Both the position numbers and the translations under genes were made by a program. Below, one piece after another: positions 1 through 61,205 of a DNA stretch of 61,205 nucleotides; the first letter of the stretch is position 1; every line of letters starts with the position of its first letter. The notes under the pieces were generated by a model. That model was not told the origin of the DNA. It saw only the letters and a list, made by a program, of their open reading frames with translations, and searched no databases. The DNA comes from an uncultured Smithella sp. (GTDB lineage Bacteria > Desulfobacterota > Syntrophia > Syntrophales > Smithellaceae), in contig CAYNWA010000011.1 of the NCBI GenBank assembly GCA_964400795.1, positions 26,374 to 87,578 on the forward strand, read 5' to 3'.

Positions 1-55
1 CGTCGGAACGACAATCACTGTAACAAATCTAGAATGCCTTCTGTTAATAAATTTT

Positions 56-1105
56 TTAATTTTTCTTGTTGCTTCGAAACTCTGCTAAAAGACTTTTAAC
101 ATAGTCCAAGTCAGCTTTTGAGTAATATCCCTTTCCCGCAAATTCATCTCCAACAGGAAGGACTCTCTGTTTAAAAGCATCAATTTCCGCCGGCGTCATT
201 TTAACTTCTTTCATGCCGTGTTTATACATGGCTGCAATGCCCTTTTCGTTAATTTTGCGGATTTCCTCCCTAAACTCCTTCTCTATTGATCGTAAGTAAT
301 TATCAATTGCATCTTGATCTTCCTTGGAAAGTTTGTTCCAAGCTTTTAACGATACAATACCGCCTGCCGGTGAATATCGTATGCGAAGAGGATTAAGGTA
401 TTGCATGGCATTATAGAGCTGAGCGCTGACCGCCCAGATCGCCGGGCTGATAAGAGCATCGCATACCCCTGTACGAACTGCAGAAGATATCTCCGTAGGG
501 CTAATGGGGATGGGACTGGTACCTAAAGCCTTTAGAGTCTTTTCTTCCATGGGACCATACCATGTTTGAAAACGACTTTTCTTGATATCATCAAAAGTCC
601 TGATTTCGTGCTTTGTGGAATAAATTTGATCAAAGCCCTGTTCTGCCAGAAGAACAAGGTGATAGCCTCTTTTTTCGAACCACTCATTAATACGGGGTCT
701 CATAATAGAATAAACATATTCAACTTCTTCATAATTATTAAATAAAAACGGAATTTCAAACAATGACATCTCGGGACAAAGCATCACCATTCCCCTTCCG
801 GAAAATCCGCCTCCCTGCAACTGCCCGTTGATCATTTTGGCCAATATCTGCTGTTCTTCTCCCATCTGAGCGCCGTAATACCAGTCCAAAGAAGCCCTGC
901 CATTTGTTGCCTTCGCTATCCCCGGATTAATAACATCGTTTATTAAAGCAGACCATCCCATATGGGCGGGCGCTATTGTCCCCATCTTAAAAACGTTTTT
1001 TGTTTGCTTAACATTTTCAGCTCCCCTTGCTTCCTGAGATAACACCGTCCCCATAAAAAACACAACAACGCCTAAGCAAAGAAGCTTTATTATATTGCGG
1101 CTCAT
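56..1105 (-). CDS. dctP: TRAP transporter substrate-binding protein, DctP family (TatP/TPAT-like)
   Basis: Signal peptide, then FKMGTIAPxxxGW, GAQMGEE, ELPF-like EIPFLF and EQGF motifs. Start moved from 1138 to the ATG at 1105, which has a GGAG RBS. Confidence 0.85.
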   Translation of the reverse strand: MSRNIIKLLCLGVVVFFMGTVLSQEARGAENVKQTKNVFKMGTIAPAHMGWSALINDVINPGIAKATNGRASLDWYYGAQMGEEQQILAKMINGQLQGGGFSGRGMVMLCPEMSLFEIPFLFNNYEEVEYVYSIMRPRINEWFEKRGYHLVLLAEQGFDQIYSTKHEIRTFDDIKKSRFQTWYGPMEEKTLKALGTSPIPISPTEISSAVRTGVCDALISPAIWAVSAQLYNAMQYLNPLRIRYSPAGGIVSLKAWNKLSKEDQDAIDNYLRSIEKEFREEIRKINEKGIAAMYKHGMKEVKMTPAEIDAFKQRVLPVGDEFAGKGYYSKADLDYVKSLLAEFRSNKKN

Positions 1106-1565
1106 AAAAATCTCCTTTCTGAGTACTTTAAAAGTCAATTATGAACGTAGTTTTTCCTTATTATATGCATATATCATAACATTATTATTTTGTTTTAAAA
1201 GAAAAAAATTCGAAGAAGATAATTTTATGTTTTGCTGCGACAAAAAACTTGTGATCGACATGCGCTGCTTCTCTATGCTTACGATATTTTACCCTATAAT
1301 TCTTATTAGACAATGATCAGCAATTCATTGTATAAAAAATATTATAATACAAGAAATAATATGAATATCAACAGGATTTTATTTACCAAAGAGTAAATAA
1401 CCATAAGCGCCACGCTCAATCTTCGGCACGCAACATTTACTCATTGGCAAATATAAAATTTTAAATTAAGCTTTAAACCATCGAAATAATATTCTTAACA
1501 ACTTCAGATCAGTACCATTAATTCATAAATGAAACTTTATAAGGAAACTAAATACTAATATAAAG

Positions 1566-3068
1566 ATGGGAATATTAAAATACACTTTAACAATATTCTT
1601 ATTATTGTTCTTTACCGGATTTTCATCAATTGCTTTTTCGGCAAATGATGCGCCCATGGATTTAATCGATGTTCAGATTAAAGCGAATCCGGGTAAAAGT
1701 GGCGTTTATGTGCTGGATACCGGAACAGAAGCCCTTCTGGCCAGGGCTTGGCTGGCGGACAACGCCCGGCAATCGATTGCTATCCAGTATTTTATCTGGA
1801 GCACGGATAACATCGGCATTCTGGCAGCGGAAGCATTACTGCGGGCGGCCCAGCGCGGCGTTCGGGTGCGGGTCATTGTGGATGACTTGCTGATCGACGC
1901 GCCGGACAAATCACTGCTCGCCCTGAGTCGACATCCGAATATCGAGATCCGCATCTATAATCCCAAACTATCTGTCGGTGTTCCTCTGCAAACCCGTCTT
2001 TTAAATGTGCTGACCCGTTTTCGGGGGGTCAATCAGCGCATGCATAACAAGGTTGTGGTTGTTGACGGAAAGATTGCCATCACCGGTGGACGGAACATGG
2101 CCGCCGAATATTATGACTATAATCATGAGTATAATTTCCGGGACAGAGACGTGCTGATGCTTGGCGAAACGGTCAAAACGATTCAGGCAAGCTTTGCAGA
2201 TTACTGGAACAGTGATCTGACCGTCAACGTTGAAGATCGCTTTAACGGCTGGGGCTTGATGAAGAAAAATGTCAATATTGATGAAAAGGACATCCAAAAA
2301 ATCTATCGCGACTTGCATACGTACGCGAAAATGCCGGAAAACTTTGCACCGGAAGTGAGGGCGGCCATCAATGATGTACCGACATCCTTTGCTACACTTG
2401 CACAGCAGATCATCTGGGGGCAGGTTGATTTCATCAGTGACCGGCCCGGCAAGAATAACCGTACCCTTTCTCTCGGAGGCGGCGGACAGGCTACACTGGA
2501 ACTGGCAAAACTGGTCGAAAAGGCAAAAAAGAGCATTGTCATCCAGTCGCCTTATCTGGTGCTTTCAGATGAAGCGATAGAATTATTCCGCAAATGCATT
2601 GCGCGCGGCGTAACGGTTCGCATCAATACCAATTCACTGGCTTCCACGGATAACCTCCAGGCGTTCAGTGGATACAGGAACCAGCGCAAACGGCTGCTGG
2701 ACATGGGTATTCATATCTACGAATGCAAACCCCAGCCGGATATTCAGCAAAAGCTCATGCAAAATTTTCCGGCGGCCAAGGGGACGCCCATTTTTTCACT
2801 GCATGCCAAGACGATGGTGATTGACAAAGAGATTGTCTTTATCGGAACCTTTAATTTAGATCCCCGTTCCGAGAATTTGAATACGGAAGCCGGAGCGATC
2901 ATTCACAACAGTGAACTCGCGCGTAAAATTAACGACCTGATTGAAATCGACATGGCGCCGGGTAACAGCTGGGATAGCGCCGAGGACGACCCTGATCAAT
3001 ACAGCTCGTTTGTCAAGCTCAACAAGGTAAGACTGTATCAAATGATGCCCATCAAACCGCTTCTTTGA
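1566..3068 (+). CDS. Exported phospholipase D family protein (ClsC/YmdC-like)
   Basis: Two HKD motifs (HNKVVVVD, HAKTMVID), GGRN and GTFNLDPRS. N-terminal signal peptide. Confidence 0.9.
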   Translation: MGILKYTLTIFLLLFFTGFSSIAFSANDAPMDLIDVQIKANPGKSGVYVLDTGTEALLARAWLADNARQSIAIQYFIWSTDNIGILAAEALLRAAQRGVRVRVIVDDLLIDAPDKSLLALSRHPNIEIRIYNPKLSVGVPLQTRLLNVLTRFRGVNQRMHNKVVVVDGKIAITGGRNMAAEYYDYNHEYNFRDRDVLMLGETVKTIQASFADYWNSDLTVNVEDRFNGWGLMKKNVNIDEKDIQKIYRDLHTYAKMPENFAPEVRAAINDVPTSFATLAQQIIWGQVDFISDRPGKNNRTLSLGGGGQATLELAKLVEKAKKSIVIQSPYLVLSDEAIELFRKCIARGVTVRINTNSLASTDNLQAFSGYRNQRKRLLDMGIHIYECKPQPDIQQKLMQNFPAAKGTPIFSLHAKTMVIDKEIVFIGTFNLDPRSENLNTEAGAIIHNSELARKINDLIEIDMAPGNSWDSAEDDPDQYSSFVKLNKVRLYQMMPIKPLL

Positions 3069-3297
3069 AGTAAAATGAGAATATTTTTCATAATGTACAA
3101 TATATTTCATCCAATCAAGAAATTGCAGCAATGATTCTTCCTGAAGTCAACAATCCAGATGACCACTCAAAATAATAACTCCTTTAACATAGGCTCCTTT
3201 CTAGCACAATTCTTAACCTTTCGCTGCATATCCGGCATTGACAGTAGCACTCTCTATATGAAATAAAGCATTCCTAAAAATCTTCTGGAGAAAAGAT

Positions 3298-6200
3298 TTG
3301 CAAAGCATCAGGCAAGATATTCGGCAAATCAGGCATAATCTTGATTCTGTCATGATTGCCGATTATTATCGTATATTCCGTCAGCTCAAAGGCCTCGAAG
3401 AGCATAAAATCAAGGATGGAAGATCCGCTTTAGGAACATTAAACCATCTGAAAAGAATAGCGGACCTTTCCGCCAACCGTTATCATAGCCGGAAGCAGAA
3501 TGTTCCCGCGGTAAGATTTTCACAAAACCTGCCGATCATTGCCAAAAAAAGAGAGATTGTTGAATGCATTCACAAGCATCAGGTCACGATCATTACCGGC
3601 GAGACCGGATCGGGAAAGACAACGCAGATTCCGAAGATGTGTCTTGCTGCCGGTCTAGGTCTGCGGGGCATGATCGGTCTGACCCAGCCCAGGCGGATTG
3701 CGGCTATCAGCATTGCCCAGCGCATTGCCTCGGAACTGGGCGAGGAGTGCGGCCAGTCGATCGCCTACAAAATCCGTTTTGAAGAAAAAAGCTCCTCCGA
3801 GCCTTTCATTAAAGTCATGACGGACGGCATTCTGCTAACGGAAACGGTCAAAGACAGGGACTTGCTGGCTTATGATACCATCATTGTCGATGAAGCCCAC
3901 GAACGCAGCCTGAATATTGATTTTATTCTGGGCTATCTGCGAACCCTGCTTGCCAGAAGAAAAGATTTGAAAGTTATCATTACGTCGGCAACCATCGATA
4001 CGGAAAAATTTTCCGAAGCGTTCAACAAGGCGCCGATCATCAAGGTTTCCGGCCGGATGTATCCGGTAGAGGTTCGTTACCGGCCGCTTGATCCAGAAAA
4101 AGAAGAAAAGGGCGAGACAACCTACATTGATGAAGCCGTGGTCTGCGTGGAACAGTTGCAGCGGGAACGGCGCTACGAAGATATTTTGATTTTCATGCCG
4201 ACCGAGCAGGACATCCGCGAAACCTGCGGACTGCTGGCTAAAAAATGTTCAGGTCTTGTTCTTCCTCTTTATGCACGATTATCCGGATCTCAGCAGAGAC
4301 TTATCTTCGCCGCCGCAGAAAAGCAGAAAATTATTGTGGCCACCAATATCGCCGAAACGTCGCTGACGATTCCCGGAATCAAATATGTGATTGACGCTGG
4401 ACTGGCGCGAATCCTGGAATACAATCCCCGCAGCCAGACGACCGGTCTGCCGATCAAACCGGTTTCCGCCAGCAGCGCCGAACAGCGAAAAGGACGCTGC
4501 GGCCGCGTGCAAAACGGCATCTGCATCCGGCTTTATTCGCAGGAGGAGTTTTTCCAAAAGCCTCTTTACACGCTGCCGGAAATTATGCGTTCCAATCTGG
4601 CTGGCGTCATTTTGCGGATGCTGGAGCTTAATCTTGGCGCAGTCACGTCCTTTCCGTTTATTGACAAGCCGCAACCCAAAAGTATGCGCGATGGTCTTGA
4701 TATCCTGCGCGATCTGGGAGCGCTGACCAAAGATGATCGTGCTGAAGAAACAAACCTTTATAAGCTGACGGATACCGGCTGGAAGATGGCGGCGTTTCCG
4801 CTTGATCCCCGGGCATCCCGAATGCTGATTGAAGCGCAGAAGGAAAACTGCGTCAACGAAATCGCCGTTATTGCCGCCGCCTTAAGCATTCAGGACCCGC
4901 GTGAACGTCCCTACGATAAAGCCGACGAGGCATCCAAAGCCCACGCGCAGTTCGCGCATCCGGAGTCGGACTTTTTAACCTATCTCAATATCTGGAACCG
5001 CTATCACGGATCACTGGAGAGCCTGCCGACGCAAAGCAAGCAAAGAAAATTCTGCCGCGATCATTTTCTTTCCTACAAGAGAATGATTGAATGGCGGGAC
5101 ATCTATCACCAGATCATGGACATTATCGACGGGAAGAACAAAACGGCAAAACAGAAGAAACATCACAAGATTGAAATTAATCAGGACATTTCCGACAGAA
5201 TTCACCGCTGTATTTTGAGCGGGTATCTTTCCAACATTGCCCGGAAGAAAGAGAAGAACTTTTACAACGCCGCCAAAAGCAGAGAGGTGATGATCTTTCC
5301 CGGCTCCGGCCTGTTCAATAAAGCAGGTCAATGGATCGTGGCCGGAGAAATCAGCCTCACCTCGCGGGTCTTCGCCCGCAATGTCGCCAATATCCAGAGC
5401 GATTGGCTGGAGAAACTGGGCGGTGAAAACTGTCGCTACACATATACCGCCGCTCACTGGGAAAAAAGCCGCGGGCAGGTGGTTGCTCTGGAGAAGGTAA
5501 CACTTTTCGGCTTAACGATCGTGGAAAGTCGCCCCGTTGCTTATGAAAGAATCACTCCGGAAGAAGCCAAATCCATATTCATCCGCGAAGCTCTTGTGCC
5601 CGGCGAAGTCGCCCGACGGATTCCTTTTCTCGAACACAATCTATCTTTATACGATAAAGTCAGAACCATGGAAGAAAAGCTGCGCCGGCGCGGCATTGTC
5701 GCCAACGAAGACACGATCGCCGACCTTTACGACCAACGGCTGCCGGTATTATCCGATATCCGGTCTCTGATGAATCTCATCCGGGAAAAAGGCAGCGATG
5801 AATTTCTGCGTTTTTGTGAAGAGGACTTAGTTGCCCATGAACCGGATGAAGAAGAAATGTCGCAGTATCCTGATCAGATAAAGTTGAAAGATGCGTCTTT
5901 GCGCTGTACCTATAATTTTGAGCCGGGCAAACGTGAGGATGGTGTAACGGTCAAGGTTCCGCTGGGACTGGTTTCCAGCGCGGCTAGGGAAAACATCGAC
6001 CGCTACCTGCCTTCCCTGCTGAAAGAAAAGGCCGTTCATTTATTAAAGACCCTGCCCAAATCATTGCGTCAGAGAATTCCATCGCCTGCCCAGGCCGCAC
6101 AGTTATTGCTGGGAGACAAATCCTATTTAAACAAACCTCTGCCACAGGCCTTGAGTGAATTGCTGCGCGATAAATACAAGATAACGGTTCCCCGCGATGC

Positions 6201-7371
6201 CTGGGCTGTGGAAAAACTGCCGGATTATCTGAATATCCGCTACAGTGTAATTGATGAAAAAGGAAAGGAGATTGGTAGCAGTCGGGACATTAGTCTTTTA
6301 CAAAAAGACCTTGCCGAAACGGTCAACACATCGGCTTTGGATAAAATCAGATGCGATTGGGAGAAGGAAGGAATCACCGGTTGGGATTTCGGTGAATTGC
6401 CGCAGCAGATTCCTCTTCAGGGAACGCACGGTTTGATCGGCTATGCCTATCCGGCACTTACTGTCAGCGATGATTCCATTGATCTGCGGCTTTTCACCGA
6501 CGAAAAACAAAGTGTCTTCCATCAGCTGCACGGTATTGCGGCGCTCTACGACATTCACTTCGCCGATAAAATGAAACAACTAAAAAAGAATGTCGCCCTG
6601 ACTGGCTCGATGAAGATCATCGCTGCCAGCATCGGCCCTCCCAAGCAACTGGAACAATCCATTATCAACCGGGTGAAGAAGGATTTGTTTTTCAAACCGT
6701 GGCGAAGACAGGAAGAGTTTATCGCGCATGCCGATTATCTAAATTCCAAAATTCTGCCTTACGGCCAACAGGTACTGACATCAATAGAACCCGTCTTGAA
6801 AGCCTTTGACGATACCTGCATCGTTATCAGCAAACTGATGACGAGAAATAAAGGCCATAATCCTGTTTTGAATTTTCTTAAAGAAACACGAGCAGAATTG
6901 CAAAGCCTTGTCCCCGTCGATTTTCCCGAACTCTACACCTTTGAACGGATGAAGGAAATCCCGCGTTACTGCAAGGCGCTTGCTCTACGGGCTGAACGGG
7001 GTAGCTTGAATCTTTCCGCCGCGCAAAGGAAAATGCAGGACGTTTTAATTTATTCGCAAAAACTGCAGCAGATGGTAAATGACCTTGTTCAGCCAAGTCT
7101 TTTTGACTTGGCTGGCGGTAAAAATATTCATTCGTGTCCAAAAGACTCGACTGAACCTATGGTAATCGTAAATGTTGGAATTAAGGAAATCACACAGTAT
7201 AAAGAGGACATATCAAGTGATTCTCCGGAAGAAAAGAATACATTGGTGGAAGAATTCTTTTGGATGATTGAAGAATACAAGGTCTCTCTGTTCGCCCAGG
7301 AACTCAAAACCCCCCACCCTGTTTCACCGAAAAAATTGAATCAGTTGATTGAAAAGATTGAAGACCTTTAG
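3298..7371 (+). CDS. hrpA: ATP-dependent RNA helicase HrpA
   Basis: GETGSGKTTQ, DEAH, SAT, QRKGRCGR and C-terminal WMIEEYKVSLFAQEL; 1357 aa. Confidence 0.95.
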   Translation: MQSIRQDIRQIRHNLDSVMIADYYRIFRQLKGLEEHKIKDGRSALGTLNHLKRIADLSANRYHSRKQNVPAVRFSQNLPIIAKKREIVECIHKHQVTIITGETGSGKTTQIPKMCLAAGLGLRGMIGLTQPRRIAAISIAQRIASELGEECGQSIAYKIRFEEKSSSEPFIKVMTDGILLTETVKDRDLLAYDTIIVDEAHERSLNIDFILGYLRTLLARRKDLKVIITSATIDTEKFSEAFNKAPIIKVSGRMYPVEVRYRPLDPEKEEKGETTYIDEAVVCVEQLQRERRYEDILIFMPTEQDIRETCGLLAKKCSGLVLPLYARLSGSQQRLIFAAAEKQKIIVATNIAETSLTIPGIKYVIDAGLARILEYNPRSQTTGLPIKPVSASSAEQRKGRCGRVQNGICIRLYSQEEFFQKPLYTLPEIMRSNLAGVILRMLELNLGAVTSFPFIDKPQPKSMRDGLDILRDLGALTKDDRAEETNLYKLTDTGWKMAAFPLDPRASRMLIEAQKENCVNEIAVIAAALSIQDPRERPYDKADEASKAHAQFAHPESDFLTYLNIWNRYHGSLESLPTQSKQRKFCRDHFLSYKRMIEWRDIYHQIMDIIDGKNKTAKQKKHHKIEINQDISDRIHRCILSGYLSNIARKKEKNFYNAAKSREVMIFPGSGLFNKAGQWIVAGEISLTSRVFARNVANIQSDWLEKLGGENCRYTYTAAHWEKSRGQVVALEKVTLFGLTIVESRPVAYERITPEEAKSIFIREALVPGEVARRIPFLEHNLSLYDKVRTMEEKLRRRGIVANEDTIADLYDQRLPVLSDIRSLMNLIREKGSDEFLRFCEEDLVAHEPDEEEMSQYPDQIKLKDASLRCTYNFEPGKREDGVTVKVPLGLVSSAARENIDRYLPSLLKEKAVHLLKTLPKSLRQRIPSPAQAAQLLLGDKSYLNKPLPQALSELLRDKYKITVPRDAWAVEKLPDYLNIRYSVIDEKGKEIGSSRDISLLQKDLAETVNTSALDKIRCDWEKEGITGWDFGELPQQIPLQGTHGLIGYAYPALTVSDDSIDLRLFTDEKQSVFHQLHGIAALYDIHFADKMKQLKKNVALTGSMKIIAASIGPPKQLEQSIINRVKKDLFFKPWRRQEEFIAHADYLNSKILPYGQQVLTSIEPVLKAFDDTCIVISKLMTRNKGHNPVLNFLKETRAELQSLVPVDFPELYTFERMKEIPRYCKALALRAERGSLNLSAAQRKMQDVLIYSQKLQQMVNDLVQPSLFDLAGGKNIHSCPKDSTEPMVIVNVGIKEITQYKEDISSDSPEEKNTLVEEFFWMIEEYKVSLFAQELKTPHPVSPKKLNQLIEKIEDL
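7087..7156. repeat. Palindromic repeat element inside the hrpA coding sequence
   Basis: CAGCCAAGTC-TTTTT-GACTTGGCTG perfect 10-bp hairpin (7090-7114). 7087-7103 and 7140-7156 form a 15/17 inverted repeat. Confidence 0.8.
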
Positions 7372-7390
7372 GACATATTCTTGTGTCGTT

Positions 7391-7443
7391 TTCAGTCAGG
7401 TTTTTTTGACCTCTCGTTCATCCAATTCTTTTTGACATGGCTG
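7391..7443. repeat. Two further copies of the same 28-bp palindrome family, between convergent hrpA and mnmA
   Basis: 7416-7443 matches 7087-7114 at 25/28. 7391-7410 is a partial copy matching at 17/20. Confidence 0.8.
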
Positions 7444-7468
7444 TCAGCAAGGGGAATATCCTTTAAGT

Positions 7469-8530
7469 TCACTCTAAATGCAAAATCTTATCTATTATTC
7501 CTCCACCGAGAACCCTATCGTGGTCATAAAACACCACGGATTGTCCGGGCGTGATCGCTTCCTGTTCTTCGGCAAATATTACTTTCAATTTTTCTTTCTC
7601 TGTCTTTACTTCGCAAAGCGCCTCTTTTTTCCGGTATCTGATTTTCGCGTGCATTTGCGCGGGCCAGGCTTCTACCAGTATATTGACGCCGGATGCGACA
7701 AGACCTTTACCCATCAAATCTTTCTTGTCTCCCACAACAATGCGATTCTTCACCGGATCAATAGATACAACATACAGAGGCGTGGGATGGCTGATGCCCA
7801 GGCCTCCCCGCTGGCCGATGGTGTGAAAAATAATCCCCCGATGTTGTCCCAGCACTTTTCCGTGAATATCCACAATCGGCCCTGGCTTTATATCCTGTAC
7901 CCGCTCCATAAGAAATTCCTGAGAATTCTTCTGCGTCACAAAACAAATATCCTGACTTTCTTCTTTCACCGCCACCGGCAGTGAGTATTTTTTTGCCAAT
8001 TCTCGCACTTCATCCTTTGTCAGATGCGCAAGGGGAAACAGTATGTTGCCAATCCTTGAATAAGGAATGGAATAAAGAAAATAGGTCTGGTCTTTCCTTT
8101 TGTCTCTGGGCCTTACCAGACAATAGCCGTCTTCACGTTTTTCAATCGCCGCGTAATGGCCGGTTGCCAGAAAATGAAATCCCATCGACAGCGCTTTATC
8201 CAGAAGAGAACCGAATTTCAGATGACGGTTGCAGCGGACGCAGGGATTGGGCGTTCTCCCTTTCCGATATTCGCTGATAAAATCGGTAATGACCTTGTCT
8301 TCAAGTTGACCGGCGTAATCAAAAACATCATGAGGAATCTTGAGATAACTGCAAACTTTTTTTGCGTCGTCAATCGCAGCGGATGTACAGGATCTTTTTC
8401 GGTCTCCTTCAGTCAGCGAGCCAAAATTCATCGTTACACCGGAGACATTGTAGCCCTCATTTTTAAGCAGCAATGCCGCAACGGAAGAATCAATCCCACC
8501 ACTCATCGCCACTAAAACTTTATTGCCCAT
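7469..8530 (-). CDS. mnmA: tRNA 2-thiouridine(34) synthase MnmA
   Basis: AMSGGIDS, NPCVRCN, KDQTYFL, ESQDICF, TIGQR and ITPGQSVVFY. Start moved to the ATG at 8530 (AGAGGA RBS). Confidence 0.95.
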   Translation of the reverse strand: MGNKVLVAMSGGIDSSVAALLLKNEGYNVSGVTMNFGSLTEGDRKRSCTSAAIDDAKKVCSYLKIPHDVFDYAGQLEDKVITDFISEYRKGRTPNPCVRCNRHLKFGSLLDKALSMGFHFLATGHYAAIEKREDGYCLVRPRDKRKDQTYFLYSIPYSRIGNILFPLAHLTKDEVRELAKKYSLPVAVKEESQDICFVTQKNSQEFLMERVQDIKPGPIVDIHGKVLGQHRGIIFHTIGQRGGLGISHPTPLYVVSIDPVKNRIVVGDKKDLMGKGLVASGVNILVEAWPAQMHAKIRYRKKEALCEVKTEKEKLKVIFAEEQEAITPGQSVVFYDHDRVLGGGIIDKILHLE

Positions 8531-8640
8531 TAATCCTCTGGTTATATTAATGCATTCTTTGTACCGGCAGAGTATAAGAATAACGATATTTTGTGTCAAT
8601 AAAATATAAATTTTGACCGGATACTTAAAAGATTTCATGG

Positions 8641-8669
8641 TTGACATATAGTGCTGTTCTTCCTATACT
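8641..8669 (+). promoter_or_regulatory. Sigma70-type promoter for the DUF853 ATPase
   Basis: TTGACA, 17-bp spacer, TATACT. Confidence 0.75.
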
Positions 8670-8709
8670 TTCTCTCACCATAAATAAAACCACCTAACAA
8701 GGAGCCAAT

Positions 8710-10251
8710 ATGACCACACCGCTTGTCATCGCCATGTCGCAAGGGAAGGAAATTACATTACTGCCGCAGATGGCCAACCGCCACGGTTTGATTACCGGCG
8801 CCACCGGCACGGGTAAAACCGTCACGTTGCAAAAAATGGCCGAATCCTTCGCTTCCATCGGCGTTCCTGTTTTTATGGCGGATGTCAAGGGAGACCTTTC
8901 CGGCATCGGCGCGGCGGGTGTCGCTTCGGAAAAACTGCTCAAGCGCCTGGAAGGCATCGGTGTGAAAAATTACACGCCTCGGGCCAACACGACGGTGTTC
9001 TGGGATGTGTACGGTAAATCCGGTCATCCGGTACGCGCCACCATATCCGATATGGGGCCATTGCTTCTGGCGCGTCTGCTTAACCTCAATGACACGCAAT
9101 CCGGTGTTTTGCAGATTGTCTTCAAAATCGCCGACGACAACGGATTGCTGCTGATTGACCTGAAAGATCTGCGGGCCATGGTTCAATTCGTGGGGGACAA
9201 TGCCAAAAAATTCAAGACGGAATACGGAAATATCTCCGCCGCATCCATCGGCGCGATACAACGCGGACTGCTCACGATCGAAGAACAGGGCGGCGATAAA
9301 TTTTTCGGCGAACCGATGCTGGACATTTCGGATCTGATTCAGACGGACAGCGAAGGACGCGGCGTCATGAACATTCTGGCCGCCGATCAGCTCTATAATA
9401 ATCCCAAACTTTATTCGACGTTTCTGCTCTGGATGCTGGCCGAACTGTTTGAGCAGTTGCCGGAAATCGGCGATCCGGAAAAGCCCAAGCTGGTTTTCTT
9501 TTTTGATGAAGCGCATCTTCTTTTCAGCGAAGCGCCCAGGGCACTTCTGGAAAAAATCGAGCAGGTCGTTCGCCTGATTCGTTCCAAGGGCGTGGGTGTA
9601 TACTTTGTTACACAGAATCCGCTGGATATCCCGGATACGGTTCTGGCACAACTGGGCAACCGAGTCCAGCATGCTCTCCGCGCTTTTACGCCGCGTGACC
9701 AGAAAGCGGTGCAAACGGCTGCTTCTACGATGCGCCAGAATCCGGCCTTCGATGCTGAACAGGCCATTACCGAGCTGGGTGTCGGGGAAGCGCTGATTTC
9801 TTTTCTGGATGAAAAAGGACGTCCGAATATTGTCGAGCGATCCAATGTAATCGTTCCTTTCTCGCGCATGGGCGCCATGACACCCAATGAACGCCTGATG
9901 GCCATCAAATCTTCCACGATTTACGAGCATTATGAAAAAACCGTCGATCGTGAATCCGCCTACGAAAAACTGCGTGAAGCCCAACAGGAAGAGGAAGCGC
10001 CCGAAGAAAAACCCGCCATTAAAATGGAGCGGTCCAGGGCTCCGGCAAAGAATGACGAGGAGAAGGACAGCAGAGGCATGGGAGATGCACTCAGCAAAAT
10101 TATTTTCGGTAGCAAAGGTCCTCGCGGAGGACAACGGGAAGGCATGGTGCAGGCCGCAGCCAAAAGCGTGGCGCGCAGCATCGGTTCTTCATTGGGACGC
10201 CAGATTATCCGCGGTGTGCTGGGCTCAATCCTGGGCGGTTCCCGCCGCTGA
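8710..10251 (+). CDS. HerA-like ATPase, DUF853/YjgR family
   Basis: [32 protein letters not shown] and [10 protein letters not shown]. Confidence 0.9.
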
Positions 10252-10319
10252 TCAAGCAACTATGATTGTCTGAACTTTTTTAACAAGATCCTTATCGCAC
10301 TGACAAAAGGTGGTCAGCA

Positions 10320-12425
10320 ATGAATGTTATTTATCTAAGAACATTTTTTGTCAGCTATGTGTTGTTCATTTCTCTTTGTGTTATCGTCATAGCCCCCCTA
10401 TGGTGGCAAAATCGTAAACGCTTTCCGGAAATTGCTCTGTGGCTCACAGATTATATCTTTCAGTTCATAGGGCTCCTGCTCATTACATTACGCGAGATCA
10501 TCCCCGATTTTTTTTCGATTGTTGTCGCGAATATTCTCATCATTGGAGGAACCATTATTCTCTATATCGGTCTCTGCCGATATGTAAATCGCGGAACTCG
10601 TCAAATTCATAACTTCGTTATGCTGACCGTCTTCACGGTTTTTCAAACTTACCTCACCTATATTTATCCGAGCACGGCGTGGCGTACGATCAATATATCC
10701 GTTGCCCTGTTTTATATTTGCGCTCAGGCCTCCTGGCTGATGTTGCGCCGAGCAGATGCGTCTCTTCGATCGGCTACAAGACCGGCAGGTATTGTTTTTG
10801 CCGTGTTTTGTTTGATCAGCGTAATTCAAGTTATCGCCAATATCATTATTCCGGAAAAACATACGTTAATCGTGTCGTCTTTTTTCGGCATTACTGCCGT
10901 TGTTATGTATCAGATCGTTTTTGTTGCTTTAACCTTTGCCCTGTTTCTTATGGTAAGCCGCCGGTTGTCTATGGAACTGGAGGTAGAGATGACCCGGCGT
11001 GAACAGGAAGAGAGGATTATCCGGCTCCGGTTGTCTTTGCTGGAATTTGCCACAACGCACACACTGGATGAAGTCCTTCAAAAAACACTGGATGAAATCG
11101 GGAGTCTGCTAGAAAGTCCCGTCGGTTTCTATCACTTAGTTGATGAAGATCAGAAAAATCTTACGCTTCAAACATGGTCAAGTCGCACGTTGAAAGAGTT
11201 TTGCAACGCTGAAGGCAAAGGCATGCATTACAACATTGATCAGGCTGGCGTGTGGGTAGACTGCGTTTATCAAAAGCGTGCGGTGATTCACAACGATTAC
11301 TATGCGCTGCCTCATCGCAAAGGATTGCCGGAAGGACACGCACCGGTTATCCGGGAACTTATTGTGCCGATTTTGAGGAGCGGCAACGTCATGGCCATAC
11401 TCGGTATCGGAAATAAGCCGACATATTATACCGAGAAAGATGCCGAAATAGTTTCTTACCTGGCGGATGTGGCATGGGAAATTATCAACCATAAGAAGGC
11501 GGAAGAGGCTGTCAATCAGTATTCCAACGATCTGAAAGAGCGTGTCAAAGAACTCAATTGCCTCTACAAAATCTCTGAAATCGCTCAGAGAAAAGATATT
11601 TCTCAGGAGGAAATACTAAGGAAGTGCCCGTTGATTATTTCCCGGGCATATCGATTTCCGGAAATTACAGCTTGTCGCATCATCCTGGGTAATCATGAGT
11701 ATCGAACGGATAACTTCAACAAAACAAACTGGACGCAAAACAGCGTAATTGTCACTAACGGCGAACGGGTGGGGATAATTGAAGTCTTCTACTTGAAAGA
11801 AAAATGTAAGGCAAATGAGGACCCTTTTTTGGCCGAAGAACATAATCTGCTTGATGCGGTTGCGGATATTCTGGGAAAATCCATCGAACGAAGACAGGCG
11901 GAGGAGCGGATAAGATATCTGGCCTCGCATGATTTACTGACCGACCTGCCGAGTTTGAGATTGGCTATGGACAGGCTGGCTTCAGCGATGAATATAGCTC
12001 GCCGGTATAAAAAAGGAGCCGCCGTCATGTTCATCGACCTCGATGGTTTTAAAACCGTTAATGACACGCTCGGTCATGATGCCGGTGATTACGTATTAAA
12101 ACAAATTGCCCAACGTATGCTTTCCTGCGTACGTGAAACAGATACCGTCGCACGTGTCGGAGGTGATGAGTTTTTGATTATTGCGACAGAAATTATGACT
12201 GCCGACAATGCCACCCAGATTGCGCAAAAAGTAATTCAGACGGTTTCTCAACCGATTTTCATTAATGGTGAACAAGCCATGGTCAGTACCAGTATCGGCA
12301 TCGCGCTTTTCCCCGAACATGGTGAAGATATGGACAAATTGATCAAACTGGCTGACGAAGCCATGTATAAAGTTAAAAACTCCGGTAAGAACAATTTCCG
12401 TTTTGCAGATGCATCATTAAAATAA
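10320..12425 (+). CDS. Membrane sensor diguanylate cyclase (multi-TM, GAF, second sensor segment, GGDEF)
   Basis: About 7 hydrophobic segments, a GAF-like region (GVWVDCV...HNDY...ELIVPI), FIDLDGFKxVNDxxGH and RVGGDEF. Confidence 0.9.
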   Translation: MNVIYLRTFFVSYVLFISLCVIVIAPLWWQNRKRFPEIALWLTDYIFQFIGLLLITLREIIPDFFSIVVANILIIGGTIILYIGLCRYVNRGTRQIHNFVMLTVFTVFQTYLTYIYPSTAWRTINISVALFYICAQASWLMLRRADASLRSATRPAGIVFAVFCLISVIQVIANIIIPEKHTLIVSSFFGITAVVMYQIVFVALTFALFLMVSRRLSMELEVEMTRREQEERIIRLRLSLLEFATTHTLDEVLQKTLDEIGSLLESPVGFYHLVDEDQKNLTLQTWSSRTLKEFCNAEGKGMHYNIDQAGVWVDCVYQKRAVIHNDYYALPHRKGLPEGHAPVIRELIVPILRSGNVMAILGIGNKPTYYTEKDAEIVSYLADVAWEIINHKKAEEAVNQYSNDLKERVKELNCLYKISEIAQRKDISQEEILRKCPLIISRAYRFPEITACRIILGNHEYRTDNFNKTNWTQNSVIVTNGERVGIIEVFYLKEKCKANEDPFLAEEHNLLDAVADILGKSIERRQAEERIRYLASHDLLTDLPSLRLAMDRLASAMNIARRYKKGAAVMFIDLDGFKTVNDTLGHDAGDYVLKQIAQRMLSCVRETDTVARVGGDEFLIIATEIMTADNATQIAQKVIQTVSQPIFINGEQAMVSTSIGIALFPEHGEDMDKLIKLADEAMYKVKNSGKNNFRFADASLK

Positions 12426-12578
12426 TTTCCAATCTGAGAATTAGCACAACTTTTTTAAAATTACCGCAATATTCCTTTGACATGGAGGGATCTTCTTTAT
12501 ACATGATCGCAACAATTCACTCTCAGATCATGTCCTAGCCGTAACCATGCGGCATCCAGATCGACCAAGAAATGCCGT

Positions 12579-13685
12579 ATGAATATACATTTCAATTTTG
12601 AAAAATTATCCTTATGTTTTAAACGTCCTGTTTCCGTCATCCATTGTTCTGCCTTTCAGAACGTTCCCCGGGCATTTGAAAAAATTGAAGACGTGCTGAA
12701 ACAAGGATTACATGTTGCCGGATTTTTTTCCTACGAACTGGGTTACGCCTTTGAAGAAGCATTTTCCTCTTATAGTATTAATGGGTTTCCCCTCATATAC
12801 TTGGGATGTTATGAAAAGCCTCAAGAGTATAAAGATCAACTGCCTGCTGCTAGTCATTCGAATGTAGTAGAAAATCTGCGATTTAATATGTCCAAAGAAA
12901 AATATTTCGAACATTTAGATATGATCCGTTCCTATTTGCAGGCAGGCGATGTATATCAAATCACCTATTGCCTGAAAATTCTTTTTGATTTTCAGGGCAA
13001 CACTTTTGATTTGTATAAAAAGCTGTTTGCTGTTCAACCTGTTCCATATGCCGCTTTTGTGGAGACGGACCAATACAGCATTGCGTCGCTTTCGCCGGAA
13101 TTGTTCCTGTATAAAAAAGGAAAATCGATCTTTTCGAAACCTATGAAAGGAACATGGGAAAGGGGGAAAAACTTTTTCAGCGATATTGCGGCTAGATATC
13201 AATTTTATCGCGATGAAAAAAACCGGGCCGAAAACGTGATGATTACTGATTTGCTGCGTAATGATCTGGGACGCATCGGGAAGAATATTCATGTGCCGCG
13301 TCTGTTCGAAATCACGCCATATAAAAAACTGTTTCAAATGACCTCGACGGTTGCGGCGGATATCGAGCCGGATGTGCCACTGTATGATTTGTTCAAAAGC
13401 CTGTTCCCTTCGGGATCGGTCACCGGAGCGCCTAAAATCCGGGCCATGGAAATCATTCATGACCTGGAAAACGAGCCGCGCAACATCTACACCGGCGCCA
13501 TCGGCTATATTAAGCCGAACAAAGACTTGTACATGAATATTCCGATACGAACTGCCTTTATCAATAAAACCAATGGAATGGGCGAGATGGGCATTGGCGG
13601 CGGCATTGTCTGGGATTCAACTGCTGAAGGAGAGTGGGCCGAAGGTATTTTAAAAGCGCAATTCTTTACGAACGGGCGTTTGTAA
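12579..13685 (+). CDS. pabB: Aminodeoxychorismate synthase component I (chorismate-binding enzyme)
   Basis: SPELFL, KPMKGT, ENVMITDLLRNDLGR, FPSGSVTGAPK, YTGAIG and GGGIVWDS. Confidence 0.85.
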   Translation: MNIHFNFEKLSLCFKRPVSVIHCSAFQNVPRAFEKIEDVLKQGLHVAGFFSYELGYAFEEAFSSYSINGFPLIYLGCYEKPQEYKDQLPAASHSNVVENLRFNMSKEKYFEHLDMIRSYLQAGDVYQITYCLKILFDFQGNTFDLYKKLFAVQPVPYAAFVETDQYSIASLSPELFLYKKGKSIFSKPMKGTWERGKNFFSDIAARYQFYRDEKNRAENVMITDLLRNDLGRIGKNIHVPRLFEITPYKKLFQMTSTVAADIEPDVPLYDLFKSLFPSGSVTGAPKIRAMEIIHDLENEPRNIYTGAIGYIKPNKDLYMNIPIRTAFINKTNGMGEMGIGGGIVWDSTAEGEWAEGILKAQFFTNGRL

Positions 13686-13699
13686 AAAGAGCGCTTTGG

Positions 13700-14007
13700 C
13701 GCATACCGATTGCGGAGAGAAACCTCTTTAGATCGGAAACCTCATGCTCCATATTTTTGAGCGCGCGCGGCAAGCATTTTTCGTTGAATATCAGCGCCGG
13801 TGACTTGACCTCAGGAGTCGACCAGCGTGACCAAAGGTATGGCGAAATAGACCTTGCCGGGTCCAATATCAATTATTGTATCGCTCTTGTGAGCGTTTGG
13901 GCTGAGAAATTTAACCGGATCATGAAAAATCTTGCGCAACGGATTATCGAATGTAAAACACAACCGCCAGGGACAAACGTGCCTTTGATTCAGCAGTTTT
14001 TTAACAT
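13700..14007 (-). pseudogene. Degraded class I SAM-dependent methyltransferase (end approximate)
   Basis: Minus strand reads HVCPWRLCFTFDNPLRKIFHDP...IIDIGPG...V-D-S-stop-GQVTGADIQRKML, and another frame gives HEVSDLKRFL. The ATG at 14007 is out of frame. Confidence 0.75.
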
Positions 14008-14127
14008 GGTGTTGCCAGTAAAATATTAATGAAAGTATATATTCATCTAAACCAATGTTGTCTTAAAAGCAATCGTTTGTTATAAAAGGATTAAGAAATA
14101 TTCCATGCGTGCTATGAAAAGATTTCT

Positions 14128-14156
14128 TTGACACGCAAAAGCCTTCTCCATATACT
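14128..14156 (+). promoter_or_regulatory. Sigma70-type promoter for the ALDH gene
   Basis: TTGACA, 17-bp spacer, TATACT. Confidence 0.75.
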
Positions 14157-14196
14157 ACCAATATAAGAGAGAACATCGGTATATGGAGAATGTTTT

Positions 14197-15582
14197 ATGT
14201 TACCGGAATCCATATCGCAAACATTGACCAGACTGAGGGTTTTCTATGCCGATGGTAAAACAAGAGAGGTAGAGTTTCGTATTGCTCAGCTCAAAAAGCT
14301 CAAAGAGGGCATACGCAAATACGAACCAGAGATCATGGCTTCTCTTTATGACGATCTGCACAAGCCTCTTTTTGAATCCTACGCGAGTGAAATCGGCATT
14401 CTCTACACGGAAATCGATCATGTCATCCGCCATCTTCGATCATGGTCACGTACCCGGCGTGTGGCAACACCCATCATTCATTTTTTGTCCCGCAGCTATG
14501 TGTATCAGGAGCCTTACGGTGTTGTTTTGATCATCGGTCCCTGGAATTATCCTTTTCAGTTGGTCATCGCTCCGCTCATCGGAGCCATTGCCGCGGGCAA
14601 TTGCGTGCTTATCAAACCTTCAGAATTTTCTCCATCAACGTCGCAGATCATTGCCCAGATGATCGGCGAATTATTCAGTCCTGATTATGTAACGGTTTTT
14701 CAGGGAGAAGCCGAAGCAACGCAAAAACTTCTGGAAGAGAAATTCGATTATATCTTTTTTACAGGAAGTACAGCCGTCGGGCGGAGTATTATGACCGTTG
14801 CCGCACGTTATCTTACGCCGATAACGCTGGAGTTGGGGGGAAAGAGTCCTTGTATCGTGCACGAAGATGCCAGCCTTAAATACGGGATTAAAAGAATTAC
14901 CTGGGGAAAATTTTTCAACGCCGGTCAGACGTGTATTGCCCCGGATTATGTTTTGATTCATCGGAACATCAAGGATGAATTTGTCGAAAAGATGATCAAA
15001 ACGATTTTTTCATTTTACGGTGAAGATCCGATGAAAAGTCCGGACTATGCCAGGATTATCAATGAACGTCATTTCACCCGTCTGCTTTCGCTGATGAAAA
15101 GCGGGCGGATTCTGTCCGGAGGCAAATATCTCAGCAAAGATTTGTATATATCGCCTACTATCATTGATCAGATTTCTCCGGAAGAGCCCCTGATGCAGGA
15201 GGAAATCTTCGGTCCTCTTCTTCCTTTAGTTGAATATGACGACATTGACGAGGCCATTGCTTTTGTCAATCAACGGTCTCGGCCTTTGTCTCTTTATTGT
15301 TTTTCTGAAGACAAAGGAATTCAGGACAGGGTTCTGCGGGAAACGTCTTCCGGGGGCGGTTGTATCAACGATACGATATCCCATATCGGCAGCCAGGAAT
15401 TGCCTTTCGGTGGTATCGGGGATAGCGGCATGGGCGCTTATCACGGTAAGGCAAGTTTCGATACTTTCTCCCATCGGCGCGGTATTCTTTTCCGCTCGAA
15501 CCTGGTAGATATGCCCTTGCGTTATCCGCCATATCGTGACAGGATTTCGCTGCTGCAATTCATTTTCAGGTTTATCAGATAG
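14197..15582 (+). CDS. Aldehyde dehydrogenase (family 3-like)
   Basis: PWNYP, KPSE, FTGS, LELGGKSP, GQTCIAPDY (catalytic Cys), EEIFGP and LPFGGIG. Confidence 0.93.
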   Translation: MLPESISQTLTRLRVFYADGKTREVEFRIAQLKKLKEGIRKYEPEIMASLYDDLHKPLFESYASEIGILYTEIDHVIRHLRSWSRTRRVATPIIHFLSRSYVYQEPYGVVLIIGPWNYPFQLVIAPLIGAIAAGNCVLIKPSEFSPSTSQIIAQMIGELFSPDYVTVFQGEAEATQKLLEEKFDYIFFTGSTAVGRSIMTVAARYLTPITLELGGKSPCIVHEDASLKYGIKRITWGKFFNAGQTCIAPDYVLIHRNIKDEFVEKMIKTIFSFYGEDPMKSPDYARIINERHFTRLLSLMKSGRILSGGKYLSKDLYISPTIIDQISPEEPLMQEEIFGPLLPLVEYDDIDEAIAFVNQRSRPLSLYCFSEDKGIQDRVLRETSSGGGCINDTISHIGSQELPFGGIGDSGMGAYHGKASFDTFSHRRGILFRSNLVDMPLRYPPYRDRISLLQFIFRFIR

Positions 15583-15634
15583 AATATTTATAGAAAAAAA
15601 CAGACATCAATAACGTAAAATACGGAGGTGTCCT

Positions 15635-16105
15635 ATGGCAGAAAAAACCATGATTAAATTAGGCAAGGCCGCGAAAAATTTTATTTTGCAGGATCAATTC
15701 GGTCAGAACCTCGTCTTTTCCAAAATGAAGGGTAGACGCGTCTTGTTGTCCTTTCATCCACTGGCCTGGACGCCGGTTTGTACGAAGCAGATGCAGTCGC
15801 TGGAGAAAAACAAAAAAGTATTCGACAACCTCAACACCATTGCCGTCGGCTTGAGCGTGGATAGTGTTCCCTCCAAGGCGGCCTGGGCCAAAGCGATCAA
15901 GATAAAAAATACTAGGCTGCTGGCTGATTTCTGGCCGCACGGCGGTGTGGCGAAAAGCCTGGGATTTTTCAGGGACAAGGACGGTATCTCACAACGGGCA
16001 AACGTTATTCTCAACGAGAAGGGAAAGGTTTGTTTTGTGAAGGTTTACCTTCTCACCGAACTGCCGGATATTAAAGAAATAATTTCTTTTCTGAAAAATT
16101 CATAA
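15635..16105 (+). CDS. Peroxiredoxin / AhpC-TSA redoxin (AhpE-like)
   Basis: FHPLAWTPVC (PxxxTxxC), LLADFWPHG and RANVI. Confidence 0.85.
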   Translation: MAEKTMIKLGKAAKNFILQDQFGQNLVFSKMKGRRVLLSFHPLAWTPVCTKQMQSLEKNKKVFDNLNTIAVGLSVDSVPSKAAWAKAIKIKNTRLLADFWPHGGVAKSLGFFRDKDGISQRANVILNEKGKVCFVKVYLLTELPDIKEIISFLKNS

Positions 16106-16129
16106 CGAAGGACAAGCCCTGTCCTGTGT

Positions 16130-16170
16130 GCCGCCATTCCAAAATGGTGGCGATATATTTTTGATTTTTT
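16130..16170 (+). terminator. Probable intrinsic terminator after the redoxin gene
   Basis: GCCGCCATT-CCAA-AATGGTGGC hairpin followed by a T-rich tract. Confidence 0.55.
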
Positions 16171-16185
16171 TGGATAAATATTTCT

Positions 16186-16214
16186 TTGACACGCTTTGGT
16201 CTTACTCATATACT
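16186..16214 (+). promoter_or_regulatory. Sigma70-type promoter for the ABM gene
   Basis: TTGACA, 17-bp spacer, TATACT. Confidence 0.75.
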
Positions 16215-16245
16215 CCCGCCGTCAAACACCAATAAGGAGGATATC

Positions 16246-16530
16246 ATGATTACACTCATTGCGACTTTAAAAGTCAAAGATGGAAAGATGGAAGAGGCAG
16301 CCAAGGTTTTGAAAGAGATTGTTCCGAAAGTCAAAGCAAGCGAGCCGGGCTGTCTGGAATATATTCCGCACACCGTCCGCGGCGATGAAAAGACAATTAT
16401 TTTTTATGAAAAATACAGCGACAAGGATGCGCTGAAACTGCATTCCGCCAATTTGATGAAAAATATGGAAACGCTTTTCCCCCTGCTGGAACCGGGCATG
16501 GATATCAAAACCTGTTCCGAGATCATCTAA
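16246..16530 (+). CDS. Antibiotic biosynthesis monooxygenase (ABM/YgiN-like) protein
   Basis: IATLKVK...EPGCLEY...FYEKY...H pattern. AAGGAGG RBS before the ATG at 16246. Confidence 0.85.
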   Translation: MITLIATLKVKDGKMEEAAKVLKEIVPKVKASEPGCLEYIPHTVRGDEKTIIFYEKYSDKDALKLHSANLMKNMETLFPLLEPGMDIKTCSEII

Positions 16531-16558
16531 TAGATTGTATTTTCTTTAAGGAGAATAG

Positions 16559-18391
16559 ATGAAGCAGGTTTTAGAACTCTTAAAATTATGCTACCGCGTA
16601 ACTGTACATAGAATTAAACACGGTAAAAGTGATGTCAATCCGTTTAGTGCCATCATCCAGTTGCTGAAATTCAGGGCGACCTGGGAGCAGCATGATTCCG
16701 ATTATGTGCCGGATGGGCATCTGTCCAACGTCTTTATGTCTGCGAGAGAAGCGGCCAGGCTTATTCCCGATGGCGCGACGGTTATATCAACAGGAATCGC
16801 CGGCAACAGCAGATGTTCGACCTATTACTGGGCCGTACGGGAAATGTTCGAACGAGAGGGAAAGCCCTCCGGGCTGACCTGGATGGTTGTTGCCGCCGCC
16901 GGAGGCAGGGGAGAGGCTCCCGGAACTCTCGAAGAAGTCGCCCTGCCGGGTTTGCTGAAATGTCACATCTCGGGACATGTGGAAACCCATAAAGCCCTGC
17001 TCAAACTTGGCGATCAAGGACAACTGGACGTTCATACCATGCCGCAGGGCGTGATGACGCGTCTCATAGCAGGTCAGGCCAACGGCATAAAGGAAGTCGC
17101 CAGCACGGTCGGTGTGGGAACATTTCTCGATCCCAGGGTCGGCAGCGGCACCAGTCTGTTAAGAAACAAGGAAAGCAGCTTTGTCCGAGCCGAAGGCGAT
17201 ACGCTTGTTTATACCCTTCCCGAAATAAATGTGGCGATATTCTCCGCGCCCTACGCGGACAGGGACGGCAACATTTATTTCAAGAATGCAGCGACGATCA
17301 CCGAGAACATCGAGGCGGCGCGTGCCGCTAAAGCCAACGACGGCGTTGTGCTGGTAACGGTCAGCGATATCATCGAAGCCACCTCGAAAGAGATATCCAT
17401 GCCCGCGTCAATGGTTGATGCGGTTGTGGTCAATCCGAGAAATGAGCAGACCGGCGGTGTGCTCCAGAGAAATTATTTCCCGATGTTTGCCGAAGGAGCC
17501 AACGTCGATATTGTCAATGCCAGTTATCTGGTCAAGCTGGCCAATACATTTACCGGCATCACGCCGATCAGGGACAAGGTGGATAACGCCGTAGCCCGGA
17601 TGGCCGCTTCGCTCTTTGTCAAGGAAACTACGCCCGGTTCGCTGATCAATTTCGGGGTCGGACTTCCCGAGGAAGTTGGCCGTATCCTATTTGAGAGTGG
17701 ATTGTACAGGCAGCTGACTTTCACCACGGAAAGCGGCGCTTATGGCGGCATGCCCGCGTCGGGGATGTATTTCGGCGCAGCTATAAATCCGCGAAAGCTC
17801 ATCAGCTCGGCAAAAATGTTCCGTCTTTATGAAAAATATCTTGACGTTGCTGTCCTGGGATGTCTGGAGGTCGATTCCGAAGGCAATAATAATGTGTCGA
17901 GAAGAGGCGATCTGGTCTTCAATTGCGTGGGACCCGGCGGTTTCCCCGATATCGTGGATGCGGCCAAAACGATTATATTTGTGGGCAAGTGGACAGAGGG
18001 AGGACAATATTCAATTCAACAGGGCAGACTCGTTGTCGAAAAACACGGCGAGCCGAAGTTTGTCGACAAGCTGCGGGAAATAACATTCAATGCCAAAAAA
18101 GCGCTGGCCAGGAGTGCCAACGTTTATTATGTGAACACGGTCGGCATATTTCAGCTGACAGAAGCAGGACCGGAGCTGATAAAGGTAATGCCCGGTGTTG
18201 ATATTCAAAAAGATATCATCAACATCAGCGGCGCAAAAATCAATATCCCGAAAAATGTTCCTGTTGTTTCAACCGATCTTGTTACCGGCAAAGGCTTTGC
18301 ACTGAAGTTTGAACACATGCAGGATGCAGAAAAAATGGCCCAAAGGGCGAAAGAGAGGGAGGCCGAAGTATGTTCGATGGCAAGAATGTAG
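16559..18391 (+). CDS. Family I acyl-CoA:acetate CoA-transferase (YdiF/Pct-like, fused alpha/beta) with N-terminal extension
   Basis: MPQG, VGVGTFLDPR, INFGVGLPEE, FTTESG (catalytic Glu), GNNNVSR, GPGGFPDI and VDIQKDI. Confidence 0.85.
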   Translation: MKQVLELLKLCYRVTVHRIKHGKSDVNPFSAIIQLLKFRATWEQHDSDYVPDGHLSNVFMSAREAARLIPDGATVISTGIAGNSRCSTYYWAVREMFEREGKPSGLTWMVVAAAGGRGEAPGTLEEVALPGLLKCHISGHVETHKALLKLGDQGQLDVHTMPQGVMTRLIAGQANGIKEVASTVGVGTFLDPRVGSGTSLLRNKESSFVRAEGDTLVYTLPEINVAIFSAPYADRDGNIYFKNAATITENIEAARAAKANDGVVLVTVSDIIEATSKEISMPASMVDAVVVNPRNEQTGGVLQRNYFPMFAEGANVDIVNASYLVKLANTFTGITPIRDKVDNAVARMAASLFVKETTPGSLINFGVGLPEEVGRILFESGLYRQLTFTTESGAYGGMPASGMYFGAAINPRKLISSAKMFRLYEKYLDVAVLGCLEVDSEGNNNVSRRGDLVFNCVGPGGFPDIVDAAKTIIFVGKWTEGGQYSIQQGRLVVEKHGEPKFVDKLREITFNAKKALARSANVYYVNTVGIFQLTEAGPELIKVMPGVDIQKDIINISGAKINIPKNVPVVSTDLVTGKGFALKFEHMQDAEKMAQRAKEREAEVCSMARM

Positions 18392-19179
18392 TGATAACCG
18401 GCGGCTCTTCGGGTTTGGGGCTGGCACTAGCAAAGAAATTGGCGGAGAAGGGGGCGGTCATCACTGTTATTGCCCGCAGCAAGGAAAAACTGCAGACCGC
18501 AAAAGCCGATATAGCCAGGGTAGGGGGCAAGGTCCATGCGTTTTCATCCGATGTTTCCAAAATTGAATCGATAACAGAGACCTTTCAGAAAATTAATAAC
18601 GAAGTCGGTCCCCCTGACATTCTAATCAACTCAGCCGGCATTCTCCGGGAAGGTTATTTTGATAAACTTTCCGTGGAAACCTTTCGGGAAGTTATCGAAA
18701 CAAATTATTTCGGAGTTCTTTATGCCATCAAAGCCGCTCTGCCTTATATCATCAAACAAAGAGGCAGAATCGTTAACATATCCTCTGTTGCCGGACTGCT
18801 TGGTGTTTTCGGCTATACAACCTATTGTTCATCGAAGTTTGCTCTGGTTGGTCTTTCAGAATCTCTGCGGTATGAAATGAAACCACTCGGCGTCGGGGTT
18901 CACCTTGTATGCCCTTCAGAGTTTGTTTCTCCCATGACGCTGGACCTTAACGATACGAGAAGTCCCGAGAATAAAGCACATACGCTGACTATACCCGAGT
19001 ATGATATCAATACAATGGTCAGGGATACCATCAAAGGAATAGAAAAAGGGAGGTTTCTGATCGTTCCGGGGCTATTATGCAGGTTAACCGTTTGGGGAGC
19101 GAGGAGCTTCCCCGCGATCACCAGAATCGTTTCCGATTGCAGAATTCGCAGCGTTTTCGTTGATAGAAAATTAAATTAA
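18370..19179 (+). CDS. Short-chain dehydrogenase/reductase (KDSR-like subfamily possible)
   Basis: TGGSSGLG, NSAG and YCSSK (YxxxK), with a GVFGYxxYxxSKFALxGLxESLRxE block. Confidence 0.85.
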   Translation: MFDGKNVVITGGSSGLGLALAKKLAEKGAVITVIARSKEKLQTAKADIARVGGKVHAFSSDVSKIESITETFQKINNEVGPPDILINSAGILREGYFDKLSVETFREVIETNYFGVLYAIKAALPYIIKQRGRIVNISSVAGLLGVFGYTTYCSSKFALVGLSESLRYEMKPLGVGVHLVCPSEFVSPMTLDLNDTRSPENKAHTLTIPEYDINTMVRDTIKGIEKGRFLIVPGLLCRLTVWGARSFPAITRIVSDCRIRSVFVDRKLN

Positions 19180-19309
19180 AGAGGGTTGTGATGGAGTGCT
19201 TTAAATGTCCGGTCCTGTATTTGACGTGATGGGCCACCTCCAATTAAATCTTGGTTTGAAAACCTTGACACCGACCAAGTTTCCGTTTTTTGTGGCTGTT
19301 GTCAGAATT

Positions 19310-19460
19310 CTGCGTCGCTTTCCTCTTGGAATAATTTCCAATCCCGATCTATCGGGATTGGATAATTCGACTTACGCTTCAAACTTCTCTATGCTCGTTT
19401 TCATAGAGCCTCTCTACCACTTACGCTTTGAACATCGTATCGCTCGCCCTCAGCGAGTGT
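19310..19460. repeat. REP-like composite intergenic repeat
   Basis: Perfect 12-bp stem TCCAATCCCGAT-CT-ATCGGGATTGGA (19337-19362) and repeated TTACGCTT. Boundaries approximate. Confidence 0.55.
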
Positions 19461-19680
19461 CATTATTGAGGATTGCCGTTTGAAAAATAGTATGTTCAAT
19501 ATCAAACCAAACTTTAGGCAGTCTAATCTTCTGGCTTATGTGCAGGTTGATTTATAAACATTCAAAATATCTCATGAAATTCATTAAGTTTACGCGCCAT
19601 CTTGTGCTTGACGCGCAAGGCAATTATTTATATTCATAAAAACTAAAAATTTTTGCTCTATCAATATTGAATTTATTGTG

Positions 19681-20928
19681 ATGAAAACCAGTAAAACCGG
19701 CAACAAGGACATAACTGAATATCTGGAAGAATATTTTGGCAAAAATATCTTGCCGCTATCCAAAGCCGAAAATAAATACATGCCAGGCGCAGGTCCTCTG
19801 GAAGTTTTCATATTTTACAAAAAAGATACTCCCGTACAAAAAGGAATAGAATGTTTTTTAAAAACGGCTGAGGACTACAATCTCTTTTCAAGCCGTTTAA
19901 TTATGATTGATGAAAATAAATTTGCCTTGCAATATTGCACTGACGGGATTGTGATAGAAACCTTGCCGCCTTTTCATACAGATTATACCGACGTAAGCAT
20001 TGATGATTTTAAAAATATGATGAGGCATGTTAAAACGTTGCCCGGCGAACCCCTTTTGGCTCTTACCATAATCCCCTTTAAAAATGGACATTTTGTAGGA
20101 GTCAGTTGCTCTCATGCAGTAGCGGATGGAACGTCTTTAATTCTTTTTCTTTACGCCTGGAATTGCACCGTTGAAGGGAAAAATATTATACCTCCTTCAA
20201 GACAAAGATTTTTTAGTGGAAATCCCATTCGCTCCGATAAAATCGACAAAAGTTTTACTCCTCCATTGTCTGAGCTGAACGATGAAATTAAGAAACGTTA
20301 TGAACGTGGCGTGACCATAAAAACATTCACGAAGATGGAATACTTTACGGATGAATTTCTCCATGAAATGAAAATTAACGCCAAGGCAGATAACAAGAAT
20401 TACATTATTTCCAATAATCAAATCATGACGGCATTGTTATTAAAAAAATATCATCAAAGTATTTTACCTGATACTGATCAGATTAGGATAAGAACTCCTG
20501 TAGATCTCAGAAATTTACACCCTGATATTGATTCAATGTATATGGGTTATGCAGTTGTAAACAGTTTTACGGAATTTAAAAAAGAAGAGATTGACAAAAT
20601 GTCAATCCCTCAGATCGCCTATCGTTTAAAAGAATCCATTACAAAAACAAGAGATAAAAAATTCATCAAAGAAATATCATATTTATCAAAATACGGCGTT
20701 GAGATTCAAGATGATGTTCTTGAAAAATTTCCTCCTTATAATATGGACACGGACATCCTTGCAGCCAATTTAACTCATTTGAATGATCTGGAATCTCTGT
20801 TTTTAGATCCGGATGCCATGAGTATTTTTTATGTTGGCGGAGCATCAATTAAAACATATTTCTCTATTTTGAAAGAAAAAACCGGTAAAATGGTTACTCA
20901 AATAACAAGCAGGTATCCATTAGTATAA
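19681..20928 (+). CDS. CoA-dependent acyltransferase, HxxxD (BAHD/condensation-like transferase) family
   Basis: SCSHAVADG motif, R-x-P-V-D-L-R, about 415 aa. Paralog at 34688-35938. Confidence 0.7.
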   Translation: MKTSKTGNKDITEYLEEYFGKNILPLSKAENKYMPGAGPLEVFIFYKKDTPVQKGIECFLKTAEDYNLFSSRLIMIDENKFALQYCTDGIVIETLPPFHTDYTDVSIDDFKNMMRHVKTLPGEPLLALTIIPFKNGHFVGVSCSHAVADGTSLILFLYAWNCTVEGKNIIPPSRQRFFSGNPIRSDKIDKSFTPPLSELNDEIKKRYERGVTIKTFTKMEYFTDEFLHEMKINAKADNKNYIISNNQIMTALLLKKYHQSILPDTDQIRIRTPVDLRNLHPDIDSMYMGYAVVNSFTEFKKEEIDKMSIPQIAYRLKESITKTRDKKFIKEISYLSKYGVEIQDDVLEKFPPYNMDTDILAANLTHLNDLESLFLDPDAMSIFYVGGASIKTYFSILKEKTGKMVTQITSRYPLV

Positions 20929-20948
20929 TTTTTTGAGGTAAATTACGC

Positions 20949-22265
20949 ATGTCAATGTCAAAACCCAGTTACAAAATTCGTTTTGCCCGATCCGGAGACA
21001 TCCCCGATATCATCGAATTGATGCGTCCCTACAATATGCATCACATTCCCTCTCCGGAGATGGGCCCGCTCGATTACAAGTGTTTTATCGTTGCCGAACA
21101 AGACGGGAATTTGATTGGAACGGCCGGTTACACCTTTCTTTCGGATGATGTTGGCAAAACAACCCTGATGGCCGTACGTCCAGACTGCACGAAGATGGGT
21201 CTGGGCAAGATACTGCAAACCCAGCGTATGCAAATTTTGAAAAGTCTGGGGTGTACGAAAATCATAACGAACGCGGACCGTCCGGAAACCATTGCCTGGT
21301 ACAAGCAACATTTCGGATACCGTGAAATCGGTAAACTGCTGAAGATTCATTCGTTTAGTTTGGAGGACATTCCGGAATGGACGACTCTGGAAGCTGACCT
21401 AACAAACGTTGACGTTCCAGCGCCTCTAAACGACAAATTGTTGATTAATGCCGCCCTAACAGGCATGAAGAACGAAAAAAGTGACAATCCTTATCTGCCC
21501 GTCACGCCCGCCGAAATCGCCAAAGCTGCATTAGAAGCAGGAGAACTAGGGGCGGCCATTGTTCACCTTCATGCAAGAGACGTCCATGAAAAGCCAACGC
21601 CGGATTCGTCGGTATATGCAGAAATTATAAGTCGTATCCGGGAAAAAAACAGTGATCTGATCATCTGTACAACAACCAGCGGACGCAACTGGCACGAACT
21701 GGAGAAAAGAGCTGCTGCATTAGAATTGTCCAATGATGTAAAGCCGGATATGGCTTCTCTGTCGTTGGGTTCAATGAATTTCCCTTCACAGACCAGCATA
21801 AATTCACCACAGGTAATTCAGTCTTTGGCTCTGCGTATGATGGAGCAAAATATCAAGCCGGAATTGGAAGTTTTCGAAGTGGGAATGGTCGAGTATGCTA
21901 AATATCTGGTAAGGAAAGGCTTACTACGTCAGCCCGCATATTTTAACCTCATTCTCGGTTCCCTTGGCACGATGGGCGCTTCGCAGCACAATCTCCGTTA
22001 CCTGGTTTCTCAACTCCCGGCATTTTCAATTTGGGCCGCTTCCGGTATTGGTAAATTTCACAGCAAGGTACAGGAGTTGGCCGCAGCAATGGGTGGTGGT
22101 ATCCGAACCGGATTAGAAGATAGCCTTTATTTGGATATTAATAAGCACGCATTCGCAAGCAACAGAGATTGGATCAAAAAAGCTTTGGATGCAGTAACAC
22201 GTAACGGCCGCAAAATTGCCACTCCGCGTGAAGTGAGACAATGGTTGGATTTGGAGATGTCTTAA
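20949..22265 (+). CDS. GNAT acetyltransferase fused to a 3-keto-5-aminohexanoate cleavage enzyme (BKACE/DUF849) domain
   Basis: N-terminal ~150 aa GNAT (motif A ...MGLGK, WYKxxFGY). C-terminal INAALTG...P.TPAEIA...IVHLHARD...PELEVF...RTGLED. Confidence 0.85.
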   Translation: MSMSKPSYKIRFARSGDIPDIIELMRPYNMHHIPSPEMGPLDYKCFIVAEQDGNLIGTAGYTFLSDDVGKTTLMAVRPDCTKMGLGKILQTQRMQILKSLGCTKIITNADRPETIAWYKQHFGYREIGKLLKIHSFSLEDIPEWTTLEADLTNVDVPAPLNDKLLINAALTGMKNEKSDNPYLPVTPAEIAKAALEAGELGAAIVHLHARDVHEKPTPDSSVYAEIISRIREKNSDLIICTTTSGRNWHELEKRAAALELSNDVKPDMASLSLGSMNFPSQTSINSPQVIQSLALRMMEQNIKPELEVFEVGMVEYAKYLVRKGLLRQPAYFNLILGSLGTMGASQHNLRYLVSQLPAFSIWAASGIGKFHSKVQELAAAMGGGIRTGLEDSLYLDINKHAFASNRDWIKKALDAVTRNGRKIATPREVRQWLDLEMS

Positions 22266-22420
22266 GTTAAAATTTAACATTTTATTAGCAATTGAAGCCT
22301 TGAGAATTTTTACAACCGATCTTAATGTATGGTGTCATGAAAACCCGGATTTTTAGAATTGAAAATTATTTGACATCTTTCAGCGCTGATTCCTGTTCGC
22401 GAAGCGGTTAATGCTTGCAT

Positions 22421-23650
22421 CTATTCAAACCGTAGCGCGTCAATGGGATTCAAAAGCGACGCTTTGTAGGCCGGATAGAAACCGAAGAAAATTCCCACCA
22501 GGCCGGAAAAGCTGAATGAAAGCAAAACCGAAAAAAACGAGACAACGGAAGGAATTTCAAAAACAGTCGACAGGATGAAGGAACCACCGCTTCCAATGAT
22601 GATGCCTGCAATGCCTCCGAGCATGGAAAGGGTCAGGGCTTCAATAATAAACTGGATGCGAATGTCCCATGTTTTTGCGCCGACGGCCATACGAATGCCG
22701 ATTTCCCGAGTTCTTTCCGTGACGGAAACCAGCATAATGTTCATGATACCGATGCCGCCGACCAGCAGCGATACGGAGGCGATGGCTCCCAACAGCAGGG
22801 CGAAGATGTTTGCGGTCTGTTCCGCCATATTCAGAACCTGCGTCAAATTCATGACGGTGAAATCATCCTCTTTATTGGGGCCGATGCGGTGCCGTTGACG
22901 CAGCAGATTCGTGATTTGTCTTTCCGCAATGGTTAGCTCTTCGGTGCCTTTCGCCTTGACCATGATCGACCGCACCATTCCGGGGACGGTTCTGCCGAAG
23001 ACTTTTTTCTGCGCGGTGCTCAATGGGATGATAATCGTATCGTCCTGATCCTGGCCGCCCAATGACTGTCCTTTGGGCTCCAAAACGCCAATAACCGTGA
23101 AGGGAATTTTCTTGATTCTGATAATCTGACCGATAGGATCTATACTTCCGAAAAGATTGTCCACGACGGTCTGTCCCAGAAGGCAGACTTTTGTGGCGCT
23201 ACGGACGTCCTGTTCGTTCATATTCCGTCCCGCCGTTAGACCGCAATCCTTGACTTCCAGAATACCGGGCGTCGTTCCCTGAATGCCGGTTGACCAGTTC
23301 TGATTTCCGTACACCACCTGCGCAGTTCCGTATTGCATCGGCGCTACAGCAGCAACGGCGGAACATTCTTTTTCGATGGCATCCGCGTCGGCGGTTGTTA
23401 ATGTGGACTGGCTGCCTCCTCCCATCCGGACGCCTCCCTGCGAGGTGCTGCCCGGCATGACGATGATCAAGTTGCTGCCGATACTGGAAATTTGTGCGGA
23501 AACCTTCCGGCTGACACCCGTGCCGACAGCCAGCATAATAATCACGGCGCTGACGCCGATAATGATTCCCAGCATGGTCAGGGCCGAGCGCATTTTGTTG
23601 ACCCATAATGCCCTGAGCGCGATTTTGAGAGTGGAAATGATGCTGATCAT
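22421..23650 (-). CDS. MacB-family ABC permease
   Basis: RSALTMLGIIIG, VGGIGIMNIMLVSVTERTREIGIR and PIDALRFE. Confidence 0.93.
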   Translation of the reverse strand: MISIISTLKIALRALWVNKMRSALTMLGIIIGVSAVIIMLAVGTGVSRKVSAQISSIGSNLIIVMPGSTSQGGVRMGGGSQSTLTTADADAIEKECSAVAAVAPMQYGTAQVVYGNQNWSTGIQGTTPGILEVKDCGLTAGRNMNEQDVRSATKVCLLGQTVVDNLFGSIDPIGQIIRIKKIPFTVIGVLEPKGQSLGGQDQDDTIIIPLSTAQKKVFGRTVPGMVRSIMVKAKGTEELTIAERQITNLLRQRHRIGPNKEDDFTVMNLTQVLNMAEQTANIFALLLGAIASVSLLVGGIGIMNIMLVSVTERTREIGIRMAVGAKTWDIRIQFIIEALTLSMLGGIAGIIIGSGGSFILSTVFEIPSVVSFFSVLLSFSFSGLVGIFFGFYPAYKASLLNPIDALRFE

Positions 23651-24339
23651 GATTTTTTAACCTCTTCATCGCTGACGATATGTCCGTCCACAAAGCGAAT
23701 GTTACGCTTGCTGAAGGCGGCAATATCCGGTTCATGCGTCACAAGAATAATCGTCGTCCCGGAATTGCGGTTCAGCTGCACCAGAAGTTCCATGATCTCA
23801 ATGCTTGTTTTTGTGTCAAGATTTCCCGTCGGTTCGTCGGCCATTAGAATGGGAGCTTCATTGACCAGGGCGCGGGCAATTGCCACCCGCTGTTGCTGAC
23901 CGCCGGAGAGTTGATTGGGGTGGTGATATTCTCTTCCTTCAAGGCCAAGCATTTTTAAAGCGGCAAGGGATTTCTTCTTTCTTTTGCCGGCTGGAACGTG
24001 ATTATAAAGAAGGGGGAGTTCCACATTTTCCAGAGCCGATGTCCGGGAAAGCAGGTTGAATCCCTGAAAGACAAAACCGATCTTGCGGTTGCGGATGGTT
24101 GCCAGTTCATCGCGTGACAAACCGCTGATCTGCCGACCATCCAGCGCATATTCGCCGGCCGTCGGCTGATCGAGACAACCGATGATATTCATGAAAGTGG
24201 ATTTGCCGGAACCTGAAGGTCCCATGATGGCGACAAACTCGCCCTTCTTAATCCTGACGGAGACATTTTCCAGCGCACGCACGCCTTCGTCCCCGACATC
24301 ATACGTTTTGACGAGCTGCTTGGTTTCAATGAGAGCCAT
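23647..24339 (-). CDS. MacB/LolD-type ABC ATP-binding protein
   Basis: GPSGSGKST, LSGGQQQRVAIARAL and ADEPTGNLD. Confidence 0.95.
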   Translation of the reverse strand: MALIETKQLVKTYDVGDEGVRALENVSVRIKKGEFVAIMGPSGSGKSTFMNIIGCLDQPTAGEYALDGRQISGLSRDELATIRNRKIGFVFQGFNLLSRTSALENVELPLLYNHVPAGKRKKKSLAALKMLGLEGREYHHPNQLSGGQQQRVAIARALVNEAPILMADEPTGNLDTKTSIEIMELLVQLNRNSGTTIILVTHEPDIAAFSKRNIRFVDGHIVSDEEVKKS

Positions 24340-25526
24340 TACATAAACCTCCGCGGCGGGCGTTGCGTGCTGCTGCCTCCTTTTTTATTATTCAAATTGT
24401 CCGTGATAATATCCTGCCCCGCTTCCAGTCGGCCGGAGATGATTTCCGTATAATTACCGTCACTGATTCCCATGGTAACCTGCACCGGTCTGGGTTTCTC
24501 TTGTTCCAGTACCCAGACGTTTGTTCCTTTTATTTCCTGTTGTTCCGTCCTGATTCCTTTTCTATCGCCCGTTTCTGCAGGTTTGAAGCGCAGGGCGGAG
24601 TTGGGAACCCGTAAAACATCGGGACGCATTTCAATGGTAATGGAAACATTGGCGGTCATTCCCGGTTTTAATTTCAACTGAGGATTGTTCACCTTGACAA
24701 TGACATCGTAGGTTACAACATTCGACACCGTGGTCGGCGCATTGCGCACCTCGGAAACTTTTCCGGCAAAGACCGCGTCCGGATAGGCGTCAACCGTGAA
24801 CGAGACTTCCTGTCCCGTCTGCACCCTGCCGATGTCCGCCTCATCCACACTGGTGTTAATCTGCATTTTGGTCAGGTCCTGGGCTATGCTGAAGAGAGTC
24901 GGAGTTTGAAAGCTGGCGGCAACCGTTTGACCCACATCCACATTGCGGGAGATCACAATTCCGTTCACCGGAGAAATAATGTTGGTGTATTGCAAATTTG
25001 TTTCGGCGATTTTTAACGAGGCCTGCGCCTGGCCAACCTGTGCCTGTGTTACTTTGTGCTGGGCTTCAGCAGCATGCAGATTGGTTTCGGCTGTATCCAG
25101 TTCGCTTTTGGCAATGAAATTCTGAGCAAAGAGTTCCCTGTTGCGTTCATAGGTTCTGCGCGCGTCAGTCACGCTGACGGCAGCTTTTTCCATGTTCGCC
25201 TGTGCCGATAACAGATTGGCACGGGCCTGATCGACCTGTCCCTGAAACGTGGAGGGATCGATCTGTGCGAGCAGCTGACCTTTTTTTACAGGTGAATTGT
25301 AATCAACCAGGAGTTTTCTTATAGTGCCGGATACCTGCGTGCCGACGGAAACCGTTGTCACGGCGTTCACCGTGCCGGTTGCCGTGACGATGGATTTTAT
25401 TTCACCGCGCGAGACTTTTTCCGTTTTGTAGGCGGCTTTTTTCCCGTCTCGGTGAACATAAAAGAATAACCCGGTGACAATGACGGTGATCAGCAATACA
25501 GATATGATAATAATTTTTTTCTTCAT
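24339..25526 (-). CDS. Efflux periplasmic adaptor (MacA-like MFP)
   Basis: VGTQVSG, KKGQLLAQID, SPVNGIV and LKPGMTANV. Confidence 0.93.
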   Translation of the reverse strand: MKKKIIIISVLLITVIVTGLFFYVHRDGKKAAYKTEKVSRGEIKSIVTATGTVNAVTTVSVGTQVSGTIRKLLVDYNSPVKKGQLLAQIDPSTFQGQVDQARANLLSAQANMEKAAVSVTDARRTYERNRELFAQNFIAKSELDTAETNLHAAEAQHKVTQAQVGQAQASLKIAETNLQYTNIISPVNGIVISRNVDVGQTVAASFQTPTLFSIAQDLTKMQINTSVDEADIGRVQTGQEVSFTVDAYPDAVFAGKVSEVRNAPTTVSNVVTYDVIVKVNNPQLKLKPGMTANVSITIEMRPDVLRVPNSALRFKPAETGDRKGIRTEQQEIKGTNVWVLEQEKPRPVQVTMGISDGNYTEIISGRLEAGQDIITDNLNNKKGGSSTQRPPRRFM

Positions 25527-26800
25527 GGGTTTACTCCTATGGATTTTTCCAGTGCGGCCTGTGCAATCTTGTAGTTGTAAAGCGCGGTATTTAAATTAGC
25601 TTTGGCGTTATTAAGCGTTATGGTGGCATCCGCTACTTCGATGGGATTGCCTACACCTGTCCGATATCGTCCCGCAGCCAGATCGTAATTTTCCTGAGCT
25701 TGAACCACCGTCATCTCGGTCACGGCTATTTGTTCTGCGCTGTCCCGAACTTCCAGATAGGCCTGCTCGACCTCTAAACGAATGGCCCGGCGTGTGGCAT
25801 CCTCGTTGGCTTTAAGCACTTCAAGACTGGCATTGGCTTCGTCAACCTGATATTTTGTCAAAAATCCGGAAAAAAGCGGAAAACTCAATGTGGCGCCGGC
25901 ATTCCAGCCGCGTCCCAGGGGAAAATCTGTTCCGGAAAAATCGTATCCGGCGCTGCCCGAGAGGGTCGGATAATAATCCTTTCGCGCGAGTTCAACCGCG
26001 CGTTCTGCCGCTTTACGTTTAGCCCTGATGGAAATGAGATCAGGCCGGCTCGCATAAGCTTTTTTCAGTACATCGTTTAATTCCAATTCGTTTTTCTGAA
26101 AAGCGAGATTATCGATGATGGTAAAATCGGCGTTTTCAGGAACGCCCATGGCATCTTTCAGGGTTATTATGGCGGCGCGAACGGCATTTCCGGCTTTCAA
26201 TACGCTCAACTTCGCGTTGCCGAAATCAACCTCCGCCTTTGTCACGTCGAATTTCGGTTTGGTGCCGATTTGGAAAAAAGCATTGGCCTGATCCAGATGC
26301 TGCTGGAATTGTTTCATGGTGTCGGCAGCGACGCCCTTATTCCGTTGGGTCTGTAGCAGCTTGTAATAAGCTTTTTTCACATTCAGGATGACTTGTGATT
26401 TGACATCGTTGTAGTCGGCGCGAGAGGCCGCAACATTCAAATCCTGGATGTCTACACGGGTTGATGTCTTGCCGAAATCAAAAAGAGTCACTCCGAGGTT
26501 GATTCCCGTTGAATATTGATCATAGGCATCGATACTTTCGCCCGGCGGTGTTGTTGGACCGATCCTTTTATAGCCGGTCGATAAATCGATTTGCGGATAA
26601 TAATTGGACCGGACCTGTCCGACCCGGCTTTCATTCACTTTGATTGTGCCTGCCGACGCCTTGAGATTCGGATGTTTCTCCAGCGCAATGGACAGGCATT
26701 GTTCCAGACTATACAAAACGGTTTCTTCCACCGGTTCCGCGGCTTTCACGGCGAACGGCATTATCAGTAAAAGGATTATAAAAAAAATCTTTTTGTGCAT
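25523..26800 (-). CDS. TolC-family outer membrane efflux protein
   Basis: Signal peptide, YYPQIDL, LFDFG and RYRTGVG..IEV.DA. Confidence 0.9.
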   Translation of the reverse strand: MHKKIFFIILLLIMPFAVKAAEPVEETVLYSLEQCLSIALEKHPNLKASAGTIKVNESRVGQVRSNYYPQIDLSTGYKRIGPTTPPGESIDAYDQYSTGINLGVTLFDFGKTSTRVDIQDLNVAASRADYNDVKSQVILNVKKAYYKLLQTQRNKGVAADTMKQFQQHLDQANAFFQIGTKPKFDVTKAEVDFGNAKLSVLKAGNAVRAAIITLKDAMGVPENADFTIIDNLAFQKNELELNDVLKKAYASRPDLISIRAKRKAAERAVELARKDYYPTLSGSAGYDFSGTDFPLGRGWNAGATLSFPLFSGFLTKYQVDEANASLEVLKANEDATRRAIRLEVEQAYLEVRDSAEQIAVTEMTVVQAQENYDLAAGRYRTGVGNPIEVADATITLNNAKANLNTALYNYKIAQAALEKSIGVNP

Positions 26801-26804
26801 TTTT

Positions 26805-27452
26805 TCACCTGTGGGTTTTTCTTTTCTCTTTCATGAGTCCGCGCAAAGAGAAGGTCGTGATATGTTCCATCAATTCATCGATTTGATTTACGCCGAACGC
26901 TTCACCCGGATAGATTCGGGTGATGACCGGGTGTGAATGCCGGAAATAAAGACATTGACCGACAATACTCATAGCGCAAAGCCGCACAATCCTGTCTTTC
27001 GGGCTTTTGTCCAGAATCGCGGCGATAATTCCGGTGAGCAGTTGAAAGGAAGGGCGAATGTTTTCTTCTACCAGAATATCAAATGCCCATGTCGGATTGG
27101 TAAACTCGCGGGCCAGCAGTTTGCCGAACCAGGCGGGACGATCGTCGTCCATAATCCGCATCAGGAATGACCGGATAAACGCGCGCAGTTTTTCCTCGGG
27201 CTTTTGTGTTTCGGTCATGCCGAGATCAGGAGGGTAGGTTTGAAAAGCGATTTCCTGATAATGTTTCAGTACGGCAAGATACAATTCTTTTTTGTCTCCG
27301 AAATGGTAATTGATGGCCGCGACATTGGCTCCGGCGTGGCTGCAAATGTCTCTGACCGTTGCCTGCTTATAACCTTCCTCGGCAAAGATTCTTCCCGCCG
27401 CTTCGATGATCGCCGCGCGTGTTTTTGAAATTGTTTTTTTGTTTTCCATCAT
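26805..27452 (-). CDS. TetR-family regulator (CecR/YbiH-like C-terminal domain)
   Basis: FAEEGYKQATVRDICSHAGANVAAINYHFGDK helix-turn-helix; heads the efflux operon. Confidence 0.9.
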   Translation of the reverse strand: MMENKKTISKTRAAIIEAAGRIFAEEGYKQATVRDICSHAGANVAAINYHFGDKKELYLAVLKHYQEIAFQTYPPDLGMTETQKPEEKLRAFIRSFLMRIMDDDRPAWFGKLLAREFTNPTWAFDILVEENIRPSFQLLTGIIAAILDKSPKDRIVRLCAMSIVGQCLYFRHSHPVITRIYPGEAFGVNQIDELMEHITTFSLRGLMKEKRKTHR

Positions 27453-27457
27453 TATTA

Positions 27458-27488
27458 TTCAAACAATTGTTTTAAACATTTGTATGAA
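27458..27488. promoter_or_regulatory. Putative tandem TetR operator
   Basis: Perfect palindrome AAACAATTGTTT (27461-27472) and a second imperfect site 13 bp downstream (14/18 identity), immediately upstream of the TetR start. Confidence 0.6.
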
Positions 27489-27673
27489 TATTTTTTGTCT
27501 TTGTCAAGCATTATTTATGTAACGGTAAATTCTCCATGGATATTCAGAATTATTTTGACACAAAAAATCAATTATCATATGTTCTTACATCGGTGCGAAC
27601 GGAACGGTTTTTTTGTTCCTTGTCAATGGCGATGCCGGGGATACGCCGGCAAAGATACGATGGAGACAAAACA

Positions 27674-28681
27674 TTGAACTACAAGCACATTCTGCGATAT
27701 GTTGTCGCGTTGGCGGTCATCATCGCAGCCGGATACTTTTTCTATCATGAATTCAAAATTAACGCAGACGCGTTGAGTCGATACCATTTTGCCATTTATC
27801 CGCCGTACATTTTTATATCGATATTTTTCGGGACGACCGGATTTCTCATCGGGCCTGTCGTCTGGAAAATCTGTGTAAACCAGTATGTTCAAAGGAAATT
27901 GAATCTTCAGGAAAGCGTCGCTTTGTATAATACATCCGCGTTACTGAAATACGTTCCGGGAAAAGTATGGACGTACGCGGCACAAATGGCACTGCTGTCT
28001 TCCAAGGGTATTTCCAATGCGGTTGTGGTGTATATTAATCTGATTAGTTTTGTCTGCCTTGTTTTCGTTTCCGCAGCCAATGCTTTATTTTATTATCTCA
28101 TCATTTTAAAAATAACGTCTCTGGAAATTTCCGTTTTGCTTTTTCTGCTTTTGATTGCGCTGGATTTTATTTTTATAAAATGGAACACCACGATCATCAA
28201 TTTCATTATTATTCCGCTGGGGCGGTTGTTCAAAATAGACATAGAGCCGATCATGATGAAAAAGCGCATTTTTATATATATTCAACTGTTGTATTTTCTC
28301 GCCTATGCTTATTTGGGGATCGCCATGTTTTTTCTGGCGAAGGGGATAGGCATGAGCATGCCCTTTGTCAATATATTTGCCGTGACGGCAACGATTTCCA
28401 TCTCCGCCATACTGGGTTTTTTAGCTTTTTTCAGCCCGGGCGGTCTGGGGGTTAGAGAAGGGATGATGTTCATCCTGCTCAGGCAATTCTTGAGCGTGGA
28501 GGCGGCTTTGATTCTTCCGATTGCCGTAAGATTGCTGTGCATCATTGCCGATCTTTTACTGGCCGGTATTGGCGTATATGTAGGCATGAAATACAGATAT
28601 TTTCCTGAATTGCTGAACATCCATCAGACAGGAAGCATGGCTGAAGAAACAGTCGTAGATAAAATCAATGAAAGAGCGTAA
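27674..28681 (+). CDS. Lysylphosphatidylglycerol-synthase TM-domain (UPF0104) membrane protein
   Basis: KYVPGKVW and FFSPGGLGVREG motifs, multi-TM. TTG start after GGAG chosen over 27536. Confidence 0.8.
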   Translation: MNYKHILRYVVALAVIIAAGYFFYHEFKINADALSRYHFAIYPPYIFISIFFGTTGFLIGPVVWKICVNQYVQRKLNLQESVALYNTSALLKYVPGKVWTYAAQMALLSSKGISNAVVVYINLISFVCLVFVSAANALFYYLIILKITSLEISVLLFLLLIALDFIFIKWNTTIINFIIIPLGRLFKIDIEPIMMKKRIFIYIQLLYFLAYAYLGIAMFFLAKGIGMSMPFVNIFAVTATISISAILGFLAFFSPGGLGVREGMMFILLRQFLSVEAALILPIAVRLLCIIADLLLAGIGVYVGMKYRYFPELLNIHQTGSMAEETVVDKINERA

Positions 28682-28690
28682 TCATTCATT

Positions 28691-29320
28691 ATGGGACTCA
28701 TACAATTACTCATCAAAGATCCGCCGGCTTTTATCATATTATCCGTACTGCTTCTCTATTCGGTCATTTTTCATGAACTGGCTCACGGCTGGATTGCTTA
28801 TAAAATGGGCGATTCTACGGCGAAATGGCTGGGAAGGCTGACGCTCAATCCTGTTAAACACATTGATCCTTTCGGGTCTTTGATGCTGCTGATTGTCGGT
28901 TTCGGCTGGGCGAAACCGGTTCCGGTTAATCTGGGAAATATTCCGCATGAAAAGCAACGCATGGGGCTAATTCTGGTTTCGGCAGCCGGCGTCACAGCAA
29001 ACATTATCATCGCTTTTGCAGCGCTTTTATTATTCAGGTTGATATCTCCCGAACTTTCAGGGATGGAGGGAAAGGTTCTTTTGCTGCTGGCCCGGATTAA
29101 CCTGATCCTCGCCGCGTTTAATTTGATTCCGATACCTCCGTTGGACGGATCTAAAATTCTCATGGGTTTCGCACCGGCATCCGTCAACAGAGTTTTACAT
29201 CAAATTGAACCTTTTGGAATTTTTATTGTTATCGGGCTGCTTTTTTTAGGCGTTCTGGATCCAGTGATCAATTTATTTCAATCTTTAATCCTGGCGCTTA
29301 TTTCTGTTTTTTTGCCTTGA
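28691..29320 (+). CDS. Site-2 protease (M50)
   Basis: HELAH, GRLTLNP, FGWAKPVP and NLIPIPPLDG. Confidence 0.93.
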   Translation: MGLIQLLIKDPPAFIILSVLLLYSVIFHELAHGWIAYKMGDSTAKWLGRLTLNPVKHIDPFGSLMLLIVGFGWAKPVPVNLGNIPHEKQRMGLILVSAAGVTANIIIAFAALLLFRLISPELSGMEGKVLLLLARINLILAAFNLIPIPPLDGSKILMGFAPASVNRVLHQIEPFGIFIVIGLLFLGVLDPVINLFQSLILALISVFLP

Positions 29321-29373
29321 TGATTGATAGTCAAACACAAAGACAAAATCTTTAAGAAGGAGGTAAAATAGAT

Positions 29374-29943
29374 ATGGAAACATTTGCAGACTTATTAAAA
29401 AATCGAAGATCCATCCGTGATTTTCAGGATAAGGAAGTCCCGCTGAAAATCGTAGAGGAAATTCTTCAGGAATCGACTCTGGCGCCTTCAGCCAGTAACA
29501 ATCAACCCTGTCGGTTTTCCATCGTTAATTGCAGGAATACCATTCAAGCTCTTTCCGATGAAAGCAAAGCCAACCTCCTTCATGATTTTGCCCAGAATAA
29601 AGCATCATCTAATCCGGCCTATGTGGACGTGCTGAAAGATAAAAACTTTAATGTCTATTATAACGCGCCCTGCGTGATCTTTATTAGCGGCTCCAGCGCG
29701 GTGTATTCCTTGGATGTGGATTGCGCGCTGGCGGCGAGTTATATTATGTTTTCGGCGGCATCAAGAGGATTGGGGACCTGCTGGATCGCGTTGGGTGCAC
29801 AAATCCGTGATCCCAAATCAAAAACTCTGCTTGGAATTCCCGACGGCTGCCGAATTGTCGCGCCGATCATTCTCGGTTATCCAAAAGCAATTCCCGCGGC
29901 ATCGGAAAGACACGCTCCGGAGATTCTCAGGGTGATCAGTTAA
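29374..29943 (+). CDS. Nitroreductase family protein
   Basis: RRSIRDF, APSASNNQP and GLGTCWI. Confidence 0.9.
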   Translation: METFADLLKNRRSIRDFQDKEVPLKIVEEILQESTLAPSASNNQPCRFSIVNCRNTIQALSDESKANLLHDFAQNKASSNPAYVDVLKDKNFNVYYNAPCVIFISGSSAVYSLDVDCALAASYIMFSAASRGLGTCWIALGAQIRDPKSKTLLGIPDGCRIVAPIILGYPKAIPAASERHAPEILRVIS

Positions 29944-29955
29944 AAAAGGTAATAT

Positions 29956-30063
29956 TGTCATTTCGATGAGTACCGACACTTGCCCGGCGAATATCGGGTG
30001 TCGGGACGAAGAGAAATCTTTTTCTTCAACCGACAAAATGTCTCGCTATCTCTCAACATGACA
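29956..30063. repeat. REP/MITE-like element (TGTCATTTCGA...ATGACA family)
   Basis: Terminal TGTCAT/ATGACA inverted repeats and an internal CCGACAC...GTGTCGG hairpin. Related copy at 39229-39326. Confidence 0.7.
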
Positions 30064-30086
30064 AAGATGAAAAGTGTTGCTGCCTT

Positions 30087-30200
30087 TGTCATTCTCGTGC
30101 GAGCGCCGGCGAGACAAGGGAATCCAGGCGTCCTTCCCGTGTAGGCGGGGGAACCAGGTTCTGATACAACTGGATTACGCGCTCCCGCCCGGCAATGACA
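30087..30200. repeat. REP/MITE-like element (GTCATT...AATCCAG...CTGGATT...AATGAC)
   Basis: Nested inverted repeats read directly from the sequence. Confidence 0.7.
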
Positions 30201-30224
30201 TAACTTGCAGATCTTGAGATTTGC

Positions 30225-31883
30225 TTAAAGAAAATTGACGATTGTGTTTAACCCATCGGTGGGATTTTCTCGAAAATGAATCCGGATGATTCTTCTTTTC
30301 TTTTCTGTCAGCGCCTGAAAGTCACCTTTGGCTTGCGCGTCTTTAAGGGCGCCAAAGGAAAGCGACGATTTTTCCCGCCCTATTTCGTCGGGTATATCCA
30401 AATCTAAAGCATAATTCTGAGTCAATTGAATAAATAAGCCGTTTCCGGAATCACCCTTGTGTAATTGTCCGGTGGAATGCAGATAACGCGGGCCGTATCC
30501 GCAGGTCACCGGCAACACATATTTTCGTGCAAGCATTTCACGCAGGCGATTAACCGCCGCATCAATTTCCGGCGACGGGCTCAAATAATTTTGCAGACAA
30601 ACATAATCACCCGCATTCACCTGTTTTAAAAAATTATTTAAAATTTCCTTTGGAGTCTTCCCCTCAACCTTACCAAAGATTTCAGTTTGTTCAAATTTTA
30701 TGGCCGGTTTTTCATCTGTGCTCTTATCCAAATTCGAAATCACGGCGCGGGTATGCTTCTTGGTGGCTTCCACATCCGGTTGATCGAAAGGATTGACGCC
30801 CATAAAATGCGCGGCAACTGCGGTGGCCATTTCCCAGACAAACATATGCGCCCCCAGATCATCATCTTCATTCACTGAAATTTCAATAACGGGATGACCG
30901 ATTTTCATTAGAGATTCTGTGGGTGATGGGTTGGTGTCACCCTGATTTTTAAAAACAATAAATAAACGATCTTTTCCGTAAACGGAAATATTCTTAAGCG
31001 TTTCATCCGTCACAGGCAGAATACCTTTGCCTTCCTTGCCGGTACTTTCGGCAATCATCTGCTCCAGCCAGTCGCCAAAATGTTTCCAGCGCGTTGGCAA
31101 AAAGAAAGTCAGTTTGTCCCTGCCTTTTGTCGCCAAAACGCCTAACGTTGCGCCGATCGACACGCCGGTGTTCATGAGGATTTCTATATTTGATGAGACT
31201 GTTTGTAATAATTTTTCTACGTCAACACCGATCAAGGCCGTGGGAACGATTCCCGGCAGAGAAAGAGCCGAATAACGCCCGCCGATGTCGGGGTTGTTGA
31301 GGAAAATATAGCGGGCGGAAATACTTTCGGCTGTTTTCACCAGCGGACTTCCCTCGTCGGTGATAAAAATAAACTGACGTCCCGCTTTGCCGTCGGATTT
31401 TTTCAGACACAGGTTATAAAAATATTTGAAGAGCGATGTTATCTCCAACGTTGAACCTGATTTTGATGAAACAAGAAACAAGGTTTTCTCTAGATTTAAA
31501 CGTTGTGTGACGTCAGATATAAAAACGGGATCGGTTGTATCGGCGACATGCAAACGGGGGAAACCCGGTTTGCTGCCAAAAATTTTGCCGAAAACTTCCG
31601 TCGCCAGCGACGACCCGCCCATGCCGATTAAGACGACATCGCTGATTTTATCTTTTTGCAGAGAATCGACAACGCTGCGGATGTCATTTATTTTTGAGAG
31701 TGTTTCAGCCGGAGCGTTGAGCCAGCCCAGACGGTTGACGATTTCATCGGGCTTCGGTTTCCACAGGGTGTAATCTTTTGCACGGATGCGCTCAATGACG
31801 TTATCCCGACGCATTTTCTCCAGGGCACTGTTAACGGCACCCTGATAATCTCCTAGAGAATAATCAATGCGTATTTCAGTCAT
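30225..31883 (-). CDS. pgi: Glucose-6-phosphate isomerase (Tal/Pgi-type PGI domain)
   Basis: GMGGSSL, VSSKSGST, IGGRYSALS, EQMIAESTGKEGKG, NPFDQPDVEATK and GPRYLHSTGQLHKG. Confidence 0.9.
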   Translation of the reverse strand: MTEIRIDYSLGDYQGAVNSALEKMRRDNVIERIRAKDYTLWKPKPDEIVNRLGWLNAPAETLSKINDIRSVVDSLQKDKISDVVLIGMGGSSLATEVFGKIFGSKPGFPRLHVADTTDPVFISDVTQRLNLEKTLFLVSSKSGSTLEITSLFKYFYNLCLKKSDGKAGRQFIFITDEGSPLVKTAESISARYIFLNNPDIGGRYSALSLPGIVPTALIGVDVEKLLQTVSSNIEILMNTGVSIGATLGVLATKGRDKLTFFLPTRWKHFGDWLEQMIAESTGKEGKGILPVTDETLKNISVYGKDRLFIVFKNQGDTNPSPTESLMKIGHPVIEISVNEDDDLGAHMFVWEMATAVAAHFMGVNPFDQPDVEATKKHTRAVISNLDKSTDEKPAIKFEQTEIFGKVEGKTPKEILNNFLKQVNAGDYVCLQNYLSPSPEIDAAVNRLREMLARKYVLPVTCGYGPRYLHSTGQLHKGDSGNGLFIQLTQNYALDLDIPDEIGREKSSLSFGALKDAQAKGDFQALTEKKRRIIRIHFRENPTDGLNTIVNFL

Positions 31884-31963
31884 TTAGTGAAACTCCAATT
31901 ACGAAAGCGAATAACCTAAAGGTCACTATAGGCGCAGCGGAATTGGTAAGTTGAACTATTCCG

Positions 31964-34021
31964 TCAGGAGCGATGAAGTAAGTCTTTTGCCGCTTCAATA
32001 ATTTTTTCAACGGTAAAGCCGAATTTTTCGTAAAGAACCGGTCCGGGCGCGGAAGCGCCGAAGGTTTCCATACCAATAATTTTTCCGTTCAAACCGACGT
32101 AGTGTTCCCATCCCAGTTTGATGCCTGCTTCCACGGCAATGCGTGCGGAAACCTGCGGCGGGAGAACCTTATCGCGGTAGTCACGCGGCTGGCGGTCGAA
32201 TATTTCCCAGCTGGGCAGAGATACAACTCGGACTTTAGAGCCGTTTTCCGCCAGCTTGCGGGCGGCTGTCAGCGTCAGCGGAACTTCCGAACCGGTGGCA
32301 ATCAGAATCAATTCAGAATCGGGCGCCGATTCCCACAGGATATAACCGCCCTGTTTGGTGCCGGACGCGGGTGCTGCAACACTTCTGTCCAGCACGGGAA
32401 GATTTTGTCTGCTGAAGATGAGCGTGGTCGGTCCTTTTGTATTGGTAATGGCGGTTTTCCAGGCCTCCAGCGTTTCATTGGCGTCTGCTGGACGGATCAC
32501 CGTCATGTTCGGCACCTGACGCAAATTCATGATTTGTTCGACAGGCTGATGCGTCGGGCCGTCTTCTCCGACGCCGATGCTGTCATGCGTAAAGACGAAT
32601 ACAGCGCGCAGGCCCATCATTGCCGCGAGGCGCATGGGTGGGCGCATGTAATCGGCAAAGGTCAGAAAGGTTGCCGTATAGGGAATAATGCCGCCATGCA
32701 GGGCCATGCCCACGGTGATCGAGCCCATCGCGTGTTCGCGCACACCAAAATGAATGTTGCGACCCGAATAATCCCAAGCGCCGCCGACCATGCCATGCAA
32801 GCCTTCTTTGGAAAGTTGCAGACTTTGAAAATCTCCCATGCCTTTCAGCCAGGTAAAACAGGAAGGATTAAGATCAGCCGAGCCGCCCGCCAGTTCGGGA
32901 ATTTTCGCCGCGATGGACTGCATCACGATCTCGCTGGCCTTGCGCGTGGCTACGTCTTTTGATCCGTTGGGGAATTCGCTCAAAGCCGATTCCCAACCTT
33001 CAGGCAGGTTGCCTTTCATGATGCGTTCAAATTCCGCCGCCAAAGCAGGTTCATTTTGTCTGAATCCGTTAAACGATTCCTGCCATTGTTTTTCGTATTT
33101 TTTGCCGCGCGACACGGCTTTGCAGAGAAATTTATAAACATTTTCGGAAACAGAAAAAGGAGAATCGGACAGCCAGCACAAGGCGTCCTTGGTTTTTTTC
33201 AGTTCATCGGCTCCCAGCGGTGAACCGTGAGCCTCGCAGCTTCCCTGCCTGCCGGGTGCGCCATAACCGATCGTCGACGAAACACAAATCAACGACGGTT
33301 TTTCGGGTTCACGTTTCGCTTTTTTGATGGCTTTGTCGATAGAGGCAACGTCGTTACCTTTGGCAACTTTCAGCACCTGCCAGCCGTAGGCCTTGAATCG
33401 CTGTTCAATGTTTTCCGTGGAGGAAAGGGCCGCGGAACCGGCCAGCGTTACCCGGTTATCATCGTAAAGGACAATCAGTTTGCCCAGGTGCAAATGACCG
33501 GCCAGCGAACAGGCCTCGGCGACTACGCCTTCCATCATGTCACCGTCACCGGCCATGACATAGGTGAAATGATCAACTATTATTTTATCTTCTCTGTTGA
33601 AGCGCGCGGCAAGATGCGCTTCCGCAATCGCCATGCCCACCGCGTTGGCCAGTCCCTGGCCCAACGGACCGGTCGTTACTTCGACACCGGGCACATGTTT
33701 ATATTCCGGATGCCCCGGCGTGCGGCTTCCCCACTGCCGGAAGGTCTTGATATCGTCAAGTGTCAAATCGTAACCGGTCAGATGCAGAAGAGCATATAAA
33801 AGCATGGAGGCATGACCGGCAGAAAGCACAAAACGGTCACGATCAGGCCATTGCGGATTCTTGGGATTGTGTTTCAAGTGTTTTGTCCAGAGAGTAAAAG
33901 CGGCGGTGGCGGCGCCCAGTGGCATGCCGGGATGACCGGATTTGGCTTTTTCAATCGCGTCCACTGCGAGAAAACGGATGGTATCAATACATTGTTTTTC
34001 CAGCTCTTTTTTGTCAGGCAT
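31964..34021 (-). CDS. tkt: Transketolase
   Basis: [47 protein letters not shown]. Confidence 0.97.
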
Positions 34022-34267
34022 GAAGACTCCTTTAATTATCGTAAGGATGGTGATGTACTAGCACATTTGGAGCTTTTTTAAAACTTTTCTTGGAATATAT
34101 TTTGGACGTAGTCCGTTAAAGCTTATTGTAAAATAAATATCAAGAGATTATGTATTGTTAACAATACGTTAGTTCATGCCGGAATCAATGTATATCATTG
34201 CTTTTTAGGTGATATTCTGTTCAAGACAATTTATCGTCCATACAAAACTATGTAATGATGATATTGA

Positions 34268-34669
34268 TCATCGGCTAATAAATTCTTTTTGCTCATAGGT
34301 AAGATTGCTAATTAACCATCCGCCATAATCCAAACACAGAGTCAAAACATCAACCCCTTTGCGTATCTCATGATCTGTTGTAAGGATATAATCGGCCTTG
34401 ATGACGGCGATATTTCCGTATTGTTTAATTTCCACATTCTGCCATTCTTCAATAAATATTTTGTTTTCAGCCGCATACTCCCGTTGTTCGGGCATACCTT
34501 CGATGATACTTAAACACGAGACAGGCTTCCCCTGCTCTACTCGCACCATGATTGCCCGTTCATCAAAAAGATTTTGCCACTCATCCAAACGTTTTTGGGA
34601 ATAATAAAGAGGGTAGAGTTTTACGATGTCTTCCAATCTAGAATACTGTCTTTCAATTTTCTTGCACAT
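34268..34669 (-). CDS. NTF2/SnoaL-like small protein
   Basis: W..LF...A..., ..GNIAVIKADY...GVDVLTL...GWLI pattern typical of NTF2-like folds. Confidence 0.6.
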   Translation of the reverse strand: MCKKIERQYSRLEDIVKLYPLYYSQKRLDEWQNLFDERAIMVRVEQGKPVSCLSIIEGMPEQREYAAENKIFIEEWQNVEIKQYGNIAVIKADYILTTDHEIRKGVDVLTLCLDYGGWLISNLTYEQKEFISR

Positions 34670-34687
34670 ATTGGATTCCTTGAAGTT

Positions 34688-35938
34688 TTATGTTTTAAAT
34701 GGATATCTGCTTTGTATCTCTACAAATATCATATCCTTCTTTTCTTTCAATATAGCAAAGCTTGTTTGCATTGTTGAACTCATAAATATAATATTTCCAA
34801 GATCTGAACCCAAGCCCAGCGATTCAAGATTATTAACGTGAGTTAAATTAGCTGAAAGGATGTCTGTGTTAATATTATAAGGAGGAAGTGTTTTAAAAAT
34901 GTCACCCTGATATTCTACCCCATATTTCGACAGATATGCTATTTTTTTTACATAGTTTTCATTTCTCATTTTGGAAATTGATTGCTTAATGCGATAGGCA
35001 ATCTGATATTCCGACATTTTCTTGACTTCATTTTTTTCAAATTCAATGACACTAGAGAAAACTGCGTTACCCATATATGATGAATCAACATCAGGATGAA
35101 TGTATCTTAGATTAATGGGAATCCTTAATCTGACTTTATCAGTATCAGGCATAATTTCTTCATGATATTTTTTTAGTATTAAGGCATTTATAATTTGATT
35201 ATGGGAAATTACGTAGTTCTCATTTTCTGATTTTGCTTTGTTTTTAATTTCATCAAGTAATTTTTCGGTAAAGTATTCTCTTTTATAATATGTCTTCCAG
35301 CAATTTAAATTTTTAACTCGATTTTGAATTTCATCGTTTAACTCGGATAATGGAGGAATGAATGCTCTGTCAATCGTGTCAAAACAAACGGGTTGACCCT
35401 TGAATAGTCTCTGATTTGAGGGCATGGGGAAATTATGTCCATAGTGTATACATCCCCATGCAAACATAAAAAGCATCAAGGACGTAGCATCGCCTACCGC
35501 ATGAGAACAACTGATCCCACCTAATATGCCATCCTTTACTGGTATTAATGTAATAGCAAAAAGAGGTTCTCCCGGTAATGTTTTAACATGCTTTATTTTA
35601 TTCATTACATCATCAATATTTATATGATCGGAAGCTACATCAATAAACGGCAAAACATGATATTCAAAACCCTCTTTGCAATATTGGAGCGCATATTTAT
35701 TTTCATCAATCATTATTAAACGGCTGGAAAAAAGGTTGTAATGTTTAATGGTCTTCAAGAGACTTTCTCTTGCTTTCGAGAGAGAGGTCTTTTTCTTATA
35801 AAATACCAAAAATTCCGTTGGCCTGCTGCCGGGATAATCTTTATTTTCAAATATCGACAAAGGTAGAATATTGTTGCCATAATTATTTTCCAGATATGCA
35901 TTTCTTGCATCTTTACAGGTCTTCTGATTTTCTGTCAT
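34688..35938 (-). CDS. CoA-dependent acyltransferase, HxxxD (BAHD/condensation-like) family; paralog of 19681-20928
   Basis: SCSHAVGD motif and many blocks shared with the paralog. Confidence 0.7.
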   Translation of the reverse strand: MTENQKTCKDARNAYLENNYGNNILPLSIFENKDYPGSRPTEFLVFYKKKTSLSKARESLLKTIKHYNLFSSRLIMIDENKYALQYCKEGFEYHVLPFIDVASDHINIDDVMNKIKHVKTLPGEPLFAITLIPVKDGILGGISCSHAVGDATSLMLFMFAWGCIHYGHNFPMPSNQRLFKGQPVCFDTIDRAFIPPLSELNDEIQNRVKNLNCWKTYYKREYFTEKLLDEIKNKAKSENENYVISHNQIINALILKKYHEEIMPDTDKVRLRIPINLRYIHPDVDSSYMGNAVFSSVIEFEKNEVKKMSEYQIAYRIKQSISKMRNENYVKKIAYLSKYGVEYQGDIFKTLPPYNINTDILSANLTHVNNLESLGLGSDLGNIIFMSSTMQTSFAILKEKKDMIFVEIQSRYPFKT

Positions 35939-35969
35939 GATATTCCCAGGTATTTATAAGAAATTTCCA

Positions 35970-35997
35970 GTTCAGCTAAGTCTTTTGAACTTTGCTG
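35970..35997. repeat. Copy of the 28-bp GTTCAGCCAAGTC palindrome family
   Basis: Matches 7087-7114 at 24/28. Confidence 0.7.
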
Positions 35998-36029
35998 TTG
36001 ATAATATATACTGCATGTATGAATAGGAT

Positions 36030-36362
36030 CTATTCTTTAATTTTATTTTCCGTTTCAGCATCCAGCCATTTCAGATATTCCTTGCTGCCCTTGATAATCG
36101 GAACAGCAATGATTTCCGGTGTTTCGTAGGGATGCAGTTTTTTGATGGCGGCTTCAACTTTTTTGAACAAGGATTCCCGGGTTTTAATCAGGCAAAGCCA
36201 CTCGGAAGCTGTTTCCACCTTTCCTTTCCAGTGGTAAGTGCTTTCGATAGGGCCGGAAATCTGTACACAGGCGGCCAGCTTTTTTTCCACAAGATGCCGG
36301 GCGATTTTTTGTGCCTGTTCTTTGGTTTCGGTGGCTGTGGTTATTTGAATGAAGGATTTCAT
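36030..36362 (-). CDS. cutA: Divalent-cation tolerance protein CutA
   Basis: LVEKKLAACVQI, SxYHWKG and HPYETPEII. Confidence 0.95.
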   Translation of the reverse strand: MKSFIQITTATETKEQAQKIARHLVEKKLAACVQISGPIESTYHWKGKVETASEWLCLIKTRESLFKKVEAAIKKLHPYETPEIIAVPIIKGSKEYLKWLDAETENKIKE

Positions 36363-36379
36363 ATTTCACCATTCAGGTT

Positions 36380-36490
36380 TTGTCCCCCTTGAGAGAGGGG
36401 GGGGGTCGCAAAGCGACGGGGGAGGAAAAACAATAACGTAGTGCGAAACTTTAGCTTCGCTTTAACGGATCTAAACATCCGTACTACATT
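36380..36490. repeat. REP-like hairpin cluster
   Basis: CCCCCT..AGGGGG, GTCGC-AAA-GCGAC and GTAGT...CGGAT-CTAAAC-ATCCG-TACTAC hairpins. Confidence 0.55.
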
Positions 36491-36518
36491 TTCTTCCACC
36501 CCTTCTGTTTAACGACCT

Positions 36519-36630
36519 TGTAAAAAGCTTCAGAGGCAAGGCGCGCAAATCCCGAGGAGTGAGGCGTACATTTGGCGTACGTCGCAACGACGAGGGATGT
36601 AGGGCAACGTAGCATCTGAGTTTTTTTTCA
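36519..36630. repeat. Deltaproteobacterial-type REP/MITE (GCAAGGCGCGCAAATCC..AGGAGTGAGGCGTAC family)
   Basis: Imperfect terminal inverted repeats AAAAAGCTTCAGAGGC / GCATCTGAGTTTTTT and an internal CGTAC dyad. Family recognised from memory. Confidence 0.65.
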
Positions 36631-37407
36631 ATGTCGTGTGCATTCGTACATCATAATCGCCGCTGCCTGCGGCAGACTCAGGGAATCCGCTTTGCCACTT
36701 CCGGGGATGCTCCATTTTTCATCGGCTATTGTTAAAACAGTCTCCGGCAGACCGTGGCTTTCATTACCCAGCATCAACGCGGCCTTTTTATGAACCGGAT
36801 GTGGCAACATTCCTGCACGCACATGAGAGCCAATGATGAAAAAACTTTTCTTAATTTCCGGAAGTGCCGCTTTTAAATCAATGTTGGGAATAATTGTCAA
36901 ATGAAAAATACTGCCCATGGAAGCGCGTACAGCTTTGGGATTGATGTAATCCACAGAATTTGTACTCAAAATTATGCTGTCAAAGCCAAACCATAGTGCA
37001 CTGCGCATAAGTGCTCCGAGATTCAACGGGTTGTTGATTTCGTGTAAAATCAGAATGTTACCGCTGGTATTCTTAAGCCATAAAGAAATATCCGGTTTGT
37101 TCTTCATGGCAACTAAAGCCATGATGCCTTCCGGCTCTCTGTCCTGTCCGATTTTTTCCCACTGCGTTCGCTTCAATTGATATACAGGGATGTCTTTTGC
37201 CGCGGTCGTGACACACTTCTCCCAGAATTTTATTTTTTCAGGAATAACGAGCAATGCCTTGATGGACCAGTCGCTTCTCAGCAGTTCTTCTACAACCTTG
37301 ACGCCTTCAGCGAGAAGCTTTCCTTCTTCCTGACGCGTTTTACTGTCGTCAAGCCTTGCCCATTTTTTTAACTGAGCTTGCGAAGGCGTCTGAAATTCGG
37401 TTTGCAT
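36628..37407 (-). CDS. TrmH/SpoU family RNA methyltransferase
   Basis: EGVKVVEE, NPLNLGALMRSA, GNESHGL and SLSLPQAAAIMMYE. Confidence 0.9.
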   Translation of the reverse strand: MQTEFQTPSQAQLKKWARLDDSKTRQEEGKLLAEGVKVVEELLRSDWSIKALLVIPEKIKFWEKCVTTAAKDIPVYQLKRTQWEKIGQDREPEGIMALVAMKNKPDISLWLKNTSGNILILHEINNPLNLGALMRSALWFGFDSIILSTNSVDYINPKAVRASMGSIFHLTIIPNIDLKAALPEIKKSFFIIGSHVRAGMLPHPVHKKAALMLGNESHGLPETVLTIADEKWSIPGSGKADSLSLPQAAAIMMYECTRH

Positions 37408-37411
37408 GGCA

Positions 37412-38350
37412 TCAATCCTTCATCGTTACGTTAGGAATGTCTTCATACTTTGTATCCGGCCAGATAACGGAAGCTATAATTGATATAATAAGAATAGATG
37501 ATATGACAATCAGAGAAATTCCGGTCGGCACATGGAAAAAATCCGTGATGAGCATCTTCACGCCGACAAAACTCAGGATGGCCGAAAGACCATAATGCAG
37601 GAGGTGGAATAATTTCATCAAACCGGAAATTGCGAAAAAGAGTGAACGCAGTCCCAGGATGGCAAAGACATTGGACGTGTAAACGATAAAGGGATCTGTA
37701 GAAATCGCCAGAACTGCCGGGATGGAATCGACCGCAAACAGGATATCCGTGGTTTCCAGCGCCAGCAAAACCGCCAGCATGGGCGTCGCGAAGCGCTTGC
37801 TGTTTTTGATGATGAAAAATTTGGCTTCCTGAAATTCCTTGGTCACCGGAATGACATAGCGAAGCACTTTGATCGCTATGTTTTTTTCAGGATGCACTTC
37901 AGTTTCTTTATTGAGTGCCATTTTGATGCCGGTGAAAATCAGGAAAGCGCCGAAAATGTACATGATCCAATGGAATTTGTTGATGAGCGCGACGCCGGCA
38001 AAAATAAATGCGGCTCGTGTAATGAGTGCCAGCAGAATGCCCCAGAAAAGCGCTTTGTGTTCATAAGCAGGAGGCACGTTGAAAAACCTGAAGATCAACA
38101 AGAATACGAAAAGATTGTCGATGCTTAGAGAGTATTCAATAATATAAGCGGTAAAAAACTCCAGCGCCTTGGAATGGCCGTAAAAATAATAGACCCCCGC
38201 GCCAAACAGGCAGGCAAGCGTCACCCAGAAGCCAACCCACAGCAGGGCTTCCTTCATTTTGATGACATGGGCCTTGCGGTTGAAAACGCCCAGATCCAGC
38301 GCCAGCATCGCAAAAATAAAAACACCGAAAATGATCCACCAGAGAGTCAT
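37412..38350 (-). CDS. TerC/Alx family membrane protein
   Basis: EYSLSIDNLFVF, DILFAVDSIPA and SNVFAILGLRSL. Confidence 0.93.
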   Translation of the reverse strand: MTLWWIIFGVFIFAMLALDLGVFNRKAHVIKMKEALLWVGFWVTLACLFGAGVYYFYGHSKALEFFTAYIIEYSLSIDNLFVFLLIFRFFNVPPAYEHKALFWGILLALITRAAFIFAGVALINKFHWIMYIFGAFLIFTGIKMALNKETEVHPEKNIAIKVLRYVIPVTKEFQEAKFFIIKNSKRFATPMLAVLLALETTDILFAVDSIPAVLAISTDPFIVYTSNVFAILGLRSLFFAISGLMKLFHLLHYGLSAILSFVGVKMLITDFFHVPTGISLIVISSILIISIIASVIWPDTKYEDIPNVTMKD

Positions 38351-39196
38351 TTACATATCCTTTTTATTGGTTGAAACCGAAACATGTCTACGCCAGAAAA
38401 TGATGATCACTCCAAAGGCCATCATCAAAGCGCAAAGAACCTGCCCGATACTGACCGGGCCAATGATAAAATCAGGTTCGCGGAAAAATTCAATCATAAA
38501 ACGTACAAAACCGTAGCCGAAAATGTATGACCCAAGCAAGAAACCTTCAAAACATTTCTTTTTTCTCATCAGCCATAGAACGACAAATAGGAATATTCCT
38601 TCAAAGAATGCTTCATAAAGCTGGGAAGGGTGGCGCAGGCTCTGTGTCGGATCAAGCGGAAAATACATTCCCCACGGCACTGTTGTTGCTCTGCCCCAGA
38701 GCTCACCATTGAGAAAATTCCCGAGACGCCCGAAAGTATAACCCAACGGTATGGAGGGAACGATTAGATCGGCAAATCGCCAGAAGTCGATTTTTCGTCT
38801 CCGGAAGAACCATATGGAAAGTAAAATAATGCCGATGACGCCGCCGTGATAGGACATCCCGCTGATGCCTGTGAAATGAATACCGTTGGAGAAAGAAAAG
38901 GGAAGAAATATTTCCAACGGATGTTGTATAAAATAGCCGAAGTTATAAAACAACACCTCACCGAGACGCGCGCCGATGATCATGGCCAGCATTGCCCAAA
39001 CCATGTAATCCTGCAACATTTCCGCGGTATATTCGTAATGTTCATTTTTTATCCGGTAGACAGTGAGTACGTAAACGATGGCGAAACCTACCAGATACAT
39101 CAGACTGTAGTAGCGCAGTTGAAAAGAGCCGATGCTGAAAATGGCAGGATTAATATGAGAAGGCAATTGCTGCCAGGTGCTGATAAAAGATTCCAT
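38351..39196 (-). CDS. lgt: Prolipoprotein diacylglyceryl transferase
   Basis: LRYYSLMY, GARLG, GMSYHGG, GRLGNFLNGELWGR and HPSQLYE. Confidence 0.96.
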   Translation of the reverse strand: MESFISTWQQLPSHINPAIFSIGSFQLRYYSLMYLVGFAIVYVLTVYRIKNEHYEYTAEMLQDYMVWAMLAMIIGARLGEVLFYNFGYFIQHPLEIFLPFSFSNGIHFTGISGMSYHGGVIGIILLSIWFFRRRKIDFWRFADLIVPSIPLGYTFGRLGNFLNGELWGRATTVPWGMYFPLDPTQSLRHPSQLYEAFFEGIFLFVVLWLMRKKKCFEGFLLGSYIFGYGFVRFMIEFFREPDFIIGPVSIGQVLCALMMAFGVIIIFWRRHVSVSTNKKDM

Positions 39197-39228
39197 GTTG
39201 TATTTATGTCTACCTAATTCATAGATTT

Positions 39229-39326
39229 TGTCACTTCGACTCGGCGCATGCCGGGGAGAAGTCTTGTAAAACAGTGTTGAAAAGATTCTTCGTCATCCCG
39301 ACTCGTCGGGATTCCTCGGAATGACA
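39229..39326. repeat. REP/MITE-like element, same family as 29956-30063
   Basis: TGTCACTTCGA...GGAGAAGTCTT...GGAATGACA, with a nested ATCCCGA-CTCG-TCGGGAT palindrome. Confidence 0.7.
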
Positions 39327-39377
39327 CTGTAAATCATTACGGATGCTCATTTGCCATTGCGTTTGATATGACAGACT

Positions 39378-40340
39378 TTAGTATGTCTGGCCTTTCAGTT
39401 CATCAACGTAGAGTTCTGCGCTGTAAATGGCGGTGGCGCCGTCGCCCGCGGCCGTAACCACCTGACGGAACAACTTGGAACGGCAGTCGCCCGCGGCAAA
39501 TATGCCGGGGGCTGAGGTGTGCATATTATCGTCCGTTATGATATAGCCGCCTTCATCCATGTTCACGATATCGCGGAAAAGTTCCGTGCTCGGTGTCAGG
39601 CCAATAAAGATAAAGACGCCATCGGCATCGATGGTGGTAATGTTGTCCGATTCAACGTCGGCTACTTTCACGCCGGTGACAAATTCCGTGCCGGCGACTT
39701 CGACCAGTTTTGCCTTCCAGGCAAATTCGATTTTCTTTTCCGCAAAAGCCCTTTTCTGCAGAATGGCCGCGGCGCGCAACCGGTCGCGGCGGTGGATGAT
39801 AGTAACCTTTTTGGCAAAATGGGTTAGGAACAGGGCTTCCTGAATGGCGGTATCCCCGCCGCCGACGACCACGACATCCCGGTTCCGATAAAACGGTCCG
39901 TCGCAGGTGGCGCAATACGACACGCCCTTGCCGGCAAATGCCTCTTCGCCGGGAACGCCCAGTTTGTTCCACTGCGCGCCGGTGGCAGCAATCACGCTCA
40001 ACGTTCTGTAGGATTTATCGCCCACGGCGATTTCCCAGATCGCCGGATGATCGCTGGCTTTCTTGACGGATTGAACATCGTTGGCGATGATTTCCAGGCC
40101 GAAATTCTGCGCCTGTCTCTTGAATAGCTGCATCAGGTCAAAACCGTTGATGCCGTCGGGAACGCCCGGATAGTTTTCAATCAGATCGGTAATCGTTATC
40201 TGACTGACCGTTGACGCACCCTCCACCAACAGCGATTTCAGACCGCTGCGGGCAGCATAAATGCCCGCGGTATAACCGCCCGGCCCACCGCCGATGATAA
40301 TCGTATCATAATCGTATTGAGGTAAATTTGCCGTGCTCAC
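39378..40340 (-). CDS. trxB: Thioredoxin reductase
   Basis: GGGPGG, YCATCDG, GGGDTA, HRRD and FAAGDC. GTG start at 40340 after GGAGG. Confidence 0.95.
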   Translation of the reverse strand: MSTANLPQYDYDTIIIGGGPGGYTAGIYAARSGLKSLLVEGASTVSQITITDLIENYPGVPDGINGFDLMQLFKRQAQNFGLEIIANDVQSVKKASDHPAIWEIAVGDKSYRTLSVIAATGAQWNKLGVPGEEAFAGKGVSYCATCDGPFYRNRDVVVVGGGDTAIQEALFLTHFAKKVTIIHRRDRLRAAAILQKRAFAEKKIEFAWKAKLVEVAGTEFVTGVKVADVESDNITTIDADGVFIFIGLTPSTELFRDIVNMDEGGYIITDDNMHTSAPGIFAAGDCRSKLFRQVVTAAGDGATAIYSAELYVDELKGQTY

Positions 40341-40467
40341 GAAAAACCTCCTGCATAAAGTTGCCATACTTTAATCAGGATAAGAGTATTTTGTAAAGTC
40401 CAAAAAACCGTAATTAATGTTTATAGTTTGATTTATTTATGATAAGGCACTTTCATCAAAAGGAAAG

Positions 40468-40770
40468 TTGATGAGTACTCTCAAAGGTTCGCAAAAAAAA
40501 TATCTGCGCGCGCAGGCGCATCATTTAAAGCCGCTGGTCATCATTGGCGCCAAAGGCGTAACAGGATCGCTGATCGCTTCTGTTGATCACACTTTGAACG
40601 ACCATGAACTCATCAAGGTAAAATTTGGCGACTTCAAGGAATCGAAAAAAGAAATCTCCGGAGAAATCGTCAAAGCAACCAAAAGCGAACTGATCGGCCT
40701 GATCGGCAACATCGCCATTTTCTACCGTCAAAACCCGGATCCGGAAAAAAGAAAAATTAAGATTCCGTAA
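40468..40770 (+). CDS. yhbY: RNA-binding protein YhbY (CRM domain)
   Basis: LRAQAHHLKP, IIG..G and HELIKVK. Confidence 0.92.
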   Translation: MMSTLKGSQKKYLRAQAHHLKPLVIIGAKGVTGSLIASVDHTLNDHELIKVKFGDFKESKKEISGEIVKATKSELIGLIGNIAIFYRQNPDPEKRKIKIP

Positions 40771-40806
40771 TTAACAATAAAACCCTGGAAGCTCTTTTAT
40801 CTAAAG

Positions 40807-41136
40807 GTGCCCATGTCGTCTGAATTGCCCCGATATGAGATTAACAGAAAAATAAGGCAGGTTCTGGTGAGTCATAATGCCGACATGACGAAAATCAGCT
40901 ATTCCTTCGTGCATCGAACGGTCTATGTATCCGGCAGTCTGGTCAGGGAGTCTCAGGGTGAGTTCAGCCTTTCGGTTGTTGAAGGAATGATCCGGGAACT
41001 CATGAAACTGCCCCGTGTTCAAAAGATTCAGTTTGATCTGGAAAACTGGATTATTTCCAACGAGCCCGGAGCATTAAATATCGTCAAGAAAAAAGGTCTG
41101 GGACAATATCCCACGAGCAAATACCAGCGTGAATAA
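40807..41136 (+). CDS. Hypothetical protein, possibly BON-like
   Basis: Follows yhbY with an AAAGG RBS. Helix-beta-beta(V.VSG)-helix-beta pattern. Confidence 0.6.
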   Translation: MPMSSELPRYEINRKIRQVLVSHNADMTKISYSFVHRTVYVSGSLVRESQGEFSLSVVEGMIRELMKLPRVQKIQFDLENWIISNEPGALNIVKKKGLGQYPTSKYQRE

Positions 41137-41250
41137 ATTCCTGAAGAGAGAGTGCTTTACTTAAAATAATAGGGCGCATTCCTAATAGTCTATATGATTG
41201 TCTTTTAGAATTTGGCTTGGTCCTTTTTAAATTAATTTGAAATACGAATT

Positions 41251-43560
41251 ATGCTAAAAACATTTTCATTGGATCAAAAAATGCCATGGTACATGGCTTT
41301 ATTCATACTCGCTTTATTCACGCTGGCCATGTTTGCCGATGTTTTGTTTTCCCCGGATAATATAATCCTTTCTAACTTTAGAACAGACATTGCCAGACAG
41401 TTTTTTTACTGGAGAGATTTTGGTTTTAGCCAGTTAGCACAGGGAACAATTCCATTATGGAATCCCCACATCTTCTCCGGAGCGCCATTCTTCGGGGGAT
41501 TTCAGTCGGCAATCCTGTATCCGCCGAATATTTTATTTCTGATATTACCTGTGACCAAAGCCATTAATTTCAGCATTGCCTTACACGTTCTGCTGATTGG
41601 ATTTTTCATGTATCTCTGGACAGCCTATCGCAAATTGCATCCGTTGGCGTGTCTTTCATCATCCGTTATGCTTATGTTCAGCGGTTCATATTTTCTTCAC
41701 ATTTACGCCGGACATCTTTCCAATTTATGCACGGTCGCCTGGATTCCTCTTATTTTTTTATGCGTCGACAGATTGTTTGATGAGCGTTCGCTGAAATGGC
41801 TTCTGATCGGTATTTTTTCATTGACTATGTTTATCCTGGCCGGGCATCCTCAGTATGTATATTATACCGCTCTGGTAATCATGATTTATTCGGCGCTTCG
41901 CCTGATGAAAGCAACGCACCGTTTCGGCATCATCGTCAGTCTTGCGGCCGTTTGCATGGGAAGCCTGCTGTTATCCGCGGTGCAGGTTCTCAGCGGTCTG
42001 GATGCCGCCGGGGAAAGTGCGCGCGGCGCCGCCTCGTATTTATATGCTGCAAGATTCTCGCTGCCTCCCGAAAATATGATTACTCTTCTTGTTCCTGATT
42101 TTTTTGGAGATGTTGTGAACATATCCTATTGGGGGCGGTTCTTTCTCTGGGAAATGTCGCTCTTTATCGGGGTCACCGGAATATCCATGGCGATTTATGG
42201 TGCTTTGTATGGAGAACGTCAAAAACGGCATTTTTCGCTAACAATGGTCATCATTCTTTTTGTGCTTGCGCTTGGAGCCCATACGCCGTTTGCCCGTATT
42301 CTTTATCATTGGCTGCCCGGATTTGATAGTTTCAGGGGCGCATCAAAGTTCATTTCTTTACTGGCAGTATTTCTGGTGATGCTGGCCGGTATCGGATTGG
42401 ATGATTTGTTGCGAAATAAGTATCGAAGTTTAACAATGCCTATTACGCTTTTAATGGCAGGCCTGACGCTTTTGGGTGCGGCACTTTGGATATCGGTGTC
42501 CATGAGCAGTGCAAACATACCAAACCTTATTCAACAATTGATAAATTATATTGTGAGCACAAAAGAATCATATCTTGCGACCAATGTATATTCCAATCCC
42601 GATTTTATCAACGCCGCCAATCATTTTGCGATGAAAGCTCTTTTGCGTTCAGCGTTGATATTTCTGTTCCTGGCTCTTTTGTTGTTTGCCGTGAAATATC
42701 ATCGGGTATTTATCTATATTATTGCCGTTTTGGGAGTTGTTGAAATTTTTGTTTTTGCCCATGCGTCGAAGCAGGTTTTTAATGCCGACATCCTGAAGCC
42801 TTCCGAAATGGATGCATTTTTAAAAGAGCATCCCGGAGATTATCGTATTCTGAATCTGGTCAATCCGAACAGTGCCATGTCCAGCGGCGCGAGGGATATT
42901 TGGGGTTACGATTCTGTAGTTCTTCTTCGTTACGACCGGTTTTTAAGATTCACACAGGGAATGGATCCGAATGATTCCACGCAGTATTTGGTTTTGGGGA
43001 AAGCTCATCGTTTATTGAATATGCTCAGATGTCGATATTTTTTTGTTCCTAGGAAGAATGAATTCTTAATCATTGAAGGAAAAGACGTGATGAATCATAT
43101 TCATCTTATTCCGCACTGGCAGGTTATCAGTAAACCGGATGACATATTTAAGGAAATGAATAAACCGACTTTTGATCCGCGTCAGACGGTTATACTGGAA
43201 TCATCGCCGGATATAGAAGCACCTAAAAAAGCGGGCATGCGAGAATGTACGATAGAAAACGCTTCGACGAATCATTTAACCATTAAAGCAAAACTCGCAC
43301 AACCGGCCATTTTGTTAATAACGGATAACTTCAGCAAAGGCTGGAAAGCGGTGGCATTGCCGGCCAGTGCTCAGAAAAATTATACCGTCATGCCTGCCAA
43401 TTACACGCTGATGGCAATCCCGCTGTCTTCGGGTGAACACCATTTGCGCCTCGAGTATAAACCCAAAGCTTTTGTAGCGGGGGCGTGGATATCATTGTCC
43501 GCTTTGATTATTTATTTAATCCTGGTATTTATCGCCGTAAGAAAATCAAAACCCTTGTAA
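41251..43560 (+). CDS. YfhO-family polytopic membrane protein (GT-C-like)
   Basis: PLWNPHIFSGAPF, AGHPQY, multi-TM core, and C-terminal LLITDNF..GWKA...ANYTLMAI..G.H. Confidence 0.8.
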   Translation: MLKTFSLDQKMPWYMALFILALFTLAMFADVLFSPDNIILSNFRTDIARQFFYWRDFGFSQLAQGTIPLWNPHIFSGAPFFGGFQSAILYPPNILFLILPVTKAINFSIALHVLLIGFFMYLWTAYRKLHPLACLSSSVMLMFSGSYFLHIYAGHLSNLCTVAWIPLIFLCVDRLFDERSLKWLLIGIFSLTMFILAGHPQYVYYTALVIMIYSALRLMKATHRFGIIVSLAAVCMGSLLLSAVQVLSGLDAAGESARGAASYLYAARFSLPPENMITLLVPDFFGDVVNISYWGRFFLWEMSLFIGVTGISMAIYGALYGERQKRHFSLTMVIILFVLALGAHTPFARILYHWLPGFDSFRGASKFISLLAVFLVMLAGIGLDDLLRNKYRSLTMPITLLMAGLTLLGAALWISVSMSSANIPNLIQQLINYIVSTKESYLATNVYSNPDFINAANHFAMKALLRSALIFLFLALLLFAVKYHRVFIYIIAVLGVVEIFVFAHASKQVFNADILKPSEMDAFLKEHPGDYRILNLVNPNSAMSSGARDIWGYDSVVLLRYDRFLRFTQGMDPNDSTQYLVLGKAHRLLNMLRCRYFFVPRKNEFLIIEGKDVMNHIHLIPHWQVISKPDDIFKEMNKPTFDPRQTVILESSPDIEAPKKAGMRECTIENASTNHLTIKAKLAQPAILLITDNFSKGWKAVALPASAQKNYTVMPANYTLMAIPLSSGEHHLRLEYKPKAFVAGAWISLSALIIYLILVFIAVRKSKPL

Positions 43561-43650
43561 AACAATTTTTATATTTAATCTGACAATGGTTTTGAGTAAC
43601 AAGGCATCCGATGTGCAATATGCCGGATGAATTAAGAAAACAAGATTGAA

Positions 43651-44973
43651 TCAGTTTTTAGACGATTTAACCTGCTGGGCGGGTGAAGATAACGAAGCAT
43701 ATAATAAAGCCGGTTGCAGGCTGTGATTCTTTCTTTGTGTGTTTTTCGTGTCATAGAAAAGAGCTATGTTGAAAATATTGTTTATGGCTTTTGTCAACTT
43801 TGTGAATTCTGCCATTTGTGCTGATGGAACAGGCTTGCCCGGAACGTTTTTAATTTTTAACGGATTCATCGGCGTGTTTCCCTGTCTCATTTCATAGTGC
43901 AGGTGCGGACCGGTTGCTAAACCCGTAGCTCCTACATAACCAATTAAATCGCCCTGCTGAACTTTTTTGCCCCGACGAATGTTTTTGCCGATTCTGGACA
44001 GGTGGCCATAGTATGTCCGGTATCCGTTGGGATGGTAAATAATAATGAGGTTTCCATATCCGCCTTTGTACCCGACAAATCTTACAGTGCCGTTTCCAAT
44101 GGCGCTGACAGGTGTCCCCGTTGCGGCGACATAATCAATGCCATGATGAGGACGGCGGACCTTCAGGATAGGATGAAGACGGCTCTTGCTGAAATGAGAG
44201 CTTATGCGCCTGAAGCTGAGCGGTGCTTTTAAGAACGCTCTGCGCAGGGACTGCCCATCAGCGTTGTAATAATCTGTTTTACCGTCGTGTTCGAAAAGAT
44301 ACGCATTGTAGATCTGATTGTTATTGACAAATTCGATGGACAGAATTCTGCCATATTTTTTGAATTTTCCATCCACATACAGCCCTTCAACAATAATTCT
44401 GAAAGAATCGCCCGTACGGATGTCGGTGTTGAAATCAATATCCCAGGCCAATATATCCGCCATTTGCAGGGCAAGAAGATAATCTTCCTTTTCAGAGCCG
44501 AAAGCGGAAACCAGCATATTTTGAATAGTGCCGCCGATGGTCAAAATGCGTGTTTCATAGGGGATATTGTATTTACACGCCTGGAAGCAGCCGTCCACCC
44601 GTTCTATTTTGAGAATAGTGCTGTCATCAATTTCGTAAGTAAAAGAATTGATATAATTCTCATCATCCAAGGTGAAACTATAGGGTTTGCCCGGACGGAT
44701 TTCCCGCGGAGAATGAACATTGGCCAGCGCTGTTTTTATTTCGAAAAGTTCATTGGAGTGCATTCCATATTTAGAGAAAATGGAGGAAAGCGTTTCGCCT
44801 TTTTTGATTTTGTCGTTTATGGATTTTACAGGCTTAGTTTCCGATACGGGAGCCGTTCCTCCAGATGAGTAAGCCATTTCCCCCGTGAAATGATTTATCA
44901 GGGATTGATGTACAGGGAAAAATCCGATCAAGACGAATAAAATGACTAACAAGATCAAGGTTTTTCTGTTCAA
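43651..44973 (-). CDS. M23 peptidase (MepM-like)
   Basis: HHGIDY, YGHLS and ATGPHLHYE. Confidence 0.93.
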   Translation of the reverse strand: MNRKTLILLVILFVLIGFFPVHQSLINHFTGEMAYSSGGTAPVSETKPVKSINDKIKKGETLSSIFSKYGMHSNELFEIKTALANVHSPREIRPGKPYSFTLDDENYINSFTYEIDDSTILKIERVDGCFQACKYNIPYETRILTIGGTIQNMLVSAFGSEKEDYLLALQMADILAWDIDFNTDIRTGDSFRIIVEGLYVDGKFKKYGRILSIEFVNNNQIYNAYLFEHDGKTDYYNADGQSLRRAFLKAPLSFRRISSHFSKSRLHPILKVRRPHHGIDYVAATGTPVSAIGNGTVRFVGYKGGYGNLIIIYHPNGYRTYYGHLSRIGKNIRRGKKVQQGDLIGYVGATGLATGPHLHYEMRQGNTPMNPLKIKNVPGKPVPSAQMAEFTKLTKAINNIFNIALFYDTKNTQRKNHSLQPALLYASLSSPAQQVKSSKN

Positions 44974-45194
44974 TAAACGGCTCCTTATTTATAAAAAATA
45001 ACGTTCGCAAAATACTGATTATAAAAATTATGTCAAGAAAAAAATGCTAAGCAATTGAAATAATTGGATAATATTTTAAGATTGATTTATGGTATTTAAT
45101 GCGTTGGGGATAAATAGTGCCACATTACCTTAAGATAGTTTTCCCTGACACATCCCTGACTTGTAATATGGTTTTTGGATTAAGTATGCTAAAG

Positions 45195-45222
45195 AAAGCA
45201 GAGCCATTTCTGGCCCTGCTTT
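45195..45222 (-). terminator. Probable intrinsic terminator downstream of the OmpA-family gene
   Basis: AAAGCAG(A)GCCA-TTTC-TGGC(C)CTGCTTT hairpin with T-rich flanks on both strands. Confidence 0.6.
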
Positions 45223-45264
45223 TTCATTTTTGCATCCTTATCTCCCGCAGGGAGCTTTCAATGC

Positions 45265-45939
45265 TTACGGCGTCTGGGGTTGTGTTTGAGGTGCAATTTT
45301 GATTTCCACCCTTCTGTTCATTTGACGTCCAGCCTCGGTACTGTTGGTTGCCACAGGCATGGTTTTTCCGTACCCGACAACTTCAATACGGCTGGAAGCT
45401 ACGCCGCGCTGAACCAGCAGATTTTTCACCGCATTGGCGCGCCGCCTGGAAAGATCCATGTTATATGCATCGGACCCGACACTGTCTGTATGCCCTTCTA
45501 CCATGATCAATGTTTGGGGATATTGATTCAAAACGCCGGCGACGCGGTTTATTTCAGAGTAAAGTCCCTTTCGTACTTCTGTCGAATTTGTATCGAACGT
45601 GACATCACCTCTGAAGGTTACCGCCAAAAGGTTTCCCTCCCGCGTAACGGCAGCAGCTTCGGAGGTTGCCAAAGCATCTCTCATATCTCTTTCCTGATTA
45701 TCCATCATTTTGCCAACACCATATCCGCCCGCTCCACCTACCGCTGCACCTATGGCCGCTCCGATAAGAGTTCCTTTTGTGTCATGGGTTATGACTTGTC
45801 CCAGTATCGCTCCGACCGCCGCTCCACCTCCCGCTCCTACAAGACCGCCTTTTTGCCCTTTTGTCATCGTTCCAGTCTCCGCACAACCAGCCAGAAGCAA
45901 AATGCAACACAGTAACAAAGAAAATCTTTTTTTATTCAT
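45265..45939 (-). CDS. OmpA-family lipoprotein (YiaD-like)
   Basis: Lipobox LAGC, glycine zipper, VEGHTD, LSRRRA and NRRVEI. Confidence 0.93.
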   Translation of the reverse strand: MNKKRFSLLLCCILLLAGCAETGTMTKGQKGGLVGAGGGAAVGAILGQVITHDTKGTLIGAAIGAAVGGAGGYGVGKMMDNQERDMRDALATSEAAAVTREGNLLAVTFRGDVTFDTNSTEVRKGLYSEINRVAGVLNQYPQTLIMVEGHTDSVGSDAYNMDLSRRRANAVKNLLVQRGVASSRIEVVGYGKTMPVATNSTEAGRQMNRRVEIKIAPQTQPQTP

Positions 45940-46159
45940 TTTGTCTCCTTTCAAAATAATAGTTTCGACGTTTTACATTTTTTTAGAAGTTATTTTTAAT
46001 AATCTAATTATAAGCAACTATTGATTTACGCGTCAAGCAAATGTTGGCCACGTGAAATATTGAACGCTATTTGTTTCCGGTGAAAATGTTTAACAAAATT
46101 GTGTTAATGAAACGTTGACTGTCTTGCTGTAAGATATCAAATACTTTAAACTTTTCAAT

Positions 46160-47845
46160 TTATCTGCGGGTTAACTGACGATATTTGATGCGATGGGGTT
46201 GGTTAGCGGCGGCTCCGTATCTTTTCTTATAATCCTCTTCGTATTCGGAATAATTACCATCAAAGAAAAGCACGTTGCTTTCGCCTTCAAAGGCCAGAAT
46301 ATGCGTGCAGATTCTATCCAGAAACCAGCGGTCGTGACTGATGACAACGACACATCCGGCAAAATTTTCCAGTGCGTCTTCCAGTGCACGGAGCGTATTG
46401 ACATCCAAGTCGTTGGTCGGCTCGTCGAGCAGAAGGACATTGCCGCCTTCCTTGAGCATGCGCGCCAGATGAACGCGGTTGCGCTCACCGCCGGATAGGG
46501 TTCCCACTTTCTTCTGCTGATCGGTGCCAGAAAAGTTGAAACGCGACACATAAGCGCGGGAGTTAATCTGGCGGTTGCCGATAGGGATGATATCCTGTCC
46601 GTCGGAAATCATTTCCCAGATATTTTTACTGGGATCAAGCGAATCGCGGCTCTGGTCAACATAAGCCAGCTTGACCGTATCGCCGATGCGAATGGCGCCG
46701 GCATCGGGTTTTTCCTGTCCGGTAATCATTCTAAAAAGGGTCGTTTTCCCTGCACCGTTTGGACCGATGACACCGATAATGCCGCCGGGCGGCAATGAAA
46801 AAGTCATGCCCTCTACCAGAAGATTTTCGCCATAACCTTTGTTCACATCCTTGGTTTCAATCACCAGATCGCCTAATCTTGGTCCCGGCGCGATGAAGAT
46901 TTCGCGAGTGCCGGATTCTTTATCCATCGTTTTTCCCAGCAGTTCTTCGTAAGCATTGATACGCGCCTTGGATTTGGCATGCCTTCCTTTAGGTGACATG
47001 CGAATCCATTCCAGTTCGCGTTCGAGAGTTTTTATCCGGTCGCTTTCCGCCTTTTCCTCGTTTTTCAGACGGTTTTGCTTCTGTTCCAGCCAGGAGGAAT
47101 AATTGCCCTGCCAGGGAATGCCCTGTCCGCGGTCGAGTTCCAGAATCCAGCCAGCCACGTTATCCAGAAAATAGCGGTCGTGCGTGACGGCAATGATGGT
47201 GCCTTCATATTTTTGCAGATGATGTTCCAGCCAGGCAACGGATTCAGCGTCCAGATGATTGGTTGGCTCGTCCAGAAGCAGGATGTCCGGCTTCTGTAAA
47301 AGCAGACGGCACAGCGCGACACGGCGGCGTTCACCGCCGGAGAGCACCTTGACCGGTGTGTCGCCGGGCGGACAGCGCAGCGCGTCCATGGCCATTTCCA
47401 GACGGGAATCAATATCCCAGGCATCCAGGGCGTCGAGTTTTTCCTGAACCTCGCCCTGCCTCTCACAGAGCTTGGTCATGTCGTCATCGGACATCGGTTC
47501 GGCAAATTTTTCGTTTATTTCATTGTATTCCTGAATCAGATCCATCGTGCTTTGTACGCCCTGTTCCACAATTTGCCGTACGGTTTTATTGTCATCCAGA
47601 CGCGGTTCCTGTTCCAGATAACCAACGGTATAGCCGGGAGAAAGAATGGTTTTGCCTAAAAAATCCGTATCCACGCCGGCCAGAATTTTCAGAAGAGAAC
47701 TTTTTCCGGAGCCGTTCAAACCGATGACGCCGATCTTTGCCCCGTAAAAATAAGACAGATAGATATCCCTGAGTACGGGTTTTTTTTCGTAAATTTTACT
47801 GACTCCAATCATGGAGTAGATTACTTTGTTTCCTTCATTGGCCAT
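46160..47845 (-). CDS. ettA: Energy-dependent translational throttle protein EttA
   Basis: Two ABC domains, GAKIGVIGLNGSGKS, RMSPKGRHAKSKARI and PHRIKYRQL. Confidence 0.96.
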   Translation of the reverse strand: MANEGNKVIYSMIGVSKIYEKKPVLRDIYLSYFYGAKIGVIGLNGSGKSSLLKILAGVDTDFLGKTILSPGYTVGYLEQEPRLDDNKTVRQIVEQGVQSTMDLIQEYNEINEKFAEPMSDDDMTKLCERQGEVQEKLDALDAWDIDSRLEMAMDALRCPPGDTPVKVLSGGERRRVALCRLLLQKPDILLLDEPTNHLDAESVAWLEHHLQKYEGTIIAVTHDRYFLDNVAGWILELDRGQGIPWQGNYSSWLEQKQNRLKNEEKAESDRIKTLERELEWIRMSPKGRHAKSKARINAYEELLGKTMDKESGTREIFIAPGPRLGDLVIETKDVNKGYGENLLVEGMTFSLPPGGIIGVIGPNGAGKTTLFRMITGQEKPDAGAIRIGDTVKLAYVDQSRDSLDPSKNIWEMISDGQDIIPIGNRQINSRAYVSRFNFSGTDQQKKVGTLSGGERNRVHLARMLKEGGNVLLLDEPTNDLDVNTLRALEDALENFAGCVVVISHDRWFLDRICTHILAFEGESNVLFFDGNYSEYEEDYKKRYGAAANQPHRIKYRQLTRR

Positions 47846-47870
47846 AAAACATCTTTTTTCGAACGGGATT

Positions 47871-48536
47871 TTAAATGTAAGGGAATATCCCCTGGATAAT
47901 TAAATTAAAATTTCTCTGAATATTGCCTTGTCCCTGCAAAATGCCCATGTGCCCCGGGAAAAGCCACTCAAGATCAAGTTTGGAAAAATTCAGAATGCTT
48001 TTTTTTAAAAGGGAGCCGTTGCCGCCGGGAAAATCCGTTCGCCCCACGCTTTGATCGAAAATCACATCGCCGCAAAACAGCGCTCTCTGGTCGGGCCAGT
48101 AAAGTCCGACGGAGCCGGGAGAATGACCGGGAGCAAGAATGATTTTAAATATCTGGTCTCCCAAAGCCACATCGCCTTCTTCCAGCGGCAAGTTTACATT
48201 CATTCTGGGAACATTGATGCCAAAAAGACTGTAAATATCACCGCCGTCGCTTTTTAAAAATTCGATTTCCTTGGTATGCAGGCCCACCTTGACGTGTTCC
48301 TGATCAAAAACTTCCGATCCCTGAAAATGGTCGGGGTGCGAATGGGTGTTGATGACAAAGCGGATATCTTCTTTTTTGATGCCGTCAGCGGACATCTGCT
48401 TGAGCAAGTTGGGCACATAACCGGTCAAGCCGGGATCGATTAAAGCATTGATACCGCCGCCTATAAAGAAGCTGTTGCAGTTGTTTTCGAACGGGCTGGT
48501 CCATTCATAGACATAAATATCATTTTTTAATTTCAT
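47871..48536 (-). CDS. MBL-fold metallo-hydrolase
   Basis: THSHPDH, PGHSPGS, GDVIF and PGH. Start moved to the ATG at 48536. Confidence 0.9.
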   Translation of the reverse strand: MKLKNDIYVYEWTSPFENNCNSFFIGGGINALIDPGLTGYVPNLLKQMSADGIKKEDIRFVINTHSHPDHFQGSEVFDQEHVKVGLHTKEIEFLKSDGGDIYSLFGINVPRMNVNLPLEEGDVALGDQIFKIILAPGHSPGSVGLYWPDQRALFCGDVIFDQSVGRTDFPGGNGSLLKKSILNFSKLDLEWLFPGHMGILQGQGNIQRNFNLIIQGIFPYI

Positions 48537-48751
48537 TTTGACTCCTGTGCATTTGATTTGGATGGAATAAAAATCCAAAGTAATATGTATAGTAATATAC
48601 CGGTGCCGAAACATATAACAAGTGTCACGAACAAAAGACGCCATGCCCAGGATGGAATAGGAGAACTTTCGCCCAATCCACCGCAAACACCGCCAATCCA
48701 TTTATCTAAATCAGATTTTGTCAAATTTTGCAGCCAGTTGTCCTGTTTCAT
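48533..48751 (-). CDS. PspC-domain protein
   Basis: DKWIGGVCGGLG...R..F...G.GILLYILLWIFIP. Confidence 0.88.
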   Translation of the reverse strand: MKQDNWLQNLTKSDLDKWIGGVCGGLGESSPIPSWAWRLLFVTLVICFGTGILLYILLWIFIPSKSNAQESK

Positions 48752-48784
48752 AATTGTTCCTCAAAAAAATATTATTTTCAAAAC

Positions 48785-49294
48785 TTAGTTTTTTGTTAGA
48801 AAAAGATTTTCTACGGCCAAATCCGATATTCTGTGGCTGACACTGACAATATTTCCTTCTTTATCCAACAGAATGAATGTCGGTACGCCGATAATATTAT
48901 AGTTCGTGGCAACGCTACCGTCGTCATCAACAAGGACCAGATAAGGGAACAAATTTTGTTTGGCAAAGCGTGCCACCCTTTCCGTGGATTCATTGATATC
49001 AATGTATAAAAACTTTAATCCGCGCAAAGCGTATTTATCGTAAAGATCTCTATATAACGGCATTTCAATGCGACAGGCGGGGCACCAGGTGGTTCCGAAA
49101 AACATCACCACGGGATTTCCGCGCTGGCTGTTAAGCCTGAATATTTTCCCCTGGATATCTTTTAAAGAAAAATCAGGGGCTGGAACTTTATCATGCCTGG
49201 AAAAAAAGCCAGGCCTGTATTGTCCAAAACACATGGCGACTGTAGCTAAGATAAACAGGGAAATCAAAGCCAGCAAAACTTTTTTATTCATCAT
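48785..49294 (-). CDS. TlpA-family thioredoxin
   Basis: APDFSL, TWCPAC and GVPTF; N-terminal anchor. Confidence 0.9.
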   Translation of the reverse strand: MMNKKVLLALISLFILATVAMCFGQYRPGFFSRHDKVPAPDFSLKDIQGKIFRLNSQRGNPVVMFFGTTWCPACRIEMPLYRDLYDKYALRGLKFLYIDINESTERVARFAKQNLFPYLVLVDDDGSVATNYNIIGVPTFILLDKEGNIVSVSHRISDLAVENLFLTKN

Positions 49295-49303
49295 GCCCTC
49301 GTT

Positions 49304-50020
49304 TCATATTGATAATGTGCCCGCAATATACAGGAAATATTCCGCCGCGCCAATTAATATCAGTCCGGACATGAATTTAATTTTTGTCATCCATTCTCCT
49401 GACTTGGGCAAGGAAGCAATAAATCCGGCAAAGGTGCCAACAATAATCAGCAGCGTTCCCATCCCAAATGCAAAGACAAAAAGCAACCCCATTCCCAGTA
49501 AAATATTTGTTTTTACCGCCACATAACCAAGTAAAACACCCAGAGCGGGAGCGGTACAAGGACCGATAACCACACCGGAAACCATACCGATGAGGAAGCT
49601 GTTTAAGAAACTTTTTCTATTGCTTGGATCGTAAAGTTTCATCAGTTTTTGTGGGACGGGAATTGATATGTTGAAAACATCCAGCATGGATAATCCCATC
49701 ACCAGACACAAATTAGCCATAATGAAATAGGTCCAGGGCGTCGTCTGCATTTGTCCGAAAATTCTGCCTGATAAAGCTGCCGCCGCGCCTAAAGCTGCGT
49801 AGGTGATCGCCAGTCCAATGACATAAAACAAGGAAAGCATAAATCCGCGAAGCCTGGAAGATGATTCCTGTATACCGATAAATCCGATTGTTACCGGAAT
49901 TAAAGGATAGGTGCAGGGAGTAAAGCTGATTAAAATTCCACCCAGGTAGGCGGCAAGAAACGCTAAAAAGACAGATGTCTCCAGATAGAGGGATAAATTG
50001 TTAATCAGGTTTTCAATCAT
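49304..50020 (-). CDS. ccdA: CcdA/DsbD-beta transmembrane electron transporter
   Basis: SFTPCTYPLIP and IGPCTAP. Confidence 0.9.
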   Translation of the reverse strand: MIENLINNLSLYLETSVFLAFLAAYLGGILISFTPCTYPLIPVTIGFIGIQESSSRLRGFMLSLFYVIGLAITYAALGAAAALSGRIFGQMQTTPWTYFIMANLCLVMGLSMLDVFNISIPVPQKLMKLYDPSNRKSFLNSFLIGMVSGVVIGPCTAPALGVLLGYVAVKTNILLGMGLLFVFAFGMGTLLIIVGTFAGFIASLPKSGEWMTKIKFMSGLILIGAAEYFLYIAGTLSI

Positions 50021-50138
50021 CCGTAAATATCCTTATTTTGTGTTTCATGACAGGATAAAAAATACTTTCAAAAGTCAACAGAGAAATTGTTTATGAATAT
50101 GATAATCTGCAAATTCAAAATTAATACAAACGAAAAAA

Positions 50139-50193
50139 TGGTGCCGAAGACTGGATTTGAACCAACACAGGCATACCTCCACAAGTCGCTGAA
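50139..50193 (-). pseudogene. Degenerate 3' fragment of tRNA-Leu (probable att scar)
   Basis: Minus strand reads TTCAG...GGAGGTATGCCT-GTGTTGGTTCAAATCCAGT-CTTCGGC-A-CCA: variable arm, T-loop and a Leu-type acceptor strand. No matching 5' half GCCGAAG is seen. Confidence 0.65.
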
Positions 50194-50346
50194 TGCAGAA
50201 ATCAGGACATTCAAGGATAAGAAGGGATAGCAAGAACTTATTATGATGTCAAATAAAATGATCATTTTATCGCGGTAAGAACAGCAAGCTTTTCGTAATG
50301 AATTATACAAAATTTCGAGTCATTGAGAATTTTCCCGCCGATCGCA

Positions 50347-51192
50347 TCATTCCCGAATGACCTGTTGAGGAGATTTTTCAAGAACCAAGGGATTTTCCAC
50401 GCATTCTTTAAAAAATAAAAGTATGTCGCAGGCCTTTTTACCATCGAAGATTCGTTCATCTATGGTGAATCCGAATTTGATGACATCTGAAACTTTTAGC
50501 GTGCCTTCAGGTGTCACGACCGGTGCTTTATGCATTGCGCCTATAGTAACAAAAACCGATGCGTTCCCCCAGTCATAGAGATGATGATAAAGAGACTTTA
50601 AACCAAAAGATCCTATGTCTGAAACTACACACGAAGAAAACAAAGGGTTATCTTTATATGATGCATAGGGCAAAAGTCCTTTGTCAATCAGCCATGGATA
50701 TAATATCGCGCAAAATGACGAAATAAAATTGGGAAGTTTCATAAAGAAATCGATTATATTTTCATTGCTGTCGGCCGGTTTTTTAACTGTGTCATTAATA
50801 ATTTCTTTAATTTCCTTTGAGACGTCAAAAATATCCCATTCGGGTTGTCCAAATATTTTACGAAGAACAATTTTCCCGTTGATGTTTATAGCGAATGCTG
50901 CGGAATATTCACGTCTGGCGTAGAATTTATGATTATAAATAAATCTGTTTATCTCGGGAAACTGACTTGTTGTTCTAAGAAGAGCAGAAATGACCAGCTC
51001 AAAAATTGTGATATCATGACCTTCTTTTTTTTTGTTGTTTATAAAATTAACGGTGTGAGCAACGTCAACTTCCAGTTCATGCCAAACAATGGCTTCACTT
51101 CGTTTGGGCATGAAAAATGTGTAGCATTTCTGAAAACTGCTGATTGTTTTAAGATGGCGTCCATCTTTTCTTCCCATGTCAACCTCCGGCAA
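50347..51192 (-). CDS. Standalone 2-oxoacid dehydrogenase E2-like acyltransferase catalytic domain
   Basis: PEINRFI, SDIGSFG...YHHLYDWG and TIDERIFDG. No lipoyl or E3-binding domain. Confidence 0.75.
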   Translation of the reverse strand: MPEVDMGRKDGRHLKTISSFQKCYTFFMPKRSEAIVWHELEVDVAHTVNFINNKKKEGHDITIFELVISALLRTTSQFPEINRFIYNHKFYARREYSAAFAININGKIVLRKIFGQPEWDIFDVSKEIKEIINDTVKKPADSNENIIDFFMKLPNFISSFCAILYPWLIDKGLLPYASYKDNPLFSSCVVSDIGSFGLKSLYHHLYDWGNASVFVTIGAMHKAPVVTPEGTLKVSDVIKFGFTIDERIFDGKKACDILLFFKECVENPLVLEKSPQQVIRE

Positions 51193-51400
51193 AACAGAAT
51201 ATTCATTTGAGAGTTTTACTTGAAACTAATCGTGGTTTGGTATACATGAACAATGCAAAAAGTCAATAAGATGTTGGTCTTTAAATGTGCGAATTAAATG
51301 CGAAAAATAAAAATCTCCTTTTTAATAATTAAGATTCAGGTTATGTTTAACATCCGGTGTGTTCTGAAAAGAGGGACATTATTACCGGAGCGGTAAATTA

Positions 51401-52642
51401 ATGATGAAATGGATCAAGTTGTCATTACGCAATATATTAAGAAATAAACGCCGCTCTTTATTTACTATTGTCACCATAAGCATCGGTTTTGCTTCCATTG
51501 GATTGTGCTACGGATATCTTCATCATACCTATTGGGCTTTAAGCTATCTTGCTATTCACGGTGAAGGACTCGGACATCTGAGAATCAACAAAGCCGGATG
51601 GAAACAATATTCAAAGATGGACAAATTAAAATACATGTTTACATATGAAGAAACCCAAAAAATAATGAAGATTGTCGGTGAAGAAAAAGATGTGATATTG
51701 TCCACACCTCAGATTCAGCTCGCCGGTCTGGTGAGCAATGGTGAAATTTCCACTCTTTTTGTCGGTCAGGGTGTTGTCCCCAAAGACGATAAAATTCTTC
51801 AGACACAACGGTGGATCAAATATTCAAAGATCAAAGGGAAAAGATTGACGGAAGACGATCCCTCCGGTGTGGAGATGTCAAAAGGTTTGAGTAAATATCT
51901 CAATTTAATACCGGGGACAAAAGGCGTGGTTATGTCAAACACAGTCGATGGCCAGATGAAAGCTCTCGATATAAAAATAAATGGGGTCTACGATGCAGGA
52001 AATGAGATTTCCAATAACAAATTTTTACGATTCAATTTAAAATTTGTCCAGTCTCTCCTTGACACTCCATCGACAGAAAGAATCGTCGTTTTGCTCAAAG
52101 ACGTCACAGAAACAGAGGTAATGCGTAAACGCTTACTAAAGAAACTCGACGCTGCCGGCATAAATTGTGAAATGCTGACATGGAATGAATTGTCAATGGT
52201 TTATTCCAAGGTAAAATCTTTTCTCGACGCGATCTTTATTTTTCTTTTTGTTATCGTTTTGTTTATCGCAGTATTATCAATCATTAATACCATGAGCATG
52301 GTGGTCCTGGAAAGAACAAGAGAGATTGGGACATTGCGTACGCTGGGTTTAAAACGCAAAGGCGTAACCATAATTTTTGCTTTGGAGGGAGCTTGCCTGG
52401 GGTTTTTCGGCAGCATAGCCGGTTTTGTGTTGCATAGTGTCGTTGTGGGTATTACCAGATATCATCCCATGCGCTACACGCCGCCGGGTGCATCGAGTTC
52501 CGTATTGCTTTATATAGATATGGTGCCCGATGCGCTGTTTGTATTATTTATAAACTTTATTTTGCTGTCCATGGCGTCAGCTGTTGTTTCCGCCAGGCGC
52601 GCAGCCGGTAAAAATATTGTCGATGCGCTGGGGCATACTTGA
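51401..52642 (+). CDS. FtsX/LolE-type ABC permease (orphan in this window)
   Basis: RNILRNKRRS, VLERTREIGTLRTLG and IVDALGH. Confidence 0.88.
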   Translation: MMKWIKLSLRNILRNKRRSLFTIVTISIGFASIGLCYGYLHHTYWALSYLAIHGEGLGHLRINKAGWKQYSKMDKLKYMFTYEETQKIMKIVGEEKDVILSTPQIQLAGLVSNGEISTLFVGQGVVPKDDKILQTQRWIKYSKIKGKRLTEDDPSGVEMSKGLSKYLNLIPGTKGVVMSNTVDGQMKALDIKINGVYDAGNEISNNKFLRFNLKFVQSLLDTPSTERIVVLLKDVTETEVMRKRLLKKLDAAGINCEMLTWNELSMVYSKVKSFLDAIFIFLFVIVLFIAVLSIINTMSMVVLERTREIGTLRTLGLKRKGVTIIFALEGACLGFFGSIAGFVLHSVVVGITRYHPMRYTPPGASSSVLLYIDMVPDALFVLFINFILLSMASAVVSARRAAGKNIVDALGHT

Positions 52643-52749
52643 AATCTTAAACGAGTAGGCAAAAAGGTTTTTACGGATATTTCATATCAAACAGCGAAAA
52701 ATTTTATTGTGAGACTCAAATTTCAAAAACGAAGTGCGTTGAAATTTGC

Positions 52750-52862
52750 CAGTCGAACAATCCCGCGATAAGCGGAGGGTATAATTCCCCGCCCCTTAGA
52801 GCGAAATTAGGGTTCAGTCCCGATAGCAATCGGGATTGCCTTGGGGTTCATACCCGTGATGC
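52750..52862. repeat. REP-like intergenic element
   Basis: TCCCGAT-AGCA-ATCGGGA palindrome (52818-52835) shared with the elements at 19341 and 39295. Boundaries approximate. Confidence 0.5.
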
Positions 52863-52943
52863 CGGAAATTCAAAAATTTCTGAATTATGATTTAACATAA
52901 GCTGGAAAATTGAAATAAATATTGTAGAGGTTATTGCTGAATT

Positions 52944-53801
52944 TTGAAAAATGTACTGGTTGCCGGAGCCTCATCCGGCATAGGACTTGCTGCATCGCGC
53001 CAACTTAATACTGACGGTTTCTGCGTCTACGCGGGCGCGCAATCATTCGGCAAAGAACAAATCGCATCCGAAGGGTTTATCATGTTGCCCCTGGATGTCA
53101 CCGATGATTTGTCCGTACAGGAAGCAATCCGGAATATTATACAAAGAGATGGCCGCATTGACGCGCTGGTAAACTGTGCCGCGTTTTTGACACTGGGAGC
53201 CTGCGAAGACGTCTCCGCTGAAGAATTACGCCTGGTCATGGAAACAAACTTTTTAGGAATGGCACGCATGACCCGGGCAGTGCTGCCAGCCATGCGCGAA
53301 CAGCAATATGGCCGTATTGTTAATATTTCATCTCTGAACGGTCTGTTCGGCATTCCTTTTCAGGGTGCCTATACAGCATCCAAGCACGCGATTGAAGGTT
53401 GGAGTGAAAGCCTTGCCCAGGAAACAAGACGATTCGGCATTTATGTGACCCTTGTGGAGCCGGGTGATTGTCGGGGCGGTGCTTTGAAGTACCGGACACG
53501 CGCGAAAGCTGCTGAGAAAAAAACTTCCCCTTATGCAGCATGGTATAAAAAAGCTGTCGACAAAATCATTCACGATGAACAAAACGGTCTCCATCCGGAG
53601 CGTGTGGCTCTTGCCATATCAAGCATTCTGCAAAGCCGGTGTCCGCCGTCTCGCCGAATTGTTGCAGATCCAATTCAGCGCTCGGCTGTTTTATTGCACA
53701 AGTTGCTGCCTCGTAGTGTATTTAACCGCATGATTGAAGTTTATTACACACCTGGGCAAGACGATATGCGATCTGAAATAAAAAAAATGGAGGGTAATTG
53801 A
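52944..53801 (+). CDS. Short-chain dehydrogenase/reductase; candidate 3-ketosphinganine reductase
   Basis: GASSGIG, NCA, YTASK and EPGD. Its stop overlaps the next ATG (TGATG). Confidence 0.85.
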   Translation: MKNVLVAGASSGIGLAASRQLNTDGFCVYAGAQSFGKEQIASEGFIMLPLDVTDDLSVQEAIRNIIQRDGRIDALVNCAAFLTLGACEDVSAEELRLVMETNFLGMARMTRAVLPAMREQQYGRIVNISSLNGLFGIPFQGAYTASKHAIEGWSESLAQETRRFGIYVTLVEPGDCRGGALKYRTRAKAAEKKTSPYAAWYKKAVDKIIHDEQNGLHPERVALAISSILQSRCPPSRRIVADPIQRSAVLLHKLLPRSVFNRMIEVYYTPGQDDMRSEIKKMEGN

Positions 53802-55057
53802 TGCCGGGGGAAAAAGATCAGCTGGCTTCGGCATTGCAGCAGGTTTTAAATAAAAAACAATCCAATAGAGATCCAAGAGTATTTACTGAAGACGTCTCTG
53901 TGCAACTGGCGATACTGATGAAAGAAATGGGATTGTATCCTTACTTCATGCCGATATCAGGGCAAATCGGACCGCGAATAATCATTGACGGCAGAGATAC
54001 CATTAACCTTGGCTCCAACAATTACATGGGACTGGCAAACCATCCGGATATGATTAAAGCCGGATGCGATGCCATGAGGAAATACGGTACGGGGTGCACG
54101 GGATCGCGCTTTCTCAATGGAACGCTTGAAATTCATAATGAACTGGAAGCAAAACTTGCAAAATTCTTTCAAAAAGAAGCCGCTCTTTGCTTTACGACGG
54201 GGATGCAGACGAACCTTGGCGTTATCTCTGGAATTACTCATAAGGGTGACCACATCATTTCCGATGAGAATAATCATGCCAGCATTATTGATGGCTGTCG
54301 GCTTTCACGTGCCAGCACTCATGTTTACAAGTATAATAATATGGATGATCTGAAAAGAGTTCTGACCGGTCTTCCAGAACAAGGTAACCGCTGGATCATC
54401 AGTGATAGTATTTTTTCCATGGAAGGGAATGTTGCTCAGATACCGCGTATTGTCGAACTGGCTGAAAGATACAGCGCGCGTGTAATTATTGACGATGCCC
54501 ATGGTATTGGCCACTTCGGGGAGCACGGGGAAGGTATTTGCGGACATTTGGGGTTAATGGATAAGATCGACATCCTCGTCGGTACATTTTCCAAATCATT
54601 TGCCAGCATTGGAGGTTTTTGCGCGGCCGGCAGAGAGATTATTCAACACCTTCAGCATCATGCGCGCAGTTTGATTTTCAGCGCTTCGATGCCCCCGGCT
54701 ATGGTTGCTACGGCCAGCAAAGCCCTGGATATCTTTTATGATGACGATAAAAGAAGAAAACAGGTTTTGCAAAATGCTTCCATTCTAAGAAAAGGTATAG
54801 AGTCTCTGGGGTTTAGAACTGTCCCACAAAAGATACCCACACCCATCATTCCCATTATTGTAGGAGATGTAATGAAATTAGCTTATTTCAGCAAGGGACT
54901 TCTGGAAAACGGTGTCTATATAAATCCGGTCATTCCTCCTGCGTCATCGGAAGCCATGATCAGAATGTCCGTTATGGCTACTCATTGTCAAAAGGATCTC
55001 AAAGATGCCCTGATCATATTGGAAAAAGAAGGCAGGAAACTGGATTTGATAAAATAA
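53801..55057 (+). CDS. spt: Serine palmitoyltransferase-like alpha-oxoamine synthase
   Basis: GLYPYF, GSNNYMGL, YGTGCTGSRFLNGT, NHASIIDG, DDAH, GTFSKS (PLP Lys), IFSAS, NPVIPPA and RMSVMATH. GGAGGG RBS. Confidence 0.78.
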   Translation: MPGEKDQLASALQQVLNKKQSNRDPRVFTEDVSVQLAILMKEMGLYPYFMPISGQIGPRIIIDGRDTINLGSNNYMGLANHPDMIKAGCDAMRKYGTGCTGSRFLNGTLEIHNELEAKLAKFFQKEAALCFTTGMQTNLGVISGITHKGDHIISDENNHASIIDGCRLSRASTHVYKYNNMDDLKRVLTGLPEQGNRWIISDSIFSMEGNVAQIPRIVELAERYSARVIIDDAHGIGHFGEHGEGICGHLGLMDKIDILVGTFSKSFASIGGFCAAGREIIQHLQHHARSLIFSASMPPAMVATASKALDIFYDDDKRRKQVLQNASILRKGIESLGFRTVPQKIPTPIIPIIVGDVMKLAYFSKGLLENGVYINPVIPPASSEAMIRMSVMATHCQKDLKDALIILEKEGRKLDLIK

Positions 55058-55134
55058 CGAACTTATCGAGAATAACACATAATCATATCGCATTAACCAT
55101 TTCAAGATTATAAATTGTTACCAAAGGAAGCATC

Positions 55135-55842
55135 ATGAAACTCAAACAGAACCAAGACGGTAAAAAAGTACTAAAAACAATTTCCAATGATCGCACAAGA
55201 ACCAATTTAATAAGAAAGCCTGAACACATTGCGTTGGTTTTTTTAGTTCAACGCATTCCTTCCTGGATGAGTTCAGACACGCTTACGTTTATCGGATTGT
55301 TAGGAAGCGCAATAACGCTGACGGGTTTTGTTTTAGCCGCCCATATTCAACCCTGCTATTTTTTACTGTGTGTTCTGGGTTTGGCCATAAACTGGTTTGG
55401 TGACTCTCTGGATGGACGACTTGCCTTCTATCGCAACAAATCCCGTCAATGGTATGGATTTACGCTTGATATTATCATCGATTGGATAAGTATAATTTTA
55501 ATAGGTTTGGGATATTTGCTTTATGTTGAAGGCAACTGGAAACTGGCAGGTTTCGGACTCATTGTTTTGTATGGATGGAGTATGCTGATTACGTTGTTAC
55601 GGTATAAAGTTACGGGGAAATATATCATTGATTCCGGTATTTTCGGACCGACGGAAGTCAGGATTCTCATAGCGCTCTTTTTAATTCTTGAAATATTTTT
55701 CAAAGACATCATTTTGTATTCTGCAGCGCTTGCTTGCCTTGTTTTATTCTTCATCAATATTACCGACTCTCTTAAATTGCTAAGCCTTGCTCATGGCAGG
55801 GATCTTGAAGAAAAGCAAAATAATTTATACGGGAAAAAATGA
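55135..55842 (+). CDS. CDP-alcohol phosphatidyltransferase family protein
   Basis: DSLDGRLA...G...D...D signature and GPTEVR; multi-TM. Confidence 0.9.
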   Translation: MKLKQNQDGKKVLKTISNDRTRTNLIRKPEHIALVFLVQRIPSWMSSDTLTFIGLLGSAITLTGFVLAAHIQPCYFLLCVLGLAINWFGDSLDGRLAFYRNKSRQWYGFTLDIIIDWISIILIGLGYLLYVEGNWKLAGFGLIVLYGWSMLITLLRYKVTGKYIIDSGIFGPTEVRILIALFLILEIFFKDIILYSAALACLVLFFINITDSLKLLSLAHGRDLEEKQNNLYGKK

Positions 55843-56020
55843 TTAAAAAAATTTATTTTCATGGTAACTTTAAGCATTTAGCATTTTTCTGGTCTTATCG
55901 GAAAATAAACTGGCCTCAATGCTCTGGGTGATTCCCATATTGTCACAGTATCTTTTGATGAATCTCGTGATGCCTATGTGCCAGGGAGGATTACTTTGGA
56001 TGCTATTGAAATGTTCTAAC

Positions 56021-57466
56021 CTATTTTTCTGAAGGCATGAGATTTTTTCGTTCCTTGTATGCCCAAACGCCCAGAGCGATCATTAATGCAAGGTAAATCG
56101 GAATTCTCCAGAAAAGAGGGAACAGTGCGAACCGGGATTGAACAAAAAAGACTGCTCCGATGAATCCGAACAGACAAAGCATATGTGGCGTCAGTTCCCG
56201 TTTGTAAAGCCAGCGTCCCGTCAGGCGGGTTTGTAAGACGATGACTTGAAGAAATTGCACGCCAATCATTAGAAGCGAGGTAAACGCCGCGCCTAATAGT
56301 CCATGCTGGGGTATGAGCATCACTCCGAATGTCGCCGCAAACAGCAATGTAATCACATTCCGCTTCAGCATCAGTGTGCTTTCCCCCAATCCATAAATCA
56401 CTTGAGAAGAAAGTTCACCGATTCCATTAACGAGCCGCCCGGAGAGGAGAATGAGAAACGCAAACAAATCGACGGAATACTGAGCTCCCGCTATGGACAG
56501 CAGTTCCTTGGGAAAACATGCCATGGTTGCGGCCACAGCGATCTGGATCATGGATACCATGCGAACGGTGTAGGAAAGGACATCCCTTAATTTTTCCCGT
56601 TGGTCATTTGATTGCAGGTGACTGACGATCGGGACGATTAGAGGATCATAACTCAACCGGACTTTCGCGATGCCGTCCGCGAGCATGCGCATGATTCCAT
56701 AGACAGCTGCAGAAGCGGGTCCGAGAAAGAAGAGCACCATCCAAAGATCAATTTGTGTAATGATATTTGCTATTAACCGTGCAAACGCTACGGGCAATGA
56801 ATAGCGAATCAGGCTTTGATCCACGGCTGTAATTCCTCTTTCAAGACTTGGGGGGAAATTATTTGCGAGGTATGTCAGAATGACGATGGCGCAAATCCAT
56901 TTCGCTCCGAACAGGCTCCATGCCAGGGCATTCGAAATTCCCGTCGGCCAGAGGGCAATGGCCAGAATCGGGATAAAGGAAAGGGAAAGAAATTGTTCCC
57001 ATATGGCGCGATATTGCGGTTTCCGGATTCCCATCAGGCATGCGGAACCATAACTGAGAACGACTGAGCCGGGAACGCTGAAAAGACAAATGGTGTAGAA
57101 CCCTAGCGTAACATGTTCAAAGCCGGTTGGGATCCATGCCTTACCGGTTGATAAGACGAGCACGGCAAAAAAAATGAAGCCCCCACTTAGAAAAAGCACA
57201 ATAAGCAACCACTTCCAGACTGTCCCGGCCGTCTGACCCTCTGTCGTTGATTGTTTCGGTATCCACCATGTCATCCCGGAGCTCATGCTCAAGCCGAGAA
57301 TCGTGGCAAGTGTTGTACAAAATGACTGCATCGAGATGAAGATTCCAAACATCTCCTGATTAAAAAGTCTCGGGACAATCAACATTAACGGTGAAATAAT
57401 GATTCTCAAAACCATTGCCGACATGTTGATAAACGAACCGCGAAAAATGAATCGGGTTTCAGACAT
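56021..57466 (-). CDS. MOP-superfamily (Wzx-like) oligosaccharide/lipid flippase
   Basis: About 13 TM segments, ..FG.., RYSLP, D.WMV.FFLG...AAVYG and PQHGLLGAA. Start at 57466 or 57484. Confidence 0.85.
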   Translation of the reverse strand: MSETRFIFRGSFINMSAMVLRIIISPLMLIVPRLFNQEMFGIFISMQSFCTTLATILGLSMSSGMTWWIPKQSTTEGQTAGTVWKWLLIVLFLSGGFIFFAVLVLSTGKAWIPTGFEHVTLGFYTICLFSVPGSVVLSYGSACLMGIRKPQYRAIWEQFLSLSFIPILAIALWPTGISNALAWSLFGAKWICAIVILTYLANNFPPSLERGITAVDQSLIRYSLPVAFARLIANIITQIDLWMVLFFLGPASAAVYGIMRMLADGIAKVRLSYDPLIVPIVSHLQSNDQREKLRDVLSYTVRMVSMIQIAVAATMACFPKELLSIAGAQYSVDLFAFLILLSGRLVNGIGELSSQVIYGLGESTLMLKRNVITLLFAATFGVMLIPQHGLLGAAFTSLLMIGVQFLQVIVLQTRLTGRWLYKRELTPHMLCLFGFIGAVFFVQSRFALFPLFWRIPIYLALMIALGVWAYKERKNLMPSEK

Positions 57467-58580
57467 GGTCGAGTCCTTCTTCACGGGATGGTTCCGGAAC
57501 GACTTCCTGTGTCCGGTCTCCTAACCCTTTTTCCATCATGATGTCCACGAAGCGCTCTCGTTCGTCCGGAGGTATGTTGTTCAGACACGCCAATCCGGCG
57601 TTTGATCCGGCAACCTGTTTCCAGAACAGCTCTATGTTTTCAGAAACGGAGGACGAGGGAAAATCAAACATCGCATGCGGTGCGGAAAGGTACCGGAAGA
57701 GGTGTCGATAAATGCGGTCATGAGGGTCCCATGCAGACAGATTTCCGAAAAGATGCAGATAAAGACGGTCATGAGGGTTCCATTTCTTTTCCATGCTGTA
57801 AAGAATGGTATAATAGGAAATATCTTTGGCATCACGAAAACGCCGCTGGCGAGTTTCCTCCAGGATAGGCCCGAATTCCTCTTCGACGCGCCATGCCGTT
57901 GATTTGCGAATGACAAGAGTCGAATGTATCGGAAAGATAATTTCATAACCGGCAAGACGGTGCCTGCATCTTCTTAGGTGGTCGTAAGCGTTCGCAATAC
58001 CAGAGGAGTAGATATTTGTTCGATACTGCGGCGATACGCGGGAATATTGTCGTTTTATCCACCTGAAATAGGCCGGATGAGTATGCAACTTAAGTGAAAT
58101 TGATCTGTTCCCCTTTATCGTGAAAAAAAAGCTCGGGTTGATTGGTGAAAAATGCATAACATCGTCGTTATTGTGGAGAAAGATTTCGGACAACCCGTCA
58201 ATACGATAGAGAAACGAACCAATGGCTCTGCTGTTAAATGTCGGGAGGCATTGTGCAGGAATGATTTCCCGGTGATCGATGATTTGGACTTGCCCCGAGT
58301 TGAGCAGATGAGATGCAAGGGGCGGAACCTGGGCATCGGTTACGATGAAGATTTTACGAATCCACGGCAGATATTTCAGAACGCTGTTGACGCTGAAAGT
58401 GATTTCTCCTACATCAAAGAAGCGGATATCGATATCTCCTGTATCGGAAACGTTTTTTGATAACGTTGCGTCTGGAGACTCCGAACGATACCGGTGACGT
58501 TTTTCCAGATGTACAGGATCGCTGCCATCGACATAGGTGAATACCATGTCTATCGGAATTTTCGATGTGACTGAATTCAT
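57459..58580 (-). CDS. Stealth-family hexose-1-phosphate transferase (copy 2)
   Basis: CR1 PIDMVFTYVDGSDP; CR2 KYLPWIRKIFIVT...LPTFNS...RIDGLSE...NDD; CR4-like CLNN. Start at 58580 after an AAGGAG RBS. Confidence 0.9.
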   Translation of the reverse strand: MNSVTSKIPIDMVFTYVDGSDPVHLEKRHRYRSESPDATLSKNVSDTGDIDIRFFDVGEITFSVNSVLKYLPWIRKIFIVTDAQVPPLASHLLNSGQVQIIDHREIIPAQCLPTFNSRAIGSFLYRIDGLSEIFLHNNDDVMHFSPINPSFFFTIKGNRSISLKLHTHPAYFRWIKRQYSRVSPQYRTNIYSSGIANAYDHLRRCRHRLAGYEIIFPIHSTLVIRKSTAWRVEEEFGPILEETRQRRFRDAKDISYYTILYSMEKKWNPHDRLYLHLFGNLSAWDPHDRIYRHLFRYLSAPHAMFDFPSSSVSENIELFWKQVAGSNAGLACLNNIPPDERERFVDIMMEKGLGDRTQEVVPEPSREEGLDHV

Positions 58581-58608
58581 GGGTTGCCCCTGTGCTCCTT
58601 TGTAATAT

Positions 58609-59664
58609 CTACTCACCTTTTGAAAGCATCGATACAGAGTCCGTTGCTGTTTCAGCCAATCCTTTTTGCCTCATAACTTCTTCGAACCGCCGGCGTTCAC
58701 TAATGGGCATGTTGTTCAGGCACGCCAGTGGAGCATGAGATCCGGTTATGCGTTTCCAGAGCAGATTACTGTTTCCAAACACGGAAAACGCAGTGAAGTC
58801 GAACATCGTGTTGGGGGCAAAAAGACTTCCCCAGAAGTGCAGATGAACGCGGTTCTGCGGATTCCATTTGTTTTCCATGCTGTAAAGAATTGTGTAATAA
58901 GAAAGATCTCTGGCATTTCGAAAACGTCTGCGGCGGGTTTCTTCCAGAATAGACCCAAACTCCTCCTCTACCCGCAGGGCTGTCGCTTTGCGCCAGATTT
59001 TCGTTGCGTGTACCGGCACGAGAATCTTACGACAGGCAAGATGATGCCTGCATTTTCTCAGAAGAGAATATGCGTTAGAAATCCCGATCGTGTGAAGGTT
59101 GGTGCGATATCCCCAAAATATATAAGATAACTCGGTCATTATCCATCGATACACGGCCGGATAGGTGTGCAACTCAAGGGAAATTGCTCCTTCCGCATTT
59201 GTTGTGCAAAAGAAGTCGGGGTGGATCGGAGAAAAATGCATGTAGTCGTCATTATTGTAGAGAAAGATTTCGGATAAACCATCGATGCGGTGGAGAAACG
59301 ATTCAATGACGTTGCTGCTGAATATGGGCAGGTATTGTGAAGGAATGAATTCCTGAGGATCAACAATTCGGATGCGGCCTGAATTTAGAAGATGCAAAGA
59401 AACGGGAAGTCGTGGGGTTTCGGTTACAATGAAGATCGTGCGGATCCACGGCAGATATTTCAGCACACTGTTGACGCTGAACGTGATTTCCCCGACGTTG
59501 CGGAAACGGATATCGACATCGCCCGAATCGGAGACGTGATTTGATCGTACGGTGTCCGGGAGTTCCGAACGATAACGGCTGCGTGTTTCCAGATATTCGG
59601 GATCATCGCCATCGACATAGGTGAATACCATGTCTATCGGAATTTTCGATGTGACTGAATTCAT
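58609..59664 (-). CDS. Stealth-family hexose-1-phosphate transferase (copy 1)
   Basis: PIDMVFTYVDGDDP, KYLPWIRTIFIVT, IESFLHRIDGLSEIFLYNNDD and CLNN. Confidence 0.9.
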   Translation of the reverse strand: MNSVTSKIPIDMVFTYVDGDDPEYLETRSRYRSELPDTVRSNHVSDSGDVDIRFRNVGEITFSVNSVLKYLPWIRTIFIVTETPRLPVSLHLLNSGRIRIVDPQEFIPSQYLPIFSSNVIESFLHRIDGLSEIFLYNNDDYMHFSPIHPDFFCTTNAEGAISLELHTYPAVYRWIMTELSYIFWGYRTNLHTIGISNAYSLLRKCRHHLACRKILVPVHATKIWRKATALRVEEEFGSILEETRRRRFRNARDLSYYTILYSMENKWNPQNRVHLHFWGSLFAPNTMFDFTAFSVFGNSNLLWKRITGSHAPLACLNNMPISERRRFEEVMRQKGLAETATDSVSMLSKGE

Positions 59665-59717
59665 GAGTTGCCGCGGCGCTCCTTTTGCTGGACAAATAAT
59701 GCAATGGTTATTAATAA

Positions 59718-61205
59718 TTACAAATTGAATTTAATGCCCAGCATTGCTTGATAATTAAGAACACCGCCATATTCCGTATCTTCATTTCCCACGTTAATCG
59801 CTGTAGTACCAAAAATATCCCAATAATCACCCAGTGAATATGAAAAGAGTCCAAATAATTGGCCGGAGCCATCATCGAAATTTTGCGTCCAGCGTAAGGT
59901 AACGGCTAATCTGTTGAATATGTTAACCTGATGATATTGAAGCATGACGTAGTTTCTGCGTAAAAATCTTAGCCCGGGATCTGTGGGTTGAGAAGAAAGA
60001 TAGTCTAAGATATCTTCCTTGGTTTTCAACGCCCAACGGCTATTCTTTTTGTGTATCGTACGATCGTAATCGTCAGAAGCTTCTTGTAGAGTAGAGAAAG
60101 CCAGGTTGGCTTCATCTTTATCATAACCAACTCCATTATATAAATACTCCAGGGTTAAGGTACCTCCATTGAAAAACGTGTATGCCCCTCCGGCCAGAAT
60201 GGATGGCCTAATATCATTGTCATCACTATGGATCTGTTGCAGGGAGGCTCCGAAACGTGATGAATCCTTTACAGGATACCACGCGTTGCTTCCTTGTCGT
60301 ACATTTCCTTCTGTGTAAAGCAGCAGAGCATCAGATGCTGTCCATACACCGAAAAAGCCGAATTTATCCGTTTGATTGGCTTCCTTTCTTGAATAAATTA
60401 AAGATCCGTAACCGTTAACACCTGTATAATCAATCTTAAGGGCATAGGTTTTATCAAAAGGTTCCAAATTGGGGAGGGTATTACGTCCTTCATCCGTATT
60501 AGCAATCAGAGATATTGACCAGTCGGAATGGGGAACCAACAAAAGACGAACGAAATCCATTCCCTGAATTTCCGCGTAGGTATTGCCCCGGCCGTTATCG
60601 CTAAAAAAAGGATTAGACGGAGAAACAAGGAAAGAAGGACCCCATTGCAGATTTTCTCTTCCGTAGGACACAAAAAGTCTGTTCCACCCATTTAGTCTGA
60701 CTAACCATTCGTTTACGTACCAGTCATCTTTTCCTTCTGTATCTCCTTCACGCATCCCTTCTTCCCAAAGCCGACAGTCGAGTTTCGCTCTGGGTTTGGC
60801 GGAAAGCTCCAGGTAATTTGAATTAAAATAGAAATCGGGCCTTATTTCCAGATCAGCACGATAATGCGGAATTTCAAGAAAATCATTGTTGGGATTGCGG
60901 CTCGATTCAACGGGATCCTGAGCAATTCCATAAGCGAGGACTTTCAAATCTGACGAAAAAAAATTCCTGATTTTTTGTAATGTCGTTTGGTTTTCGGCAT
61001 CCATCAGTATCATATCGATATTTTCATCGGATAAACGTAATGCCTCCGGATTTCCTTCAACGGAAGGAGCGCTTGTAATACCTGACGTTTCCTCCGGAAG
61101 AGCTTTTGGAGATTGAGAGGAATATTGATCTTCGACAAACTCTTCATGAGGATTTTCTGTAGCCCGGGCTGGACTCGGCATCCATAAAAAAGGAACAATG
61201 ACTAG
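59718..61205 (-). CDS. Exported, probable outer-membrane beta-barrel protein; 5'-partial (frame open to the window edge)
   Basis: The frame continues upstream of 61181 as LVIVPFLW-MPSPARA, resembling a signal peptide. GRENLQWG motif, alternating beta-strand pattern and C-terminal GIKFNL. Confidence 0.7.
   Translation of the reverse strand, partial: LVIVPFLWMPSPARATENPHEEFVEDQYSSQSPKALPEETSGITSAPSVEGNPEALRLSDENIDMILMDAENQTTLQKIRNFFSSDLKVLAYGIAQDPVESSRNPNNDFLEIPHYRADLEIRPDFYFNSNYLELSAKPRAKLDCRLWEEGMREGDTEGKDDWYVNEWLVRLNGWNRLFVSYGRENLQWGPSFLVSPSNPFFSDNGRGNTYAEIQGMDFVRLLLVPHSDWSISLIANTDEGRNTLPNLEPFDKTYALKIDYTGVNGYGSLIYSRKEANQTDKFGFFGVWTASDALLLYTEGNVRQGSNAWYPVKDSSRFGASLQQIHSDDNDIRPSILAGGAYTFFNGGTLTLEYLYNGVGYDKDEANLAFSTLQEASDDYDRTIHKKNSRWALKTKEDILDYLSSQPTDPGLRFLRRNYVMLQYHQVNIFNRLAVTLRWTQNFDDGSGQLFGLFSYSLGDYWDIFGTTAINVGNEDTEYGGVLNYQAMLGIKFNL

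Follow-up and report, generated by a model that had tools for sequence, protein, structure and literature searches.

Tandem Stealth proteins of a small, divergent clade encoded beside sphingolipid-synthesis genes in an uncultured sediment bacterium

Introduction

Among the described enzymes closest to the two tandem Stealth proteins reported here (copies 1 and 2) are the bacterial Stealth capsule enzymes (Sperisen et al. 2005, PMC1285062) and CpsY of Mycobacterium tuberculosis (8j2n, PMC10668966). Shared features are the CR1-CR3 signatures, a GT-A-like Stealth fold, the N-D-D metal motif, the CR3 Arg and, in copy 1, the CR2 Glu; the predicted shared chemistry is sugar-1-phosphate transfer from a nucleotide sugar. 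In contrast to those enzymes, the pair has CLNN[IMV] in CR4, EI.FSV.S and not ELRYSLRS in CR2, and a minimal single domain. It is encoded among lipid head-group genes with a MOP flippase instead of in a capsule locus, and it probably acts on a lipid head group and not on a polysaccharide. The pair lies in a 61,205-nucleotide stretch of DNA, analysed as a whole and referred to as the window.

The best fold match is GNPTAB, the GlcNAc-1-phosphotransferase of eukaryotes (7s6n, 7s05, 9bgf, 7dxi; PMC9388126, PMC8913297). Equivalents of its D407, D408, H956, R986, N1151, C1149, S385, and E389 are all kept in copy 1, whereas the D1152 and N1153 equivalents are changed in the pair and copy 2 lacks that of E389. 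Unlike GNPTAB, the pair has no transmembrane anchors, Notch repeats, DMAP domain, EF-hand, or gamma subunit, and it is bacterial, predicted to be cytoplasmic, and without a glycoprotein substrate.

The PI-based glycolipid pathways, mycobacterial PgsA1-PimA and eukaryotic GPI PIG-A/PIG-L, may be compared by analogy only: loci of relatives cluster a CDP-OH transferase with a GT4 enzyme, sometimes with a sugar deacetylase and a flippase. However, the window lacks GT4 and deacetylase genes, and the proposed phosphodiester-sugar step of the Stealth proteins has no counterpart in those pathways.

Two lipid gene clusters are also comparable. The putative 'alternative' CDP-inositol lipid cluster of Bacteroides vulgatus and Prevotella (Heaver et al. 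2022, PMC9246714) is matched by the gene set of one relative, L024, and the window's CDP-OH enzyme is likewise small. However, the window lacks MIPS, NTP-transferase, and HAD genes, and the published cluster lacks Stealth and flippase genes. In the phosphosphingolipid region CC_1152-CC_1168 of Caulobacter crescentus (Olea-Ozuna et al. 2024, PMC11324152), the ceramide genes are grouped with a head-group enzyme of the CDP-alcohol type (CC_1159), with CC_1166 as a putative flippase, and with genes devoted to outer-membrane transport. Peculiar to Caulobacter are a phosphoglycerate-based head group, a second Lpt set for transport, and the lack of a Stealth enzyme (PMC11324152); by comparison, the window's Spt/KdsR pair looks Bacteroidota-like and bCerS was not seen.

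Results

Organization of the locus

Two operons converge in the window. On the minus strand, the gene order is LolA-like, outer-membrane barrel, Stealth 1, Stealth 2, and flippase, with short gaps or overlaps between genes; the start of this operon lies past the window edge. The second operon encodes an FtsX-like permease, a KdsR-like reductase, a serine palmitoyltransferase (Spt), and a Kennedy-type CDP-alcohol phosphotransferase, in that order. The Stealth pair and flippase adjoin these sphingolipid-synthesis genes, the operons being 178 bp apart, and the two need not be co-regulated. The sequencing runs that carry the locus are DNA runs only.

The Stealth proteins and their clade

Copy 1 (58609..59664, minus strand; 351 aa) and its paralogue, copy 2 (57459..58580, minus strand; 373 aa), are 59% identical. 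Searches with the Pfam Stealth models found CR1 (28.4 and 32.1 bits), CR2 (94 and 101 bits), and CR3 (25.1 and 25.4 bits) in both copies, above the respective Pfam gathering thresholds (GA) of 27.2, 39.4, and 24.2 bits, and no Pfam domain other than Stealth ones in either. The CR4 model matched neither copy, even at E<=5. This region was recognized via the CLNN motif, a profile alignment to KF[IV]CLND of GNPTAB, and a predicted strand-plus-helix at residues 313-333 of the structural model. Thus, the earlier note's description of both proteins as a bare CR1-CR4 core stands for CR1-CR3 and for the lack of extra domains, with a CR4 to which Pfam is blind. For copy 2, the ATG at 58580 is the most likely start, to judge from the upstream AAGGAG and the same MNSVTSKIPIDMVF N-terminus as copy 1; a GTG at 58616 is a less likely start. 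Between CR3 and CR4, copy 2 also contains a 17-aa internal duplication, with a 51-nt insert that repeats WNPHDRLYLHLFGNLSA.

Both copies indeed read GEITFSVNSV and CLNN, as had been noted, where other Stealth proteins typically have ELRYSLRS and C[LI]ND. These features are not private to the window, as CLNN/CLNS and E-I-x-[FY]-S-V-x-S occur clade-wide. The clade accounts for about 8 of the roughly 5,900 cluster representatives of the Stealth family, with a sharp drop in bit score after about 8 of 5,910. In a non-bootstrapped neighbour-joining tree it forms a single group, which is supported by a short branch and is widely separated from CpsY and GNPTAB. The divergent subfamily proposed earlier is upheld by the score drop, the motifs, and the tree: judged from sequence, the clade is a distinct, small, and unstudied branch of the family. 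Members of a sister clade are fused to a cytidylyltransferase-like domain; these fusions have eukaryote- or giant-virus-like neighbours.

Fold and catalytic residues

The AF2 model of copy 1 (pLDDT 88.4, pTM 0.89) has a high-confidence Stealth fold, nearest to GNPTAB catalytic domains (E 1e-16 to 1e-18). Against CpsY, the TM-score was 0.81, normalised to the target, with about 20% identity in the structural alignment. No transmembrane segments were found in copy 1. Conserved residues include E121, N138, D139, D140, H219, R249, C315, and N317. Specifically, GNPTAB D408/N1151 (Mg1), R986 (beta-phosphate), and H956 (base) correspond to D140/N317, R249, and H219, and D407, E389, and S385 to D139, E121, and S117. 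Similarly, CpsY E305, N322, D324, and R419 map within the same set of copy 1 residues, N138 included. D140, N317, R249, H219, D139, E121, S117, and N138 are kept in copy 1 and clade-wide. In CR4 of the clade, the Asp of CLND is replaced by Asn or Ser and the next Asn (GNPTAB N1153) by Ile, Met, or Val. The essential Asn of CLN is retained despite the Asp-to-Asn change, and the Asp is not listed as catalytic or ligand-binding in either GNPTAB structure paper (PMC9388126, PMC8913297). Copy 1 is best described as a soluble, single-domain, putative sugar-1-phosphate transferase with a full catalytic residue set.

The orthologue group of copy 2 (4 of the 122 sequences) is the only one with E121G, which removes the sugar-binding Glu, and Y136H. 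Mutations matching E121G lower activity 50-1,000-fold in GNPTAB and 200-500-fold in CpsY (PMC9388126, PMC8913297, PMC10668966). Both copies have kept all the residues that handle phosphate, metal, and base, and the sugar-pocket residues S117, N138, and H219 are retained alongside E121G. Because copy 2 lacks the sugar-binding Glu, the copies probably use different sugars.

The flippase

The candidate MOP/PST-family (Wzx-like) flippase (56021..57466, minus strand; 481 aa) is translationally coupled to copy 2. Its ATG at 57466 reads ATGTCTGA and overlaps the copy 2 stop codon by 8 nt, so the overlap reported earlier is correct. The assignment is based on a Pfam Polysacc_synt match of 25.4 bits (E 1.1e-5; below the GA of 28.2), the finding that 3 of the 6 family members match PF01943 (E 4.5e-8 at best), and a count of 11 or more hydrophobic segments. 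The same Stealth-then-flippase arrangement occurs in the relatives' loci L001-L005, L009, L013, L022, L024, and L092.

The convergent lipid operon

This operon opens with the gene for an FtsX/LolCE-like permease (51401..52642, plus strand), which scored 59.5 bits with Pfam FtsX and, below cut-off, 85 bits with NCBIfam lolCE. The permease gene also accompanies the cluster in L002, L003, and L013, and in L024 at 69% identity. An SDR, likely a 3-ketodihydrosphingosine reductase, follows (52944..53801, plus strand); its best NCBIfam match was KdsR NF049977 (235 bits, below the cut-off of 400), and at its stop codon it overlaps the start of Spt by 4 nt. Spt (53798..55057, plus strand) represents the first step of sphingoid-base synthesis. 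Bacterial SPTs made up all of its ten best PDB matches, with 3a2b first (344 bits, against 254 bits for KBL), and its best NCBIfam match was SerpalmtaseCFB at 455 bits, below the equivalog cut-off of 640.

The last gene encodes the CDP-alcohol phosphotransferase-like enzyme (55135..55842, plus strand; 235 aa, about 6 transmembrane segments). It matched Pfam CDP-OH_P_transf (E 9e-4) and NCBIfam archaetidylinositol-phosphate synthase (30 bits), and its DSLDGRLA...GFTLDIIID preserves D-x2-D-G and G-x3-D-x3-D. It resembles its best solved relatives, the choline/ethanolamine phosphotransferases CHPT1 and CEPT1 (E 1.3e-8), which are lipid-acceptor (Kennedy-type) enzymes. Homologues 55-60% identical occur in Bacteroidales; one from Prevotellaceae (n = 1) adjoins a GtrA-like gene, not MIPS.

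Divergent from the operon lies a 2-oxoacid-dehydrogenase-type (CAT-fold) acyltransferase gene (50347..51192, minus strand; Pfam 2-oxoacid_dh 59.7 bits), which is conserved in L002, L003, and L013, again next to the FtsX gene, and in L024 at 68% identity. It is tentatively a member of the system and a candidate N-acyltransferase. No bCerS-type (Acetyltransf_6) or other recognised bacterial ceramide synthase was seen in the window, which also contains no gene for MIPS, a cytidylyltransferase/NTP-transferase, HAD, or GT4.

Gene context of relatives

For the clade, context was counted at 15 non-redundant loci whose flanks extend at least 4 kb. A CDP-OH transferase, the same flippase family, or GT4 lay within 8 kb in 14 of the 15; the CDP-OH transferase was the most frequent neighbour (12/15), a recurrence across several lineages that is hard to put down to chance. 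None of the three occurred in any of 24 loci below 38% best-segment identity (flank at least 4 kb). The orders CDP-OH>GT4>Stealth, GT4>Stealth>flippase, and flippase/CDP-OH/NTP-transferase>Stealth>GT4 recur in unrelated lineages, and P0121 is a Stealth-GT4 fusion. The tandem Stealth paralogues number 2-3, and some relatives' clusters additionally include a sugar deacetylase. L024 carries a putative inositol-lipid cluster in which MIPS, HAD, CDP-OH, and NTP-transferase genes lie between two Stealth genes. L092 combines Stealth and the flippase with a CDP-OH gene that is 65% identical to the window's and likewise convergent, as well as with a set of PKS, alpha-oxoamine synthase, and SDR genes. 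In L007, a complete genome, the Stealth pair stands alone and the CDP-OH homologue is elsewhere. In L006 and L092, BioF-like is the top-scoring assignment for the alpha-oxoamine synthases encoded near the clade and Spt the next, so the sphingolipid link is secure only in Syntrophaceae loci.

Discussion

We consider it somewhat more probable than not that the pair are cytoplasmic, peripheral sugar-1-phosphate transferases of a small clade acting on membrane-lipid head groups and not on capsule polymers. The earlier note had proposed a divergent subfamily adding one or two sugar-1-phosphate units to a lipid acceptor: the distinct small clade stands, and a lipid acceptor is favoured from genomic context, namely the sphingolipid operon, the CDP-OH, GT4, and flippase neighbours, the Stealth-GT4 fusion, and the inositol-lipid cluster of L024.

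In the proposed pathway, Spt and the KdsR-like reductase would, by strong homology, make the sphingoid base; an N-acyltransferase, for which the CAT-fold acyltransferase is a candidate, would yield dihydroceramide. The CDP-alcohol phosphotransferase would place a phospho-alcohol head group on a lipid hydroxyl. Phospho-inositol is the best guess for this group because a relative has the MIPS/NTP-transferase/CDP-OH/HAD cluster. Stealth 1 and 2 would each use a nucleotide sugar as donor and place its sugar-1-phosphate on a hydroxyl of the head group, an acceptor suggested by context, giving phosphodiester-linked sugars that probably differ between the two. From the conserved residues, the chemistry would be one-step and Mg-dependent as in GNPTAB, with a His base and with Arg and Asn holding the beta-phosphate. 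The coupled MOP flippase would then move the finished lipid to the periplasmic leaflet.

An unlikely alternative is that the pair are (co-)polymerases of a short, teichoic-acid- or capsule-like poly(sugar-phosphate) on a lipid anchor, flipped by the MOP protein (TacF-/Wzx-type) and exiting through the barrel. The capsules of Neisseria meningitidis serogroups A and X are polymerised by the Stealth enzyme itself, without a partner polymerase, so the lack of a visible polymerase is uninformative; dedicated nucleotide-sugar genes would likewise be dispensable if a housekeeping UDP-sugar served as donor. Tandem paralogues would suit an alternating co-polymer, and among the UniRef relatives of the barrel, one bears the name 'alginate export domain-containing'. 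CpsY was, moreover, assayed on glucan (PMC10668966). However, the 61 kb and about 7 kb beyond yielded no kps/ctr, wzy/wzz/wza, or initiating phosphoglycosyl-transferase genes, and neither the window nor the DNA immediately past it yielded an ABC capsule exporter, KpsS/KpsC, Wza/Wzc, or an LCP-type ligase. The earlier statement that polymerase and nucleotide-sugar genes are missing extends to the whole window and 6-7 kb beyond (same or related contigs), and the kps/wzy genes that it gave as evidence against its reading did not appear in that distance past the end. A flippase of the MOP family points to a lipid-linked unit of restricted size, partners elsewhere are single-addition enzymes (GT4, deacetylase) and lipid head-group enzymes, and the barrel model resembles general or substrate-specific porins without a specific polymer-exporter match.

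It is improbable that the Stealth-flippase operon modifies an Und-P-linked glycan (an O-antigen or exopolysaccharide repeat, or an LPS core branch) and adjoins sphingolipid genes by coincidence. Wzx-like flippases usually carry Und-PP-linked units, Stealth-family genes are known from streptococcal Wzx/Wzy capsule loci, the two operons converge and are not co-transcribed, and the L007 pair has no lipid genes beside it. Against this, the window contains no WbaP/WecA-type initiating transferase, Wzy, chain-length regulator, or further repeat-unit glycosyltransferases, and the CDP-OH neighbour recurs across lineages.

Finally, a switch of donor or acceptor class, either to phospho-alcohol transfer from a CDP donor or to a ceramide phospho-hexose synthase placing hexose-1-phosphate straight onto the ceramide C1 hydroxyl, with copy 2 as a non-catalytic or regulatory heterodimer partner, would fit the CR4 changes, the slight uridine base selectivity of GNPTAB, the sister-clade fusions, the costly E121G, the dimeric nature of Stealth enzymes, and a phospho-hexose dihydroceramide tentatively reported without a known synthase in Sphingomonas paucimobilis (PMC9246714), but is very unlikely given the intact phosphate-, metal-, and base-handling residues of both copies, the retained sugar pocket, the placement of the fusions in a different clade, and the seeming redundancy of a separate CDP-OH enzyme if Stealth made the first head-group bond.

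For the favoured lipid head-group pathway, the weakest part of the scheme is export: the FtsX-like permease, a possible inner-membrane extractor of the product, the LolA-like protein, and the barrel may carry the lipid to the outer membrane. The barrel gene (59718..61205, minus strand), second in its operon, is open to the window edge; in the full contig it encodes 510 aa, the first 15 codons (signal peptide start) lying past the window end, and a full-length 510-aa homologue in L013 begins MKKYFSKKDFFIITALVIVPFLWMPSPARA. The protein had no Pfam match; its AF2 model is a beta-barrel (pLDDT 67) with OccK/OprD, MOMP, and OmpF porins as best Foldseek matches. Directly upstream of the barrel gene, the full contig has the LolA_like gene, and in L013 and L003 this position is held by a 253-aa gene (LolA_like PF17131, 109 bits). 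The LolA-like/barrel pair may be unrelated to the Stealth system; it is part of a far larger deltaproteobacterial family with more than 1,100 matches.

Identification of two tandem Stealth proteins

In a minus-strand operon, the two Stealth genes stand third and fourth, in open reading frames at 58609-59664 (copy 1, 351 aa) and 57459-58616 (copy 2), whose products share 59% identity. Two starts were considered for copy 2, a GTG at 58616 and an ATG at 58580. The ATG is most likely the start because it is preceded by AAGGAG and yields the same N-terminus as copy 1, MNSVTSKIPIDMVF; the predicted protein then has 373 residues. The first 57 nt of the two genes (59608-59664 and 58524-58580, minus strand) are 100% identical, as compared to 68% identity over the remainder. 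The same identical 5′ ends occur in a marine-sediment contig, L013, but not in the Smithella relative L003, whose copy 1 begins differently; this pattern suggests that copy 2 recently converted the 5′ end of copy 1.

Family membership was evaluated using the Pfam models PF17101, PF11380, PF17102, and PF17103 together with the description of Sperisen 2005. Both proteins scored above the gathering threshold (GA) for CR1 (28.4 and 32.1 bits, GA 27.2), CR2 (94.3 and 100.8 bits, GA 39.4) and, marginally, CR3 (25.1 and 25.4 bits, GA 24.2), bearing out the earlier note's tandem Stealth pair. CR1 includes the motif IDMVFTYVDG, which resembles IDVVYTF, and CR2, a conserved stretch of ~100 residues, includes the N-D-D motif, for which copy 1 reads YNNDD and copy 2 reads HNNDD. 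The two unusual motifs described previously, GEITFSVNSV in CR2 and CLNN in place of CLND or CIND in CR4, were each found in both copies. The proteins had been described as consisting only of the CR1-CR4 core. Indeed, no Pfam domain beyond CR1-CR3 and no transmembrane segment was found in either, their 351 and 373 residues comprising the Stealth regions alone, but the Pfam CR4 model matched neither protein even at E ≤ 5. A divergent equivalent of CR4 is nevertheless present: in a profile alignment, the CLNN motif lay opposite KF[IV]CLND of GNPTAB, with the Cys and the Mg-binding Asn kept. Neither the Stealth proteins nor the flippase and the barrel discussed below have a model in NCBIfam.

An AF2 model of copy 1 was predicted with confidence (pLDDT 88.4, pTM 0.89). 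In a Foldseek search with this model, the best 13 matches were GNPTAB catalytic domains and CpsY chains, followed by retaining GT-A glycosyltransferases. The modeled fold is thus the Stealth (GT-A-like) catalytic fold. The two proteins are best described as members of a divergent Stealth clade that has CR1-CR3 and the fold, but not CLND or a Pfam-detectable CR4.

Position of the clade within the Stealth family

A search of 1.84 billion cluster representatives returned 5,910 Stealth matches at E ≤ 1e-3, only 25 of which reached E ≤ 1e-30. Approximately eight representatives aligned over their full length above 190 bits; thereafter the score fell, and most matches covered CR1-CR2 only. In all of these ~8 representatives and in 118 of 120 closer homologs, CR4 reads C-[LVF]-N-[NS] followed by I, M, or V, and CR2 of the same sequences reads E-I-x-[FY]-[SA]-V-x-S. 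Most of the representatives that rank next contain ELRYSLRS and C[LI]ND, in agreement with the description of CLND/CIND as "almost universally conserved" in Stealth proteins (PMC1285062).

In a neighbor-joining tree of CR1-CR2, the bacterial CLNN sequences formed one group on a short supporting branch without bootstrap values. Its sister comprised ~300-residue lake-metagenome proteins, and CpsY and GNPTAB, fragments of which were the only outside references, lay far off. Together with the score drop and the clade-wide motifs, the tree agrees with the earlier proposal of a divergent subfamily. The signatures CLNN[IMV] and E-I-x-[FY]-S-V-x-S should allow easy detection of the clade in further genomes.

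The sister clade (L011, 7258-8814; L012, 441-1997; and many lake-metagenome loci among L033-L091) has the motif C[LF]N[SN]M and includes fusions to a cytidylyltransferase-like domain. Its contigs carry eukaryote- or giant-virus-like genes, such as those encoding a protein kinase and a RING finger protein. CDP-alcohol phosphotransferase (CDP-OH), GT4, and flippase neighbors were never found at the sister-clade loci.

Conservation of catalytic residues

In GNPTAB, D408 and N1151 bind Mg1, R986 contacts the β-phosphate, H956 is the general base, D407 contacts the ribose and Mg2, and E389, S385, and N406 contact GlcNAc (PMC9388126, PMC8913297). Mutagenesis of E305, N322, D324, and R419 in CpsY is consistent with these roles (PMC10668966). 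The profile-alignment equivalents of the GNPTAB/CpsY active-site residues are D140, N317, R249, H219, D139, E121, S117, and N138 (copy-1 numbering). Among 122 clade sequences, D139, D140, and the CR3 His, H219, were invariant, the CR3 Arg, R249, was nearly so (113 sequences), and each of the other mapped residues was kept in at least 100. Based on this conservation, we assign the proteins a putative hexose-1-phosphate transferase activity. The D-to-N change in CLND is probably a second-shell substitution, since neither GNPTAB structure paper gives that Asp among the ligand-binding residues (PMC9388126, PMC8913297). The following position, N1153 of GNPTAB and a disease site, is I, M, or V in the clade, which suggests a reshaped pocket.

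Copy 2 has two peculiarities in its active site, E121G and Y136H, found solely in this protein and its three orthologs (4 of 122 sequences). The former replaces the sugar-binding Glu (E389 in GNPTAB, E305 in CpsY) and the latter the Tyr before the NDD motif. Substitution of the equivalent Glu lowers activity 50-1,000-fold in GNPTAB (PMC9388126) and 200-500-fold in CpsY (PMC10668966). As the rest of copy 2 is intact and its orthologs are well conserved, we read E121G as a probable change of donor sugar rather than decay, although copy 2 might be a non-catalytic partner. Copy 2 also contains, between CR3 and CR4 (~57640-57740, minus strand), a diverged 51-nt (17-aa) internal tandem duplication, WNPHDRLYLHLFGNLSA / WDPHDRIYRHLFRYLSA, that copy 1 lacks. 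It was visible in alignments only, being unflagged by Tandem Repeats Finder. In CpsY, the spacer that matches this site gates the active site (PMC10668966).

Other genes of the Stealth operon

The gene downstream of copy 2 (56021-57466, minus strand) starts at an ATG at 57466, in the reading ATGTCTGA. It shares 8 nt with the end of copy 2, which bears out the overlap with the copy-2 stop stated in the earlier note. The protein is polytopic, with at least 11 hydrophobic segments in a crude hydropathy scan (the family norm is 12-14 transmembrane segments), and is coupled to copy 2; three of six relatives matched Polysacc_synt (PF01943; best E 4.5e-8) and one matched PF13440. However, its own Polysacc_synt score was 25.4 bits, below the GA of 28.2, and sequence and profile searches of the PDB returned noise only, with no solved relative. 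Wzx-like flippase is a reasonable provisional name for this candidate.

The open reading frame at 59718 reaches the window edge and is cut by it (61182-61205 and beyond). Its homologs in L013 and L003 have 510 residues with a signal peptide. The protein is a predicted 16-18-stranded outer-membrane barrel whose model is porin-like; PDB sequence and profile searches again gave noise only. Upstream of the barrel gene lies a LolA_like gene (L013, 6346-7107; PF17131, 109 bits). Together with the FtsX/LolCE-like permease of the neighboring operon, its product could provide a Lol-like lipid route; no ATPase gene adjoins the permease gene.

Beyond the LolA_like gene, L013 encodes a zinc-ribbon protein, a TPR protein, and a nuclease, and L003 encodes a FAD synthetase, a semialdehyde dehydrogenase, a TPR/PMT_2 protein, and a Macro-domain protein. 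As only non-capsule genes lie there, the search for capsule genes just past the window, which the earlier note had named among the findings that would overturn its proposal, was negative in both contigs: no capsule ABC exporter (Kps/Ctr) or KpsS/KpsC-type gene was found in the 61-kb window or in the 6-7 kb past its end. Similarly, the window contained no nucleotide-sugar, kps/ctr, wzy/wzz/wza, or initiating phosphoglycosyl-transferase genes, so the reported lack of polymerase and nucleotide-sugar genes holds for the window.

The convergent lipid operon

Between the flippase stop and the end of a convergent plus-strand operon lie 178 bp, in which scans for promoters and terminators returned no sites. 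The first gene of this operon encodes the FtsX/LolCE-like permease (51401-52642). The second encodes an SDR (52944-53801) whose best NCBIfam match was KdsR, 3-ketodihydrosphingosine reductase (235 bits vs a cut-off of 400), and overlaps the start of the third, spt (53798-55057), by 4 nt. The ten best PDB matches of the Spt protein were bacterial serine palmitoyltransferases (344 bits), ahead of KBL; its best NCBIfam match, Spt-CFB, was below the equivalog cut-off. As judged from these PDB and NCBIfam matches, the third gene encodes a serine palmitoyltransferase, as bacterial sphingolipid synthesis clusters do.

The last gene (55135-55842) encodes a 235-residue CDP-OH-like membrane protein with ~6 hydrophobic segments and a Pfam score of 20 bits vs a GA of 22. 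As compared to the family motif, D-x2-D-G-x2-A-R...G-x3-D-x3-D in a polytopic membrane protein, its sequence DSLDGRLAF-x9-GFTLDIIID keeps the four Asp and both Gly residues, with Phe for Arg and one extra spacer residue. Its nearest solved relatives are choline/ethanolamine phosphotransferases (CHPT1, E 1.3e-8), enzymes that transfer a phospho-alcohol from a CDP-alcohol to a lipid hydroxyl. No PIP/PGP-synthase-type chain, that is, of CDP-diacylglycerol users, was returned by the search of solved structures. The protein also has hundreds of 55-60% identical homologs in Bacteroidales (Prevotellaceae, Tannerella). One of these, at L093 8001-9121, overlaps a GtrA-like gene and has no MIPS cluster beside it; on this one context, the idea that these homologs are the MIPS-linked enzyme of Heaver et al. 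gains no support.

No ceramide synthase gene (bCerS/Acetyltransf_6) was found among the scanned window ORFs; it may lie elsewhere in the genome. Divergent from the lipid operon, at 50347-51192 (minus strand), is a gene encoding a 281-residue acyltransferase of the 2-oxoacid-dehydrogenase type (CAT fold) with no lipoyl or E3-binding parts. It adjoins the FtsX gene in the deltaproteobacterial locus L024 as well (68% identity) and is a possible candidate for a non-canonical ceramide N-acyltransferase.

Gene neighborhoods of clade members

We surveyed contexts in genomes, metagenomes, and contig look-ups, scoring neighbors using tblastn and Pfam. Clade membership was set by full-length E-value rank and context; a cut-off on best-segment identity was rejected, as it did not cleanly split the bacterial from the lake-metagenome clade. 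The nearest public loci were L013 (98-99% protein identity), the uncultured Smithella MAG L003 (88-96%), and Syntrophaceae UBA6255 (L002), which places the source of the window among uncultured Smithella/Syntrophaceae-like bacteria (Desulfobacterota). All sequencing runs bearing the locus were of DNA (metagenomes) only.

Among 15 non-redundant bacterial-clade loci with at least 4 kb of flank, a CDP-OH gene occurred within 8 kb in 12, the same flippase family in seven, GT4 in seven, and at least one of the three in 14. These loci represent ~10 independent lineages, since L001-L003 are close kin of the window and L006, L008, and L031 are one group. All three were absent from 24 loci that likewise had at least 4 kb of flank but fell below 38% in best-segment identity. 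Several arrangements recurred: CDP-OH>GT4>Stealth in the high-GC contigs L017, L019, and L032; GT4>Stealth>flippase in L009, L022, and the contig of the cluster representative P0031; and flippase | CDP-OH | NTP-transferase>Stealth>GT4 in the P0023 contig. The representative P0121 is a Stealth-GT4 fusion. In L092 and L094, deacetylase>Stealth>flippase converges on a 65%-identical CDP-OH gene, adjoined by a PKS/α-oxoamine synthase/SDR set. A counter-example is L007 (a 788-kb contig from an assembly that also has a 6.2-Mb contig bearing this protein), in which the Stealth pair stands alone and a CDP-OH homolog is encoded elsewhere in the genome.

Locus L024 has barrel, FtsX, and CAT-fold acyltransferase genes in common with the window (68-69% identity). 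Between two Stealth genes, it has genes for MIPS, a HAD hydrolase, a CDP-OH transferase, and an NTP-transferase; the window contains no homologs of its MIPS, NTP-transferase, HAD, GT4, or deacetylase genes. The genes between the Stealth genes of L024 make up the set through which, as Heaver et al. proposed, inositol lipids are made via CDP-inositol (PMC9246714). At L024 8593-8820, between an NTP-transferase gene and a deacetylase gene, there are short remnants of the Spt C-terminus (77% over 35 aa) and of KdsR (56% over 57 aa). A Spt-KdsR operon seems to have given way there to a MIPS/HAD/CDP-OH/ATP-grasp-like/NTP-transferase inositol cluster.

The α-oxoamine synthases of L006 (Pleomorphomonas) and L092 were considered as proof of a wider sphingolipid link and downgraded, their best scores being BioF-like with Spt second. 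The sphingolipid link specifically is therefore secure only in the Syntrophaceae loci.

Three tandem Stealth paralogs, not two, precede the flippase in L001 (1840-5139) and L002 (3-2501); Stealth copy number therefore varies within the lineage.

Proposed function and comparison with known systems

The sequence shows a Stealth fold with a complete site for phospho-sugar transfer, soluble proteins, and translational coupling to a MOP-like polytopic protein. The genes for Spt, the KdsR-like reductase, and the Kennedy-type CDP-OH enzyme lie close by, and the clade as a whole is tied to lipid head-group genes. On this sequence and context, we somewhat favor decoration of a lipid head group by the Stealth pair. 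The CDP-OH enzyme would place a phospho-alcohol on ceramide, or on an inositol glycerolipid in other lineages, and each Stealth paralog would add one sugar-1-phosphate to a head-group hydroxyl at the cytoplasmic face. The flippase would then export the decorated lipid, which the FtsX-like permease, the LolA-like protein, and the barrel may carry to the outer membrane. This transport is the weakest step: deltaproteobacteria have a large family of LolA-like/barrel proteins, and the barrel model shows no more than a porin-like shape.

More tentatively, and with rather more doubt than belief, the clade may be the missing enzyme class that gives bacterial sphingolipids and inositol lipids phosphodiester-linked sugar head groups, ceramide-phospho-(inositol)-phospho-hexose being one example. 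The product would be a novel anionic outer-membrane glyco-phospho-sphingolipid with its own Wzx-like flippase and Lol-like delivery.

Synthesis of a lipid-anchored poly(sugar-phosphate) polymer by the Stealth enzymes is unlikely, though it has points in its favor. Known bacterial Stealth enzymes are polymerases, so the absence of a separate polymerase gene is no argument against a polymer. Further, the three tandem copies of L001 and L002 are compatible with a head group whose length tracks copy number and suit a co-polymer equally well. We consider it improbable that an undecaprenyl-linked glycan is modified and that the lipid operon is a chance neighbor, weighing the isolated pair of L007 against the clade-wide tie to head-group genes. 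A changed donor or direct phospho-hexosylation of ceramide, with copy 2 possibly a non-catalytic partner, is likewise improbable, E121G and the otherwise intact copy 2 being the features that bear on it.

The window proteins are not GNPTAB-like in architecture: GNPTAB has transmembrane anchors, Notch repeats, and DMAP and EF-hand insertions, all of which are lacking here. Nor are they within a capsule locus, as group 2-type Stealth capsule loci have an ABC exporter (Kps/Ctr) and KpsS/KpsC-type genes. The two described systems that come nearest as pathways both lack a Stealth enzyme. One is the Caulobacter phosphosphingolipid region (PMC11324152), which combines a CDP-alcohol-type enzyme with a putative flippase and transport genes of its own; the other is the putative CDP-inositol cluster of Bacteroidales (PMC9246714). 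Phospho-hexose ceramides have been reported without an assigned synthase (PMC9246714).

Literature searches returned nothing tying Stealth proteins to sphingolipids/SPT or inositol lipids, Smithella or Syntrophus to sphingolipids, or Bacteroides CPE to CDP-alcohol transferases. To our knowledge, the head-group enzymes of most bacterial sphingolipids are not known. Ceramide phosphoryl-mannose of Sphingobacterium is a further phospho-hexose ceramide that is not known to have an assigned synthase; the searches returned no paper on it. A Stealth clade tied to lipid head-group genes offers a concrete, cloneable candidate for such an enzyme. If it acts as proposed, the GNPTAB/Stealth mechanism would reach beyond glycans to membrane lipids; on the more tentative reading above, lipid would be a third acceptor class of the fold besides polysaccharide and glycoprotein glycan. 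A further suggestion of the locus is that complex anionic sphingolipids are produced by some anaerobic Desulfobacterota (Smithella/Syntrophaceae) and exported by a flippase and possibly a Lol-like system, which would bear on outer-membrane architecture outside the LPS paradigm.

The remainder of the window contains housekeeping, redox, efflux, and other genes. Among these are two 416-residue paralogs with 54% identity, at 19678-20928 (plus strand) and 34688-35938 (minus strand), which belong to the HXXXD Transferase family (PF02458; BAHD-like acyltransferases). Each lies in a low-GC patch (GC 0.34-0.37 vs ~0.45 for the window).
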